A DNA stretch of 64,000 nt from Propionivibrio sp. (GCF_016790145.1 NZ_JAEUOI010000026.1:19680-83679), one strand, 5' to 3'. Shown: positions 1 through 64,000, numbered from the stretch's first letter. Made by a program: numbers and translations. The notes: a model not told the origin generated them from the sequence alone.

Positions 1-382
1 TCAGGTTTGCCTTTTCAAAGGCGGCGCTCAATTGCTTGAGGGTCAACTCAGTACCGGATTTCATGCTGTCGACGCTGGGCGTTTCGGCAGAGAGAGCCGC
101 TTCAAGGCTGTCCTTGACGGCCAGCAACTCGCTGGCAAAGCGTTCAATAGCGAATTTGGCTGCCTTGGCAATGTCTTCCTGTGCTCGCCGACGAACATTT
201 TCAGTTTCAGCCTTGGCGCGCAGCCAGGCGTCGTGGCTTTCTTCGGCCTTGAGTTCGGCCAGCCTGATCAGTTCTTCAAGGCTGGGCGTACTATCAGCAG
301 TGCTCTCGGTAACCGCATCCGCGTTCCCGGTAATTGCTTCATCAGCATTTACATTGCCTTGTACATTGTCTTGTGCTTGCAT
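1..382 (-). CDS. grpE: Nucleotide exchange factor GrpE, 3' end runs off the window
   Basis: Not in the ORF track. Manual translation from ATG 382: MQAQDNVQ...[47 protein letters not shown]; GGGAGA RBS upstream. Confidence 0.95.
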
Positions 383-412
383 AATTGGCGGTCTCCCATA
401 AAACTTTGCGGC

Positions 413-441
413 TAAGTTGGGGCGGTCTTCTCAATTTCAAG
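413..441 (-). promoter_or_regulatory. sigma32 (RpoH) promoter of grpE
   Basis: Minus strand CTTGAA-N13-CCCCAACT versus consensus CTTGAA-N13/17-CCCCATnT, directly upstream of a heat-shock gene. Confidence 0.75.
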
Positions 442-668
442 CACATTCCCCTAATTTTTTAGCATTGGTATATATTTTGATGCGTCTGATTGCTCTTCTG
501 CTGTAGAGTTTAGACTCCTGCATGACACGGAATACAAGGCATGGATTTGCTACCAACTCATATAATCAGCATCTTTGGCATTCCCGTTTCATGCACTATC
601 CCTGACATATTGCTAAAGGGGATACAGGAGTCGCGTGCGCGACTTCCTCGATAACGACCGGTACTGGC

Positions 669-2006
669 ATGGCAGAGAAAATAGGCAAGTACGAAATCAT
701 TCGCACCCTGGGCAAGGGCGCGACTGCTGTCGTCTACCTGGCACGCGACCCCGATACTGATCGTGAGGTGGCGGTCAAGCTGATTCATTTCGGCGAGGAA
801 AATGCGGCCATGTCGCGGCGCTTGCGCAAGCTCTTTCAGACGGAGGATTCGATCGGTCGGCGTCTTGATCATCCCAATATCGTCAAAATCTACGATGCCG
901 TAATTGAACCTGAGCGAGCCTTTCTCGTCATGGAATTCATTGAGGGCACAGCGCTTGACCACTATTGTGCGATCAATCGCCTGTTGCCCATGCATCGCGT
1001 GATTGGAATCATTTTCAAGTGCTGTCTGGCGCTTGATCATGCTTTTCGGCAGGGTGTTGTACATCGGGATATCAAGCCGGCCAATATCATGATCGACGCG
1101 GACGATAATCCAAAGATTGCCGACTTCGGTCTTGCGCTGAATCTGCACAAGGACATGAACAAGGACTCAACTTTCGTTATGGGGGTTGGTTCGCCAGCTT
1201 ACATGTCGCCCGAGCAGATCAAGAACTATCCGCTTAACCAGAAGACGGATCTTTATTCGCTTGGCGTCCTGCTGTTCCAGTTGTTGACCGGGCGCTTGCC
1301 GTTTCGCGCCAGCAATCAGGGGGCGCTGGTTTACAAGATTGTCAATTCGGACACCCCTTCGGTGTGCGCGCTCAATCCGAACCTGCCGGCCGGCCTTGAT
1401 CCGATAATCAAGAAGGCGCTGGAGAAGGATCTTTACAGCCGTTATCGCAATGGCGCCGAGTTCGCCAAGGATCTCTCGACCGTCCGCTATCAGATGCTGG
1501 ACGAGGATTCGACCCAGCAGGATATGACGCATTTCGAGAAGTTGCGCCGACTTGAATTCTTCACCGAATTCGAAGATATCGAACTGTGGGAGGTTTTGCG
1601 CATCAGCGTTTGGCGTGAGTTGTCTGAAAAGGTTGTACTGATACGTGAGGGTGACAAGAATCGTATTTTCGGGGTGATTATCAGCGGCTTCGTCGAGGTT
1701 TCGGTGGGCGGCAAGTCCATTTGCCGTCTCAATGCAGGCGAGGTGGTGGGCGAGATGTCGTATCTTCATCCAAGTGATACGACGCGCTCCTCTACGGTCG
1801 TTACGCTGGAACCGACCCTGTTTCTGGAAATCAACAGTGCAGCACTCGACCTCAGCTCGGATGAGGTTCTTGAAAGATTCAACAAGACGCTGATAACCAA
1901 GGTACTTTCCCGACTGCGCGAGGCCAACAAGGCGCTGGCCAAGCTGGGTCAATCTGCGGTAAAGGGTATTAGTTCCGGCTGTGATCTGGAACTGGCGCCG
2001 CCTTGA
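669..2006 (+). CDS. Hanks-type Ser/Thr protein kinase with C-terminal cyclic-nucleotide-binding domain
   Basis: GKGATAVV Gly loop, VAVK, HRDIKPAN, DFG, GSPAYMSPEQ; C-terminal LIREGD...GEVVGEMSYL...RSSTV cNMP-type motifs. Confidence 0.9.
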   Translation: MAEKIGKYEIIRTLGKGATAVVYLARDPDTDREVAVKLIHFGEENAAMSRRLRKLFQTEDSIGRRLDHPNIVKIYDAVIEPERAFLVMEFIEGTALDHYCAINRLLPMHRVIGIIFKCCLALDHAFRQGVVHRDIKPANIMIDADDNPKIADFGLALNLHKDMNKDSTFVMGVGSPAYMSPEQIKNYPLNQKTDLYSLGVLLFQLLTGRLPFRASNQGALVYKIVNSDTPSVCALNPNLPAGLDPIIKKALEKDLYSRYRNGAEFAKDLSTVRYQMLDEDSTQQDMTHFEKLRRLEFFTEFEDIELWEVLRISVWRELSEKVVLIREGDKNRIFGVIISGFVEVSVGGKSICRLNAGEVVGEMSYLHPSDTTRSSTVVTLEPTLFLEINSAALDLSSDEVLERFNKTLITKVLSRLREANKALAKLGQSAVKGISSGCDLELAPP

Positions 2007-2015
2007 TTCGTCAGG

Positions 2016-2065
2016 GGGTGTTGACACTCATTTCGTGCGCCCATGAAATGAATGTCATTACACCC
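2016..2065. terminator. Long imperfect hairpin between convergent genes, possible bidirectional terminator
   Basis: GGGTGT/ACACCC, TGACA/TGTCA and TCATTTC/GAAATGA arms pair; lies between the stops at 2006 and 2065. Confidence 0.55.
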
Positions 2066-3132
2066 TAAACCGTCAGGTCGATCTGCTGCAGCGTGCCGGC
2101 CTTGCCTTCTTCAAGCATAAAAACACCGCTTGATCTGATCTGGCCTTGAAGGGCGTTATTGTCATCCTTGAGGTCAAATGGTGTTTCAACTCGGGCAAGA
2201 CTCAGTGCCCCAACATTGGACTGTTTGAGCGTCGACAGTTTATCCTTGCCGGAAATATCCCGGGTCCATATTCGCAACTGATCAAAGGCGGCGTCGTTTT
2301 CGTCGATCCAGCCATTGTGATCGGCATCGAATGCCGCCAATTCGGCAAAGCCGTTTCCGCTTCCGGGTCCGAATAGCTCGGAACCGTTATTGATTTTGCC
2401 GTCGCTGTTGCGGTCAAGCGCAAGAAAACCACTGCCACCGGTCACAAAGTTGATATCTTCGCTGTTTCCGTCGGAATTGAGGTCAAACTTGAAGTGCTGA
2501 CTGTTCAGTTGGGCGGCTGTGCTGCTGAAGTTGAGAACAAGTGGGTCCTGCTTTTTCCGGGCATCTCCAAGCCGGATGCTGACATCGGACTGCTCATGGT
2601 AGCTGCGCGCCATCAAGAGCGAAACGTTAAAATTGATCTCCTTGCCATCCTCCGTACGAATAACTCCAGCCGCTGCGAAGCTCGTCTTCTCGTTTTCGGT
2701 GTAGGACTCGTGGCGATCATTTTCGACGCCGTAACCGGTCACTTGCTGCGTTGCCTGGGCCTGATTTGACTGATTTGACGGGTTCGGATCCTGTACTGCG
2801 GGTGCCGGGGAATCCACCTGCAGTTCTCTGGCGTCAAAAACCCTGACTTCGCGGCCGGTCAGCATGGCCACCATGGCGAGGATCAGGCGCAGCATCGGGT
2901 CATTTTCAGCAGCGTCAACGCTGTCCTGAATGGCGTTGGCTTCACTCGACTGTGCGCTTTTGCCGGCGTCAGAGAGTTGAACGCGATCAAAGGCTGGCAG
3001 GTGCGCGCGCCGGTTGCCTTCAAAATCGGGGCGGTGATCGCCGACCCAGGTGCGAAGCGACTCGCGGATTTCGTGCTGTTGCAGTTTGTTGTGGCTCGAT
3101 TCCATCTGCAGTGCGGAACTGGCGATTTTCAT
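2065..3132 (-). CDS. Conserved hypothetical protein with DxDxDG-type Ca-binding (VCBS-like) motifs
   Basis: 355 aa; QDPLVLNF, DLNSDGNSEDI, LDRNSDGKINNGSELFG, FDADHNGWIDENDAAF. Confidence 0.75.
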   Translation of the reverse strand: MKIASSALQMESSHNKLQQHEIRESLRTWVGDHRPDFEGNRRAHLPAFDRVQLSDAGKSAQSSEANAIQDSVDAAENDPMLRLILAMVAMLTGREVRVFDARELQVDSPAPAVQDPNPSNQSNQAQATQQVTGYGVENDRHESYTENEKTSFAAAGVIRTEDGKEINFNVSLLMARSYHEQSDVSIRLGDARKKQDPLVLNFSSTAAQLNSQHFKFDLNSDGNSEDINFVTGGSGFLALDRNSDGKINNGSELFGPGSGNGFAELAAFDADHNGWIDENDAAFDQLRIWTRDISGKDKLSTLKQSNVGALSLARVETPFDLKDDNNALQGQIRSSGVFMLEEGKAGTLQQIDLTV

Positions 3133-3151
3133 GGCGACCTCATTCGACTTG

Positions 3152-3177
3152 CGTTAACCCCTTGAACAGGGTTAACG
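3152..3177. terminator. Perfect 9-bp hairpin downstream of hemH
   Basis: CGTTAACCC-CTTGAACA-GGGTTAACG; no clear U tract. Confidence 0.35.
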
Positions 3178-3199
3178 GCTGTGGAAGACGATCACTTGA
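3172..3199 (-). promoter_or_regulatory. Candidate sigma28 (FliA) promoter for the 2065-3132 gene
   Basis: TCAAG-N15-GCCGTTAA versus T(A/C)AAG-N14-GCCGATAA; spacer one base long. Confidence 0.4.
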
Positions 3200-3212
3200 G
3201 CACTGTTTACGG

Positions 3213-4316
3213 CTACTGCTTCGCACCAAGCGCTTTCGCGCGCAGGGCACTGATCTCGAGCGCGGTCGGGTCGGGCGTGTTCCGGGTCGGCCAGCCTTGC
3301 AGATGTGTGGCGGCCAGATTGGCCAGTGCGTGAATCCACTCATCGCGCTCGTTCAGGCACGGAATGTAGTGGTAGTCCATGCCACCAGCCTGGATGAACT
3401 CGGATTTGCCTTCGATGGCGATTTCTTCGAGGGTTTCAAGGCAGTCGGCAGGAAACCCCGGGCAGATGACGTCGATCCGCTGTACGCCCTGGCTGCCGAG
3501 AGCCGCCAGCGTTGGTGCCGTATAAGGCTGCAGCCATTCGGCGCGACCGAAGCGCGACTGAAAGCAGATCTGGTACTCGTCGGCGCCGAGACTAAGGGCT
3601 TCGGCCAGCAGACGACCCGTTTTATGGCACTCACAGTGGTAAGGGTCGCCCTTGTCGAGCGTGTAGCGCGGTACCCCATGAAAGCTCATGATCAGCCGGT
3701 AGGACGTGGTCGGATGACCATTGGTCATCCAGTGCTGGCGAACGCTGCCGGCCAGTGCCTCGATGTAGCCCGGGTCGTCGGCAAAACTCCTGATCGTCCG
3801 GATTTCGGGCTGATTCCGGATTGAAGCGGCCCAGGCACTGGCCGCATCAAAGGCAGTAGCCGTCGTGCTGGAAGAATATTGCGGGTAAAGCGGGAGCAGG
3901 AGGATACGCGTGCAGCCCTCGGCCTTGAGCCGGGAGAGGGTGGTGGGTATTGACGGTTGACCGTAACGCATCGCGTAGTCGACCTGTACACGGTGTCCGC
4001 TTGCACCGAGAAAGCCGCGCAACATTTTGGCTTGTCGTTCGGTGTGCACTTTCAGCGGTGATCCATCGGGCGTCCACACCGAGGCGTACTTTTCAGCCGA
4101 CTTTTTTGGCCGGACGTTCAGGATGATGCCGTTGAGTATCAGCCACCAGATGGCACGCGGAATTTCGACCACACGCGGGTCGGAGAGAAATTCCTTGAGA
4201 TAGCGACGTACCGCCGGCGTGCTTGGCGCTTCCGGGGTGCCCAGATTGATCAGCAAAACGGCGGTCTTTGCCGCCGTTCCGTGACGGTAGCCGGGTTCGG
4301 GAAGATAGCGTGGCAT
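3213..4316 (-). CDS. hemH: Ferrochelatase
   Basis: [45 protein letters not shown]; ATG 4316 overlaps the hrcA stop. Confidence 0.97.
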
Positions 4317-5344
4317 CAGTAGTTGGCTCGGTAGGTCAGTGCGGAGGAAAGCAGTTTGGCGGTGATATCGACGATTGGAATGACGTGTTCGTAGGCCATC
4401 CGTGTCGGGCCGATGACGCCTACCGATCCGACGATCTGGCCGTCGACTGCGTAGGGCGCCGTGACGACGCTGCATTCGTCAAGCGGCGCCAGACCGGATT
4501 CGCCACCAATAAAAATCTGGATCCCGTCGGCGCGGTGCGAAATGTCGAGTAGTTGCATCAGGGCGGTGCGTTGCTCAAAAAGATCGAACAGTTCGCGCAG
4601 CCGCTTCATGTTGGACGAAAGCTCTTCCACTTCGAGCAGGTTGCGTTCACCGGAGATGACGTAATGTTCATCGGCCCGGTTCATGGCTTCGTCGCCTGCG
4701 GCCAGGGCAGCGGCCATCAAGCCTTGCAAGTCGCCGCGCAGTTTGAGCAGATCTTCCTTGACCCGGTGGCGGATCTGTTCGAAATCCTGGCCGGCAAAGT
4801 ACTGATTGAGGGTATTGGTGGCGACAACAAGTTCCGCTGGCGAATAGGGACGCTCGGTGAACAGAATCCGGTTTTGTACGTCACCATCGGTGGTGACGAG
4901 TATCAGCAGGATGCGTTTATCGGACAGGCTGACGAATTCCATCTGCCTGATTCTGGGCGTCTGGCGCCGCGGAGTGAGCACGATGCCGGCAAAATGGGTG
5001 AGACCGGAGAGCAGGTGCGATGCGCTGCTGATCAGTTGCTGTGGTTGTGATGGATGAAGTTGCCCCTCCATGTCGTGGATTTTCTCCGTCGCCAGAGGTT
5101 GCATGGTGAGCAGGCTGTCGACAAAAAAACGGTAGCCCCGTGGCGTCGGAACGCGCCCGGCCGACGTGTGCGGGCTGGCAATGAAACCCAGATCTTCGAG
5201 GTCGGCCATGACGTTGCGTACGGTAGCCGCAGACAGATCGAGCCCCGAAAACCGGGATAGTGCGCGCGAACCGACGGGCTGTCCGTCCGCAATGTAGCGT
5301 TCGATCAGGGTTTTGAGCAGGGTTCTGGATCGTTCGTCGAGCAT
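4316..5344 (-). CDS. hrcA: Heat-inducible transcription repressor HrcA
   Basis: [59 protein letters not shown]; start reset to ATG 5344. Confidence 0.97.
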
Positions 5345-5637
5345 GGGATCGATTCTACAAAAAGAAAGAACGTTTAACCACGAAGAAAAATGTCTTGAAG
5401 CAAAGCTTGATTGGACCGCGAGTACGTCCATAAGCGTGAGCATTCATGCGACCCACAACGCATTGGCCTTCGCCATAACGGTATTCCGGCCAAACCGCGG
5501 CTTTTCTCGCGATTACATTCTGTCTATTGCAGTTCTGCACTTTTTTCTTGCCCTTGTTCTGCGGATTGGAGTTTCATATCGTACCTGCCATGGTTTGAGA
5601 CGGCGAAAGCGATTCAAATTGTGGTTTAATTCGCTCC

Positions 5638-6564
5638 ATGAATGATGATCCCGTTTCTTCATCCGGCGCCAGTGCGTTTTCGCCCCGAACCATTGCGCTG
5701 ATCGGAAAGTACCACAGTCGCGAGATTATGGAGTCGCTCTGTCTTCTGGCGAGAAATCTTCACGAGCGTGGAATGACGGTCATCGTCGAGCAGGCGACGG
5801 CAAACCATTCCGAGGCACCCGCCGATCTGCGCAACTGGGCGATCTGCGACTTTGCGGCGATTGGCGAGCAGGCCGATCTGGCCATCGTGCTTGGCGGCGA
5901 CGGAACCATGCTCAATGCAGCAAGGCAACTGGCGCGCTACGGCGTGCCGCTGGTTGGCGTTAATCAGGGTCGCCTCGGCTTCCTGACCGATATTGCGCGC
6001 TGCAACATGCTGACCTGCCTGGACGACTTGCTTGGCGGCAAGTTCACTCCGGAGAGTCGCATGCTGCTGGTCGCCGAGATATGGCGCGGCGGGCAGAGCA
6101 TCGCTTCCAATCTCGCGCTTAATGACGTTGTGGTCGACAAAGGTTCCATCGGTCGCCTTATCGAGTTCGAACTGTTCGTCGATAGCGAGTTTATCTACAA
6201 CCTGCGCTCGGACGGGCTGATCGCTTCAACGCCGACCGGCTCGACGGCGTATTCGCTGTCGGCTGCTGGCCCCATTCTGCATCCTCATGTTTCCGGAATT
6301 GCGCTGGTGCCGTTGTGTCCCCACTCGCTGACCAACCGGCCGATTCTGGTGGGAGACCGCAACGAAATTGAAATCCGCATCGTGCATGCGACCGATTCGC
6401 GGGTGCACTTTGACGGTCAGGTGACTTTTGATCTGAGGCCCGATGACTCGGTGCGTATCCGTCGATCGGAATTATCGATTTGCCTCCTGCATCCGCCCGG
6501 TTACAGCTATTTCGCCATGCTGCGCCAGAAGTTGCACTGGAGCGAGAAGCCGGTAGTCCACTAG
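5638..6564 (+). CDS. nadK: NAD kinase
   Basis: [47 protein letters not shown]. Confidence 0.96.
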
Positions 6565-6590
6565 AGCCCTCTGAAGTACACTCCCACGCC

Positions 6591-8246
6591 ATGTTGCGTC
6601 GTTTGACAATTCGGGATTTCGTTCTGGTCGATCGACTGGAACTCGAGTTCAAGGCCGGCTTCGGAACCTTGACGGGGGAGACCGGGGCCGGCAAGTCGAT
6701 TCTCGTTGATGCGCTGGCTTTCGCGTTGGGCGAACGCGCCGATAGCGGCCTGATCCGTAGCGGTAGCGAACGGGCCGAAGTCAGCGCCGAATTCGATCTG
6801 CAGGGCTCGCCAGCCGCCGCTGAATGGTTGTGCGCGCAGGATCTGGATGCCGCCGACGGCTTGTTGCTGCGCCGGGTAGTTGATGGCAATGGCCGTTCGC
6901 GTGCTTATCTCAACGGGTCGCCGGTTACGCTTGCACAATTGCGCGAGGTGGCCGAGTCGCTGGTCGATATTCACGGACAGCATGCCCATCAGTCCTTGCT
7001 GCGTAGCGATGCGCAGCGCGTACTGCTTGATTCGCATGCCCGGCTCAATCCCTTGCTCGATGAGGTTTCTGCGGCCTGGCGCCAGTGGCGCGAAGCCAGG
7101 GCCATGCTTGATTCGGCGGCGGGTGGTGCCGAGGCGCTGGCACAGGAGCGCGAACAGCTTGAGTGGCAGGTTCGGGAACTTGAGACCCTCGGTTTTTCGC
7201 TGGAGGAATGGGCAAGCCTGAATATCGAGCACAAGCGTCTGGCACATGCCTCCAGTCTTCTCGAAGGTGCACGCTTTTCGCTGGCTTTTCTGTCGGAAGG
7301 CGATGCCGCTTGCGAGGTGCAGGTCGATACGGTGACCCGCCGGCTCGACGGACTGGCCGAGTACGATCCGGCGCTGGCTGATGTTGCTTCCCTGCTGCAT
7401 TCGGCACAGGCAGATCTTGCCGAAGCGGTTTCGGCATTGCGCCGTTACACGGATCGGGTTGATCTCGATCCGCAACGTCTGGATGAAGTTGAGCGCCGGA
7501 TAGAGGCGGTGCTCGCCTGCGTGCGAAAATTTCGCTCAAGTCCGGAAGACTTGCCGGCGCTCCTTGCACGTTGGCAGGGGCGGCTGACTGTTCTGGGGGA
7601 GACGAGCGATATTGTCGGTCTGGAAAAGCGTGTTGCTGCAACACGCAAACAGTACGAGGATGCGGCCAGACGACTCTCGAAGAGCCGTGCCAAAGCCGCT
7701 GATTCGCTGGCCGTCGAAGTCAGTCGGGTCATGCAGCAACTGGCGCTGGGCGGCGGGCGCTTCGAGGTCGGACTGGTGCCCGTTGAGACTGGTACGGCTT
7801 TTGGTCTGGAGCAGGTCGAGTTCCGCATTTCCGGCTTGTCGGGAAGCGAGTCTCGCTCGCTGGCGAAGGTCGCTTCGGGCGGCGAACTGTCGCGCATCAG
7901 TCTGGCCATTCAGGTGGTGACAAGTCAGGCGGCCAGCGTTCCAACGCTGATTTTCGACGAGGTCGATGTGGGGATTGGCGGCGGGGTGGCCGAGGTTGTT
8001 GGCCGCTTGCTGCGTGAATTGGGTGCCGAACGCCAAGTTCTGTGCGTGACGCATCTGCCCCAGGTGGCGGCACGCGCCAACTGGCAATGGCAGGTTATAA
8101 AGCGTTCCGAGGACGGAATGGTGCGCAGCCGTGTCGTAATACTGGATGATGATGCACGGGTTGAAGAACTGGCCCGTATGCTCGGGGGTGTTGAAATTAC
8201 GGCCATTACCCGGCAACACGCTAGAGAAATGCTGAACATATCCTGA
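6591..8246 (+). CDS. recN: DNA repair protein RecN
   Basis: LTGETGAGKS Walker A, ASGGELSRI signature, LIFDEVDVGIGG, QVLCVTHLPQVAA; start reset to ATG 6591. Confidence 0.97.
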   Translation: MLRRLTIRDFVLVDRLELEFKAGFGTLTGETGAGKSILVDALAFALGERADSGLIRSGSERAEVSAEFDLQGSPAAAEWLCAQDLDAADGLLLRRVVDGNGRSRAYLNGSPVTLAQLREVAESLVDIHGQHAHQSLLRSDAQRVLLDSHARLNPLLDEVSAAWRQWREARAMLDSAAGGAEALAQEREQLEWQVRELETLGFSLEEWASLNIEHKRLAHASSLLEGARFSLAFLSEGDAACEVQVDTVTRRLDGLAEYDPALADVASLLHSAQADLAEAVSALRRYTDRVDLDPQRLDEVERRIEAVLACVRKFRSSPEDLPALLARWQGRLTVLGETSDIVGLEKRVAATRKQYEDAARRLSKSRAKAADSLAVEVSRVMQQLALGGGRFEVGLVPVETGTAFGLEQVEFRISGLSGSESRSLAKVASGGELSRISLAIQVVTSQAASVPTLIFDEVDVGIGGGVAEVVGRLLRELGAERQVLCVTHLPQVAARANWQWQVIKRSEDGMVRSRVVILDDDARVEELARMLGGVEITAITRQHAREMLNIS

Positions 8247-8334
8247 GACAGACGGAGTAATCAGCGATTGAAAAGCAAAGGCTGATGGGCTACTCTTGCT
8301 AGCATAGCTCTCTGTTTTAAAGGCCATTTCTTCG

Positions 8335-8931
8335 ATGATTCTGAGTCAGGCAAGTAGTTACAGCCCACCAGATTACGCTATCGGAAACCCCGCACGTTTC
8401 GACTTGCAAGCGTCGAAGCCGCTGGGTACGGGAACCCGTGCTCTCGACTCGGCGATTTATGCATCAGCACAGGCAAGTGAATTATCGCCGGCAGAACAAC
8501 AACAGGTTCAACAACTCAAAGAAATAGATCGCAAGGTCCGTGCGCATGAGAAAGCGCACCTTTTGGTCGGTGCCGATCTGGTGCGTGGCGGCCCGACTTT
8601 TTCCTATACGAGCGGGCCGGACAACAAGCTATACGCGGTGGCCGGCGAAGTGTCAATTGATACCAGACCCGGTCGGACTCCGGAAGAAACCATTCCCAAG
8701 GTGGAACATATCCGCGCTACGGCCCTGGCTCCCGCTGATCCTTCTCCTGCAGATCGCCGCGTCGCCGCACAGGCCACTCGCATGGAAGGCGAGGCGCGGA
8801 TTGAACTGATCGTGCAGCAACGGGAAGAAGCCGCAAAGGCAAATCAGGGCAATTCCCGTTTTTATCGGATCATCGAGCAGGGCAAAGGCATCAATGCCGA
8901 AGTGGGCGGGCGGCTGGATCTCTTTGCCTGA
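8335..8931 (+). CDS. SprA-related family protein with HExxH motif
   Basis: LKEIDRKVRAHEKAH, GPDNKLYAVAGEVSID, ALAPADPSPADRRVAAQA. Confidence 0.75.
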   Translation: MILSQASSYSPPDYAIGNPARFDLQASKPLGTGTRALDSAIYASAQASELSPAEQQQVQQLKEIDRKVRAHEKAHLLVGADLVRGGPTFSYTSGPDNKLYAVAGEVSIDTRPGRTPEETIPKVEHIRATALAPADPSPADRRVAAQATRMEGEARIELIVQQREEAAKANQGNSRFYRIIEQGKGINAEVGGRLDLFA

Positions 8932-8939
8932 TCCGGCTG

Positions 8940-9389
8940 CTAGCGGTGATCGGTCTTCCCGGATTTGTTCCGATGCGGGCATTCCGCTTTGCTGCATTCC
9001 ACGTAGAGGTAAAGCGCATGCTCCTGAATGACAAAGCCGCGTCCCTTGGCGATCTTGTTCTGACGGCGTTCGATTTCCTCATCGAAAAACTCTTCAACGC
9101 GTCCACAGTCGATGCATATCAGATGGTCATGGTGCTGACCGGCCCTGATCTCGAATACCGCCTTGCCTGACTCGAAATGGTGGCGTTCAAGCAGACCCGC
9201 TTGCTCGAATTGGGTCAGTACGCGATAAACGGTCGCCAAACCGATGTCCATGTTTTCGCTGAGCAACATACGATAGACATCATCAGCACTCAGGTGGCGT
9301 ACCGGGGCGTTTTCAAAAAGCTCGAGAATCTTGAGGCGGGGAAGGGTGGCTTTGAGCCCCATGCTCTTTAGATCGCTAGATTGGCTCAT
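8940..9389 (-). CDS. fur: Ferric uptake regulator
   Basis: [41 protein letters not shown]; divergent from bamE. Confidence 0.97.
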
Positions 9390-9517
9390 GACTTGGTTTG
9401 ATCGGTGGAGAAAAGAGGCGCTTATTTCGGTTATGATATACCGTATGACACCACTTTAAGCCTCCCAGCTCTTTTTCTCAGCGCATTTCCGACAATTTAC
9501 CAAGAAGCAACTCAAGC

Positions 9518-9991
9518 ATGACACTTTTACGACTTGCCCTAATGGCTCTCCTGGTGCTCGCTCTTTCCGCTTGTTCTTCGGTGCCACGCATCGTCAATGA
9601 ATACAAGATTGACGTTCAGCAGGGCAACGTTCTGACTCAGGATATGGTTGCCCAGCTCAGACCGGGTCAAACCAAGGATCAGGTGCGCTTTATTCTTGGC
9701 TCACCGGTACTGACCGATCTGTTCCATGCCAATCGTTGGGATTACGTCTATCGAATGCAGAAGGGGAACGGTGATGTCGAGATGAGAAAGTTCTCAACCT
9801 TTTTTGATGTCAACGGCAGACTGGCTCGCGTTAGTGGCGATGTGCTGGCCGCTCAGGCCTCGGATGCTTCTGCGGTACCGGAGACCCGGACGCGCGAGAT
9901 CGACCTGGGTTCGATTGCCGAGGATAGCGTTGCACCGCCGCTTGAAGAAAAGGGTTTCTTCGGGAAAATGATGGAAAGCGTGGGTTTCTGA
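9518..9991 (+). CDS. bamE: Outer membrane assembly lipoprotein BamE (SmpA/OmlA)
   Basis: Lipobox [28 protein letters not shown]. Confidence 0.93.
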
Positions 9992-9992
9992 A

Positions 9993-10799
9993 ATGGGTGG
10001 AATCAGGATTGCTGTCGTTGGCGCCAGCGGGCGAATGGGCCGGATGATCATTGAATCGACCTTGAAGGATGGCGAGGCCCGACTGGTGTCGGCCATCGAG
10101 CAGCCTGGCATGCCTGCGCTGGGCAAGGACGCTGGTGAACTGGTTGGAATGCCCTGTGGCGTGCCGGTAACGATTGACGTCGAGGCCGGGATCGCACAGG
10201 CCGATTGCCTGATTGACTTTACCCGCCCTGAAGGCACGCTGCAGCATCTTGCCCTCTGCCGTCGCCACAAGGTGGCCATCGTGATCGGAACAACCGGTTT
10301 TGATGAGGCAGGCAAGCAGTCGATTGCCGATGCGGCGTCCGAGATTCCAATCGTTTATGCGCCGAACATGAGCGTTGGCGTTAACGTGGTTTTCAAGTTG
10401 CTCGAAACGGCTTCGCGCATTCTTGCCGAAGGCTATGATATCGAGATTGTCGAAGCGCATCACAAACATAAGATCGATGCGCCCTCCGGAACCGCGCTTC
10501 GCATGGGCGAGGTGGTCGCCAAGGCCCTCGGGCGCGAACTGAAAAAATGCGCAGTTTATGGCCGTGAGGGGGTAACCGGCGAGCGTGACCCGTCGACCAT
10601 CGGTTTCGCTACCGTGCGTGGTGGCGACATCGTCGGTGACCATACCGTCATGTATTGCGGGATCGGCGAGCGCGTCGAAATCAGCCACAAGGCAGGCAGC
10701 CGCATGCCTTATGCGTTGGGCAGTCTGCGTGCAGCACGCTTTCTTGCTGACAAACAGAGCGGTTTGTTCGATATGCAGGATGTTCTGGGTTTGCGCTGA
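9993..10799 (+). CDS. dapB: 4-hydroxy-tetrahydrodipicolinate reductase
   Basis: [41 protein letters not shown]. Confidence 0.97.
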
Positions 10800-10835
10800 G
10801 TTCCTTCAGCCCAACGGATAACCTGGCTTCCAGGA

Positions 10836-13424
10836 ATGAAATCCCAGCTTCTAGCCGGCAAACTTCGCGATATTTTTGGCGGAGATGGCGAGCCGGAATT
10901 AAAGCAGTTGCTGAAGGTAGCCGCCAAGGAGCATCCGGCACTGACGCAGGGTGTTGAGCAACTTCTGAATGTAGCAGATAACCTGATAGCAAAGCTTTTC
11001 GGCGTGCATCAGCTTCAGTCCGAACTCTCCGCCGATGCTTTCTCCGACTGGAATCTCAAAAGTGCTCGTATCGATTCCGGCAAACAGTGGAAAGTACTGC
11101 TCGGCTACAATGACAATGAACTTGAAGACACGATCGACACCTGGCGGCTTATGGTGCATCCGGATGATCTTCTTGTCTTCGACGCGGCAATTGCCGACTA
11201 TGTACGCGACAGGTCCCGTTTTTTTCAGGCTGAATGCCGTCTGAAAACCAAGGCGGGCCACTGGAAGTGGCTTTTCCTGAAGGGCCTGGCGGTTGCCCGT
11301 GATGCGCGCGGGGAACCCTCGCGTATTTTGTTGCTGCATCGTGATATCAAGGATTTCAGGCAGTCGGAAGCGGATGCGCTGACGGCCAGGGAGGCGGCCG
11401 AAGCCGCCAATCGGGCGCGCGGCTTTTTCATGGCCAACATGAGCCACGAGATTCGTACGCCGATGAACGGGATTATCGGCATGACCGAACTGGCGCTCGA
11501 TACCCAACTCGATGCCGAGCAGCGGCATTACTTGAGGACAGTCAAGTCCTCAGCCGAGTCGCTGCTGATCATCGTGAACGACATCCTAGATTTTTCAAAG
11601 ATCGAGGCCGGCAAGCTGCGCTTCGAGGAGATTCCGTTCTCGCTCGCAGATCTGGTTTTTGAAGCGGTTCGAACGCAGTCGGTAACGGCACACAAAAAAG
11701 GACTGGAAGTCATCGTTTCGCTGTCGGCGGACGTGCCTCCCCGTGTCGTCGGGGATCCAACGCGGGTTCGTCAGGTGATCTCCAACCTGGTCGGTAACGC
11801 GATCAAGTTTACCGAGCGTGGCGATATCTCGGTCGACGTTACGCTTGTTGAGCAGGCTTCTAATTCGGTACTTCTGTGCTTTGCCGTTCGCGATACGGGC
11901 ATCGGCATTCCGGTTTCCCGGCAAGGAGCGATTTTTGATGCATTTTCCCAGGCGGATGATTCAACAACGAGGCGTTTTGGCGGCACCGGGTTGGGTTTGA
12001 CAATCTGTTCCCATCTGATTCAGATGATGGGCGGTCGAATCTGGCTCGAAAGTGTTGAAGGAGAAGGCTCCTGTTTCTACTGTACGGCCCGCTTTGGTGT
12101 CGATTCTGCCCATGTTGTAGCACAGCCGGAACAACGTTACAGCAGTCAGCGTGCACTGCTCGTAGAAGACAACGCAGCACTTTCCGTGCAGTTGTTGGAC
12201 TATCTGGCGCAAACCGGTATGCAGGCGACGCATATTGCCGAGGCACAGGAAGCACTTGCAGCAATCGAGAAGTCGCGGACACTGGGTTTCCCTTACGACT
12301 TTGTACTGATCGACGCTCAGATCACCTTGCCCGGAGGCGTGGCTTGGGCTGAGTCATGGCAGGGCAGTGATCATTCCGAGAGACTGATCATGTTGCTCAA
12401 TACCGAGCAGCAACGTCAGAATTTAAAGCATCTGCGCGAACTCGGCATTGATGCCCATCTCGTAAAGCCGATTGCTCGCGAAGACTTGATTGAAGCATTG
12501 AAGCTGGCTTCCGTTGGCAAGGGTGAGCCTGAACCCATGCTCTCCCCCTTCGATTTTGCTAATCGAATTGAGTCCGCTCAATCACTCCAGCTCGATGTGC
12601 TTCTGGTCGAGGACAATCCGGTCAACCAGGAACTCGCTGAACGTCTTTTGAAAAAGCGGGGTTATCGTGTGAGCTTGGCCAATAATGGTGCAGAAGCCGT
12701 GGATTGCTTCGAGGAAAGATCCTTCGATCTCATCCTTATGGATATGCAGATGCCGGTCATGGATGGTATCGAAGCGACTGAATCGATACGATCCCGCGAA
12801 ATGAGGCGCAGTTGGGTCATCTCACAGGAATACAAGCAGGTCTATATCATCGCAATGACAGCCAACGCGATGGATGGAGATCGTGAACGTTGCCAGCAGG
12901 CCGGGATGAACGACTATGTAGCCAAGCCGATCAAACCGGCTGAGCTTTACGCGGCTATCGATCGTGGTCTTGGCCGGGCTGGCGAAATTGATCCGCCAGC
13001 TTCGCGGAACGCTCCTGCGCTGACTGAGACCTCGCTCGATCTGGTTGCCGCAATGCGCGATCTGGGTGATCGCGATCTGTTGCAGACCATGGCTGGAATG
13101 CTGGTCAATGAATGGGATCAGCATCTGTCGCAGATTCAATCCGATTTGCGCGACAGGAATGCTGCGCAACTTTGTCTGGATGCGCACACCGTCAAGAGTC
13201 TGCTGGCCATTTTCCACGCTGAAGCAGCGCGCCGTATTGCGCTTGATCTTGAAGACTCCGCCAAGGCGCCTGAGGTGGTCGACTGGGAGCGTTGCACTCA
13301 GCTCAGCGAAGATCTGGTGCTGGAAATGACTCGACTCAAACCTGAAATGGAACGTTTTGTTCAAGCCGGTGTTGTCGAATCGAGCCGTATGACAATCGGC
13401 ACAACACCCGTTAAGCAGAGCTAA
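10836..13424 (+). CDS. Cytoplasmic hybrid histidine kinase (PAS-HisKA-HATPase-REC-REC-HPt)
   Basis: [25 protein letters not shown]-box, [18 protein letters not shown] receiver, AHTVKS HPt; no obvious TM segment. Confidence 0.92.
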
Positions 13425-13545
13425 CAGCACGCAGGAGCTTTTACTGCGGTTTCCAGGGTTCAATTTGCATCGCCGTAAGCCGCATGTAATATAAAAATGC
13501 TCTCATACTGAATGCACAAGAGAGCGAATCGCTCGGGGAGTCTTG

Positions 13546-15848
13546 ATGCGCCTGCAGGGCGAGCTGGAGCGGGACGCAGCTCTGTGGCTGCTGGGCAGCC
13601 TGTGCGGGCTGTTCCGCATCCCCTTCGATGCCTCGCTCATCGCACAAAATTACCCGCCGCCTTACACCCTGCTGACCCTGCACGAAGCCGCCCGCGCGCT
13701 GGGCATCAAGACCGGCCATCACCCCCTGGCCGGCAGCGACTGGCAAAACTGCCGTTTCCACTGATCGCCTTTGCCGCACCCGAAATGCCCGATAGTCTGG
13801 AGAGGGAGGCCGCCGCCGAATCGCCGCCCGCGGCTGCGGGCTCATCGACGAGTCTCACTGTCGTCGACGGCCAGGGACCCGCCGGCACCTCCGACGGCTC
13901 CCCCGAATCCCCCGCAACCCAGGAGCAAGCCCCCGACGCCCCAATACCCCCATTTCCCCCACTCCCCCCGCTCCGCCCCCTGCTCATCGTCAAAGCCTCG
14001 ACCGACCAGCTCCTCTACTTCCGCCCCGGCCAGCAGACTCCGGAGACGATGCCGATCGCCGACGCCGCCACCCTCCTGGCGCCCGAACTGCTCCTCGTCG
14101 CCCGCGACAGCACGGCGAGCGGCGGCGAGCCGGACGACATCGCCGGCTTCACCACCGAGAAGAAAGCCTTCGGGTTTTCCTGGTTCATCCCCGAACTCCT
14201 GAAGCACAAGAGCCTGTGGCGCGACGTCCTGCTCGCCTCGCTGGCCATCCAGCTCGTCGGCCTGTCCACCCCGCTGTTCACCCAGGTCATCATCGACAAG
14301 GTCGTCGTGCACCAGTCGAGCAGCACGCTGATCGTCCTCGGTGTCGGACTGGTCATGTTCATGCTATTCACCAGCGGCATGAGCTGGCTGCGCCAGTACC
14401 TGGTGCTGCATACCGGCAACCGCATCGACGCCGTGCTCGGCAGCCAGGTGCTGCGCCACCTGCTGCGCCTGCCGCTGCCGTACTTCGAGCAACGCCCGAC
14501 CGGCACCCTGGTCGCCCGCCTGCACGGCGTCGAAACGATCCGCGAGTTCGTCTCCGGCGCCGCCGTCACGCTGATCCTCGACTTCCCCTTCCTGCTCATC
14601 TTCCTGGCCGTGATGTTCGCCTACAGTTGGCAACTCTCCTTGATCGCCGTCGGCCTGCTTGGCCTGATTGCCCTGATCAGCCTGCTCGTCGCCCCGCTCT
14701 TTCGCGAGCGGCTCAACCGGCAATTCATGCTCGGCGCGCGCAACCAGTCCTTCCTCACCGAGTACGTCTGCGGCATGGCCACCGTCAAGTCGCTGCAGAT
14801 GGAGCCGGACATCGAGCGCCGCTACGGCGACCTGCTCGCCCAGTACCTCGCCGCCGGCTTCTCGACCAAACAGATCGGCAACACCTACAGCGTCGTCGCC
14901 AACGCCCTCGAACCGGCGATGACGCTGTCGATCCTGATCGTCGGCGCATTGTTGGTGATGCAGAACGAGGGCTTCACCGTCGGCATGCTGGTCGCTTTCC
15001 AGATGTTCGCCAGCCGCATGAGCCAGCCGATGCTGCGCCTGGTCGGCCTGTGGCAGGAGTTCCAGCAGGCCAACGTCGCCGTCAAGCGGCTGGGGGATAT
15101 TCTTGACATGCCGCAGGAGCCGCAGGCGCTGATCCCGAAACGGGAACAGACCAGCAAAGGCCACCTCAGCATCCGCAACCTGGCTTTCCGCTATGGCGAC
15201 CACTTGCCCTGGCTCTACCGTAACCTGGAGATGGCCTTCAAGCCCGGCCACCTCTCGGTGCTCATGGGCCCCTCGGGCTGCGGCAAGAGCACGCTGGCCA
15301 AGCTGATGCTCGGCTTCTACCTGCCGCAGGAAGGGCAGATCGAGCTCGACGGCAAGGATATCCGCTTTCTGGCGGCCAACGAGCTGCGCAGTGTGTTCGG
15401 CGTGGTGCCGCAGGAGACGGTGCTGTTCTCGGGGACGCTCTACGAGAACCTGGTGATGGCGCACCCGCATGCCAGCTTCGACGATGTGATCGCGGCGTGC
15501 AAGGCGGCGGAGATCCACGAGGTGATCGAGAAGCTGCCGGAGGGCTATCAGACCGAGATCGGCGAGCGCGGTACCGGGCTCTCGGGCGGGCAGAAGCAGC
15601 GCATTGCCATTGCCCGGGCCTTACTGAAACGGCCGAAGATTCTGATCTTCGACGAGGCGGTCTCCAATCTTGACCAGCCGACGGCCGAACTCTTCGCCAA
15701 GACGATCAACAAGCTCAAGGGGAAGGTGACGATGCTGTTCATTACGCATCAGATCCCGAGGGGGTTACAGGTCGATGAGGTGTTTAGCATGGGTGAGGAT
15801 CGGAATGCGACGAAGGTTGAGGTGGTGGGGGAGGAATCGGGGAAATGA
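13546..15848 (+). pseudogene. HlyB-like type I secretion ABC transporter with a single-base frameshift near the 5' end
   Basis: Short ORF 13543-13764 (peptidase-like N-terminus) joins the long frame if one A is added at TGGCAAAACTG (13745-13748), giving WQKLPFPLIAF; GPSGCGKST, LSGGQKQR, IFDE motifs intact. Confidence 0.8.
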
Positions 15849-15949
15849 AAATGCAGTACAGTGAAAATTGCTGGGGGGTTTGCGCCATTGGGTCTGATGG
15901 GTGGATGGAATTGAATGTGATGCTTTATTCTGCTTTTTTATTCTGCTAG

Positions 15950-16035
15950 GCCACGCCGAGAGTGTTCCTTTCGGGGCGAAGGCCGGTGTCCAGAATGACA
16001 ACCTGCTTCTGGGTTCCGGCTTTCGCCGGGACGAC
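15950..16035. repeat. REP/REPIN-like inverted dyad, copy 1
   Basis: GCCACGCCG...GCGAAGGCCGGTGTCCAG facing CTGGGTTCCGGCTTTCGCCGGGACGAC. Confidence 0.65.
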
Positions 16036-16114
16036 GCGCCACCACTATTCACAGGCCTGCTTCTCATGTTACGGTGCGCTATCCCGACCTACGCAAACTT
16101 CGCTCGGTTTGGCG

Positions 16115-17545
16115 TTAAAGCACGTCCCTGACGGCCGGCTCATCGGCCGCCGGCAAGACCAGCACGACACGCAGGCCGCCCAGTGGCGACTCGGCCAGTT
16201 CGACCCGTCCGCCATAGAGGCGGGCCAGATCGTCGACAATGGCCAGCCCGAGACCGGAACCGGGAACATGCTCGTCAACACGTTCACCGCGATTCAGCAC
16301 CCGCTTGCGCTCGCCTTCGGCGATGCCGCGCCCGTCGTCGTCGATTGTTATCAGCACTTCGCCGCCGCTCACCGCCAGTGACACCTCGATGCGCCGCACG
16401 GCCCATTTGCAGGCGTTGTCGAGCAAATTGCCCAACATCTCCTGCACGTCCTGCTCTTCGCCGCGAAAGACCACCGGCATGCTGAGCGGGTGGACAACAA
16501 TTTCGAGATTGCGCTCGACATGAATTCGCCGCATCACTCGCAGCAGCCCGTCGAGTACCGGCAAAACGGCTGTGCGCGCACCCGGAACACGCACCGAGGC
16601 CGCCGCTCTTGAGCGGCTCAGGTGGTAGTCGATCTGCTTTCTCGCCACGGCAACCTGGGCGGTCACCACTTGTTCCAGCCCGCCCGACTTTGCCACCGCC
16701 GCGTTGGCGATCACACTCAGCGGCGTCTTCAGGGCATGCGCCAGATTTCCCGCCTGGGTACGCGCCCGCTCGATGACTTCGGCATTCTGGGTCAGGACAC
16801 TGTTGAACTCCTCGACCAGCGGCTGGACTTCGCCGGGGAAACGTCCTTCAAGTTTTTGCGTGCTTCCGTTGCGCACGGCGGCCAGGGCTCCGTGCAGACG
16901 CCTGAGCGGAGCGAGCCCGACCAGCACCTGGAAGACAACGGCCAGCCCCAGCCCGAAGCCGAGCATCCCCAGCGCCAGCCACAGCATGCCTTTGAAATTT
17001 TCCACCGGCTCGTGCATTTGCTGCTCATCGGCAGCGACGAGCAGCCGGAAGGTCTGACCTGGCCGATCCGCTGCATCCTCAATTGTGACGACACGTTCAA
17101 CGACGCCCAGCCTGGCATTGCCGGGGCCTGGAACACTATGCTGATGAACTTCTCCATCCCGCAGCGTATCGGCGGGCAACCTGAGCACCTCATCCCAAAG
17201 CGAGCGTGAGCGCAACAGGCCAAGGGCGGCGGTGGGCGACGGGCCAATACGATCGATCTGCCAGTAAATTCCCGAGTAGGGCTTGCTGAAACGCGGATCG
17301 CTCTGAGCCACGGGAAGCAAAGGCTGCCCGGCCCGATCAAGCACCAGATGCGCCGCCAGTTGATCAAGATGGGTGTTGAGCTCGGCGTGGAACTGCATGG
17401 CGACGTGCTGACTGAACAGGCTGCCGAGCGCCCAGCCGGCAGCGACAATCGAGACCGCGATCCAGACCAGCGTCCCGAGCAACAGGCGTAGACGCAGCGA
17501 ACCGCGCAGCGCCGTCGACGGCTGTTTTGTGCCAGCGCCGATCAT
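16115..17545 (-). CDS. Membrane sensor histidine kinase (PhoQ/QseC/FeuQ-like)
   Basis: Two TM segments, NLAHALKTPL H-box, NLLDNACKW, DDDGRGI, GSGLGL; 4-bp overlap with the regulator. Confidence 0.92.
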   Translation of the reverse strand: MIGAGTKQPSTALRGSLRLRLLLGTLVWIAVSIVAAGWALGSLFSQHVAMQFHAELNTHLDQLAAHLVLDRAGQPLLPVAQSDPRFSKPYSGIYWQIDRIGPSPTAALGLLRSRSLWDEVLRLPADTLRDGEVHQHSVPGPGNARLGVVERVVTIEDAADRPGQTFRLLVAADEQQMHEPVENFKGMLWLALGMLGFGLGLAVVFQVLVGLAPLRRLHGALAAVRNGSTQKLEGRFPGEVQPLVEEFNSVLTQNAEVIERARTQAGNLAHALKTPLSVIANAAVAKSGGLEQVVTAQVAVARKQIDYHLSRSRAAASVRVPGARTAVLPVLDGLLRVMRRIHVERNLEIVVHPLSMPVVFRGEEQDVQEMLGNLLDNACKWAVRRIEVSLAVSGGEVLITIDDDGRGIAEGERKRVLNRGERVDEHVPGSGLGLAIVDDLARLYGGRVELAESPLGGLRVVLVLPAADEPAVRDVL

Positions 17546-18207
17546 GGAGAAACGAGGCGATAACCCAAACCGCGTACCGTTTCGATCGCGCCCTCGGGCA
17601 GCTTCTTGCGCAAACGGGCGATGAATACTTCAACGGTATTGGAATCGCGATCAAAGTCCTGGGCATAGATGTGCTCGATCAGAGTGCTGCGCGAGACGAG
17701 TTGCCCCGGATGGTGCATCAGATAGTCGAGCACCCGGTATTCGTGGCTGGTCAGCGTCAGCGCCTGCCCCCCCACCGTGACTCGGCTATGCAGGGTATCG
17801 AGCACCACCTCGCCGCACACCAGTTCGGCGCTGGCATGGCCACCGGCCCGGCGGATCAGCGCACGCAGGCGCGCCAGCAATTCTTCCATGTGAAAGGGCT
17901 TGGCCAGATAATCGTCGGCACCGGCATCGATCCCGGCCACCTTCTCGTGCCAGTTGTCACGAGCGGTCAGGATCAGCACCGGCATGGTTCGTCCGGCGGC
18001 ACGCCATTTCTTCAGGACGGTGAGCCCATCCAACTGCGGTAGCCCGAGATCGAGAACGACCGCATCAAAGGGCTGGTTCTCGTCACCCCCCTGGAAGTGC
18101 GCATCGACGCCATTACTCGCCACATCGACGGCATAACCGGCGACACCCAGCGCCTCGGCCAACTGCGCCGCAATTGTCGGCTCATCTTCAACGACTAGGA
18201 CACGCAT
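17542..18207 (-). CDS. OmpR/PhoP-family response regulator
   Basis: MRVLVVEDE, VVLDLGLPQLDG, GADDYLAKPF, IETVRGLGY. Confidence 0.95.
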   Translation of the reverse strand: MRVLVVEDEPTIAAQLAEALGVAGYAVDVASNGVDAHFQGGDENQPFDAVVLDLGLPQLDGLTVLKKWRAAGRTMPVLILTARDNWHEKVAGIDAGADDYLAKPFHMEELLARLRALIRRAGGHASAELVCGEVVLDTLHSRVTVGGQALTLTSHEYRVLDYLMHHPGQLVSRSTLIEHIYAQDFDRDSNTVEVFIARLRKKLPEGAIETVRGLGYRLVSP

Positions 18208-18223
18208 TCGTGGCTACCCCCCA

Positions 18224-18562
18224 TCAACGCTCAATTTTTGCATCATGATCCCGGTGCGGAATAATCGTCCCGTCACGCGCATCCACCCTGAGCTTCACCA
18301 GCGAACCGCCCGGTCGCAATACCTTGATCTCGTACACCCAGCGCCCTTTGTCGCGCTCCAGCTCGACTTCCATGACCTGGCCCGGCGAGTCGCGATCAAC
18401 CTTCTCCAGAACCGTTTTAAGCGGCAGTATCTCGCCGGCTTCAAGCGCCTGGCGGGCACGGTCATGGTCGCCGACATCGGCGGCGAAAACCGGAAAAAAA
18501 ACCGCAATGGACAGGATAAGGCCGACCGCCAACATGCCCGTTTTTTTTCCTCCCGATCCCAT
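18224..18562 (-). CDS. Secreted PepSY-domain protein
   Basis: Signal peptide, DHDRARQALEAGEILPL, EVELE...WVYEIK...VDARDG; GGAG RBS before ATG 18562. Confidence 0.85.
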   Translation of the reverse strand: MGSGGKKTGMLAVGLILSIAVFFPVFAADVGDHDRARQALEAGEILPLKTVLEKVDRDSPGQVMEVELERDKGRWVYEIKVLRPGGSLVKLRVDARDGTIIPHRDHDAKIER

Positions 18563-18683
18563 TGCTTCTCCTGGGAAAAATTCAAAAAAGATGAAGTCGC
18601 GCGGGCGACTCAACAATCACCCCTCGCGGACATCTGCATTCCAATCCCTTACTGGCGGAACAAGTGAGAGCAAGGCAAGCTTT

Positions 18684-19211
18684 CTACATATCACGGACAA
18701 GATGAGCGAATTCGTCAACTTTTTGCCAATCGGTAAATTCAACTACCGTCGATGGGTCGGTAGGTCCCTTGGTCATCAACATGATCAAGCGGATCATCAA
18801 GCGGTCAAAGAATCTGTATTTCGGATAATCCAGTTTGCCGGCAAAGACTGCAAGTTTCTTGGGGCGCCACGCTATCTGCTTGAGAAATTTGCGCATGTAG
18901 GGATTGGTTTCCGGACGGTTCTTTTCCTTCTTTCGGGCAACGATATTGACCGAGAAAAAGGCATTCGATTTACTTTCCAGAAGCTGCAAGTGGCTATTAA
19001 TAAAATCCAGAACCAACGGGTTATGTTTCCCATAGCGAATACTGGCACCGATAATTATTTTGTCATAAAAATCCAGATCTACCTGACGGAAATCATCGAC
19101 AGGAACCAGTGTTACATGATTCGAGCTCTCTTCAATCACCTGCTTCAGACGTTTGCCTATCTTTTTCGTGTGACCATCGGTAGATGAAAACAGGATAAGG
19201 ATATTGGCCAT
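18684..19211 (-). CDS. hemG: Menaquinone-dependent protoporphyrinogen IX dehydrogenase (flavodoxin fold)
   Basis: FSSTDGHTKKI, GASIRYGKH, FFSVNIVARKKEK, FAGKLDYPKY, EFTDW. Confidence 0.9.
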   Translation of the reverse strand: MANILILFSSTDGHTKKIGKRLKQVIEESSNHVTLVPVDDFRQVDLDFYDKIIIGASIRYGKHNPLVLDFINSHLQLLESKSNAFFSVNIVARKKEKNRPETNPYMRKFLKQIAWRPKKLAVFAGKLDYPKYRFFDRLMIRLIMLMTKGPTDPSTVVEFTDWQKVDEFAHLVRDM

Positions 19212-19330
19212 TTTGCTTTTCTGTGATTTTTCAATAGTGGATCAATCCGTGCCCATCCGGCTGTCGCCCGACTTGCAGATGTTCGAATCCGACCCTGGGG
19301 CGGTCAACACCTGTCGCTGCCTGAAATCAA

Positions 19331-20077
19331 TTACGGCTTTGCCCTCTCAATGCGCACGCTGACGGTTCCACCCTTGGGCTTTTGCGCGATCTTCAGGAGG
19401 AAGCGCTCGCTGCCTTTCGTGTATTCGTGCGTTTCTGTTTCCAGAGTGGAGGTCTGCAACGCCTGAGTGAAGCCCTTCGCGGCGAATTCCTTGGCATAGT
19501 AATCCAGAACCTTGACGTAATCCGCCTTGCCTTCAAACTCAACCGTCGCGGCTGCCCCTGGCCCGATTGCCCGCTGCCATTGGCTGCGCGTGAGTCCCGG
19601 GTAGCGCGCTACCGGCCCGAGATCTTCGCCGGACACGTCGCGTTGCGGAGCCGTTTCCGGCTTTAGGGCAGGCACCAGCCCGGCCAGCATTTCACGCGCG
19701 CCAGGCACGCTCTCTGTTACCTGATCCAGCACTCCCTTGGCAGCGGGAACACGCTCCTTGACCTGATTGATAACGTTTTGAGCACCGGGGACACTCTGTC
19801 TGGCTTGATCCAGCACGCCTTGAGCGCCGGGGACAATTCCTTTGACTTGTTCAAGCAACATATTCGTCGTCCCACGTAGCGCGTCAGGAGCAGCGCCAGC
19901 CAGGCTCTGGGTTTGTCCCCAGAGCCAACTGACCAGAGCCAAAGCGGCCCAGATCAGCAGGCCAATAAATACCAGCAGGCCAATGCCGGCGGCAAACCAG
20001 GTCCGGCGTCGGACCTGAAAGAACCCCGGCGCGAAGTTGGCGGCTTGAGCGATAAGACCAGGCTTGTCCATATGCAT
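19331..20077 (-). CDS. Single-pass membrane hypothetical protein with 14-aa tandem repeats
   Basis: TM segment WFAAGIGLLVFIGLLIWAALALVSWLW; repeats VPGAQGVLDQARQS-like x4; start may be 20071. Confidence 0.75.
   Translation of the reverse strand: MHMDKPGLIAQAANFAPGFFQVRRRTWFAAGIGLLVFIGLLIWAALALVSWLWGQTQSLAGAAPDALRGTTNMLLEQVKGIVPGAQGVLDQARQSVPGAQNVINQVKERVPAAKGVLDQVTESVPGAREMLAGLVPALKPETAPQRDVSGEDLGPVARYPGLTRSQWQRAIGPGAAATVEFEGKADYVKVLDYYAKEFAAKGFTQALQTSTLETETHEYTKGSERFLLKIAQKPKGGTVSVRIERAKP
19667..19834 (-). repeat. Four in-frame 42-nt (14-aa) tandem repeats
   Basis: VPGAQGVLDQARQS / VPGAQNVINQVKER / VPAAKGVLDQVTES / VPGAREMLAGLVPA. Confidence 0.8.
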
Positions 20078-20174
20078 TTCCTTTGTAAGTGTTTGCTGTC
20101 AAGGCGGCGTCTTGAGCGAGTTCCTCGCCACTTGCTTCGTCGGAACTGAGGCTGTCGTGGTGATGCTCACCGGC

Positions 20175-20204
20175 AAAAACTCCTGTCTGATGGTTAGACA
20201 GGAG
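20175..20204 (-). terminator. Intrinsic terminator
   Basis: Minus strand CTCCTGTCT-AACCATC-AGACAGGAG followed by TTTTT. Confidence 0.7.
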
Positions 20205-20358
20205 GGTTACTTTGACCCGCCGCCGGTCTTTGGGAGGTTTCACCGGGGTGCCTTGACATTGAATAGGGAACGGAGAGAAAGACAATGGTCATCATCACGG
20301 AGAAACTAACGGCGAATCCAGGCAACAGGCCAGCAGATATAGTCATTCGAGTTTTCAT
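20194..20358 (-). CDS. Putative 54-aa small membrane protein (below ORF-track cutoff)
   Basis: MKTRMTISAGLLPGFAVSFSVMMTIVFLSVPYSMSRHPGETSQRPAAGQSNPPV; hydrophobic core, stop inside terminator hairpin, no clear RBS. Confidence 0.4.
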   Translation of the reverse strand: MKTRMTISAGLLPGFAVSFSVMMTIVFLSVPYSMSRHPGETSQRPAAGQSNPPV

Positions 20359-20390
20359 GGGGGATTGTCATCTGCAAATAGGGAAACATC

Positions 20391-20424
20391 AGTCTAATCG
20401 CAGTTTTATTAACCGGAGCTTAAC
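20391..20424 (-). promoter_or_regulatory. Candidate OmpR/PhoP-type direct-repeat box plus -10
   Basis: GTTAAG-N5-GTTAAT-N11-TAGACT. Confidence 0.45.
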
Positions 20425-20663
20425 GCGCGCCTTGCCAAGGCGCTGTCTTCCAGTGACATCTTGTTCTCATCGCGCCTGGCGAGCACCCCACTGGCGATGA
20501 AAACACCGTCCTCACTAGGTTTCCCCGAGGTGACCGATACTTTGTCTTCCTTGACCAAGCTGCAGATTATTGCTCAGGCCAAAAATGGATGAAGTTCTCA
20601 CCCCGTCCTTCACCGGGGTGACGGTAGTTTCAAATTTCCTCGGGCCGGATCAATAGCCGCCGA

Positions 20664-20696
20664 TTCAGCTTCTGTTCAGGTTCGCTACGGCAAAGT
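20664..20696 (+). promoter_or_regulatory. Candidate OmpR-type direct-repeat box upstream of SHP
   Basis: TTCAGC-N5-TTCAGG (11-bp period) then weak -10 CAAAGT. Confidence 0.45.
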
Positions 20697-20727
20697 GCAC
20701 CTAACCGCAAATTGAAAGGAGAATCGC

Positions 20728-21144
20728 TTGAAAACCCAAAAAGCAACAACGCTGCTGCTGGCCGCGCTTTTGCTGCCGCTCGGCAGTTACGCCGCATCAC
20801 GCGATGAGCTTCTGGCTCAGTATGCCCTTTCAGCCAAGGCCGCATCACCGGCATTTTCGGGGTTTTCCGCCGCGCGAGGGGAAAAGCTGCATGTCACGAA
20901 GTTTGCCGGCGGCAAGGCGGAAACGCCGGCCTGCACCGCCTGCCACGCCGACAGCCCGCGCAGTGCCGGACGCACGCCGGCCGGCAAGTCAATCGAAGCG
21001 CTCGCCGTATCGCTGACTCCCGCGCGCTACACCGACCCGGCCAAGGTCGAGAAGTGGTTCAAGCGCAATTGCAATGACGTGCTCGGGCGCGAATGCACGC
21101 CGCTCGAAAAGGGCGACTGGCTGAGCTACATGATCAGCCAGTAA
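20728..21144 (+). CDS. Sphaeroides heme protein (SHP)/DUF1924 monoheme cytochrome c
   Basis: Signal peptide, CTACH, RYTDPAKVEKWFKRNCNDVLGREC with the C-terminal Cys pair; TTG start. Confidence 0.88.
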   Translation: MKTQKATTLLLAALLLPLGSYAASRDELLAQYALSAKAASPAFSGFSAARGEKLHVTKFAGGKAETPACTACHADSPRSAGRTPAGKSIEALAVSLTPARYTDPAKVEKWFKRNCNDVLGRECTPLEKGDWLSYMISQ

Positions 21145-21189
21145 GCCTGAGAATCTGTGAAATATCATAACTGCCTGATTTTCACGCTC

Positions 21190-21311
21190 GTCACCCCGTC
21201 GCACCCCAGGAGTGTTTCCTTCGGGGCACAAGCCGGGGTCCAGCTCGTTTATCTGATCAATTTTATGAATATCAGAGGAAGGTACTGGATTCCGGCTTTT
21301 GCCGGAATGAG
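21190..21311. repeat. REP/REPIN-like inverted dyad, copy 2
   Basis: GTCACCCCG...AAGCCGGGGTCCAG facing CTGGATTCCGGCTTTTGCCGGAATGAG. Confidence 0.7.
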
Positions 21312-21401
21312 CGCGAAGCCTGGCCTCGGGCCACGGCTTGGGCGGTGTTTATCCATTAATTCATAGCCTCTGAGAGGAAAACTGACTTGAAAGGCATCAC
21401 C

Positions 21402-21893
21402 ATGAAAATTCCCTTCCGCCCCATTGCACTGGGCCTCGTTGTCCTGCTCTTCTCGGGCGTTTTGCTTGAGCGGGCGCAGGCCGGTGGCGGCCATTTCTTT
21501 CCCCCGGTAGCCGATCCGCTGGTGCGTGAGGAATGTGGTTCCTGTCACCTCGCATTTGCACCTTCGATGCTGCCGAAAAGTTCTTGGACGCGGATGATGG
21601 GCGACCTGAAGAACCATTTTGGCGACGATGCCAGCATCGACACCGCTAAAACCGAACGTATCACCCGCTATCTCAACGCCAATGCCGCAGACAGCGGTAG
21701 CCAGCGCAATGGCAGCAAATTTCTGCGCGGAGTTTCCATGGAGAACGGGCCCTTGCGGATTACCGAGTTGCCCAAGTGGGTCAGCGAGCACCGAGGGATT
21801 TCTCCCGCTGAATGGAAGAGCAAGAAAGTCGGCAGCAAGGCCAATTGCGTGGCCTGCCACGTTGACGCGGAACGCGGTTATTACGACGAGTGA
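21402..21893 (+). CDS. Diheme cytochrome c (DHC family)
   Basis: Signal peptide; EECGSCHLAF, W...NHFGDDAS, LRITELP, SKANCVACH; alternative TTG start 21387. Confidence 0.88.
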   Translation: MKIPFRPIALGLVVLLFSGVLLERAQAGGGHFFPPVADPLVREECGSCHLAFAPSMLPKSSWTRMMGDLKNHFGDDASIDTAKTERITRYLNANAADSGSQRNGSKFLRGVSMENGPLRITELPKWVSEHRGISPAEWKSKKVGSKANCVACHVDAERGYYDE

Positions 21894-21915
21894 AAATATT
21901 CAATAAGAATACTCC

Positions 21916-23235
21916 ATGAAAAGTATATTATTCATACTGCTGGCGATAATATCCGCCACCTGGGGCCTTGATCTGGCCACCTCCAGCTTCCCACCCGACA
22001 GCCACATCCTGTGGATCGTTCGCCAAGAGGGAATGTATCTGACGGGCCTGCTGTCGATTGCCCTGATGTCGCTCTCCATGGTGCTCGCCACGCGTCCGGC
22101 CTGGCTCGAAAAACCGCTCGGTGGCCTCGACCGCATTTACCGCCTGCACAAATGGTCGGGAATCCTGGCTATCGGCTTTGGCGCCAGTCACTGGCTGCTC
22201 AAGCTCTCCAGCGACATCCTCAAACCGCTCATCGGAGTCGAAGGACGTCTGCCGAAAATAAAATATGACGGTTTGCTCGAAGTGTTGCGCGAACTAGGCG
22301 ATGACATGGGCGAACCGGCGCTGTACGCGATGTTGGCCATGCTTGCCGTCACCCTGTGGCGGCGATTCCCCTACCACCTGTGGCGTCACCTGCATCGGGT
22401 CATGCCGGTACTCTATCTGATGTTGGCCCTGCACGCGGCCTTGCTGGCGCCTCTGACATACTGGGCGCAACCGGTGGGTATGCTGATGGCCGCCTGTCTT
22501 GCCGTAGGCGTAGTCGCCAGCGTCATGTCACTGGCCGGGATGATCGGGCGGCGCCGTCAGGTGAATGGTTTGGTTGTTGCGGTCAACAGCGATGGCGACG
22601 TGACCGAAGTCACCTGCCAGCTTGACGAACAGTGGCAAGCCCATCGCCCCGGACAGTTTGCCTTCATCACCTTTGACTGGATCGAGGGCGCGCATCCCTT
22701 CACCATCGCCAGCGCCGATCGCGGCGAGAGGACGATCACCTTTTTCATCAAGGCGCTGGGTGATTTCACGAATAAGCTTGCGCAGCGGGTCAAGACCGGG
22801 CAGACGGTCAGGATCGAAGGCCCTTACGGCCGCTTCCAGCTTGCCCGCAGCAAACCGGACAGCCGCCAGATCTGGGTGGCCGGCGGAATTGGCGTAACGC
22901 CTTTCCTGGCCTGGCTGGAATCTCTGCAAGCGCGCCCGGAAGAAACGCGCGAAGCCGACCTGCACTATTGCACGCGCAACCACGAGTCCGACCCCTTCGT
23001 CGGCCGCCTGCAAACGCTGTGCGCCGCGCTACCCGGAATTCGCCTGAACATTCACAGCGCAAAGCATGGTGACGTTTTGACCGCCGATGCGCTCAAGCTG
23101 GCCGAGGGACAGAAGAAAAAGGCCGACGTCTGGTTCTGCGGGCCGAGCGGACTCGCCGACGCGCTGAAAAAAGGTTTGAAGGATTCCTGGAATGGACGTT
23201 TGCGTTTCCATCAGGAGGCCTTTGAGATGCGTTAG
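21916..23235 (+). CDS. Ferric-reductase/NOX-like transmembrane flavocytochrome (di-heme b + FAD + NAD(P)H domains)
   Basis: H-X13-H and H-X12-H in TM helices, HPFTIAS, EGPYG, GGIGVTPF, FCGP, C-terminal EAFEMR. Confidence 0.88.
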   Translation: MKSILFILLAIISATWGLDLATSSFPPDSHILWIVRQEGMYLTGLLSIALMSLSMVLATRPAWLEKPLGGLDRIYRLHKWSGILAIGFGASHWLLKLSSDILKPLIGVEGRLPKIKYDGLLEVLRELGDDMGEPALYAMLAMLAVTLWRRFPYHLWRHLHRVMPVLYLMLALHAALLAPLTYWAQPVGMLMAACLAVGVVASVMSLAGMIGRRRQVNGLVVAVNSDGDVTEVTCQLDEQWQAHRPGQFAFITFDWIEGAHPFTIASADRGERTITFFIKALGDFTNKLAQRVKTGQTVRIEGPYGRFQLARSKPDSRQIWVAGGIGVTPFLAWLESLQARPEETREADLHYCTRNHESDPFVGRLQTLCAALPGIRLNIHSAKHGDVLTADALKLAEGQKKKADVWFCGPSGLADALKKGLKDSWNGRLRFHQEAFEMR

Positions 23236-23443
23236 AAAGCCAGGAATTAATTTTAGCCCAGGCTATGCCTGAGTGTTTTTGTTCAATTCTTTAGAGCTGA
23301 AATCCGCAACACCGGATCAATTCAAACTATTAGTCATACCCAGGCAGGAGAACTGTTCGCCAGCGCACATACTTTAAGAGTGAATTGGCGGAATTTAATA
23401 ACTTGGTCATCTTTTGATGACTGCCAGCATGAGGATTTATCTA

Positions 23444-23788
23444 ATGAGAACGCGCGCCGGAGTAATTGTTTTGGCATCAACACTTGCAGGTGTGATGACG
23501 ATGTTATCCACCGGCTGCAATAAACCTCAGGAGGCGATAGCTACAGCACCGCCTAGCACCAAGGTGGGAGCCGATATTAGCGACAGCGAGGTGAGCACCC
23601 GGGTCAAGACGGCACTGCTACAGGATGCAAACCTCAAACGCTTTAATATTGCTGTTGCAACGCTCAAGGGAGATGTCAGGCTCACTGGCTTGGTCGACAA
23701 CCAGAGCCAGATCGACCAGTCCATTAAATTAGTCCGCAGTATCCCAGGCGTTCATACCATCCACGATGAACTTGGAATCAAAAAATAA
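23444..23788 (+). CDS. BON-domain lipoprotein
   Basis: STGC lipobox, DSEVSTRVKTALL, GDVRLTGLV, VRSIPGV; GAGGA RBS before ATG 23444. Confidence 0.8.
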   Translation: MRTRAGVIVLASTLAGVMTMLSTGCNKPQEAIATAPPSTKVGADISDSEVSTRVKTALLQDANLKRFNIAVATLKGDVRLTGLVDNQSQIDQSIKLVRSIPGVHTIHDELGIKK

Positions 23789-23890
23789 AGCTTAACGAGG
23801 TGTTATCGCTCAAGTCCGGCAAATGCTCCAGCGTTCCAATGGCAATGGGTGACTTCTCCTCGATCATTGGCGCACCTGGCTCATAGTCAC

Positions 23891-25174
23891 ATGACATCAC
23901 TCTATCTGTCGCTCTGGATCGCTCTGGGAATCGTCCTGCAACTGGCGCTCTATCTGGGCATCGTCTTCTGGCGCCACTGGGCAGGTTATCAGGCCTTGCG
24001 CAGCGTTGCGGCCGATCTGGATTTGCCGGTGCCGCAAGCAGTACTTCCGGCCAGCGAGGAAACTGCCGTTGCCGCCTGGACTGGCTTCCGAACCTTCCGT
24101 GTCGAGCGCAAGACCATCGAAGACGCCATGCAATCGGTCTGCTCGTTTTACCTCGTTCCGGAAGACGGAAAGCCGCTCCCGTCTTTCCTGCCCGGGCAGT
24201 TTCTGACCTTCCGCCTTGATGTACCGACGAGTGCTGGCGGCAGCGAACAGATCGTTCGCTGCTATTCACTTTCGGATGCCCCGCGTCCCGATGGTTACCG
24301 CGTCTCGATCAAGCGCGTGCCTTCGCCCGCCGGCAGCGCAGGCATCGATCTCCCGCCCGGTCGGTCATCCAATCATTTTCACGATCACATCGAAGTCGGC
24401 AACCTGCTGCAGGTGCGCGCACCCTCCGGGCATTTCCATATCGAGCGCAGCGAAGCGCCGGTGGTACTGATCGGCTGCGGCATCGGCATTACGCCGATGC
24501 TGAGCATGCTGAACTGGAGTCTGGCTGAACAGAAAGGGCGTGAAGTCTGGCTGTTTTACGGTGTGCGCCATGGCCGCGAGCTGGTGATGAAATCCCATCT
24601 CGAAGCGCTGGCGGCGCTGCATCCGAACTTTCATTTGCACGTGTGCTTCAGCAACCCGCAGGCGGAGGATATGGCTGGGCGCGATTATCAGCACCGTGGC
24701 CGCGTCGATGTAAGCCTCCTGCGCATGCAACTACCGATCAAGTCTTATCACTTTTACATTTGCGGGCCTTCGCCGATGATGGAAAGCTTGGTACCGGCGC
24801 TGGAGAATTGGGGCGTGCGCGATTCGCATATTCACTTCGAGGCCTTCGGCCCGGCTTCGATCAAACGGCGGAATGCGGTGACAGCGGTGGCAGCGGCGTG
24901 CGGTGACGCCATGACGGGCGACATCATCGTGACCTTTGCCCAGTCGGGCAAAAAGCTGGCCTGGCCAACCGCCAGCAGCAACCTGCTCGACTTTGCCGAG
25001 AATGGTGGTATCGCCGTCAATTCCGGATGCCGGGCCGGGGGCTGCGGCAGTTGCCAGACGACGATTCTCTCCGGCGAGGTGAGCTACCATCAGTCTCCGG
25101 ATTTCGACCCCGAGCCGGGCACCTGCCTGCTCTGTGTGTGCACGCCCAAGACCAGCCTGACCCTGGAGGCCTAG
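23891..25174 (+). CDS. Membrane-anchored FAD/NAD(P)-binding oxidoreductase with C-terminal [2Fe-2S] ferredoxin
   Basis: N-terminal TM helix, RCYSLS, GCGIGITPM, YICGP, HFEAFG, CRAGGCGSC...LLC. Confidence 0.88.
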   Translation: MTSLYLSLWIALGIVLQLALYLGIVFWRHWAGYQALRSVAADLDLPVPQAVLPASEETAVAAWTGFRTFRVERKTIEDAMQSVCSFYLVPEDGKPLPSFLPGQFLTFRLDVPTSAGGSEQIVRCYSLSDAPRPDGYRVSIKRVPSPAGSAGIDLPPGRSSNHFHDHIEVGNLLQVRAPSGHFHIERSEAPVVLIGCGIGITPMLSMLNWSLAEQKGREVWLFYGVRHGRELVMKSHLEALAALHPNFHLHVCFSNPQAEDMAGRDYQHRGRVDVSLLRMQLPIKSYHFYICGPSPMMESLVPALENWGVRDSHIHFEAFGPASIKRRNAVTAVAAACGDAMTGDIIVTFAQSGKKLAWPTASSNLLDFAENGGIAVNSGCRAGGCGSCQTTILSGEVSYHQSPDFDPEPGTCLLCVCTPKTSLTLEA

Positions 25175-25753
25175 ATGGAAAAATCGCTCTGGCGGGAGCA
25201 GATTCTGCCCTTCACCGCGCTGATGGGCTTGCTGGCGTTAGCCACCCTGGCCGGCGACTTTCTTCTGCACCGGCTGAATCTGGTCTGGGTCGGCCGTTAT
25301 CTGGGCATTCCCGGAACGATCCTGATCATCCTCTCGCTGGTCTACTCGCTGCGCAAACGCAAATACATCAGCAGTGGCAATCCGAAAACGCTGCTCACCC
25401 TGCATGAGATCGGCGCCTGGCTGGGCTCGGTGATGGTGCTGATCCATGCCGGCATCCATTTCAACGCCATCCTGCCCTGGCTGGCGACCATCGCCATGGG
25501 CGTCAATGTGATCAGCGGCATGGTCGGGAAACTGCTGCTGAGTCGCTCGCGCCGCCATTTGCAGGGCCAGCGCGAGCACTTTCAGTTGCGCGGCCTGTCG
25601 CAGCCGGAGGTGGAAAAAGCCTTGTTCTGGGATGCGGTGACGTTCGACGCCATGGCCAAGTGGCGAAAAGTACATATCCCGATTTTCATCGTTTTCGCGG
25701 TGCTGGCGCTCGGCCACATCATCAGCATCATTTTGTTCTGGGGCTGGATATGA
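25175..25753 (+). CDS. Integral membrane protein with two H-X13-H pairs, putative di-heme b
   Basis: HEIGAWLGSVMVLIH and HIPIFIVFAVLALGH; YSLRKR motif; ATG abuts the upstream TAG. Confidence 0.75.
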   Translation: MEKSLWREQILPFTALMGLLALATLAGDFLLHRLNLVWVGRYLGIPGTILIILSLVYSLRKRKYISSGNPKTLLTLHEIGAWLGSVMVLIHAGIHFNAILPWLATIAMGVNVISGMVGKLLLSRSRRHLQGQREHFQLRGLSQPEVEKALFWDAVTFDAMAKWRKVHIPIFIVFAVLALGHIISIILFWGWI

Positions 25754-26499
25754 GCCGAATCGTCAAGATCATTCTGGCCGTCAACCTGATTGCCTTAACG
25801 GTTCTGGTTTTCGTCTACCCCAATCTGATGGTCGGGCCGGGCAAGCTGATCCCCGGCCACAAGTCACTGGAAACCGACTGTTTTGCCTGCCATGCCCCGC
25901 TGACCGGTGCGCAATCGGCGCGCTGCGTCACCTGCCACAAGCCGGGGGAAATTGGTCGCCTGACCACGACGGGCCTGCCCATCGTCAAACCGCTGACCTC
26001 GACGCCGTTCCACCAGAAGCTGGTCAGCGAGGATTGCGTGGCGTGTCATAGCGATCATGCCGGCGTCAAACGCTTCCGGCCGCAAGGACATTTCAACCAT
26101 GACTTGCTGAAGAAGGAGACGCGTGAAATCTGCCAGGATTGCCACAAGGCACCTGTCGACCCGCTGCACAAGCAGATTACCGGCAACTGCAAGCAGTGCC
26201 ACAGCCAGGACAAATGGAAACCGGCGACCTTCGACCACGACAAGTATTTCCAGCTCGACCGCGACCACAACAAGGGCTGCGTCACCTGCCATGTGCGCAA
26301 CGATTACAGCAGCTACACCTGTTACGGCTGCCACGAGCACACGGCAGAAAATATTCGCCGCAAGCACGTCGAAGAAAATATCCGCAATTTCAGCAATTGC
26401 GTTGAATGCCACCGCAGTGCCAACGAGCATGACATCCGTCGCGAGGGCGGAGAAGGTGAAAGCAAGCGCGTGAAGAAAAACCGCGATGGCGACGATTGA
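25750..26499 (+). CDS. Octaheme cytochrome c with N-terminal membrane anchor or signal
   Basis: Eight CXXCH: CFACH, CVTCH, CVACH, CQDCH, CKQCH, CVTCH, CYGCH, CVECH; ATGA overlap with the upstream gene. Confidence 0.9.
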   Translation: MSRIVKIILAVNLIALTVLVFVYPNLMVGPGKLIPGHKSLETDCFACHAPLTGAQSARCVTCHKPGEIGRLTTTGLPIVKPLTSTPFHQKLVSEDCVACHSDHAGVKRFRPQGHFNHDLLKKETREICQDCHKAPVDPLHKQITGNCKQCHSQDKWKPATFDHDKYFQLDRDHNKGCVTCHVRNDYSSYTCYGCHEHTAENIRRKHVEENIRNFSNCVECHRSANEHDIRREGGEGESKRVKKNRDGDD

Positions 26500-26768
26500 G
26501 CGGGCTTAGCCTGATTCGATCAGCATGCTGAAGAGGAAGGTGGCAGAATGGGTTACGAAACTTTATTTCCAGCACGTATTGCTGAACAGCTCATGAGCAA
26601 GGGGTGTACAACCAATTTAACTGAAGAAAGCCGTGTCATGGGCTCGCATGGATGACTGATTGTCAAGCACGAGCTTGTGTGCCTGTATGCAATTGTGATT
26701 ATTCATTTCCAGGCTCGTTCATGTCGATATTCATTAATGTTACTCACCCTCATCACTTATAAATAATC

Positions 26769-29297
26769 ATGCCGACAGATTTTCCCCAAGGCCTGAGCCA
26801 GGAAGCCGCCGCTGCCCGTTTGGCCGAAGAAGGTTCGAATGAACTGGGCACGGATCAGCGACGCTCCCTGTTGTCCATCGCCGGTGAGGTAGCGCGCGAG
26901 CCAATGTTCCTGCTGCTTCTCGGTGCCGGAGCCATCTATCTGGCCATGGGCGATGCGCACGAAGCACTGATTCTGCTCGGTTTTGTGGGGATCATCATGC
27001 TCGTCACTATCCTCCAGGAGCGGCGTACCGAAAACGCCCTGGAAGCCTTGCGCGATCTCTCCAGCCCACGAGCTCTGGTGATCCGTGATGGCGTGCAGAC
27101 TCGCATTGCCGGGCGCGAGGTCGTGCGCGAGGACGTACTTGTTTTGGCTGAGGGTGACCGTATCCCGGCCGATGGCAAGGTGTTGCAGGCGCATGAACTG
27201 GCCGCCGACGAGTCGATGCTGACCGGGGAATCCGTGGCGGTTGCGAAGTTTTCCGATAACGGCCAAGTGTTCGCCGGGACGCTGGTGGTTCGTGGTCAGG
27301 GGCTGATGCAGGTAAGCACCACCGGTCAAGCAACCGAGTTGGGACGTATCGGAAAATCGTTGCAAGCCATCGCCATCGAGAGCTCGCCACTACGCGATGA
27401 AATCGGCCGGCTGACCAAGCGTCTGGCGCTGATTGGTATCGGTTTGTGCCTTGCCTTGGCGCTACTCTACTGGAGCTTGCGCGGCAACTGGCTCGATGCG
27501 CTGCTTGCTGGTATCACGCTGGCCATGGGCATTTTGCCTCAGGAGTTCCCGGTCATCATGATCATCTTCCTGGCCTTTGGTGCGCGCCGCATCGCCCGCC
27601 AGAAGGTATTGACGCGACGCCTCAATGCCATCGAAACCCTTGGCGAAACAACCGTACTGTGCGTGGACAAGACCGGAACGCTGACCCAAAACCGCATGGC
27701 CGTAGCCGCCCTGTCGGTCGGTGGCAAGTTTCTCGCTACCGACGAGCCCGGCGGAGGCGATCTGCCCGAGCCCTATCACGAGTTGATCGAGTATGCCGTC
27801 CTGTCCAGCGAAACCGATCCCCACGATCCGATGGAGCAGGCCTTTCATCGCTTTGCCGGAGAATTGCTGGCCAACACGGAACATCTTCATCCGGACTGGT
27901 CGCTGGAAAAGGAGTACGAGCTATCGCCAGAGCTTCTCGCCATGTCCCACCTGTGGAAGAAGGGCTCCGGTAATCACGATGTCGTCGCGACCAAGGGGGC
28001 CCCGGAAGCCATTGCCGATCTATGCCATTTGCCTGAGGAAGAACGCAGGCGCATGAGCCAGGAAGCAGAAGCCATGGCCGATCGCGGGTTGCGCGTGCTG
28101 GGGGTGGCCAAGGCAAAACATGTCATAAAGGAAAATCTTCCCGATATCCAGCACGATTTCGACTTCAGGTTTGTTGGCCTGATCGGGCTGGCCGATCCGT
28201 TGCGCGCGGAGGTGCCAGGCGCGGTTGCCGAATGCCTGCACGCCGGCATCCGTGTCGTCATGATCACCGGCGACCATCCAAGTACCGCGCGCGCCATTGC
28301 TGCCAGCGCTGGAATAGACGGCAGTGAGGTACTGACCGGCGCCGGTCTGGAAGGGTTGGATGCAAGCAAACTGGCGCAACGCATCGCTTCGGTGAATGTC
28401 TTTGCCCGCGTTACCCCGCAGCAGAAGCTGGATATCGTCGAGGCGCTGAAGGCCAACGGCGAAGTCGTAGCCATGACCGGCGATGGCGTCAACGATGCGC
28501 CAGCCCTCAAGGCCGCGCACATTGGTATTGCCATGGGCAAGCGGGGCACCGACGTCGCCCGCGAGGCGGCTTCACTGGTGCTGCTTGAGGACGATTTCAC
28601 TGCCATCGTTTCTGCCGTTCGGCTTGGGCGGCGTATCTTTGCCAACCTGCGCCAGGCGATGATCTATACGCTGGCGGTGCATATCCCGATCATCGGGCTG
28701 TCCATTTTGCCCGTGTTGTTCGGGATGCCCCTGATATTGGCACCGATTCACATCGCCTTCCTTGAGCTGGTCATTGACCCAGCGTGCTCCATCGTTTTCG
28801 AAGCCGAGGCCGGTAGCCCGCACCTGATGGAGCAGCCACCACGCTCGACCACCGAGCATCTTCTGTCGACCCGGCAGCTTGTCCTGAGCCTGGTGCAGGG
28901 GACGCTGGTCACGCTGGCTGTCGTTACCTTCTATGTGGCGGTCATCTCGGCAGGCACCCCGACCGAACAAGCGCGGGCGCTGGCCTTCATCGTTCTGGTC
29001 ACGGCCAATGCTGCGCTCATCTTTCCTAGCCGCTCCCCGGATTCGGGGTGGCTGCAAATGTTCACAGGACTGACGCCAGTCACCGCGTGGGTGCTTGGCG
29101 GAACTTTGACGGGCCTGGCACTTATAACCGGCGTCCCGGCCATTGCGGCTGCGTTTACCTTCAGTCCTCCCTCCCTGCAGCAAGGGCTGCTCGCCTTCAT
29201 CGTCGGTGCCGGCATGATGCTGTTGTTCGAGGCAGCGAAGCAGTCGGAGCGAAAGATTGCCAGAAGAGCACTCACTACACTTGTAATCCCTCAATGA
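26769..29297 (+). CDS. Cation-translocating P-type ATPase (P2-like)
   Basis: DESMLTGES, PQEFP, DKTGTLT, KGAPE, MITGD, GDGVNDAPALK. Confidence 0.93.
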   Translation: MPTDFPQGLSQEAAAARLAEEGSNELGTDQRRSLLSIAGEVAREPMFLLLLGAGAIYLAMGDAHEALILLGFVGIIMLVTILQERRTENALEALRDLSSPRALVIRDGVQTRIAGREVVREDVLVLAEGDRIPADGKVLQAHELAADESMLTGESVAVAKFSDNGQVFAGTLVVRGQGLMQVSTTGQATELGRIGKSLQAIAIESSPLRDEIGRLTKRLALIGIGLCLALALLYWSLRGNWLDALLAGITLAMGILPQEFPVIMIIFLAFGARRIARQKVLTRRLNAIETLGETTVLCVDKTGTLTQNRMAVAALSVGGKFLATDEPGGGDLPEPYHELIEYAVLSSETDPHDPMEQAFHRFAGELLANTEHLHPDWSLEKEYELSPELLAMSHLWKKGSGNHDVVATKGAPEAIADLCHLPEEERRRMSQEAEAMADRGLRVLGVAKAKHVIKENLPDIQHDFDFRFVGLIGLADPLRAEVPGAVAECLHAGIRVVMITGDHPSTARAIAASAGIDGSEVLTGAGLEGLDASKLAQRIASVNVFARVTPQQKLDIVEALKANGEVVAMTGDGVNDAPALKAAHIGIAMGKRGTDVAREAASLVLLEDDFTAIVSAVRLGRRIFANLRQAMIYTLAVHIPIIGLSILPVLFGMPLILAPIHIAFLELVIDPACSIVFEAEAGSPHLMEQPPRSTTEHLLSTRQLVLSLVQGTLVTLAVVTFYVAVISAGTPTEQARALAFIVLVTANAALIFPSRSPDSGWLQMFTGLTPVTAWVLGGTLTGLALITGVPAIAAAFTFSPPSLQQGLLAFIVGAGMMLLFEAAKQSERKIARRALTTLVIPQ

Positions 29298-29457
29298 CAT
29301 GAATATGACTAATCAATTCCGAGGTTTTTACTGCTGGTGCTCTCGTCGCTGGCACCGTCCATTCGGAACCGATAGCGGTACCTAGCGTTTCTGCTATCGA
29401 CCTCACACGTTATCCAGTTAAAACCCCTTTGATTTTGCCTACCTCAAGAAAGCCCTC

Positions 29458-30477
29458 ATGAATACCGATCAGCAACAGGCCATCCTGACCCTTGCCCTCC
29501 TCGCCGCTTTTGCCGACGGCACCAACGATGACCGCGAGCGCGAACAGATTCGCCGACTGGCCGAATCGCTCGGCGGCGAACCAGGGGCGGCCAATCTGCC
29601 GGCCATCTACCAGAAAGTCATCTTCAAGCAGGCCAGCCTGAAGGACGCGGCGGCCACCCTGGTTGACCCGGGGCACCGCCAACTGGCTTACGAAATGGCC
29701 GTCTGTATCTGCGATGCCGACGCTCGCATGACGGCAACGGAGAAAAAATTCCTGGCTGCACTCGCGGCTGCCCTCAATCTTGAAAGCAGCGTCACCGAGC
29801 AGGCCAACCATCAGGCCGAGGTTATAGCCGGACTGGCCGACGATGCCGCCCCGCCCTCTGCGGCGATTATTGAAAAAACCGTGGCCGCTTCGGCGGCGGC
29901 AAGCGCAGCGGCCACGGCCTGCTCGGTTCCTAGCCCGCTCGTAGCGGTGACGCCCAGAATCCCTGAGCCCGAGATTGACAAGAGCGTCCTCAACTACGCG
30001 ATCCTTAATGGCGCGCTCGAATTGCTGCCGCAATCGTGGGCGTCGATGGCCATCATCCCGTTACAGATCAAGATGGTCTATGGCATCGGCAAGGTGCACG
30101 GCTACGAACTCGACCAGGGGCACATCCGCGAGTTTCTGGCTACGCTCGGCGTCGGCTTGACCTCGCAGTATCTGGAACAGTTCGGGCGCAAACTGCTGGG
30201 CGGACTATTCGGGAAAGTGGCGGGGGGACTGGGAAAACAGCTCGGACAGTCGGCCACCGGCATGGCCTTTTCCTTTGCCTCAACCTACGCGCTGGGACAG
30301 GTCGCCAAGCGCTATTACGCCGGGGGAAGGCAGATGAGCAGTGCCCTGCTCAAGGACAGCTTCCAGAATCTGCTCGGCCCGGCCAAGGAAATGCAGACCC
30401 GCTATCTGCCGCAGATCCAGCAAAAAGCCGTTGGCCTGGATGCATCCCAGATCATGGCCATGGTACGCGCCGCATGA
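29458..30477 (+). CDS. TerB-like N-terminal domain plus DUF697/YcjF-like C-terminal domain
   Basis: LAAFADG...[19 protein letters not shown]...EKKFL; [27 protein letters not shown]. Confidence 0.65.
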
Positions 30478-31361
30478 ATACTGCCAGCACACAGCCCCCA
30501 TCGCTGACGCGCTACGCCTGGCTGTCCATCGCGGCGGCCGTTGCCACCATCACGCTCAAGGGCGTGGCGTGGCAGATGACCGGTTCGGTCGGGTTGCTTT
30601 CGGACGCCATCGAATCCCTGGTCAATCTCGCCGGGGCGATGATGGCGCTGTGGATGCTGACGCTGGCGGCGCTCCCGGCGGACGACGATCACGCCCACGG
30701 ACATGGCAAGGCCGAGTATTTCTCCAGCGCTTTCGAGGGCTTCCTGATCCTCCTGGCGGCGGTCAGCATTGGCTACACCGCCATCGGGCGCCTGTTGGCT
30801 CCGCAGCCACTCGAAGCCGTGGGGCTGGGCTTGATGGTCTCGGTGCTCGCCTCGGTAATCAATTTCGCCACCGCGCGAATCTTGTTGCGCGTCGGCAAGG
30901 AACACAATTCGATCACGCTGGAAGCCGATGCGCATCACCTGATGACCGATGTGTGGACGTCGGCGGGTGTCATTGGCGGCGTCGGACTCGTGTGGATGAC
31001 CGGCTGGCTCTGGCTCGATGCGGCGATTGCCCTGCTGGTGGCGGCGAATATCGTGTGGACCGGGTTTCAGTTGATGAGCCGTTCGGCCGCCGGTCTGATG
31101 GATGTCTCCTTGCCCGCGGAAAAGCTCGCGCTGATCGAGACGCTGCTCGCCGGATACCGCGCGCAGGGGTTGGATTTCAAGGCCTTGCGCACCCGTCAGG
31201 CCGGCAGCCGCGCCTTCGTCACGCTGCACGTTCTGGTGCCTGGAGACTGGTCGGTGCAATACGGCCACGACTGGGCGGAGCGTATCGAGGTCGATATCCG
31301 TAACGCGATACAGCATGCGGATATCACGACCCACCTCGAGCCGAAGGAAGAACCGGGTTAG
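30474..31361 (+). CDS. Cation diffusion facilitator (FieF-like)
   Basis: [38 protein letters not shown]; ATGA overlap with the upstream gene. Confidence 0.9.
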
Positions 31362-31392
31362 CCGTCAGCCAAACTCTACTGCTTTACCAACA

Positions 31393-31476
31393 AGCCACCA
31401 AGGGTAGCAAGGAGTACCAAGTAAACCATCTGGTTTTTCTGGGTGAATCTTTGCGCCCTTGGTTTCTTGGTGGTTC
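31393..31476. repeat. Degenerate palindrome built from 8-9-nt CCAAG units
   Basis: Left CCACCAAGG GTAGCAAGG AGTACCAAG; right arm reverse-complements to CCACCAAG AAACCAAG GGCGCAAAG. Confidence 0.5.
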
Positions 31477-31493
31477 GCTTTTTCGTTCCCCTG

Positions 31494-32118
31494 TTATGTG
31501 TCAGCCCCGACCCGATACTCGGCAGAGCGGGCTTGCGCCGGCAAGCCTTCGCCTCTGGCCAGCGTTGACGCGATGCGCCCCAGCGTCTTCGCTGCCGCCG
31601 CTGAAATGCGGATCAGGCTGCTACGCTTCTGAAAGTCATAAACACCGAGCGGCGATGAAAAGCGTGCGCTGCCCGAGGTTGGCAACACGTGGTTCGGCCC
31701 GGCGCAGTAGTCGCCAAGCGATCCTGAAGTATACGGACCGATGAAGATGGCGCCGGCGTGGTCGATCTTCTCCACCCAGTCCCCGGCATCGGCCAGGGAA
31801 AGCTCAAGGTGCTCCGGCGCGATGCGGTTGGCGATGGCGCAGGCTTCGTCGAGATCGCGTACCTCGATCAATGCGCCGTGATTTTCCAGCGAAACGCGAA
31901 TCACGTCCCGGCGCGGCATGCCCGGAAGCTGTTTTTCGATGGACCGGGCAACGCGCTCGATGTAGTCCGCGTCGGGACAGAGCAGAATCGACTGCGCCAG
32001 TTCGTCGTGCTCGGCCTGCGAGAAGAGATCCATCCCCGGCGACCATGTCGATACCGGCCACGCCAAACACGCGACGCTTGGCAGCGGCAACGTAAGCATT
32101 GCCGGGGCCGACGATCTT
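31494..32118 (-). pseudogene. hisD: 3' fragment of histidinol dehydrogenase with internal frameshifting deletion
   Basis: [25 protein letters not shown] in one frame, [10 protein letters not shown]...APEHLEL...[13 protein letters not shown] in another; intervening PSE segment and 5' half missing. Confidence 0.85.
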
Positions 32119-32119
32119 G

Positions 32120-32476
32120 ATTGGAGCGTCGTCGAGAACTGCCGACGCAAGGGCGGGGGCATCGTGTAACGGCACGTGCTGTACCTGGGCGAGATCAACG
32201 ACGCGCAGCGCGCCGCCTGGTGCAAAACGATCGACGTACTTGAAGGCAGCGGCTGCGACACCAGGCAAATAGCGATTTTCCCGGAAGACCGACCAGCGCC
32301 GGAGTTAGACTGTGCGGTAGTCCAAGTGCGCCTGGACCCATTGCGGCTGGAGCGGCCATGGCAATGGGGTTCCAGCTGGTTAGCGCGGGAGTTTTGGAGT
32401 GGGCTGCAACTTGACGAGGATCTGGGCGTGGCGCAACCGGACACGCGGTACCTCTGCATGGACAAGCGGGTCGCCC
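32120..32476 (+). mobile_element. IS1634-family transposase N-terminal remnant
   Basis: [28 protein letters not shown]...WQWG..WLA..LQLDE then [13 protein letters not shown]; in-frame TAA 32167 and internal deletion. Confidence 0.75.
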
Positions 32477-32477
32477 G

Positions 32478-32804
32478 CAATAGTGGGCTCCAATCAGCTG
32501 AACTGCTGTGGCGCACAGAGTTTGATCCAGCACTCGGTTTGAGGCTCTGCCTGCTTCTTGCTGACCAATCCGCCTATCCCTTCCGCGGGATAACACTCCG
32601 CCAGCCGCTTCACTTGACGGGCGCCGACACCCTTCCGGTTCGATGCTTCTTGCCGGCTGATCTTGCTTCTTTTCAGAAGATCCAATACCTGGGCACGTTT
32701 CACTTCCTTTTGACTCATGCGCTTGTCCATCTTGAAAATATCCACCGTCAGTTTTAACAGGGGTGAGTCAAGCCACCTGCGGACATTTCTACTTGGGGCT
32801 AACA
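32478..32804 (-). mobile_element. ISNCY-type transposase 5' remnant with candidate left inverted repeat
   Basis: MSQKEVKRAQVLDLLK..ISRQEA...RQVKRL, frameshift into GRASNR..LIGAHY; end TGTTAGCCCCAAGTAGAAATGTCC at 32804-32781. Confidence 0.7.
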
Positions 32805-32879
32805 CAGTGATCAAGTCATATTTTCTCATGAGCGGAATATGCTTTAAACTCATTGCCACGCCCGCTATCAGGAAAAACA

Positions 32880-33683
32880 ATGGAAGAAAGCGAAGCTCAG
32901 GTCGATTCAGAGCATTCCCCTCCTCAATTCGAACTCGATCAATCCGACGTCTACAGCCAGTTTTTGCTGCACTCGAAGGCGGAAATCCTTGCTGTGCTCC
33001 GCGCCCTGTTAAAGAAGGGAGCGATGATCACGGTCCATTTCGACCAGGGTCATTCTTTCCTGCTCACGTCGATCATCGGCCTGAGCGCAGACAATCACGA
33101 GTTTGTCCTCGATATTGGCAGCGATGAAGAGATGAACCGCAGGGCGCTGCTGGCTGAAAGGCTGATTTTCACGTCCCTTATCGACAAGGTGAAGGTTCAA
33201 TTCAGTCTGAACAAGTTGTCGTCAACAACGAGTGAGGGGCGTGCCGCATTTCTCGCTACCGTGCCTGATACAGTGCTCCGCTTGCAGCGCCGCGAGTTTT
33301 ATCGGCTGTCCACACCGATCGCCAACCCGGTCAAACTCAAGGCCACGGTCAGGCGCGCCGACGATAGCGTGATGCAAATCGAACTGCCGCTGACGGATAT
33401 CAGCGGTGGTGGTGTTGGCTTGATGGCAACGCTCGATCAGGCCCGACTTTTCCAGCGCGGCGATACGCTGCACGAGTGCAAATTGATGTTGCCTGACGAG
33501 GGTTTGCTGGTGGCGACGCTGTGCGTTCGCAACCTGTTTGACGTCACCACACGCGGCGGGTCGCACTTTGCTCGCGTCGGCTGCGAATTCGTGGGATTGC
33601 CCGCTCCCCGACTGACCATGGTTCAGCGTTACATCACTCGCGTCGAGCGCGAACGCAAGGCACGCGTGACCGGTATGAACTGA
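32880..33683 (+). CDS. ycgR: Flagellar brake protein, c-di-GMP-binding PilZ domain
   Basis: QRREFYR (RxxxR) and DISGGG motifs, YcgR-like N-terminus. Confidence 0.88.
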   Translation: MEESEAQVDSEHSPPQFELDQSDVYSQFLLHSKAEILAVLRALLKKGAMITVHFDQGHSFLLTSIIGLSADNHEFVLDIGSDEEMNRRALLAERLIFTSLIDKVKVQFSLNKLSSTTSEGRAAFLATVPDTVLRLQRREFYRLSTPIANPVKLKATVRRADDSVMQIELPLTDISGGGVGLMATLDQARLFQRGDTLHECKLMLPDEGLLVATLCVRNLFDVTTRGGSHFARVGCEFVGLPAPRLTMVQRYITRVERERKARVTGMN

Positions 33684-33738
33684 TGCAACAAGGGCGCCGC
33701 ACGGGCGCCGTTGATCACGCACATCCGGAGAAGACGCT

Positions 33739-34062
33739 TTAAACCTGCATGTTCATTACGTCGTGGTAGGCAGAAACGAGCTTGTTACGTACCTGCACCA
33801 TTTCCTGAAAAGAAATGTTGGCCTTCTGCAGGGAAATCATGACCTCGTGCAGATTGGCATTGCCGTCTCCGGCGGCAAAATTTGCCGCCATCCCTTCCGC
33901 CTGCTGCTGCGTCTGATTGACCTGATCAATCGAATTCTTAAGGATCTGCGCAAAATCCGCCCCACCCGCCGGTGCGCTCTGTGCCTCGGCTACACGGCCA
34001 CCGGCCTGTGCTGCCGTCGCCCGCAAAACGCTTAACATCTGATCTATGCCCTGGGTTTCCAT
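33739..34062 (-). CDS. fliE: Hook-basal body protein FliE
   Basis: LHEVMISLQKANISFQEMVQVRNKLVSAYHDVMNMQV. Confidence 0.95.
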   Translation of the reverse strand: METQGIDQMLSVLRATAAQAGGRVAEAQSAPAGGADFAQILKNSIDQVNQTQQQAEGMAANFAAGDGNANLHEVMISLQKANISFQEMVQVRNKLVSAYHDVMNMQV

Positions 34063-34093
34063 TTGCTTCTCCAAATACTGGTCTTACTGTCCT

Positions 34094-34112
34094 ATGCAAA
34101 AAGCGCGCCTGA
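34094..34112 (-). promoter_or_regulatory. sigma54 promoter of fliE
   Basis: CAGGCGCGCTTTTTGCAT, GG-N10-GC. Confidence 0.65.
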
Positions 34113-34131
34113 TGGCTTGGCGCCTAGTCGA

Positions 34132-35505
34132 TCACTCGTCGAACAAACCGGCGTCACGGTATTGTTTGAGTTTGTAACGCAAGGTTCGTTCCGACATTCC
34201 CAGACGCTCGCCAGCAAGTTTCCGTGAGCCGCCGAGCAAAGCCAGCGTTTCCAGAATATGCTCACGCTCCAAATCCCTCATGTTATCGGTTTTTTGCCCA
34301 TCAGACAGTAGCGCCGAAGAGACCGTTGCCAAAGCCTCAGCTATAGCGCCCTGTTTTACCCCGTCATTCGAAAATGCCGTCGCGGAAAGATGCAGCGCAT
34401 CGGCTTCGACGATTTCTGACGGGGCAAAAATTACGGCACGCTGCATGACATTTTCCAGCTCGCGCACGTTTCCCGGCCACGCATGTTTGAGCAAGGCGTC
34501 CTCGGCTGAGGGCGCCAGCCACAGCCCGGATCGCCTGGACCGAGCGCCATGCTCCGCCAGAAAATGCCGCGCCATCGGGACAATGTCTTCGCGGCGCTGG
34601 CGCAAGGCCGGAATCAACAAGGGAAAAACATTGAGCCGATAATAGACGTCTTCGCGCAAAACCCCCTTGGCCACGGCCTCGGCCATGTCTCGATTGGACG
34701 TCGCGATAATGCGAATGTCGAGCGCAACCGGCTTCTTGCCGCCCACCCGCTCAACCTCGCGCTCCTGAAGAACACGTAGCAGCTTGGCTTGCAGCCCGAG
34801 CGGCATTTCGGTCACTTCATCAAGCAATAGCGTTCCGTTTTGCGCCTGCTCGAACTTTCCGGCCTGCGCCTGCTGTGCGCCGGTAAAGGCACCTTTTTCG
34901 TAGCCGAAAAGAGTCGCTTCCAGCAGACTGTCAGGAATGGCCGCACAGTTGATGGCAATAAAGGGCCCGGATCGACGTGCCGAATGCTTGTGAATGTAGC
35001 GGGCAACAACTTCCTTGCCGACTCCGCTTTCCCCGGTCAACAAAACGGTGGTGTCGGTCTGCGCGACACGCGCCGCCAGGGCAAAGAGATTGCGGCTGAC
35101 CAGATCGTTGGCGACTACCCGGTCATCGTCCATGGCTTCGGGCAAACGGTAGCGGGTCACGTGTTCGAGCAGCGCCTTCGGTTCGAAAGGCTTGAGCAGG
35201 AAGTCACAGGCGCCGGAACGCATGGCTTCGACCGCCCGATCGACATCGGCGAAAGCGGTCATCAGCACTACCGGGAGATGTGGATAACGGCTGCGAATCT
35301 CCTTGAGCAGCGTAATGCCATCGATCGGCATCATTCGCACATCGCTCACCACCAGCGACACGGCCTGCGCATCGAGCAGTTTCAGTGCCTCCTCGCCTCC
35401 CGGCGCGGAAACGACCGACTGCCCGGCAAGTTCGAGCGTATCGCACACCGCTTCGCGCAAATTGGGGTCGTCTTCGACAACCAGTATCGGTAATCCCTGA
35501 GCCAT
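34132..35505 (-). CDS. fleR: sigma54-dependent response regulator, FleR/FlrC-like
   Basis: Receiver, GESGVGKE, ATLFGYEKGAFTGA, WPGNVRELEN, C-terminal HTH; paired with fleS next to fliE. Confidence 0.85.
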   Translation of the reverse strand: MAQGLPILVVEDDPNLREAVCDTLELAGQSVVSAPGGEEALKLLDAQAVSLVVSDVRMMPIDGITLLKEIRSRYPHLPVVLMTAFADVDRAVEAMRSGACDFLLKPFEPKALLEHVTRYRLPEAMDDDRVVANDLVSRNLFALAARVAQTDTTVLLTGESGVGKEVVARYIHKHSARRSGPFIAINCAAIPDSLLEATLFGYEKGAFTGAQQAQAGKFEQAQNGTLLLDEVTEMPLGLQAKLLRVLQEREVERVGGKKPVALDIRIIATSNRDMAEAVAKGVLREDVYYRLNVFPLLIPALRQRREDIVPMARHFLAEHGARSRRSGLWLAPSAEDALLKHAWPGNVRELENVMQRAVIFAPSEIVEADALHLSATAFSNDGVKQGAIAEALATVSSALLSDGQKTDNMRDLEREHILETLALLGGSRKLAGERLGMSERTLRYKLKQYRDAGLFDE

Positions 35506-35515
35506 TATTTTCCAG

Positions 35516-36700
35516 TTAATGTTTGTTCGCCACCGCACAAGGCAGAAGGACTACGAACTCCGAGCCCTCGCCCGGCATTGAACTGACTTCAATGGTGCCG
35601 CCGTGAGCGCGCACAACACCGAGCGCAATCGCCAGACCGAGGCCTGTACCCTGCCCCCGGGTAGTAAAGAAGGGCTCGAAAATCCTGGCCTGTGCTTCCG
35701 GCTCGATACCCCCGCCGGTATCGCGCACGCTGACCCGCAGGTTCCGCGCAGCGATGACCGCGCTTAATCTGACCTCTGCGCTGCGTTCAGTTCGCCCGTC
35801 ACAGGCCTGCAGTGCGTTTTCCAGCAGATTCAACAACGCACCACCCAGCGCCTTGCGACTGCCGGTAACAATAGAGTCGCCCACCTCGGAACTGACGGTG
35901 AAACAGATCCCTTTTTCGCGGCACAGGGGTTCCATTATCTGTGCGGCATCTGCAATCAGCGATGCGGCAGGGATGACATCTCGGCCAATGCTCTCGCCGC
36001 GCGCGAAAAGCAGAACGTCCTGAATCAGCCGCTCAAGGCGCTTGAGTTGCTCGCTCGCCTTGCCGGCAAAGCGCGTACGCGCCGCGTCGGAAAGTTCCGG
36101 CTGGGTCAGGTTGGAACTATAGAGCAAGGCCGTCGCCAGGGGCGTTCGCAACTGGTGCGCCAGTGACGCGGCCATCTCGCCCATCGCCGCCAGTCGCTGG
36201 TTGCGCTCGAGGTTGGCCTTGAGTTCGTGCGCGACCGTAATATCGTGAATCAGCAGCAGGCGTCCACCCGCCGAATCAAGCGGGCTTTCGGCAATTGAAA
36301 CTCGCTGTGCTGCAAGCTGCCACTCGTCCGGGGAATCGGTAGCGGCAAGCTTCGCCAGTGCCAGTGTCGGCCAGTCGCTGCCGATGATTGTTGCGCCAAG
36401 CATTTGACTGGCAACGGGATTGGCTTCGCTGACCGTCGCTGCGCTGTCGAGAACCACCACGCCCGCCGGCAAGGCGTTAAGCAACAGGGAAAGGCGTTCG
36501 GATAGCGCTTGTTTCTCCTGGTATTGCCGACGCAACTCGCCGTTGGCAACGGCCAGCTCGGCGGTCAGCGATTCAACGCGGGCTTGCAGCCCTTCGTACG
36601 CCTGAGTGAGTTCCTGCGATACCTGATTGAAGACGTCGAAAGCACGCTGCAATTCCTGCGCCTTCATTTCTGGGGCCGGTATTTGAGCCGCTTCACTCAT
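35516..36700 (-). CDS. fleS: Cytoplasmic PAS histidine kinase, FleS/FlrB-like
   Basis: LPAGVVVLD, AHQLRTPL, NLLENALQA, EPFFTTRGQGTGLGL. Confidence 0.85.
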   Translation of the reverse strand: MSEAAQIPAPEMKAQELQRAFDVFNQVSQELTQAYEGLQARVESLTAELAVANGELRRQYQEKQALSERLSLLLNALPAGVVVLDSAATVSEANPVASQMLGATIIGSDWPTLALAKLAATDSPDEWQLAAQRVSIAESPLDSAGGRLLLIHDITVAHELKANLERNQRLAAMGEMAASLAHQLRTPLATALLYSSNLTQPELSDAARTRFAGKASEQLKRLERLIQDVLLFARGESIGRDVIPAASLIADAAQIMEPLCREKGICFTVSSEVGDSIVTGSRKALGGALLNLLENALQACDGRTERSAEVRLSAVIAARNLRVSVRDTGGGIEPEAQARIFEPFFTTRGQGTGLGLAIALGVVRAHGGTIEVSSMPGEGSEFVVLLPCAVANKH

Positions 36701-36804
36701 TCGATGGAAAATCCCGTGCAGTTAACAGCTACAATAGTAGAATATTTCTTAGCACTTTTCGCTTTTTGCTTGATTAATCGCAGAGTTCACACTTTATCGC
36801 AAGC

Positions 36805-38529
36805 ATGGCGGCAATCGGAACCAACACCAAGACTACAACAGGCACAGACAATCTGACAGATCGCCTGCGCTCTACACTCGCGCGTTTGAGCAACCAGCAA
36901 AAGATTCTGCTGATGGTTTCTGTCGCCGCCGTCATTGCCCTGATCGTGGCCGGCAGCACTTGGCTCAAGCAGGCCGACTACCGTGTTCTTTTCTCCAACA
37001 TCTCCGAGCGTGATGGCGGCGCCATCATCGCCTCCCTTGAGCAGTTGAACATTCCTTACCGCTTCAATGAAAGTGGCGGCGCCATCCTGATCCCCGGCGG
37101 CAGGGTACATGAAGTTCGTCTGCGCCTTGCTTCGCAGGGCTTGCCGAAGGGTGGCGGCGTCGGTTTCGAGCTGATGGAAAACCAGAAGTTTGGCATCAGC
37201 CAGTTTGCCGAACAGGTCAATTATCAACGGGGTCTGGAGGGCGAATTGTCACGCACGATCCAGTCGATTGCTGCCGTTCAGGTGGCGCGCGTGCATCTGG
37301 CCATCCCCAAGCCAACCGTTTTCGTGCGTGAAGATTTGCGGCCGTCAGCCTCCGTCCTGCTCAACCTGTACCCCGGTCGCATGCTGGAGCCGGCGCAGGT
37401 TGCCGGCATCCAAAATCTGGTCGCTGCCAGCGTACCCAACCTTGCGGTGTCCAGTGTCACACTCATCGATCAGAACGGCACCATGCTCTCGCAACTGAAA
37501 AGCAAACTGATGGAGGCCGGACTCGATCCGACGCAAATCAGTTATGTTCAGGAAATTGAAGCGAGTGCCATCAAGCGGATAGACGACATTCTTTCACCGA
37601 TCGTCGGCCAGGGGAACGTCCGTGTCCAGGTTGCCGCCGATGTTGATTTCTCGCAGAGTGAGCAGACAGCCGAAATACATCGCCCGAACACCACGCCGCC
37701 GGACATCAGCATTCGCAGCCAGCAGACCAGCGAATCCGTAAATGCCATACCTTCGGCGCAAGGCGTTCCGGGCGCGCTAAGCAACCAGCCGCCGGTACCA
37801 GCCATTGCCCCGTTGACGCTGCCGGCTGTACCACCCGCTCCAGGCGCTGCCGCCAACCGGGGCCAGCAAGCCTTGCCGCCGGGCCAGCTTGACGCCGCCG
37901 GGGTTCAGGCGCCGATCACCAGCGTTGGCTCGCCGATCAGTACGCGCAAGGATTCGACCATCAATTATGAGGTCGACAAGACCATCCGGCATACCAGACA
38001 ATCCGTCGGTACAATTAAGCGACTGTCGGCCGCTGTCGTGCTCAATCACCGCAAGGATGCCAAAGGCCTGAGCAAGCCGCTCGCTGACACCGAACTCAAA
38101 CAGATCAACGAGCTGGTCAAGGAGGCCATGGGTTTCAACAAGGAGCGTGGCGATACCGTCTCGGTGGCCAACGCGCCATTTACGAGCATCGAGCGTAGTG
38201 ATTCGGGAATTCCGCTGTGGAAGGATCCTGACATTCTCTCCCTGCTCAAGGACCTTATTAAGTACGGTGTCATTGCTGCCATCATTGCCTATTTGATGCT
38301 CAAGGTCGTTATCCCGCTGAGCAAGACCCTTCTTGAAACCCCGGCAAGGCAGGCTAACAATTCGCTGGGTGGCAAGGTCAACATCGTCGCCGACGAAGGG
38401 GAAGAACAGACACCTTCCGGCGCACAGTCTCTGGAACGTAAACTCGGTCAGGCGCGCGACCTCGCACAGCAGGATCCGAAGGTTGTCGCCAACATCATCA
38501 AGGACTGGACGGGCTCCAATGCCAGTTGA
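36805..38529 (+). CDS. fliF: M-ring protein FliF
   Basis: GFELMENQKFGISQF, NYQRGLEGELSRTI, ARVHLAIP. Confidence 0.97.
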   Translation: MAAIGTNTKTTTGTDNLTDRLRSTLARLSNQQKILLMVSVAAVIALIVAGSTWLKQADYRVLFSNISERDGGAIIASLEQLNIPYRFNESGGAILIPGGRVHEVRLRLASQGLPKGGGVGFELMENQKFGISQFAEQVNYQRGLEGELSRTIQSIAAVQVARVHLAIPKPTVFVREDLRPSASVLLNLYPGRMLEPAQVAGIQNLVAASVPNLAVSSVTLIDQNGTMLSQLKSKLMEAGLDPTQISYVQEIEASAIKRIDDILSPIVGQGNVRVQVAADVDFSQSEQTAEIHRPNTTPPDISIRSQQTSESVNAIPSAQGVPGALSNQPPVPAIAPLTLPAVPPAPGAAANRGQQALPPGQLDAAGVQAPITSVGSPISTRKDSTINYEVDKTIRHTRQSVGTIKRLSAAVVLNHRKDAKGLSKPLADTELKQINELVKEAMGFNKERGDTVSVANAPFTSIERSDSGIPLWKDPDILSLLKDLIKYGVIAAIIAYLMLKVVIPLSKTLLETPARQANNSLGGKVNIVADEGEEQTPSGAQSLERKLGQARDLAQQDPKVVANIIKDWTGSNAS

Positions 38530-39517
38530 GGACGGCGTAGAAAAAAGCGCCATTCTGCTCATTGCACTTGGCGAAGACTTCGCTTCCGAAGTGCTCAAGC
38601 ATCTCGGCCCGAAGGAGGTACAAAAGCTCGGGCATGCCATGGCCGCCCTGAAGTCGGTACCGCGCACCCGCGTTGAAGCGGTGCTGGCAGATTTCCACCA
38701 GACGGCCCGCGACTCCGCCGCTGTGCACGTGGATACCGACGCCTATGTTCGCTCAGTACTGACCAAAGCGCTGGGCGATGATAAGGCGTCGAACCTGATT
38801 TCACGCATCCTCCAGGGTGGTGAAACCAATGGCATCGAAGGCCTCAAGTGGATGGACGCGCCAACCGTTGCCGATCTCATCCGCAATGAACACCCGCAGA
38901 TCATTGCCACCATTCTCGTGCATCTTGAGAATGATCATGCCAGCGACATTCTAAACCACTTTACCGAACGCCTGCGTAACGACGTGATATTGCGTATCGC
39001 TACGCTTGAAGGCATTCAGCCTGAGGCGTTGAAAGAGTTGAATGACGTCATGCTGCGCCTGCTCTCGGGTTCTGCCAATATCAAGAAATCGGCGATGGGC
39101 GGTGTGCGCGCGGTTGCTGAAATTCTTAATTTCATGGGCACCGCCAATGAAACCACAGTCGTCGACTCGATCCGTGAATATGACCCCGAACTGGCGCAGA
39201 AAATTCTCGACGAAATGTTCGTCTTCGAGAACCTGCTTGATCTTGACGACCGCGGTATCCAGTTGCTGCTGCGCGAGATTCAGTCCGACTCGCTGATTCT
39301 GGCCATGAAGGGCGCTTCCGAGCCGTTGCGCGAGAAAATATTCAAGAACATGTCGCAGCGTGCGGCTGAAATGTTGCGTGAAGATCTCGAATCGCGTGGC
39401 CCGGTACGCCTCTCCGAAGTCGAAGGCGAACAGAAGGAAATCCTCAAGATCGTTCGCCGCCTGGCAGACGAGGGCCAGATCGTGCTTGGCGGTGCGGGTG
39501 GCGAGGAAATGGTCTGA
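38519..39517 (+). CDS. fliG: Motor switch protein FliG
   Basis: EKSAILL, EHPQIIATIL, MSQRAAEMLRED; start reset to ATG 38519. Confidence 0.97.
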   Translation: MPVEDGVEKSAILLIALGEDFASEVLKHLGPKEVQKLGHAMAALKSVPRTRVEAVLADFHQTARDSAAVHVDTDAYVRSVLTKALGDDKASNLISRILQGGETNGIEGLKWMDAPTVADLIRNEHPQIIATILVHLENDHASDILNHFTERLRNDVILRIATLEGIQPEALKELNDVMLRLLSGSANIKKSAMGGVRAVAEILNFMGTANETTVVDSIREYDPELAQKILDEMFVFENLLDLDDRGIQLLLREIQSDSLILAMKGASEPLREKIFKNMSQRAAEMLREDLESRGPVRLSEVEGEQKEILKIVRRLADEGQIVLGGAGGEEMV

Positions 39518-39530
39518 GCGCGTTGTGGCC

Positions 39531-40223
39531 ATGACCGGATTCGTCCCCAAGGAGAATCTCACCGCCTACCAGCGCTGGGAGCTAGCTGCATTCGACGAGG
39601 CCGAGCAGGCCGCCGCGCATAAGTCCCATTCAGCGTCCATCCCAACCAGCGCAGGATGCCCGACCGAGCACGCGGATCGGGACGAACCCACATCGCTTGC
39701 CTTGCCTACGGCAGCCGACATTGAGCGAATGCATATTGATGCCCACCAGCAGGGATACACCGCCGGCCATGCGGAAGGTATCGCTGAAGCACGAGCCAGC
39801 GCGGCAAGAATTGATGCCGTGATGACCAGCCTGCAGCTCGCACTCAGCGAACTTGATCAACAGGTTGCCGACCAGTTGCTGGCCACCGCCGTGGAAATTG
39901 CCAGCCAGATGTTGCGCCAGAGCCTGCGCGTCAAACCGGAGTTGCTGCTTCCGGTGGTCAGGGAAGCGGTGGCCACGCTGCATCCACATCTTGGCCACCC
40001 GGCACTTTTCGCCCATCCCGACGATGCGGCGTTGATCCGTACCCATCTTGGCGACCAGCTCACGCAAAACAACTGGCGAATTATCGAAGACGCCACACTG
40101 AGCAGCGGCGGCTGTCGCGTCGAACTTGGCGCGAGTGAAGTCGACGCCACCCTGGAGACACGCTGGCGACGTGTGATCGAATCCATCGGCATCAGCCAGG
40201 AGTGGCTGAGCGACAAACCGTGA
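39531..40223 (+). CDS. fliH: Export protein FliH
   Basis: [26 protein letters not shown]. Confidence 0.92.
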
Positions 40224-40236
40224 AATTCTGCTGGCC

Positions 40237-41655
40237 ATGAACGACATTCCAGGTAACGAGCGTATTGCAGGCTGGTGCGGCTTTCTCGACAACTGCCGCG
40301 AAGCCGCCAGCCAGGCCGTACCACTGCTGCCCAGCGGCCACCTGACACGAATCAACGGCTTGGTCATGGAAGCTTCAGGCCTCAAACTGCCGCTGGGCAG
40401 TTCGTGCCGGATTCTTCCGGCTGGCGGTTCCCCGATCGAAGCCGAGGTGGTCGGCTTCAACGGCGAACGGCTTTTCCTCATGCCCTCGGAGGATGTCTAC
40501 GGCCTCTCGCCCGGCGCCCGGGTTGTTGCTCTTGAAACACCCACCCCACCGCCAAAAATGGGGCAATCCCCGCCGGCCAGACGACGCGCTATTGATCGTG
40601 CCAAGCTGGTTCCCGTCGGTGACGCGCTGCTCGGCCGCATCCTTGATGGCGCCGGCCGCCCCCTCGACAGAAACGGGCCACTCGTTGTGGATACTCTGCG
40701 CCCACTGCATAGCCGCCCAATCAACCCGATGTCACGCGCGGCAATTGAACAGTCATTGGACGTTGGCGTTCGCGCCATCAATGCACTGTTGACGGTTGGT
40801 CGCGGGCAGCGCATGGGGCTTTTTGCCGGTTCCGGAGTCGGCAAAAGCATCCTGCTCGGCATGATGGCACGCTACACCTCGGCCGAGGTCATCGTCGTCG
40901 GTCTGATCGGCGAACGTGGGCGCGAAGTCAAGGAATTTATCGAGCAGATTCTCGGCGAGGAAGGACTGCGCCGATCCGTCGTCGTTGCCGCCCCCGCCGA
41001 TGTCAGCCCACTGATGCGTCTGCAAGGGGCGGCCTATGCCACAGCAATTGCCGAACACTTTCGTGATCAGGGTCGGCATGTCCTGCTGATCATGGATTCG
41101 CTTACCCGTTACGCCATGGCGCAACGCGAGATTGCACTGGCCATCGGCGAGCCGCCGGTCACCCGAGGCTACCCGCCCTCGGTTTTTGCGAGGCTTCCGC
41201 AACTGGTCGAACGTGCCGGCAACGGCGCCGATGGCGGGGGTTCGATCACCGCTTTTTATACGGTGCTGGCCGAAGGCGATGACCAGCAGGATCCGATTGC
41301 CGATGCGGCACGCGCCATCCTCGATGGTCACGTAGTTCTATCACGCACGCTTGCCGATGCCGGCCATTACCCGGCAATCGATATTGAGCAGTCGATCTCG
41401 CGTGCCATGGTCAATCTGATCGAGCCTGAGCACTTTGAGCAGATCCGTCATTTCAAGCAACTTTACTCGCGCTATCAGCGCTCTCGCGATCTGATCAGCG
41501 TCGGCGCCTACGCTGCCGGCTCCGACCCGCTACTCGATCAGGCGATCAAGTTCTACCCCGCTTTTGAAGGCTTTCTGCAGCAAGCCTCGAGCCAACGAGC
41601 CGATTATGTGGGCAGCGTCGATCAGCTTTACTCCCTGTTCAGTACTCAGCACTGA
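40237..41655 (+). CDS. fliI: Export ATPase FliI
   Basis: [33 protein letters not shown]. Confidence 0.97.
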
Positions 41656-41663
41656 TTGCGCAT

Positions 41664-42110
41664 ATGACGAAACAATTCTCGCTGCAGACCGTCCTCGAAT
41701 TGATGCAAGTGCGCGCCGATGAAGCAACACATCGCCTCGCGCGTCTGATTGCCAGCGAGCGCGATGCGAAAAGCAAACTCGAAATGTTGCAACAGTATCG
41801 CGACGAATACGCTACACGCTTTCGTCTGGCAGCGCAGAACGGACTGGTGCAGCGCGAATGGCACAACTATCAGGAGTTTCTCAACCGTCTTGACGAAGCC
41901 ATCGAAACTCAGATCAAGACTGTCGAGCTACAGGTGGAGCACACAGCCGTCGGCCAGACCCACTGGCAGCAGCATCGGAAGAAGCTGAAAGCCTTTGATA
42001 CACTTTCAGAACGTCACTACGCCAGCGAAAACGCACTGGAACTGAAACGCGAACAAAAAACCCAGGACGAGTTTGCTGCACGCGGCAAGAACAACAAGGA
42101 GCCCGAGTAA
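41664..42110 (+). CDS. fliJ: Export chaperone FliJ
   Basis: LQQYRDEY, EQKTQDEFA; position after fliI. Confidence 0.9.
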   Translation: MTKQFSLQTVLELMQVRADEATHRLARLIASERDAKSKLEMLQQYRDEYATRFRLAAQNGLVQREWHNYQEFLNRLDEAIETQIKTVELQVEHTAVGQTHWQQHRKKLKAFDTLSERHYASENALELKREQKTQDEFAARGKNNKEPE

Positions 42111-42236
42111 TCTCGCTATCGAGACTCTGAGCATCCTCATTCCCCTTGTCTTTTCAGGATTTGATCCCGGGAAATCGGCTTCTCTAGACCGGAGCCACTG
42201 AGTGTTTCTGGCTTGAAAAGGTTTCGGATTTCTGGA

Positions 42237-42252
42237 TGGCACAAAGATTGCT
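42237..42252 (+). promoter_or_regulatory. sigma54 promoter of fliK
   Basis: TGGCACAAAGATTGCT, near-perfect -24/-12. Confidence 0.85.
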
Positions 42253-42287
42253 CTAAAAAGAGCAACACTTGCCCGCAAGGAAAGACC

Positions 42288-43304
42288 ATGTCCGTGACCA
42301 TAGTTTCAACGGTACCCGCACCAACGCAGCCCACAGTAGCAGAAAACGATCCGGTCAGCGATAGCACAGCAAGCGGTCTGGACTTTGCCAGCCTGCTGCT
42401 GGGCCAGATCGCTCCCATCGTGCCGGAAAGCCTCCCCGAGACCACCGTGGAAAAGGATTTACCTGCTGACTCAGCGCCAGGCGATACCGCTTCAATCCTG
42501 GCCGTACTGGGGCTTGTTACGCAGAATCCAGGGGCTAACACAGACACCTCGCTGTCCGATATCGGCAAGATCAACAAGACTGCTCAGGACGTATTGACCG
42601 AACTACACATATCAACAAGCGCTGGGCCAAGCCTCAAAGCTGAAGGCAAGGCCGAGCCCCCGGGGACTGGACCCGCACTGACCGCGGCACCTTCTGCTGA
42701 TGACAAACCGGCAAGATTTGCCGTTCCCGCCTCTGTTTTGCCAAGTGCCGCGCCGATAACAGCAAAAACCATTTTAGCCGACAGTCTGCCGAATGCCCTT
42801 TCGGAACCCGCAGGAATTCCGCCAGTAAATGCGCAAACCCTCCTGACAAACCACGATGTCTCGCTACCCCTTTCAACACCAATCCGCGATCAAAGCTGGC
42901 CTGTAGATTTTGCTCAGAAAATCGTGTGGCTCGCAACCAGCGACAAGCAGGCGGCTCAAATCACCCTAAACCCTCCGCATATGGGGCCGATAGAGATATC
43001 GTTGAACCTTGATAAGGGTAACGCCAGCGCATCATTCGTTTCAGCAAACGCGGAAGTTCGGGATGCCATAGAAACGGCGTTGCCCAGATTGCGCGAAATG
43101 TTTGCCAGTGCCGGAATCGAGTTGGGGCAGACCAATGTCAGTGCAGAGTCGTTCAGGCAGCAACACGGAAACGGGGATGGACAGCGAAGTTCATCCCGAT
43201 GGGTTGCCGATAACGCTATACTTGGCGCAGATTCGGCTGGTTTACTGTCAGCCCGTGCGTTTTCTGCGCAGCATGGCAATGGGCTGGTTGATATTTTTGC
43301 CTGA
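42288..43304 (+). CDS. fliK: Hook-length control protein FliK
   Basis: AQITLNPPHMGPIEI, ALPRLREMF; low-complexity N-terminus. Confidence 0.92.
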   Translation: MSVTIVSTVPAPTQPTVAENDPVSDSTASGLDFASLLLGQIAPIVPESLPETTVEKDLPADSAPGDTASILAVLGLVTQNPGANTDTSLSDIGKINKTAQDVLTELHISTSAGPSLKAEGKAEPPGTGPALTAAPSADDKPARFAVPASVLPSAAPITAKTILADSLPNALSEPAGIPPVNAQTLLTNHDVSLPLSTPIRDQSWPVDFAQKIVWLATSDKQAAQITLNPPHMGPIEISLNLDKGNASASFVSANAEVRDAIETALPRLREMFASAGIELGQTNVSAESFRQQHGNGDGQRSSSRWVADNAILGADSAGLLSARAFSAQHGNGLVDIFA

Positions 43305-43399
43305 TCGTCTTGCACGGAGTCCTGGCGATTTCATGCATGAGCAATAGCCTGAATCCGGCTCGGCGTTATTGAATTACAAAGTAAGAGGGGATTTCGCAC

Positions 43400-43945
43400 A
43401 TGGCCAGGGACGCCAAACCTGAAGCAGAGGTCGCTGAAGTTGCACCACCCAAAAAGAGCAAGAAACTGCTGATTATCATCGTTGCCGCCTTGGTGCTGGT
43501 TCTCGCACTAGGCATCGGCGGTATCATCATCTGGAAGAAGATGCATAGCTCTCAGGAAACCGATGACAGCGAAGTGGCTACCGAAAAAGTCAAATCCGAC
43601 AGGAAGAAAGGCGCCAAGGAAGTAGCGCCGGTTTATGTTGCGCTTGACGCGTTTACCGTCAATCTTGTTCCAGAGAATGGAGATCAGTTTCTGCAACTGA
43701 TGATTACGGCTGAAGTCGAGGATTCGCATGTGGGTGACAGACTCAAGATGTACACTCCAAAATTGCGCAATGATGTGATGATGCTTCTGTCCGGGAAAAA
43801 GGCCTCTGAACTGATTACCAAGGAGGGCAAGGAAACCCTGGCCAACGAAGTTCGCAGCCTGATGAATGGAATTCTTGATCCAGGCGTCAAGGGAAGCGAT
43901 GGCCCGGTCAGGGAAGTGTTGTTTACCTCGTTCATCATTCAATAA
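43400..43945 (+). CDS. fliL: Basal body-associated FliL
   Basis: TM helix, FTVNL, VLFTSFIIQ. Confidence 0.93.
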   Translation: MARDAKPEAEVAEVAPPKKSKKLLIIIVAALVLVLALGIGGIIIWKKMHSSQETDDSEVATEKVKSDRKKGAKEVAPVYVALDAFTVNLVPENGDQFLQLMITAEVEDSHVGDRLKMYTPKLRNDVMMLLSGKKASELITKEGKETLANEVRSLMNGILDPGVKGSDGPVREVLFTSFIIQ

Positions 43946-43951
43946 CCAGCC

Positions 43952-44956
43952 ATGGCAACCGACTTTCTTTCCCAGGACGAAGTTGACGCACTTCTCAAGG
44001 GTGTCACCGGCGAGTCCGACGAGCCTGAAATCACTGATGACGGCGAGGGTGATGTTCGTGCCTACAACCTGGGAACGCAGGAGCGCATCGTCCGCGGGCG
44101 CATGCCGACGCTCGAACTCATCAACGAACGATTCTCCCGTTACCTGCGCATCGGTCTGTTCAATTACATGCATCGCGCAACCGAGATTTCGGTCGGTCCG
44201 ATCCGTGTGCAGAAATACAGCGAATTCATCCGCAATCTGGTTGTCCCGACCAACCTGAATCTGGTCGCCGCCAAGCCGCTTCGTGGCACCTCGCTGTTCG
44301 TTCTCGATCCCAATCTGGTTTTTCTCGTAGTTGACAACATGTTCGGCGGCGACGGTCGCTTCCATACACGAGTAGAAGGTCGCGATTTCACGCCGACTGA
44401 ACAGCGCATCATTCAGGGGCTACTGAATGTCGTGTTCAAGGAGTACTCACGTGCATGGAAACCGGTATTCGACATTTCCTTTGAATACATCCGCTCAGAG
44501 ATGAACTCGCAGTTTGCCAATATTGCGACCCCATCCGAAATCATTATTTCGACGACATTCTCGCTGGAGTTTGGCGGAACTGTAGCCGACATGCATATCT
44601 GCTTTCCTTACTCGATGGTCGAACCGATCCGAGACCTGTTGTACAGCTCGATGCAAAGCGATCAGTTGTCAACCGATCAACGCTGGATCATCATGTTGCG
44701 CAAACAACTGAAAGATGCTGAAGTCGAAATCGCTGCGCAAATCGCCACAACAACAGTCACGCTGGGCCAGATCCTCAAAATGAAGACCGGTGACATCATT
44801 CCGATCAGCATTCCGGAAAAAATCATCGCAAGTGTCGACGATGTTCCGCTGATGGAATGCCGCTATGGTCAGCAGGGCGGTCAGTACGCGCTCAAGATCG
44901 AACGATTCATAACGCCGGACAGCGAAGAAATCGCTCAGGGAGGACAAAATGGCTGA
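43952..44956 (+). CDS. fliM: Motor switch protein FliM
   Basis: FLSQDEVDALL, RGRMPTLELINERF, GRDFTPTE. Confidence 0.97.
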   Translation: MATDFLSQDEVDALLKGVTGESDEPEITDDGEGDVRAYNLGTQERIVRGRMPTLELINERFSRYLRIGLFNYMHRATEISVGPIRVQKYSEFIRNLVVPTNLNLVAAKPLRGTSLFVLDPNLVFLVVDNMFGGDGRFHTRVEGRDFTPTEQRIIQGLLNVVFKEYSRAWKPVFDISFEYIRSEMNSQFANIATPSEIIISTTFSLEFGGTVADMHICFPYSMVEPIRDLLYSSMQSDQLSTDQRWIIMLRKQLKDAEVEIAAQIATTTVTLGQILKMKTGDIIPISIPEKIIASVDDVPLMECRYGQQGGQYALKIERFITPDSEEIAQGGQNG

Positions 44957-45386
44957 ACAGGTCGGAAATGGCGAGAGCCCGAACGTAGCAGAACCAAGTG
45001 CTGATGATGATTGGGCTGCAGCGATGGCCGAGCAAGCCATTGCCGACACGGCGCCAGCAGCCAATGCGCAACCCGCACAAATATTTCCCGCCTTTGGCGA
45101 GACTGACGGCAAAGCGTCCATGATGAACGAACTCGACATGATCCTGGATATTCCGGTTCAGATCGCCGTCGAACTGGGCCGCACCAAGATCACCATCAAG
45201 AATCTTCTTCAGCTTGCCCACGGCTCGGTCGTTGAACTTGATGCGATGGCCGGCGAACCGATGAGCGTTTTTGTCAACGGAACACTGATCGCACAAGGCG
45301 AAGTGGTGGTGGTCAACGACAAATTCGGTATCCGCCTCACCGACATCATCACCCCGTCAGAACGAATGAGAAAAGTCGGGCGTTAG
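44949..45386 (+). CDS. fliN: Motor switch protein FliN
   Basis: ILDIPVQIAVELGR, AQGEVVVVNDKFGIR. Confidence 0.97.
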   Translation: MAEQVGNGESPNVAEPSADDDWAAAMAEQAIADTAPAANAQPAQIFPAFGETDGKASMMNELDMILDIPVQIAVELGRTKITIKNLLQLAHGSVVELDAMAGEPMSVFVNGTLIAQGEVVVVNDKFGIRLTDIITPSERMRKVGR

Positions 45387-45639
45387 ACATAGAGGCCGAT
45401 AAGTAATTGCTTTGACCTCCATCTTCGTCGAGGCGACCGAAGCAAGTATTCAGTCGCGAAGGGACAAAGTTTCCGCAGAGAATGCCATTGCGAACAAGGG
45501 GTTAATCAGGCATTTCTCTGAACTTCCTTTGTTCGCCTTTGCTTCTTTGCGGCTTTGCAGTTTGAGTGGCGTTTTCAGAGGTTTCACCTTACGCTCGCAT
45601 GCTTTAAGATAGTGACCAGAATGCAACTGGCCGACTGAA

Positions 45640-46089
45640 TTGATTCGACATTCCAGATTTTCACAACGATGCACCTGCGGCGCCAGCGCTCTGGTGCTCA
45701 CCCTGCTGTCAACGTACTCGTTTGCACAAGCTTCGGCTGTTGAGGCGCCTGGAGTGCCCGCTGCAGCAATACTGGAAATGCTGCTCGGCCTGACGCTGAT
45801 CATCGGCATCCTGTTCTTTGGTGCTTACTTGTTACGCAAGCTGAATGGCGGAAGAAGTTTTGGCAACAGCGGCCCCTTGCGCGTCGTCGGTGGTTTGATG
45901 ATCAGCACCCGGGAGCGAATCGTCCTGATCGAAGTCGGCGACACATGGATTATTGTCGGCATTGCCCCAGGGCAGATCAAAACCCTGCACACCCTTCCCA
46001 AGGGTGAACTTGCCGCCAGCAACAGCGGCGAAAAGCCTTTTGGCCAGTGGTTGAAGCAGATAAGCGAGCGCAAAAATGAAAACAATTAG
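45640..46089 (+). CDS. fliO: Export protein FliO (start uncertain)
   Basis: TM helix, [21 protein letters not shown]; precedes fliP. Confidence 0.88.
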
Positions 46090-46837
46090 GCGCACCCGCT
46101 GCAACACACTACTCACCCTGCTCATCTTGCTCACCCCGCTGGCGGCGTGGGCACAAGCCGGCGGGCTGCCGGCACTGACCAGCACACCCGGTGCCGGTGG
46201 CAGCCAGACCTATACGCTCTCAATCCAGACGCTGCTCACGCTAACGGCCCTGACCTTCATTCCAGCCGCGCTGCTGATGATGACCAGTTTTACCCGCATC
46301 ATCATCGTGCTTTCCTTGTTGCGACACGCACTGGGTACGCAAACCTCGCCGCCCAATCAGGTACTGGTCGGTCTCGCGCTGTTCCTGACATTTTTCATCA
46401 TGTCACCGGTACTCGACAGGATTTATGTCGATGCCTACCAGCCGCTTTCAGAAAACCGCATCTCTTTTGTTCAGGCGGTCGAACGCGGTGCAGTGCCGCT
46501 GCGCAGCTTCATGCTGAAACAAACGCGCGAAGCCGACATTGGCCTTTTTGCGCGGCTGGCCAAGCTGCCCGCACTTGAGTCGGCGAACGATATCCCGATG
46601 CGCGTCCTGATTCCGTCCTTCGTCACCAGCGAGCTGAAAACCGCCTTCCAGATCGGGTTCATCATCTTCATTCCCTTCCTGATCATCGACATGGTGGTGG
46701 CCAGTGTGCTGCTCTCGATGGGCATGGTAATGATGTCGCCGGTGATCGTATCGATGCCCTTCAAGCTGATGCTATTTGTCCTGGTCGATGGCTGGCATCT
46801 GCTGTTGGGTTCGCTGGTCATGAGTTTTGCGACATGA
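46076..46837 (+). CDS. fliP: Export apparatus FliP
   Basis: [36 protein letters not shown]. Confidence 0.97.
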
Positions 46838-47103
46838 CGCCTGAACTGGTCATGAATATTGGCCGGCAGGCCATCGAGATGACACTGGTGCTCTCCGGAC
46901 CCTTGCTGTTGTCCGCCCTTGTCATTGGCCTGATTGTCAGCATCTTTCAGGCCGCGACACAGATCAATGAGCAAACGCTCTCGTTTGTCCCGAAGCTGGT
47001 GGGGATATTCATAGTGCTTATCCTGGCCGGCCCCTGGATGCTGCAAATGATGGTTGACTACATTCGGCGGCTGTTCGAGAGCATTCCACAACTCATCGGC
47101 TAG
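46834..47103 (+). CDS. fliQ: Export apparatus FliQ
   Basis: [17 protein letters not shown]. Confidence 0.97.
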
Positions 47104-47109
47104 CCGGAG

Positions 47110-47889
47110 ATGATCAGCTTCACTTCGGCCGAGATCAACGCCTGGGTCGCCGCCTTTTTCTTCCCTCTGGCGCGCATCCTGGCAGTCCTTGCTTCCGCAC
47201 CCCCATTTAACAATATAGGACTGCCACCGCGAGTCCGTCTTGTGCTCGGCCTTGCCATCGCTATCGCCATCACACCGGTGCTTCCAGCAATCCCCGCCGT
47301 CGATCCAGCCTCCGCACCGGGGCTGCTGATCCTCGCACAACAAATTGTCATTGGTTTCGCTTTGGGGTTTGCCTTGCGCCTTGTGTTTAGCGCCGTTGAT
47401 CTGGCTGGAAATGCGATCAGCAACCTGATGGGGATAGGCTTCGCAACGTCATTTGACCCGCAGAGCGCTGCCCAGACCCCCGTAATTTCAGAGTTTCTTG
47501 GCATGCTCGCCTTGCTGACTTTCCTGGCTATCAATGGCCATCTCATGGTTATCGCCACACTGGCGCAGAGCTTTAGTGTCCTGCCCATCGGAACGGCTTC
47601 ACTCGCAAACGCAAGCTGGTTGAACATCGCCAATGCAGGTGGAATTATATTTTCTTCCGCTGTTTTATTGTCTCTACCCATTCTAGTAGCGCTGTTGATC
47701 ACCAACATTGCCCTCGGCGTGCTCGTACGTGTCGCACCTCAGCTCAATCTCTTTGCGATCGGCTTTCCGGTCACCATTATGCTGGGCTTTGCCGCACTGC
47801 TGGTCAGCATGTCGCACCTGAGTACGCCGCTTCAACAAATGTTCGAGTTCGGACTGCAGTCGATGCTGGGCTATTTTGTAATCAAATAA
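47110..47889 (+). CDS. fliR: Export apparatus FliR
   Basis: PLARIL, APQLNLFAIGFP. Confidence 0.96.
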   Translation: MISFTSAEINAWVAAFFFPLARILAVLASAPPFNNIGLPPRVRLVLGLAIAIAITPVLPAIPAVDPASAPGLLILAQQIVIGFALGFALRLVFSAVDLAGNAISNLMGIGFATSFDPQSAAQTPVISEFLGMLALLTFLAINGHLMVIATLAQSFSVLPIGTASLANASWLNIANAGGIIFSSAVLLSLPILVALLITNIALGVLVRVAPQLNLFAIGFPVTIMLGFAALLVSMSHLSTPLQQMFEFGLQSMLGYFVIK

Positions 47890-47908
47890 CGCCCCGACTT
47901 GAACTACC

Positions 47909-48463
47909 CTAGCGCCGCGGTGGGATCTGCGTATTTACAAGCTGGATAGTACCCTCGGAGACACGGTGCGTCAGCGGGGTGCTTGACTCGATCCCCTCAG
48001 TGTAATCCAGAATACGATAGCCAGCGTAACCCCTTTCGCGCTGAAGCTGTAAAGCACGGCGCTTGATAATCTGGATCGACTCACCGTCGCCACCGGTTCT
48101 GAAGCTCTTGGCGGTTAGCGCGAAGTAGTAAGTATCCTGGTTAAGCGGCCTTTCCTTGATAGTCCAATTGGGCGCCAGGGGATCATAAATTATGTAAAGC
48201 AATGCGGCATTACCTGCTGGGATTGTTGGCACAGTCATACCCAAGGCAGTTGATGGAAGTCCAAATACGCCTATAGCAGTTGCTCCGATAGCGGTCTCGG
48301 TAGAAATTTCGATACTCGGCGTCACTTCCAGCGCAGGCTGGGTGCGAAGATCACCCGTAAAGGTATTGACCGTACTGACTTTCCCGATCGGTTCATATCC
48401 GGTGCACGCGCTAAGCGATATCAATAATGCTGCAGCCAGCAAGGTTCGCATGTCATTCTTCAC
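47909..48463 (-). CDS. Uncharacterised lipoprotein coupled to flgL
   Basis: LISLSAC lipobox; GTG 48463 overlaps the flgL TGA (alternative ATG 48451). Confidence 0.75.
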   Translation of the reverse strand: MKNDMRTLLAAALLISLSACTGYEPIGKVSTVNTFTGDLRTQPALEVTPSIEISTETAIGATAIGVFGLPSTALGMTVPTIPAGNAALLYIIYDPLAPNWTIKERPLNQDTYYFALTAKSFRTGGDGESIQIIKRRALQLQRERGYAGYRILDYTEGIESSTPLTHRVSEGTIQLVNTQIPPRR

Positions 48464-49806
48464 AGGTAGTTGAAAAGGCTCATACCGCTGATCTTTACAA
48501 AGGACTGCTGCGCGGCCTCCAGATAAGTTTTCTGCAAAGTAAAATCGGAGATCGCTTTAGCATAATCCAGATCCTGAAGCTTGGACAAGGTTGTTTTATA
48601 CTGGATTTCCAGATCACTTGACGTATCACCCAGCGAGTCAAGTTCGCGCATTCTAGTTCCCACCGTTGCCTGTACTCGACTGACATTTTCAAACGCCTGA
48701 TCAAGATTCGACAACTGACCTCCAAGCGCATTGGTATACTCGCTTGTAGTATTGCTTGCTGATCCGACAGGGGAGCGCAGGATTCCGATGAGATTCTGCA
48801 TTGTCTGGAACAAGCTCTGACTACTACTCGGTTTGATTGTAAATGTGTCACCGTCTGCTGCTTGCCCGTGCACGACAACCTGGGAACCAAAATCCGTAAC
48901 TGTGGCTGCCGGCGGGCTTGTCGTAACAAGAGGGACGGCCTGCCCCGGGGTGAACGAAGCCGCAGTGCTGATCGCTACCGGAGTCGCTGGCGTTGAAATG
49001 TCATATAACTGATATGAAGTCACACCGGCTACCACGGAGAATCGGATCTGGATTGCGGGATTAGCCGGAGTCGACCAGCCATAGCCACTCAGGGCAAGCT
49101 GCCACTTCTGCTGATCGAGTACCGAGCCGGCATCGATGGTCGCCGATCCCTTGTTGGCTCCTGCCGGCGCAATAAGGTTCCCGCCAGTCGAGGTCACAAA
49201 GGTGCCGTTCCCCCCCTTTGCGTTCATGAATACATCGCTACCCGACACATTGACGGCGATCTGCCGGGACGATGAGACCTGCAGCAAGCGCTCGCCTGCA
49301 TCGCCGAAATATCCGACGGGTGATGTGTTTGCCGGAGGCACGGCGGGAAGTGCGGCATTGATGGCAAAAGGCAGTGTCGACCCCTGGTAACCGGAAAACA
49401 GGTAATCGCCGGATCCATTCTGACTGTTGGCAATGCCGAGCATTTCGCCGAGACGGGATTCAAGCTCGGTAGCGATCGTCTGTCGATCAGAATTATTGAG
49501 CGTACCGGTATTACCCGCTTGTACAACGCGTTCTCTTACATTCTGCAGCAGATCGGTCAAGGAACTCAGTTGGCTGTCGACCAGCCCCAACTGGCTGCTG
49601 GCGTTGCCCTGATTTTCCAGCTGTTGTGCATTCACCTCCTGTGACTGGGTAACAATCAATGCCTGTGCCGCTGCGACAGGATCATCCTCCGGCGTGAGAA
49701 CACGGCGACCGGTCGACAACTGGTTCTGCAACTTGTATAAAGCGCTCTGATTGCGCTGGATGTTGAGCGCGCCGGCGTCGTAAATTTGACTCGTACTGAT
49801 ACGCAT
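48460..49806 (-). CDS. flgL: Hook-filament junction protein FlgL
   Basis: MRISTSQ, QLSTGRRV..PEDDPVAAAQA, LQDLDYAKAIS, SLFNYL; start reset to ATG 49806. Confidence 0.95.
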   Translation of the reverse strand: MRISTSQIYDAGALNIQRNQSALYKLQNQLSTGRRVLTPEDDPVAAAQALIVTQSQEVNAQQLENQGNASSQLGLVDSQLSSLTDLLQNVRERVVQAGNTGTLNNSDRQTIATELESRLGEMLGIANSQNGSGDYLFSGYQGSTLPFAINAALPAVPPANTSPVGYFGDAGERLLQVSSSRQIAVNVSGSDVFMNAKGGNGTFVTSTGGNLIAPAGANKGSATIDAGSVLDQQKWQLALSGYGWSTPANPAIQIRFSVVAGVTSYQLYDISTPATPVAISTAASFTPGQAVPLVTTSPPAATVTDFGSQVVVHGQAADGDTFTIKPSSSQSLFQTMQNLIGILRSPVGSASNTTSEYTNALGGQLSNLDQAFENVSRVQATVGTRMRELDSLGDTSSDLEIQYKTTLSKLQDLDYAKAISDFTLQKTYLEAAQQSFVKISGMSLFNYL

Positions 49807-49816
49807 GAAAATCTCC

Positions 49817-52033
49817 CTAGGAATGGATCGACAGCAGAACATCGAACAACTTGCTGCCGATATCCAGCGTCTTTGCTGATGCCTGATAGGCCTGTTGATA
49901 GCGCAGCAGGTTCGCCGCCTCCTCATCGAGATTGACGCCCGAGAGTGCGTCCCGCGCATCGTTGGATTGTTTCAGCAAAGCGCTCTGCGCCTTACTTTTG
50001 ACCTCGATTTCACGTGACTTGTTGCCGGCATCGCTGACCAACTGGGCATAAGCCGACTGGTAGCTTGCCGACTTTCCCGACATGGTGTTCTGCGTCTGGA
50101 GTTCGCCCAGCGTTAGCGCATTCCGCCCGTCGGACACCCCGCCCGGATTTCTTCCCAGAGTAAAAACATCACCATTATTCAGGTTTCCTGAAATGTCGAA
50201 ACTGACACTCGCCGAAGATATTTTGGCACCTGAGGTATAGGGGATGGTCGGCCCAGGATAAACGGTCGAGGTGCTGCCTACGGTTACGGAAATATTGGCG
50301 CCCGCCGGTAGACCTGCCAGGGTGAGCGTATTGCCGGCACTGCCATAGGTTAACGTAATGCCTGCTGCCGGAATCGCCGGCGTTCCAAAGCCAGGCAGCG
50401 AATCACCTGCCGATATTTTTCCGCTACCGGTATTGGCGCTGGCGGCTGCGGTCCGGACTGGCATTGCTGCCGCGATCAATCGCGCATCTGCAGCCACCGT
50501 GGCGTTGACCGAAATAGTCTTTGCTGCGGCCCGCGTCGGTTGAATGATGAAGGAATCACCGCTGGCTACCGTTCCGACCGCGACAGAAAACGAGAACCCC
50601 TCGCTTCCGGCTAGCGTCGACGACAGGGTCGCCAGCGAGGCGTTGGACCATTGTGTATTGTCAGACAAGCGCGTCATCGTGTAATTGGCGCCGTTGTAGT
50701 CGAGGCGATAATCGGAACTGGTCAGTCTGGTGTAAAAGTTGGCTCCGTTCGCGGCAGCGCTAACTACCTGCGTTGTCGCACCAGCAGCGACTGTTGCGCC
50801 AGTCAAGGCCAAGCCTTCAGTCGCTGGCACCGCCGCCTGCAATGCCGCCAGCGTTGCTCCTGTCCAGGCCGTTCCGTCCGACTGCCGCGTCAGCGTATAG
50901 AGTGTTCCGGCACCGTTCAAGGCCAAAGCATAACTGCCATCGATCGGAGGTGGCGTAACCAGCGAAGCGGAGATTGTGGCCGGTGTAACGATACTATTGC
51001 CCGTACTGGCGATGACCGTTGGCTGCGATACGGTGAAAAAATTGGCCGCAAAATTTGCACTGCCAATGGATTGCCCAAGCAAATCCTGCCCAAGCGCATG
51101 CTGAGCATTGAAAGTCAATGCCAGCGAAGCGGCATTGCGGCCGAGATCGTTGGCGACGCGATCAAGAGAACCGCTTCTAAAACTCAGCAAACCGCCAAGA
51201 CTTCCCCCGGTAATCAGCGATTCGGGCAACTCCTGCGTACCACCAGCGGTTTTCAGACCTACTGCAAAGCGCGACGGATCAGCCAGCGAAGGCAGCGACG
51301 TCATGGTCATCACTTGAGACCCGGTGACCAGTTGCTGCCCATTTCCGATGTAGATATTGTAGGTGCCGTCAGTATTGCTCGTCGTCGTTACCCTGATCAG
51401 CTTGTTCAGCTCAAGCACCAGTTGATCACGTTGATCAAGCAAGTCATTGGGTGGCTGGCTGAGGGAAGACCGCGCAATAACGATACCCTCGTTGAGACTG
51501 GCAATCTGCTTGGAGTACGAATTGATCGAAGCAACCGCCGTCGTGACCTGACTATTAACGTCGCCATACATCTGGTCGATCCGGTCGGCCAGGCCCTGAA
51601 AGCGGGCAACCAGCGCCTGGGCTGAAGAGACCATGGCCTGCCGGGCTGGCAACTGCGACGGGTTGGCTGACACCTGCTGAACACCCCGGAAGAAATCCTG
51701 CAAAGCCGGCGATACTCCGGCATTCGGATCGGCCAGCATATTGTCGATCTGCTTGATCTGGGTATAGTAAACATCAAGCTCGCTGCTGGTGGTTTGTGCA
51801 CGATTCACCTGCGCCGACAGGAAACTGTCATACAGGCGTTCAACGGTCGACACATGCGCGCCATGACCGATATAACCCGACCCGGTCAACGTTGCGATAT
51901 TGCTCGCCTGAATAGTGCGCTGACGGTTAAACCCTGGCGTATTGGCATTGCCAATATTATGCCCGGTCGTCAGCAGGCCAAGCTGAGCCACCTGTAGCCC
52001 GCTAATACCCGTATTGATGATTCCTGTTCCCAT
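49817..52033 (-). CDS. flgK: Hook-filament junction protein FlgK, enlarged (738 aa)
   Basis: GHNIGNANTPGFNRQ, DLLDQRDQL, SGVNLDEEAANL. Confidence 0.96.
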   Translation of the reverse strand: MGTGIINTGISGLQVAQLGLLTTGHNIGNANTPGFNRQRTIQASNIATLTGSGYIGHGAHVSTVERLYDSFLSAQVNRAQTTSSELDVYYTQIKQIDNMLADPNAGVSPALQDFFRGVQQVSANPSQLPARQAMVSSAQALVARFQGLADRIDQMYGDVNSQVTTAVASINSYSKQIASLNEGIVIARSSLSQPPNDLLDQRDQLVLELNKLIRVTTTSNTDGTYNIYIGNGQQLVTGSQVMTMTSLPSLADPSRFAVGLKTAGGTQELPESLITGGSLGGLLSFRSGSLDRVANDLGRNAASLALTFNAQHALGQDLLGQSIGSANFAANFFTVSQPTVIASTGNSIVTPATISASLVTPPPIDGSYALALNGAGTLYTLTRQSDGTAWTGATLAALQAAVPATEGLALTGATVAAGATTQVVSAAANGANFYTRLTSSDYRLDYNGANYTMTRLSDNTQWSNASLATLSSTLAGSEGFSFSVAVGTVASGDSFIIQPTRAAAKTISVNATVAADARLIAAAMPVRTAAASANTGSGKISAGDSLPGFGTPAIPAAGITLTYGSAGNTLTLAGLPAGANISVTVGSTSTVYPGPTIPYTSGAKISSASVSFDISGNLNNGDVFTLGRNPGGVSDGRNALTLGELQTQNTMSGKSASYQSAYAQLVSDAGNKSREIEVKSKAQSALLKQSNDARDALSGVNLDEEAANLLRYQQAYQASAKTLDIGSKLFDVLLSIHS

Positions 52034-52057
52034 GCAGAGGACTCCTGTTTCATGACA

Positions 52058-52084
52058 CTAACGGCAATTCTGCCAAATAATTAA
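52058..52084 (-). promoter_or_regulatory. Candidate sigma28 promoter of flgKL
   Basis: TTAA-N15-GCCGTTAG directly upstream of flgK. Confidence 0.55.
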
Positions 52085-52094
52085 GTTTTACTCG

Positions 52095-53033
52095 CTAACT
52101 GACCAGAGCCAGCCGTAGCGTGGTGCCGTTGATGATCCGGCTGAGCTTGTCGGCATACATGGGGTCGGTGGCATATCCCGACTGTTGCAAAGAACGTGCA
52201 AACTGTGTGCCATCTTTCTGACCCAGAACAGCGGAAAATCGTGGGTTATTTTTCAGCAGACTGGCGTAATCTCGGAATGCCTCGGCGTAGGAGCCATAAA
52301 CACGGAATTTTTCACGGGAGGACTGGGCGACACCATCGACATATTCGGTGGTTTGCACCTCAACCGAAGGACCTTGCCAACTGCGACCGGCCTTTACGCC
52401 GAAAAGGTTGTAAGAGGGTGAGCCATTGGCCGTTTTGATCTCGCTTTTTCCCCAACCGCTTTCAAGTGCCGAATGAGCGACCAGGAACTGAGGCGGCACG
52501 CCGATACCGTTAGCCGCTTCAACGGCGTGTGGCCAGACACGATTGACAAAGTCACTGGCGCCACCCGAAGCACCCGCCGACTCTGCAGATTCGCTACCTG
52601 CTGCCGGTGCGCTACGGATTCGCTCTGCACCCGCACCCGAGTAGGGTGCCGTTTGTCGGGCCAGCAAGGCCTGTTGCATGACCTCCAGCGAAGAAACCGC
52701 GGCATCCGACTTGCCGGAGACGTTGGCCTGATTGCGCCCGAGCTGTTGCTCAATGAGCTTGGCAAAACCCAGCGAACCCCTGGCCGAAAGATTCTGAGCC
52801 AGTTGCTGATCCATGATGCTCGTAAAGAATCGGGTCTGATCGCTGTCCAGCAGACCATCCTGCGGCGTTGCATCGCGCATGCTCTTTAGCATCATCTGCA
52901 ACAACATGCCTTCAAACTGCTGCGCCACCTGTTTCGCACCGCCTTGCGGATCTTTCTTGAGATTGACGCGCAGATCCGCTGTCGTCTTGGGATCAAGGAC
53001 AAAATGGTTGGCGTCGAGGTTTTCAGCTTTCAT
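52095..53033 (-). CDS. flgJ: FlgJ rod cap / peptidoglycan hydrolase
   Basis: QQFEGMLLQMMLKSMR, DQQLAQ, SALESGWG, YNLFGVKA, GYATDP. Confidence 0.95.
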   Translation of the reverse strand: MKAENLDANHFVLDPKTTADLRVNLKKDPQGGAKQVAQQFEGMLLQMMLKSMRDATPQDGLLDSDQTRFFTSIMDQQLAQNLSARGSLGFAKLIEQQLGRNQANVSGKSDAAVSSLEVMQQALLARQTAPYSGAGAERIRSAPAAGSESAESAGASGGASDFVNRVWPHAVEAANGIGVPPQFLVAHSALESGWGKSEIKTANGSPSYNLFGVKAGRSWQGPSVEVQTTEYVDGVAQSSREKFRVYGSYAEAFRDYASLLKNNPRFSAVLGQKDGTQFARSLQQSGYATDPMYADKLSRIINGTTLRLALVS

Positions 53034-53235
53034 GAGCTGACTCAAAGCAATTTCCGCACCTGGAAAGATTGGTAAGCGAGCTTATCGCTCAGAGCAGCAG
53101 GAACCCTGCATGAATAACTTATGCTGGGCGTCAACGGGTTATCTTTCCGTGCCATGCTTCGAAAGCAGATTAACATCAGCCTGCACAGCTTGAAGACTGA
53201 AAATGTCCGTATTGATTGCCGCCCGGCCAACTGAC

Positions 53236-54363
53236 TCAGATTACTTCGAGTTCCGCCCGCAAGGCACCTGCCGATTTCATTGCCTGCAGGATTGATATCA
53301 GGTCTTGTGGATTCGCGCCAAGCGCATTGATCGCCTTGACCACGTCGGAAAGATTGACGCCTGCCTTTAATTGCATCAGCGCCCCGCCCCCGGCCTTGAT
53401 TTCAATCTCGGACTGTGAGGTCGTCACCGTCTGACCACCTGCGAACGCGTTCGGCTGGCTCACCTGCTGCTCGGTATTGACCACCACTGAAAGCGCCCCA
53501 TGCGCGACGGCACAGGATTCAATGGTAACCGTCTGGTTCATCACCACCGATCCGTTGCGCGGATTGACGACCACCCTGGCCGCCGATCGCATCGGACGCA
53601 CATCAAGATTCTCGATGCGCCCCATGAAGGCCACCCGCGCATTGCTATCCAAAGGGGCATTGACCTGAATCAGTCGTCCGTCAATCGCTTGTGCCATCCC
53701 GGCCCCCATCTCGCGGTTGATCGCCTCGACGACACGCTGCGTCGTACCAAAATCTACGTTGCTCATTTCGTAATGGACAAACGCCCCCTGCCCCAGTGCC
53801 GTTGGCACTTCTCGCTCGACCGTGGCTCCGGCAATAATTCGCCCGGCCAACAGATGGTTGATCACTGCCCGGCTCCCGGAAGCCGCTGCTCCGGCACCCC
53901 CGACCAGCAGGTTGCCCTGTGCCTGGGCGTAAATATGTCCGTCGGCACCCTTTAGCGGCGTCATCACCAGGGTACCGCCGCGCAAACTCCTGGCGTTGCC
54001 CATCGACGATACGGTGACGTCGATCTGCTGACCGATTCTGGCGAAAGGCGGCAAGTTGGCAGTGACCATGACCGCAGCCACATTATTGAGTTGCAGGTTT
54101 ATCGTCGTCGGCAAGGTGGTACCCAACTGTGCCAGCATGTTGACGATGCTTTGAACGGTAAATGGCGTCTGCGTCGTCTGATCGCCTGAGCGATCAAGAC
54201 CGACAACCAGTCCGTAGCCGACCAACTGGTTGTTGCGAATGCCTTGAACCGAGGCCAGATCCTTGATTCGTTCCGCCCACGCCGCGCCACTGAAAACCGG
54301 CAAGAGACAACAGGCAAGAATTGCCACGAGACGCAGAAACTTGCCGGTTCGGATGGTATTCAC
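53236..54363 (-). CDS. flgI: P-ring protein FlgI
   Basis: RIKDLASVQGIRNNQLVGYGLVVGL, SLRGGTL, GALRAELEVI. Confidence 0.97.
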   Translation of the reverse strand: MNTIRTGKFLRLVAILACCLLPVFSGAAWAERIKDLASVQGIRNNQLVGYGLVVGLDRSGDQTTQTPFTVQSIVNMLAQLGTTLPTTINLQLNNVAAVMVTANLPPFARIGQQIDVTVSSMGNARSLRGGTLVMTPLKGADGHIYAQAQGNLLVGGAGAAASGSRAVINHLLAGRIIAGATVEREVPTALGQGAFVHYEMSNVDFGTTQRVVEAINREMGAGMAQAIDGRLIQVNAPLDSNARVAFMGRIENLDVRPMRSAARVVVNPRNGSVVMNQTVTIESCAVAHGALSVVVNTEQQVSQPNAFAGGQTVTTSQSEIEIKAGGGALMQLKAGVNLSDVVKAINALGANPQDLISILQAMKSAGALRAELEVI

Positions 54364-54373
54364 GACAGACTCC

Positions 54374-55036
54374 TTAGAAGGGCAGGAAGGTCAGGAAGAA
54401 TCGTGCCAGCCAGCCCATGACTTGCGCTTCGCTGATCACGCCGCTCTCCTTGTATTCGATCCGGGCATCGGCCACATTCCCCGAACTGACCGTATTCGCC
54501 GCATTGATGAAATACGGATTCACGACACCCGAGAGCCGGATGTATTCGGTTCCGGCGCCGATCGACACCTGTTTTTCGCCGGATACAAGCAGGTTGCCGT
54601 TAGGCAACACTTCAATCACGGTAACCGTAATCGTTCCGGTAAAGACATTGTTGGCGGCGGCGTCGCCTTTTCCAGCCAAAGTGTTTGAGCCCGTGGCCTC
54701 CAGACCAATTCCCTGCAAGGATTTACCCGGCAAGCCGGCAACTAATGGCACAGCAGCGTTGATACTGGTGGAACGACTGGCATTGGTACCCGACTTGGTC
54801 GCCGCCGAGGTGGTTTCGGCAATGGAGATGGTCATCGTATCGCCGACGTAACGCGCGCGACGATCTTCAAACAGCGTTCGCGAAGCACCGGCCTGGTAAA
54901 TGGTGCCAGAGGCCGGAAGTTTATCAGTGGCTGGCGCCGGGCGTGCGGTCATGGGCTGATGCACGTTGGTCGGCGGCACGGTTGTGCAGGCACTGATAGC
55001 CAATCCGGCAAGCATCAGGAACAGCCAGTTTTTCAT
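54374..55036 (-). CDS. flgH: L-ring lipoprotein FlgH
   Basis: ISAC lipobox, LFEDRRAR.VGD, LPNGNL..SGEKQ, VADARIEY. Confidence 0.96.
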   Translation of the reverse strand: MKNWLFLMLAGLAISACTTVPPTNVHQPMTARPAPATDKLPASGTIYQAGASRTLFEDRRARYVGDTMTISIAETTSAATKSGTNASRSTSINAAVPLVAGLPGKSLQGIGLEATGSNTLAGKGDAAANNVFTGTITVTVIEVLPNGNLLVSGEKQVSIGAGTEYIRLSGVVNPYFINAANTVSSGNVADARIEYKESGVISEAQVMGWLARFFLTFLPF

Positions 55037-55046
55037 CGTCGTCCCA

Positions 55047-55829
55047 TTACAATTGACCGAGGCGTGCAAGCATTTCATCTGCCGTTCTAACCACCTTGGT
55101 ATTCATCTCATAAGCGCGCTGGGTCTGGATCATGCTCACCAGTTCCTCAGCGACATTGACGTTTGACGTCTCTACATAATTCTGCGTCAAATACCCCGCA
55201 CCATTGGAACCCGGCGTGTTCGGCGTCGCCGTTCCGCTCGACGCGGTTTCCAGATAGAGGTTTTCCCCGGTTCTCTCCAGGCCGCCCTGATTGATGAAGG
55301 TGGCAACTTGAATAGTTCCTATTTGCGTGGTGGCCGTCGTCCCCGACTGCGTGACAGAGACAACACCATCATTGGCGATGGTGACGGTCAGGGCGTTGTT
55401 CGGTATGGTGATGCTTGGCTGAATCGGGTATCCGCTGGAAGTCACCATCTGGCCCTGATTATCCTTTTGAAACGAACCATCCCGAGTATAGGCGGTCGTT
55501 CCGTCGGGCAACAAAATCTGGAAAAAGCCCTGCCCGTTAATCGCCACATCAAGGGGGTTTGCAGTTGCCTGCAGGGAACCCTCCCTGAAATTGGTTACTG
55601 TCGCTATCGGGGTTGCCCCGGTACCGATTTGCAGTCCGGAGGGGATCTGGGTTGAAATCGACGACTGGGCTCCAGGCTGGCGCAAGGTTTGATAGAGCAA
55701 ATCCTGGAAAACCGGTCGCTGACTCTTGAAACCGTTGGTACTGGTGTTGGCCAGATTATTGGCAATCACTTCCAGGCTTAATTGCTGGGCATCAATGCCG
55801 GTACGTGCAGTCCATAGGGAACGGATCAT
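55047..55829 (-). CDS. flgG: Distal rod protein FlgG
   Basis: [39 protein letters not shown]. Confidence 0.97.
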
Positions 55830-55843
55830 GTGTTCTAGTCCTG

Positions 55844-56587
55844 TCAGGCATTCATCGAAAGAATCTGGCTGGCCTTGTTGGCATTGGTATCGGCTGTTTG
55901 CAGCATTTTTATCTGCATTTCGAACTGGCGTGAGAGACTGATCAAACTCACCAAGGCATCAACCGGGTTAACGTTGCTGCCTTCGAGCGTTTCGGGGGCA
56001 ACTTTTACGTTTTCATCAAGGTCTACTGACGCTCCGGACCGAGTACGAAAAAGCCCGTCGTCACCGCGAACCAGCTCGTTTTCGGGCGGGTTAACCAGCT
56101 TGATGCGCCCGACAACAGAGACGTTATTCGGTAAGCCAAAGAGTGGAACGGTAGAAATCGTGCCGTCGGTAGCGATCGTGATGCTGTTGTCCGGAGGAAT
56201 GGCAATCGGCCCACCCTCACCCTGCACGTTCAAGCCAGCGGCGGTCTGCAGTTGTCCGTTGGTGTTGACCTGCAGGTTTCCTGCACGAGTGTAGGCCTCG
56301 CGCCCATCGGGCGCTTCCAGCGCAATCCAGCCGGAACCCTGAACCGCCACATCGAGCGGACGACCGGTGGCCATCAGCGGCCCCTGATCGAATACATTGG
56401 CTACCGAAGCATCGACCACGAAAGCGCGCGTCGGCGCACCTTCACCCTGGATAGGCACCGCACGGAACTTGTGCTCCATGGCGCGGAAACCGACCGTCGA
56501 GGCATTGGCCAGGTTATTCGCAACGCCAGCCTGCTGCACGAAAGCCTGCTTGGCGCCCGTCATTGCGGTGTAGATCAGGCGATCCAT
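55844..56587 (-). CDS. flgF: Proximal rod protein FlgF
   Basis: [21 protein letters not shown]. Confidence 0.96.
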
Positions 56588-56628
56588 GCTGTCCTATCCA
56601 TTTCCAGTTTCAGAGTAATTCAGTAGGA

Positions 56629-57864
56629 TTAGCGCAGATTGACCAACGATTGCAGAATCTGATCCTGTGTCTTGATGCTTTGCGCATTGGCCTGGTAGTT
56701 TCGCTGCTGGGTAATCAAATTGACCAGTTCCGCCGTCAAATCGGTGTTCGACTCCTCAATCGACGCCGATTGCAGGACACCGCGACTACCCGTTCCCGGA
56801 GCACTGACCAGTTCCGGACCGGAAACCGATGAAAGTGCCCACTGATTATTGCCCAGAGAATTCAAGCCATTGGGATTGGCGAAAGTGGCCAGAACAATTT
56901 GCCCGAGATTGCGTGTCTGACCATTGCTGTAGCTACCCTGTACGATACCGTCCGCTCCCGCACTCAAGCCGGTCAAACTGCCTGAGCTGTAGCCGCCCTG
57001 GGTCAATCGATCAACGCTCGATACACTGCCGAATTGCGTGCTGCCGGAAAAATCAATTCTGCCTGGGGACCACGGGGTAGTCGCTCCCGTCGTCAGCGCC
57101 CACGAGGGGAGCACCAGCGGCATCGCCGTCGTCAAGACGCCTGAGGTATTGAAAGCTAGTTGCGCGGGAAAGGCTTGCGGCGTTGCCCCATCCAGTGTGC
57201 CATAGACATTCCACGGGCCGCCAGCAGACGCCCGCTGAAAATACATGGTCAAGTTGTGGTCGACACCCAGGGTGTCGAACACCGACAGGGATGTCGAATA
57301 ATTATAGGTCTGCGGATTGTTGAAATTGAAGGGCGTAACCGCTGGAACTCCATTTTGTGAATTCAGATTGAGCGCAGCGGTGATAGTGCCAGCCAAAGGA
57401 TCATTGCTTGCACGTGGCGGGATCTGGCTGGCTGAAATCTGTATATCGACCGGGCTGGATGCAGATATTACCCCATTGGCATCAGCCGGATAGCCCGTCA
57501 AGCGCAAGGCGGTATCATTAACGATGTACCCCGCGTTATCCAGATGGAATTGACCCGCGCGGGAATAGGTAATATCTCCGTTACGATCCATGCGAAAGAA
57601 GCCGCCCCCGTTGATTGAAATATCAAGCGGATTGTTGGTCGCCGTAATGTTGCCCTGAGTAAAATTCTGCTGGATGCCGCTGATCGTGCTCCCGATGCCG
57701 ATCTGCGCGGCGCCGCTACCCGACAATGAGTTGGCAAAGACATCGGCAAAATGGGCCGTCGCTGACTTGAACCCCACCGAATTGGCGTTGGCAATATTGT
57801 TACTGATCACATCGAGTGCTGCTGCAGAGGAGTTCAGCCCGCTCAAACCCTGTTGGAATGACAT
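56629..57864 (-). CDS. flgE: Hook protein FlgE
   Basis: MSFQQGLSGLN, ISNNIANANSVGFK, QRNYQANAQSI. Confidence 0.97.
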   Translation of the reverse strand: MSFQQGLSGLNSSAAALDVISNNIANANSVGFKSATAHFADVFANSLSGSGAAQIGIGSTISGIQQNFTQGNITATNNPLDISINGGGFFRMDRNGDITYSRAGQFHLDNAGYIVNDTALRLTGYPADANGVISASSPVDIQISASQIPPRASNDPLAGTITAALNLNSQNGVPAVTPFNFNNPQTYNYSTSLSVFDTLGVDHNLTMYFQRASAGGPWNVYGTLDGATPQAFPAQLAFNTSGVLTTAMPLVLPSWALTTGATTPWSPGRIDFSGSTQFGSVSSVDRLTQGGYSSGSLTGLSAGADGIVQGSYSNGQTRNLGQIVLATFANPNGLNSLGNNQWALSSVSGPELVSAPGTGSRGVLQSASIEESNTDLTAELVNLITQQRNYQANAQSIKTQDQILQSLVNLR

Positions 57865-57879
57865 ATCGTTCTCCTGACC

Positions 57880-58563
57880 TTAAAGAATCTGTTGCACGTT
57901 CTTGAAATCAATCGTCCCGAGCGCCCCGAGATCGAGCAGGAACCCGCTCTTTGACCGAACTAAAGCAGAAACTGTGCCGATTTGCAGTGGGTCGGCAGTC
58001 ACTTTATTGCCACCTTGTCTTGCATCAACCGAAAACCTGTAAATGCCGTCCGGCGCCTTGCTGCCCGCGTCGTTTATCCCGTCCCAGACAAAATCGAAAA
58101 CACCGGCGTCACGGGCGCCGAGATCCTGAGTCTGAATGACCTGCCCGGCGGCATCGAGAATACTCAGCTTCACCTGGTCGGCCGCAGCAGAGAGGTTGAT
58201 GCCGCCATAGGCCTGGCCGCTGGCCAGAGGAAGCCGCGAACCGGCAACCAGAACGCGCTTGCCAATCATTTCCGCCGCTTGCATGGATTGGCTGTTGGCA
58301 AAACTGTCGACCAGCGAATTCAGCGTGGTATTGAGTTTTTCGATACCGGAAACGGTACTCATCTGTGCCAGTTGGCTGGTCATCTGGGCGTTGTCCATGG
58401 GATTCAGGGGATCCTGATTCTTCAACTGGGTGACCAGCAGTTTCAGAAATCGATCCTGCGGATCCTCGGCAGTCGGAGCCGACGCCTTCGAACTGCTTTT
58501 CGTTGCCGCGTTAATCGCCGCGAATGGGTCACTGGAAGAAGTCGTTGCTTGCACGGTTGACAT
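57880..58563 (-). CDS. flgD: Hook cap FlgD
   Basis: FLKLLVTQLKNQDPLNPMDN; AAGGAG RBS before ATG 58563. Confidence 0.96.
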   Translation of the reverse strand: MSTVQATTSSSDPFAAINAATKSSSKASAPTAEDPQDRFLKLLVTQLKNQDPLNPMDNAQMTSQLAQMSTVSGIEKLNTTLNSLVDSFANSQSMQAAEMIGKRVLVAGSRLPLASGQAYGGINLSAAADQVKLSILDAAGQVIQTQDLGARDAGVFDFVWDGINDAGSKAPDGIYRFSVDARQGGNKVTADPLQIGTVSALVRSKSGFLLDLGALGTIDFKNVQQIL

Positions 58564-58582
58564 GGGGTTCTCCTTGTTCAGC

Positions 58583-58987
58583 CTACTGGCCAAGCGTCAG
58601 TGTTTTAATCAGCAGTTGCTTGGCGGTATTCATGACTTCGGCATTGGTCTGATACGAGCGCGATGCTGAAATCATGTTGACCATTTCATCGACTACACTC
58701 ACATTGGGCATCATCACGTAGCCCTTCTCATCGGCGGCAGGATTGCGCGGGTCGAAGACCAGGCGTCCGGGGCTGGCGTCCTCGACAACCTGTTTGACGC
58801 GTACCCCCTGAGCGACCTGACCATTCACCGGAGTGGCTTCAAAAACTACCTGCTTGGCACGATAAGGCTTGCCGTCCGGGCCGGCGATGCTGTCTGCGTT
58901 GGCTAGGTTACTGGCCACCGCGTTGAGTCGCATGGCCTGTGCCGTCAGGGCGCTGCCGGCAATATGGAAGACGTTGAATACACTCAT
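58583..58987 (-). CDS. flgC: Rod protein FlgC
   Basis: [24 protein letters not shown]. Confidence 0.97.
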
Positions 58988-58989
58988 GA

Positions 58990-59394
58990 TTATTGCCCCT
59001 GGACGGCTGCCATCAGCGTTTTGATCTGACTCGAAATGAATGTCAGACCGGCCTCGTACTGAACCGCGTTTTCGGAGAACTGAGCGCGCTCTACATCCAT
59101 CTCGACGGTATTGCCATCCGCACTGGCCTGCACCGGAGTACGGTACATCAGACGCGTCGGGCTGGCGTCTGTGCTGCCCGGCAAATGGCGTGAAGCAGTT
59201 TTGGCCAGCGGCAGGTTGCCCCCCCCCAGGCCGGCAAGCGTCGCTTTGAATACGGCTGAAAAATCAAAGTCTCGCGCCTTGTAATTGGGCGTATCGGAAT
59301 TGGCGATATTCCCTGCCAGAATCTGCTGCCGAGAGGCGCGTAAGCCAAGGGCCTGTTGCTGCAATGAAAGCGCATTATCGATTTTGCTGACCAC
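58990..59394 (-). CDS. flgB: Rod protein FlgB
   Basis: [24 protein letters not shown]; GGAG RBS before GTG 59394. Confidence 0.96.
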
Positions 59395-59430
59395 GAAAAC
59401 TCCATGTTTATTGTTGCCACCCACATCGTG

Positions 59431-59446
59431 AGCAATTTTCGCGCCA
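59431..59446 (-). promoter_or_regulatory. sigma54 promoter of the flgB operon
   Basis: TGGCGCGAAAATTGCT, GG-N10-GC. Confidence 0.85.
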
Positions 59447-59597
59447 TGAATCACAATGCTCTAAAACAGCCACTATCAGGCCAGCATGGCCATCATCAGC
59501 CGGATAATCGGCAAATATTGCCGGGTCGCCGGGCATCAGGATGGCTGGCCAGATCGGATTGCTTCGCTATCGCGCCGTGATCAGGCAAAATAGCGCC

Positions 59598-60299
59598 ATG
59601 AACTTTCTTCCCTTCAGTCGACTTCTGGGCAAGATCCTAGGCTTTTTCTGGCTCTTACTGCTGATCCCGCTGCTGGCGCACGCCCAGACCACGCTTTACA
59701 GCACCCTGGATGACTATCTGCGCATTCAGACGCAGGGTTTGCCCGGCAAGGTCACTTACAGCATTGGCCAGCTTGATGCGCGCACCCAGTTGTCGGAGTG
59801 CTCGGCCTTCGAGCCGTTTCTCCCGGCAGGAAGCAAGCTGTGGGGCAATTCAACCGTTGGTGTTCGCTGTCTTGGCCCTTCGAACTGGACAATCTATGTT
59901 CCGGTCAAGGTGAACGTCAGCGGCAACTACCTGATTTCCGCACGTACGATGCCTGCCGGTTATGTGATCAGTGCTGCCGATATCGTTGTTCGCAGTGGCG
60001 ATCTAAGCACGCTGCCGGCAAACATCATTACCGATCAGGCACAGGCCATCGGTAAAACCGTTAAAAACGGGTTTGCCGCCGGCCAGCCACTGCGCAGCGA
60101 CCTGCTGATTGCCCCATGGGCTGTGCAGCAGGGTCAGAATGTAAAAACGGTGTCGAATGGCCCTGGATTCAGCGTCAGCAGTGAGGGCAAGGCGCTCAAC
60201 AATGCGCTCGCCGGCCAGCTTGTTCAGGTACGCACGTCTTCCGGCCAGACCGTCAGCGGAATCGCCCGCGCTGGCGGCATCGTGGAAGTATCCAATTAA
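59598..60299 (+). CDS. flgA: P-ring formation chaperone FlgA
   Basis: Signal peptide, SAF-like region, EGKALNNALAGQLVQVR; divergent from flgB. Confidence 0.92.
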   Translation: MNFLPFSRLLGKILGFFWLLLLIPLLAHAQTTLYSTLDDYLRIQTQGLPGKVTYSIGQLDARTQLSECSAFEPFLPAGSKLWGNSTVGVRCLGPSNWTIYVPVKVNVSGNYLISARTMPAGYVISAADIVVRSGDLSTLPANIITDQAQAIGKTVKNGFAAGQPLRSDLLIAPWAVQQGQNVKTVSNGPGFSVSSEGKALNNALAGQLVQVRTSSGQTVSGIARAGGIVEVSN

Positions 60300-60334
60300 G
60301 TTGCAGCAGACCGATCCAGCGCGAAAAATAGTGC

Positions 60335-60361
60335 TAAAGTTCCACCGTTTGAAGCCGATAA
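60335..60361 (+). promoter_or_regulatory. sigma28 promoter of flgMN
   Basis: TAAAGTTC-N11-GCCGATAA, essentially consensus. Confidence 0.9.
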
Positions 60362-60395
60362 AACGTCTAAGCAAGAAACCATTTGAGGCATTGTC

Positions 60396-60686
60396 ATGAA
60401 GATCGAGAGTTCGACCAAACCTCCAGGCGCAGGTGCGCCGCTTGTCAAAGAGGCCCCTGGTCATTCCGGCAGCAAAGCAGTAACGGCAACCAGCGACGAC
60501 GTACAGTTGAGCACCCTTGCTGCCCAGTTAAGCGCCTCAGATGATGAACAGGCATTTGATGCCGTTCGCGTCTCGGAAATCAAGCAGGCTATCTCGGAGG
60601 GTCGATTCACGATCAACACCGGTGCCATTGCCGAGCGCCTGATTGCCTCCGCCAGGGAGCTCGTTGATTCCCGGCTGCAGGCCTGA
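60396..60686 (+). CDS. flgM: Anti-sigma28 factor FlgM
   Basis: VQLS, RVSEIKQAISEGRFTINTGAIAERL. Confidence 0.93.
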   Translation: MKIESSTKPPGAGAPLVKEAPGHSGSKAVTATSDDVQLSTLAAQLSASDDEQAFDAVRVSEIKQAISEGRFTINTGAIAERLIASARELVDSRLQA

Positions 60687-60688
60687 TT

Positions 60689-61177
60689 TTGGCAAAAACA
60701 CAGACGCCTGGATCGACAGCCTTTCTGCAGACCCTGGTGGCCGAGGCTGAAGCAGTTCAGCAGTTCGCAGAACTACTCAAACTTGAGCAGACTTCACTGA
60801 GCAGTGGAAACACCGATGAATTGCCTGCGTTTGCCGCGCACAAGGTAAAGCTTGCCGTCCATCTGAACACCCTCTCGACACAACGCAACGCCTCACTTGC
60901 CGCGCAGGGGTTCGACGCCGATCGTGCTGGTATTGAGGCCTGGTGCGCAAAACATCCTGACGAAAAAGACGTTGCTGCTGCCTGGTCGAGGATTCTTTCG
61001 CTGGCCGGCGAGGCACGCGAGCTGAATCGTCTCAACGGCGAACTGATCCAGATCCGCATGCAATACAACGCCAAGGCGCTTGAAGCACTGCAGGGTGGAA
61101 AAAACTCGCTTGCGCTCTACGGCCCGGATGGGCAATCGACAACGACAGGTAACACGCGGATCAACGACGCAGTGTAG
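60689..61177 (+). CDS. flgN: Chaperone FlgN
   Basis: ARELNRLNGELI, LYGPDG; follows flgM. Confidence 0.88.
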   Translation: MAKTQTPGSTAFLQTLVAEAEAVQQFAELLKLEQTSLSSGNTDELPAFAAHKVKLAVHLNTLSTQRNASLAAQGFDADRAGIEAWCAKHPDEKDVAAAWSRILSLAGEARELNRLNGELIQIRMQYNAKALEALQGGKNSLALYGPDGQSTTTGNTRINDAV

Positions 61178-62008
61178 TCACTGTGGCGTCGCTGGCCGTG
61201 ATTCCGCTGCCGGCAAGGGCTTCTTTTCTGCAGTTGATGTCGCCTGCAGATCGACCTCTTTTCCTTTTTCCGGAACCGCCGAGTCGATGAGTATTGTCAC
61301 CCGGCGATTGCGCGCCCGTCCATCAGCCAGCAGGTTCGGTTCGACCGGGCGCGTATCGGCGAAGCCAATCGCCGTCAATCTTTCAGCCGCGACACCGGAA
61401 TCGGCAAACAAACGCAAAACCGTCGTTGCCCGAACCGCCGAGAGCTCCCAGTTGGAGGGAAACTGCGTGGTCTTGATCGGCACGTTATCTGTGTGCCCCT
61501 CGATGGTAATCGGGAAATCAGTCGGCGCCAGGACATCGGCAATCGCCCCCATGGCCTTCACCAGAGCGGGTTGCAGCAGCGCCTGTCCGGGTGAAAACAG
61601 GATGCTGTCGTTGATCTCGATGGTCACGCCCCGGCTTGTCTCTATCACCCGCACCTTGCCTTGTTCAATGAGAGGCGCCATGACATCCAGAATATCCTTG
61701 GCGACATTGCTCATCTTTTCGCGCTGCTTCTGTTTAACGGCTTCCTGCGCCTTGGCGGCCGCAGCCGGCTTCTGAATCACCTGGATTGGCAAGGTCACGG
61801 CAGGCGGCAATGGCGACGAGCTATTGACTGGCACATTGCGAAAGGCGCTGGACATCGAGTCGCTCAAAATTCGATACTTTCCTTCATTGACCGTAGAGAG
61901 CGCGTACATTACGACAAAGAAGGCGAACAGGAGGGTGATGAAATCCGCATACGAAACCAGCCAGCGCTCGTGGTTGTCATGCTCCTCCAGGCGTTTACGG
62001 CGAGCCAT
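61178..62008 (-). CDS. motD: Stator MotB-family protein, MotD-like
   Basis: ERWLVSYADFITLLFAFFVVMYA, EGHTDNVP, NWELSAVRA, RNRRV. Confidence 0.85.
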   Translation of the reverse strand: MARRKRLEEHDNHERWLVSYADFITLLFAFFVVMYALSTVNEGKYRILSDSMSSAFRNVPVNSSSPLPPAVTLPIQVIQKPAAAAKAQEAVKQKQREKMSNVAKDILDVMAPLIEQGKVRVIETSRGVTIEINDSILFSPGQALLQPALVKAMGAIADVLAPTDFPITIEGHTDNVPIKTTQFPSNWELSAVRATTVLRLFADSGVAAERLTAIGFADTRPVEPNLLADGRARNRRVTILIDSAVPEKGKEVDLQATSTAEKKPLPAAESRPATPQ

Positions 62009-62011
62009 AAA

Positions 62012-62752
62012 CTAAAAGATATAACCCTGGAGGCGACTTTCGATGATGCGCGGGTTGTCGCCGTTGGCGATTCCCACCAGCCCATCGACAATCATTTCGC
62101 GCTGCACGATCAGACGATTGATATGCGCCTTGAGTTTGTTGGCCATCGGCAGAAAAACCAGATTGGCCAGACCGACGCCGTAGATCGTTGCGACAAAGGC
62201 AACGGCAATCCCGGCACCAAGCTTGGACGGGTCGGAAAGATTCTCCATCACGTGTATCAGGCCCATCACGGCACCCAGAATGCCGATGGTTGGTGAGTAA
62301 CCGCCGGCCGCCTCCCAGATTCTTGCAGAGAGCTTCATTTCCTCTTCATAGGTACTGATCTCAACCTCAAGCACTTCACGCAAACGCTCCGGCTCGGCTC
62401 CGTCAACCAGCAATTGCAAACCCTTGCGGGCGAAATCATCTTTCAACTGGCTGATCACGCTTTCCAGAGCCAGCAACCCCTCACGCCGGGAAACCTGGCT
62501 CCAGCTCGATACCTGTTTGATCAATTGCAGATAGTCCACAACCGGCGGATACCATACCCAGCGAACCATGCGCACGCCGCGCACGAAGGTGGCATACGGG
62601 CTTTGCAGCATGACCGCGCCCATGGTGCCGCCAAGCACGATCAGCAGAGCGGTTGGCTGCGATAGCGAAGCGACATGCCCCCCTTCCAGAAGCTGACCAC
62701 CAATGATCGCCACAATTCCGAGCAACAAACCGAGAACGCTAATTTTGTCCAT
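62012..62752 (-). CDS. motC: Stator MotA-family protein, MotC-like
   Basis: SRREGLLALE, GGYSPTIGILGAVMGLI, AFVATIYGVG; short 246-aa form. Confidence 0.85.
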   Translation of the reverse strand: MDKISVLGLLLGIVAIIGGQLLEGGHVASLSQPTALLIVLGGTMGAVMLQSPYATFVRGVRMVRWVWYPPVVDYLQLIKQVSSWSQVSRREGLLALESVISQLKDDFARKGLQLLVDGAEPERLREVLEVEISTYEEEMKLSARIWEAAGGYSPTIGILGAVMGLIHVMENLSDPSKLGAGIAVAFVATIYGVGLANLVFLPMANKLKAHINRLIVQREMIVDGLVGIANGDNPRIIESRLQGYIF

Positions 62753-63491
62753 TCTGCCTGGCTTTCATGTTCTTGATTCCGGCATGGCCAAAAATCCGTG
62801 CACGCAGTCTGACCACCGCCTGACTGTGCAACTGGCAGACACGCGACTCGGTCACACCCATGACTTCTCCGATCTCGCGCAGGTTCAGATCCTGCTCGTA
62901 ATAGAGCGCCATCATCAATTTTTCACGTTCGGGCAGCAACTCGATGCCTTGTACCAGCATCTGACGCAGACTTTCATCTTCCAGAATCCTTGACGGCTCG
63001 CTCGCGTTGTCGGTCAAATGCCGCTCGAGAAAATTCTCATCGCCGTCTTCGACCAGGTCCTCGAAGGATATTAGCTGATGCCCGCGTGCTTCCTGCAGCA
63101 TCTTTTGATAATCGGCAAGTGTCATGTCCAGCGCATCGGCAAGTTCCTGCTCGCCAGGCGTGCGTCCGTACTCCTGCTCGAGTTGGGAAATAGCAACTTC
63201 AATGCGGCGAAAATCTCGGCGCAGACTGCGTGGCAACCAGTCGTTCTCGCGCAAACCATCAAGCATGGCGCCGCGCACACGCTGCGCCGCATAGGTTTCA
63301 AACTGAGCGCCCATCCCTGCCTCAAAGCGGTTTATGGCATCAAGCAAGCCCATCATGCCGTTCTGAATCAGATCGTCGACCTGGACACTGGAAGGCAATC
63401 GAGCCATCAAATGATAGGCGATGCGCTTTACGAGCGGAGCGAAGCGCTGTACCAATTGATCCTTGCTGATCTGACCAGCCGCGTTATACAT
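62739..63491 (-). CDS. fliA: Flagellar sigma factor sigma28
   Basis: DDLIQNGMMGL, FETYAAQRVRGAMLDGLRENDW, LYYEQDLNLREIG..TESRVCQLH. Confidence 0.97.
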   Translation of the reverse strand: MYNAAGQISKDQLVQRFAPLVKRIAYHLMARLPSSVQVDDLIQNGMMGLLDAINRFEAGMGAQFETYAAQRVRGAMLDGLRENDWLPRSLRRDFRRIEVAISQLEQEYGRTPGEQELADALDMTLADYQKMLQEARGHQLISFEDLVEDGDENFLERHLTDNASEPSRILEDESLRQMLVQGIELLPEREKLMMALYYEQDLNLREIGEVMGVTESRVCQLHSQAVVRLRARIFGHAGIKNMKARQNGQN

Positions 63492-63503
63492 GGTTTGAAA
63501 CTA

Positions 63504-64000
63504 TCAAGCGTAAATGGCTATCGGATCGATTTTCTGGCTCAAGTGTAGCAGTTGTTGCACGAATTGTTCGAGCCCGCCGCTGTCATCGCCGGCCACAGGC
63601 CAGTTAAGCAGATCACTGGCCAACGTTCGATAGGCATTTGCCGAGGGCGAGTCAGGGAATAGTCCGACGACGGGCTGGCACAGACGCGATGCCTGCCTCA
63701 GTTGTTCGTCAAGTGGAGTAAAACCGGCGTACTCAAGACGCGCCAGGCCACGGCTGTGAGCCACCTGGGCAATATTGCCGTAGATCGCCTCGGCTTCATC
63801 CTGAACACGCACCTTATTTACCAGTATCCGAAAGTTTTTGCGTGCGTAACCCAGGCTGACTTTCTTGATCAATGCATAGGCATCTGTAATCGACTGCCCG
63901 GAAGACGATATGACGATGACCGTATCGAGTGCAGCAAGACCCAGCGGTGAAAAGCCAAGCGGATGATCTAGGGAGGCGTCCACCAGTATCACATCGGCCG
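63504..64000 (-). CDS. fleN: MinD/ParA-family flagellar number regulator FleN/FlhG, 5' end outside the window
   Basis: ILVDA, SITDAYALIK, ILVNKV; directly upstream of fliA. Confidence 0.75.
   Translation of the reverse strand, partial: ADVILVDASLDHPLGFSPLGLAALDTVIVISSSGQSITDAYALIKKVSLGYARKNFRILVNKVRVQDEAEAIYGNIAQVAHSRGLARLEYAGFTPLDEQLRQASRLCQPVVGLFPDSPSANAYRTLASDLLNWPVAGDDSGGLEQFVQQLLHLSQKIDPIAIYA

Follow-up and report, generated by a model that had tools for sequence, protein, structure and literature searches.

The stretch of DNA analysed here, a window of 64,000 nucleotides from Propionivibrio sp. (positions are counted from its first letter), holds at 20728-23235 three intact open reading frames on one strand. 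They encode an SHP homologue, a soluble dihaem cytochrome c (DHC) and a flavocytochrome resembling the SpNOX protein of Streptococcus pneumoniae, termed here the FRD protein. An earlier note had outlined this operon from sequence, and its coordinates proved to be exact. The following features were assigned to the three-gene cluster and the regulatory genes that precede it:

16115..17545, minus strand: sensor histidine kinase of the 'SK1' type, 476 aa (signature motifs in the translation)
17542..18207, minus strand: OmpR/PhoB-family response regulator that presumably controls the SHP operon (NCBIfam matches below cut-off, PDB matches)
18224..18616, minus strand: small secreted PepSY protein, 'Orf1' of Meyer 2010, DbfQ/BqsP-like (Pfam PepSY, 35.5 bits)
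18684..19211, minus strand: hemG (NCBIfam HemG equivalog, 221 bits)
19331..20077, minus strand: 248-aa membrane protein that matches no family searched (family scan)
20664..20679, plus strand: TTCAG-N6-TTCAG box, candidate response-regulator site, located at -35 in the SHP promoter
20728..21144, plus strand: SHP homologue (DUF1924), 138 aa (Pfam and PDB match)
21145..21386, no strand assigned: dispersed repeat element of ~230 bp between SHP and DHC (blastn against its own genome)
21387..21893, plus strand: soluble dihaem cytochrome c DHC, 168 aa (Pfam and PDB match)
21916..23235, plus strand: SpNOX-like flavocytochrome (FRD gene), 439 aa (Pfam, PDB, AF2 and motifs)
23259..23281, plus strand: terminator-like hairpin with T-run (consensus scan and sequence, a pattern match only)

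The DHC and FRD genes are separated by 22 bp, and the terminator-like hairpin begins 24 nt past the FRD stop codon. The spacing between SHP and DHC, which is 10-45 bp in most relatives, amounts to 243 bp in the window and is occupied by the repeat element, of which blastn recovered 121 matching pieces on many contigs of the window's own genome, including several copies of 200-230 bp at 77-90% identity. Because this element lies between the two genes and a consensus scan placed a weak terminator-like site inside it, SHP may have a transcript separate from that of DHC-FRD. In the window, hemG and the gene for the 248-aa protein come between the regulator genes and the SHP operon. Close relatives of the FRD protein are encoded in 251 species genomes, and all neighbourhood counts for relatives given here refer to the best 80 of these 251: HemG was found at the same position in 2, and the 248-aa protein in 1, of these best 80, and in nearly all relatives PepSY and SHP diverge from a common promoter region of ~180-250 bp.

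The product of the first gene is an SHP homologue: it scores 118.3 bits against Pfam DUF1924 (PF09086, cut-off 22.5), matches R. sphaeroides SHP (PDB 1dw0) over residues 30-138 with an E-value of 2e-27 and cytochrome c'' (1e8e) with 3e-18, and carries a single CXXCH motif (CTACH at residue 69). The segment KRNCNDVLGREC is aligned with GRNCNSVIGRDC of 1dw0, such that RNC (the Asn sixth ligand plus a Cys) and GREC (the second Cys) are both kept; the two motifs are conserved across the entire FRD-linked SHP clade, and their Cys residues correspond to a disulphide of the C89-C97 type. With an N-terminal segment that looks signal-like by eye, the protein is predicted from its sequence to be a periplasmic monohaem cytochrome c with a ligand-binding distal pocket. 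The second gene product scores 136.6 bits against Pfam DHC (PF09626, cut-off 22.2), matches PDB 2fw5 (E 4e-33) and has two CXXCH motifs (CGSCH at 50 and CVACH at 154); its true start may be the ATG at 21402 (MKIPF...). The genome has no other SHP and no other DHC, and none of the three gene products had an equivalog match in NCBIfam. The haems of DHC have low potentials, which would favour a donor at the level of NAD(P)H.

SHP has been known since 1985, and no other c-type cytochrome is known to bind O2 in a stable manner; neither an established function nor a proven physiological donor is on record for it (PMC2909971). Only with the R. sphaeroides and A. vinosum proteins has binding of O2, NO and other small ligands by the reduced form been shown. 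SHP accepts electrons from DHC in vitro, and NO dioxygenase activity has been reported for it (PMC2909971).

The third gene product contains Ferric_reduct (PF01794), FAD_binding_8 and NAD_binding_1 domains, each above the Pfam cut-off, and its best PDB sequence matches are SpNOX 8qt6 and 8qq7 (E ~2e-26). The dehydrogenase half also weakly matches the NCBIfam model 'NO-inducible flavohemoprotein'. All the motifs that the earlier note had named are found in the translation, namely H78-X13-H92 and H160-X12-H173, HPFT at 260, GIGVTP at 324, CGP at 408 and a terminal E-x-F, which reads EAF at 434-436 of 439. Across 30 orthologues (58-84% identity) the four haem-ligand His residues are invariant, as are HPFTIA, GIG(V/I)TPF, CGP and the C-terminal FHQEAFEMR, and HPFTI at 260 and GIGVTP at 324 match the bacterial-NOX sequence filters of Hajjar 2017 (PMC5676040). 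An AF2 model (pLDDT 83.7, pTM 0.80) features six long helices and, after them, a beta/alpha domain of FNR-like fold, and has the bis-His pairs on separate helices (71-97 and 153-177). Foldseek returned SpNOX as the top matches of this model (8qt6, 8qta and 8qq7; E 1e-23 to 5e-19, TM 0.72-0.80), next NOX5, DUOX1 and NOX2. Domain matches, motifs and fold thus agree on the NOX/ferric-reductase architecture with its own FAD and NAD(P)H domains that had been proposed. With the dehydrogenase domain set in the cytoplasm, the model places H92 and H173 at the periplasmic ends of TM3 and TM5 and W33/R36, which are invariant or near-invariant, at that of TM2. The periplasmic TM3-TM4 loop is ~23 residues longer than in SpNOX and highly conserved.

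The divergent genes upstream point to how the operon may be controlled. The periplasmic part of the kinase carries SGIYWQ and RSRSLWD, the signatures (SGVYWQ-like and RSRSLWD) of the SK1 kinases that Meyer 2010 linked to SHP operons (PMC2909971). Its core is PhoQ-like with a score below cut-off, and RExxE, the Fe(II)-sensing motif of BqsS, does not occur in its sequence. The response regulator has PmrA/RppA/QseB-like NCBIfam matches, all below cut-off, and PDB matches to DrrD, BasR, PhoP and the CarR (BqsR) receiver domain; no NCBIfam equivalog was obtained for either protein. Using tblastn, we detected a kinase relative divergent from SHP in 59 and a response regulator in 63 of the best 80 related loci, the latter 74-96% identical in FRD-type loci, and the PepSY protein is present in 61 of the 80. 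We take the role of PepSY as a periplasmic kinase modulator from V. cholerae DbfQ (PMC12714742).

Of the 62 regions upstream of SHP in FRD-type loci, 58 contain the sequence TTCA-N7-TT[CA]A[GA], that of the window among them, as against 0.25 per 62 expected from shuffled sequences. Its median position relative to the start codon is -66 (-64 in the window), and the window copy is followed by GCAAAGT, a conserved -10-like word. The box of BqsR is TTAAG-N6-TTAAG (PMC4358008). A sigma-70 promoter scan of 20000-24000 found none, and it is conservation across species that points to a candidate SHP promoter here. In Sideroxydans and Allochromatium, Fe(II) or pyrite induces the SHP clusters that have PepSY-type regulators, and that of Ferrigenium is induced under nitrate-reducing Fe(II) oxidation.

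How common is this arrangement? SHP (DUF1924) is present in ~30% of the genomes of the order. When 66 SHP loci from an even sample of the class were scored for an adjacent cytochrome b or FRD protein, a survey that the earlier note had called for, a cytochrome b was adjacent in at least 62, most often 5' of SHP, in line with the note's statement that this is the usual partner, and an FRD protein in none (0/66); the FRD form was found in 3 of the 72 SHP-bearing genomes of the order. Among the relatives, by contrast, the linkage is tight: directly upstream of FRD and on the same strand, DHC is encoded in 68 and SHP in 62 of the best 80 loci, and the SHP/DHC/FRD arrangement is kept in roughly 200 species. 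All FRD-linked SHPs fall into one clade (support 99/96), and the FRD form thus has a single origin and a well-populated clade. The carriers include Thiobacillus, Gallionellaceae, Rhodoferax, Dechloromonas, Accumulibacter and Propionivibrio, that is denitrifiers, iron/sulphur oxidisers and wastewater polyphosphate- or glycogen-accumulating bacteria.

The commonest layout among relatives has kinase, response regulator and PepSY genes on the minus strand, followed by SHP, DHC, PepSY and FRD on the plus strand; this second small PepSY gene between DHC and FRD is found in most relatives and is missing from the window. The DHC-FRD gap of 400-800 bp in 56 relatives was considered as the site of a hidden cytochrome b and encodes a small secreted PepSY_2 protein instead. 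In one relative (L100) with the same regulator/SHP/DHC layout, a cytochrome b occupies exactly the third slot. The earlier view that the flavocytochrome stands instead of a plain cytochrome b therefore holds at the window's SHP locus, where no PF01292 cytochrome b is encoded, as is also the case at most FRD-type loci, and in relation to the usual partner in the class sample. As a general rule it needs qualification, given the extra PepSY gene, stand-alone FRD orthologues and ~nine Thiobacillus-like loci in which a cytochrome b gene lies directly 3' of the FRD gene (100 bp downstream) and could encode the real donor.

Several apparent FRD neighbours of SHP were discarded: those in G181, G342 and G379, all from the class sample, are sub-threshold PF01794 cross-matches on cytochrome b-mDHC fusions, and that at L130 matched the FNR half of the jackhmmer profile only and is really a cytochrome b561-FAD-NAD-[2Fe-2S] (Fer2) fusion. 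The latter, unrelated to the FRD protein and divergently encoded beside SHP-DHC in genome G228, is a second, independent way to feed SHP-DHC from pyridine nucleotide, which suggests that such feeding is a general idea.

On balance we lean towards a chain that runs from NAD(P)H through FAD and two b haems to DHC and SHP, a regulated three-gene module in which a self-sufficient NOX-type flavocytochrome would take the place of the quinol-oxidising cytochrome b as membrane donor. Since the membrane partner is an FRD-FAD-NAD(P)H flavocytochrome, the presumed source of electrons is cytoplasmic NAD(P)H and not quinol. FAD on the C-terminal dehydrogenase domain would be reduced by cytoplasmic NAD(P)H, and electrons would cross the membrane via the inner (H78/H160) and outer (H92/H173) b haems, exit at the periplasmic face near the conserved, lengthened TM3-TM4 loop to the soluble, low-potential DHC, and pass from there to SHP, whose open distal pocket would react with O2, NO or both as small ligands. 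This would most likely result in periplasmic NO dioxygenation or another detoxifying reduction, with expression probably turned on by the PepSY/response-regulator/SK1-kinase module via the TTCAG-N6-TTCAG box at the SHP promoter. Each electron-transfer step is inferred, and so are the choice of nucleotide, the end substrate and the signal for induction; the chain fits the topology, the conservation and the published biochemistry of SpNOX. The outer haem of SpNOX is solvent-exposed, no O2 pocket is recognisable, and the authors of the structural study propose that SpNOX has a protein, as yet unidentified, as its acceptor and that oxygen may not be the true one (PMC11564096); under anaerobic conditions SpNOX reduces cytochrome c directly and faster than O2 or Fe(III) (PMC11564096, PMC5676040).

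A serious, if unlikely, competitor is that the FRD protein works alone as a periplasm-facing, NAD(P)H-driven reductase or oxidase that generates superoxide or reduces Fe(III), Cu(II) or another small acceptor, sharing a stress regulon with SHP-DHC without being their donor; SHP-DHC may then handle its product or receive electrons from another carrier. The family name and the eukaryotic relatives suggest such chemistries, but the position four residues after H92, at which NOX5 has its O2-site histidine, is occupied by K96 in the window and by E, Q or K in aligned relatives, never by His, and the two-His-plus-Arg O2 centre of NOX enzymes is therefore not evident in the FRD protein. In eukaryotic NOX and csNOX5 the centre comprises two His, an Arg and a haem propionate; SpNOX lacks it and reduces O2, and weakly Fe(III), in vitro (PMC11564096). 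The distribution cuts both ways. Stand-alone FRD orthologues of 60-65% identity, with no SHP, DHC or PepSY nearby, occur in ~seven Glaciimonas-, Herminiimonas- and Noviherbaspirillum-like genomes, and one locus (L023) keeps the regulators, PepSY and FRD in a genome with no DHC anywhere, indicating that the enzyme is not strictly dependent on DHC. Conversely, 8 of 9 genomes with an unlinked FRD orthologue still encode DHC (the ~30% available for comparison in the order is the frequency of SHP, the usual operon partner of DHC), which, together with the tight, co-inherited DHC/SHP linkage, argues for a shared pathway. Finally, the Thiobacillus-like loci do possess a cytochrome b as well, but most FRD-type loci, that of the window included, hold no other membrane donor for DHC.

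We regard it as improbable that the donor is a b-type membrane cytochrome encoded elsewhere and that FRD is adjacent owing to shared regulation or chance. FRD and cytochrome b are found together in some relatives and the window's genome has three cytochrome b561-type (PF01292) genes, but these reside on other contigs (C183, C83 and C146), none of them near SHP or DHC: one neighbours a 236-aa secreted protein, one a 1377-aa protein, and one lies inside another cytochrome cluster. A further candidate is a four-histidine, 192-aa membrane protein (25175-25753) of a second NAD(P)H-to-periplasm cassette that lies 600 bp downstream; this cassette occurs within 6 kb downstream of FRD in 20 of the best 80 related loci but is absent from the other 60, and it has a multihaem cytochrome c of its own. 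Chance adjacency of FRD is excluded because the linkage is conserved in 68 of the best 80 loci across many families.

Reverse flow, in which low-potential periplasmic electrons would pass via SHP and DHC to the b haems, FAD and NAD(P)+, might suit the many carriers that are iron/sulphur lithotrophs or denitrifiers needing reverse electron flow, and a role for the SHP complex in feeding the quinone pool of Fe(II) oxidisers has been a matter of speculation, but we dismissed reverse flow as energetically implausible and give it next to no credence, as any likely periplasmic donor would face a steep energetic barrier in passing electrons inward, against the membrane potential, to an acceptor at -320 mV. 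To our knowledge, FNR-type NOX dehydrogenase domains in this architecture act only as NAD(P)H oxidisers. Moreover, SHP is a ligand-binding terminal protein (PMC2909971).

Beyond the outward NAD(P)H-to-SHP chain that we prefer, a broader reading is conceivable, though we hold it to be doubtful: at least one large clade of bacterial NOX proteins may have periplasmic c-type cytochromes, rather than oxygen, as physiological acceptors, and the operon would then be a natural transmembrane NAD(P)H:cytochrome c chain that powers SHP as the periplasmic counterpart of flavohaemoglobin, dioxygenating or reducing NO outside the cytoplasm. A PepSY-modulated sensor would turn it on in response to Fe(II), nitrosative or envelope stress. 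Were this so, it would also make sense of the reduction of the very low-potential DHC, for which a donor at the level of quinol accounts poorly.

The NOX-like flavocytochrome in an SHP-DHC operon is a variant of a known operon that is not described in the literature we searched: queries on DUF1924 and on ferric reductase with dihaem cytochrome c or PepSY did not retrieve the arrangement, which is not proof of its absence, and the 2010 survey of SHP mentions neither a reductase nor a flavoprotein (PMC2909971). Bacterial NOX homologues are numerous and two SpNOX structures appeared in 2024 (PMC11564096); the conserved operon names a candidate protein acceptor for them that is directly testable. 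A variant fed by NAD(P)H would imply that the pathway repays its cost in reducing power and membrane potential, suggestive of detoxification or repair rather than energy conservation, and with denitrifiers, iron/sulphur oxidisers and wastewater bacteria as carriers, the system may matter for NO/N2O handling in engineered and groundwater systems.

Compared with the canonical SHP operon of R. sphaeroides (SHP, sDHC and CytB-mDHC; PMC2909971), the window has SHP and a soluble DHC side by side, retains the Asn-ligand and disulphide motif of SHP, is adjoined by an SK1-type kinase, a response regulator and the PepSY protein 'Orf1', and likewise has a membrane b-haem protein that completes the set. 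This partner is, however, a 439-aa FRD-FAD-NAD(P)H flavocytochrome (PF01794) rather than a PF01292 cytochrome b, and it is encoded 3' of DHC, whereas cytochrome b is most often encoded 5' of SHP. The regulatory genes resemble DbfQRS of V. cholerae (PMC12714742) and BqsPQRS/CarRS of P. aeruginosa (PMC4358008) in combining a secreted PepSY protein, an OmpR-type regulator and a two-TM kinase with a tandem pentamer box of 6-nt spacer, although the pentamer is TTCAG and not TTAAG, the kinase lacks the RExxE of BqsPQRS, and the regulator has DrrD, BasR and PhoP as best PDB matches; the likeness is one without established orthology.

SpNOX (8qq7, 8qt6; PMC5676040, PMC11564096), the best sequence and structural match of the FRD protein, shares its domain order, its C-terminal Phe, its motifs for FAD and NAD(P)H and its His spacing (H-X13-H on TM3, H-X12-H on TM5). 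Identity is 21-22%, the TM3-TM4 loop differs in length as described above, and the FRD protein is encoded with two c-type cytochromes, whereas SpNOX has no known partner. As the host of the window is Gram-negative, the outer haem of the FRD protein faces the periplasm, unlike that of SpNOX. Also in MsrPQ (YedYZ), an analogy drawn by the SpNOX authors themselves (PMC11564096), an FRD-type b-haem membrane protein serves a soluble periplasmic redox protein from the same operon, but MsrQ has no fused dehydrogenase and uses quinol or a separate flavin reductase, and MsrP is a molybdoenzyme rather than a cytochrome c. As a functional analogy only, the flavohaemoglobin Hmp, an NO dioxygenase, similarly uses an FNR-like module with NAD(P)H and FAD to drive an O2/NO-binding haem. 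All of Hmp, globin haem included, is a single soluble polypeptide in the cytoplasm, whereas the chain proposed for the window would span three proteins and cross the membrane.

The interval 20728-23235, which the earlier note had proposed to encode an SHP homologue, a dihaem cytochrome c (DHC) and a NOX-like flavocytochrome (the FRD protein), exactly frames three plus-strand ORFs, and this three-gene locus was borne out by profile searches, PDB matches and a structural model. The locus and its promoter side are laid out as follows:

18684-20077, opposite strand to SHP: hemG and a gene for a membrane protein (248 aa, VPGAQ-type repeats) that matches no known family
20664-20679: window copy of a TTCAG-N6-TTCAG box
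20728-21144, plus strand: SHP homologue, 138 aa (DUF1924, 118 bits)
21145-21386: dispersed repeat of ~230 bp, filling the 243-bp SHP-DHC spacer (blastn, own genome)
21387-21893, plus strand: DHC-family dihaem cytochrome c, 168 aa (137 bits; 2fw5, E 4e-33; two CXXCH motifs)
21916-23235, plus strand: FRD protein, 439 aa (ferric-reductase transmembrane domain, FAD-binding domain and NAD-binding domain)

The nearest solved relative of the first ORF is the Rhodobacter sphaeroides SHP (1dw0, E 2e-27), followed by cytochrome c''; the protein has a single CTACH and retains the RNC...GREC stretch that holds the asparagine sixth ligand and the disulphide of SHP. Both SHP and DHC begin with segments that by eye resemble signal peptides, and genome searches (estimated completeness 99.8%) returned a single copy of each. 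The spacer repeat, whose translation contains IPAFAGM, recurs in 121 blastn pieces over many contigs of the same genome, some of which span 200-230 bp with 77-90% identity. It resembles a MITE- or REP-type element, and its insertion may uncouple SHP from DHC-FRD transcription in the window. DHC and FRD are separated by only 22 bp, and the FRD stop codon is followed by a terminator-like hairpin.

The top PDB sequence matches of the FRD protein are structures of the Streptococcus pneumoniae NADPH oxidase homologue (SpNOX). Every flavocytochrome motif that the earlier note had listed was found at the spacing it stated, and these motifs are invariant among 30 aligned orthologues. An AlphaFold2 model made from this alignment (pLDDT 83.7, pTM 0.80) has six long helices and, after them, an FNR-like domain, and it superposes best on SpNOX (TM 0.74-0.80), then on NOX5, DUOX1 and NOX2. 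Because NAD(P)H must be met in the cytoplasm, we placed the dehydrogenase domain there; given this placement and the inside-to-outside course of TM3 and TM5, H78/H160 would ligate the inner haem and H92/H173 the outer haem, a pairing equal to that of SpNOX (H69/H129 and H83/H142). Unlike SpNOX, the FRD protein has a periplasmic TM3-TM4 loop that is ~23 residues longer. This loop is among the best-conserved regions of the orthologue alignment, with K103, G107, G110, R111, R125, G132 and E133 invariant, and is likely a docking surface.

To gauge how unusual such a partner is, we surveyed SHP-DHC neighbourhoods for cytochrome b versus FRD partners, as the earlier note had proposed, in samples (no census) of the class and the order as grouped by the sampling tool. 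Among 400 genomes drawn evenly from the class, 64 contained DUF1924, at 66 loci with the window's own excluded, and partners were called by comparing SHP coordinates with whole-genome PF01292 (cytochrome b) and PF01794 (ferric-reductase domain) searches and by fetching the leftover loci. Cytochrome b adjoins SHP in 62 of these 66 loci; three of the others are cut by contig ends and one is without a partner call, and an FRD protein was found beside SHP at none of the 66. Of 300 genomes sampled from the order, those 71 whose SHP matches were strongest were searched for PF01794, and a previously found cytochrome b carrier (genome G149) brought the SHP-bearing genomes to 72. A long-form FRD protein adjoins SHP-DHC in three of them (G636, G466 and G543), with a possible fourth case spanning a contig break in G623. 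In the window's own family, another SHP type (42-47% identity) is followed by cytochrome b, regulator and kinase. The published rule of SHP, DHC and cytochrome b thus holds for the great majority of loci; the window is one of the few per cent that depart from it.

We then scanned one genome per species for the FRD protein itself and found close relatives in 251 genomes, the best 80 of which are 57-88% identical to the window protein and come from Rhodocyclaceae, Thiobacillaceae, Comamonadaceae, Gallionellaceae, Oxalobacteraceae, Sterolibacteriaceae and other families. In these best 80 loci, as counted by tblastn and home-made HMMs with a Pfam check on representative cases, DHC (68/80) and SHP (62/80) lie directly upstream on the same strand, and PepSY, regulator and kinase genes diverge from SHP in 59-63; several loci without the linkage are short contigs. 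The most frequent layout is HK- RR- PepSY- / SHP+ DHC+ PepSY+ FRD+ (HK, kinase; RR, response regulator). The second PepSY gene, encoding a small secreted PepSY_2 protein with a possible role as sensor accessory, metal binder or FRD partner, lies between DHC and FRD in most relatives (positions 5431-5979 of locus L058 and the same gap of 56 related loci), and is absent from the window and its nearest relatives. In a maximum-likelihood tree of 111 SHP domains, all FRD-linked SHPs form one clade (58 rows, support 99/96) whose sister is a cytochrome-b-linked SHP. The tree indicates that cytochrome b was exchanged for FRD in a single event, and that the module has been passed on and transferred as a unit ever since. 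A genome of the same order (L100) has the regulator/SHP/DHC arrangement of the window with cytochrome b in the third slot, which identifies cytochrome b as what FRD took the place of.

The FRD-type loci also share their regulatory genes and promoter. Upstream of SHP in the window, on the opposite strand, lies a kinase with SGIYWQ and RSRSLWD motifs, of the type that defines the 'SK1' sensor of SHP operons (Meyer et al., PMC2909971); also on that strand are an OmpR-family regulator, whose best PDB matches are DrrD, BasR and PhoP, and a small secreted PepSY protein, the 'Orf1' of Meyer et al. Regions upstream of SHP in FRD-type loci contain a common block (consensus cTGAACgcaGGATGAACggcgGATTCAccttccGTTCAG, ~15 nt, GCA(A/T)AGT), the right half of which, TTCAG-N6-TTCAG, was located in 58 of the 62 loci (median position -66), whereas shuffled sequences yield 0.25 per 62. 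The window lacks the left half, probably the part used by the divergent PepSY promoter; here hemG and the 248-aa gene, found between the regulators and SHP only in the window's lineage, divide the otherwise conserved divergent promoter and leave the SHP-side half of the block. The box is built like the BqsR operator, TTAAG-N6-TTAAG, which has been defined by experiment and overlaps the -35 element (PMC4358008). At two loci with a second, tandem SHP operon (L017 and L019), that second SHP is preceded by CTTAAG-type repeats resembling the BqsR box. The PepSY/regulator/kinase trio is likewise similar to the DbfQRS/BqsPQRS modules, whose PepSY protein binds the sensory domain of the kinase (PMC12714742); we claim resemblance, not orthology, and the window kinase differs in having no RExxE Fe(II) motif. 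[quoted passage not shown]

We hypothesize that electrons would pass from NAD(P)H through FAD, the inner haem b and the outer haem b to DHC and on to SHP, whose haem would react with O2 and/or NO. Although we infer the chain as a whole, a role of the FRD protein as its electron donor is the best-supported mechanism and one towards which we lean modestly; the reaction of SHP with NO or O2 is rated lower than this donor role. SHP is reduced by DHC in vitro (PMC2909971). Under anaerobic conditions SpNOX reduces cytochrome c directly at 124.7 per min, against rates of 48 per min with O2 and 3.6 per min with Fe(III), and its outer haem is exposed with no recognisable O2 pocket (PMC11564096). Among nine genomes with an FRD orthologue unlinked to DHC, eight still encode DHC elsewhere, set beside SHP in ~30% of order genomes as a yardstick (SHP being the usual operon partner of DHC, not DHC itself). 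If the DHC haems have potentials of about -240 and -310 mV, DHC is better served by a donor at the NAD(P)H/NOX-haem level than by quinol. The title of one reference calls the DHC haems low-potential.

An independent case comes from genome G228 (L130:4451-7129), where SHP-DHC divergently adjoins a 531-aa fusion of cytochrome b561 (PF01292), FAD_binding_6, NAD_binding_1 and Fer2. Like the window FRD, this membrane protein with b haem carries a pyridine-nucleotide reductase of its own, and it is a self-sufficient flavocytochrome b for SHP-DHC that reaches an equal end from another family. An ECF sigma/anti-sigma pair follows DHC at this locus.

Directly downstream in the window (23849-26499) is a second NAD(P)H-to-periplasm cassette. 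Its products are a FAD/NAD/[2Fe-2S] reductase anchored in the membrane, a membrane protein of 192 aa that matches no known family and a multihaem cytochrome c; with 6 kb fetched downstream of FRD, it occurs in 20 of 80 FRD-type loci, once on the opposite strand, and lies upstream in one further locus. The window's genome also encodes a second FRD-FAD-NAD flavocytochrome of 417 aa, 31% identical to the window protein (contig C45:931-2184, locus L086), next to genes for 191, 348 and 168 aa whose products, judged by eye, resemble an ECF sigma factor, an arsenite carrier of the ACR3 type and ArsC.

In the main rival explanation, the FRD protein works autonomously as an NAD(P)H oxidase or metal reductase facing the periplasm, and has only its regulon in common with SHP-DHC. 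Some activity without DHC is evident from about seven orthologues (60-65% identity) that stand alone with no SHP, DHC or PepSY neighbours, and from locus L023, where regulators, PepSY and FRD are present and DHC is absent from the genome; on the other hand, DHC is encoded elsewhere in all six genomes with the stand-alone loci L007, L010, L012, L020, L021 and L048. A canonical NOX O2 centre is not evident, position 96, four residues after H92, being K, E or Q in the alignment, but this argument is weak since SpNOX also lacks the centre yet reduces O2. We regard this explanation as unlikely, though worth serious attention. Still less probable is a donor in the form of a cytochrome b encoded elsewhere or of the four-histidine membrane protein of the adjacent cassette. 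No cytochrome b stands beside the window SHP, and the genome's three PF01292 genes sit on other contigs with unrelated surroundings. Both membrane partners are encoded together in about nine Thiobacillus-like loci, with a genuine PF01292 cytochrome b 3' of FRD (~100 bp after it in most of L022, L025, L029, L031, L044, L046, L072 and L093; ~550 bp in L072). At L017:4562-11293 and L019:4549-11166 an FRD-type operon is followed by a tandem canonical SHP-DHC-cytochrome b-RR-HK operon, which argues that the two types are not simply interchangeable. Reverse electron flow is very improbable.

Taken singly, the proteins of the locus are ordinary representatives of known families; the novelty lies in their combination. 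In the literature searched, we found no paper that connects a ferric-reductase/NOX-type protein with DUF1924/SHP or with DHC. The survey published in 2010, covering 42 species, reports cytochrome b partners only and nowhere mentions a reductase (PMC2909971), and gene neighbourhoods are not a topic of the FRD and NOX surveys. The FRD-type arrangement is widespread (about 200 species genomes), yet overlooked. With three small recombinant proteins, it opens two stubborn questions to direct testing: which acceptor bacterial NOX homologues use, and what donor and function SHP has. With the FRD protein as donor, the chain would cost both reducing power and membrane potential, because electrons exit a negative-inside cell, and this double cost fits detoxification better than respiration. 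By analogy, the system would be better suited to a role such as that of a periplasmic counterpart of the flavohaemoglobin NO dioxygenase.
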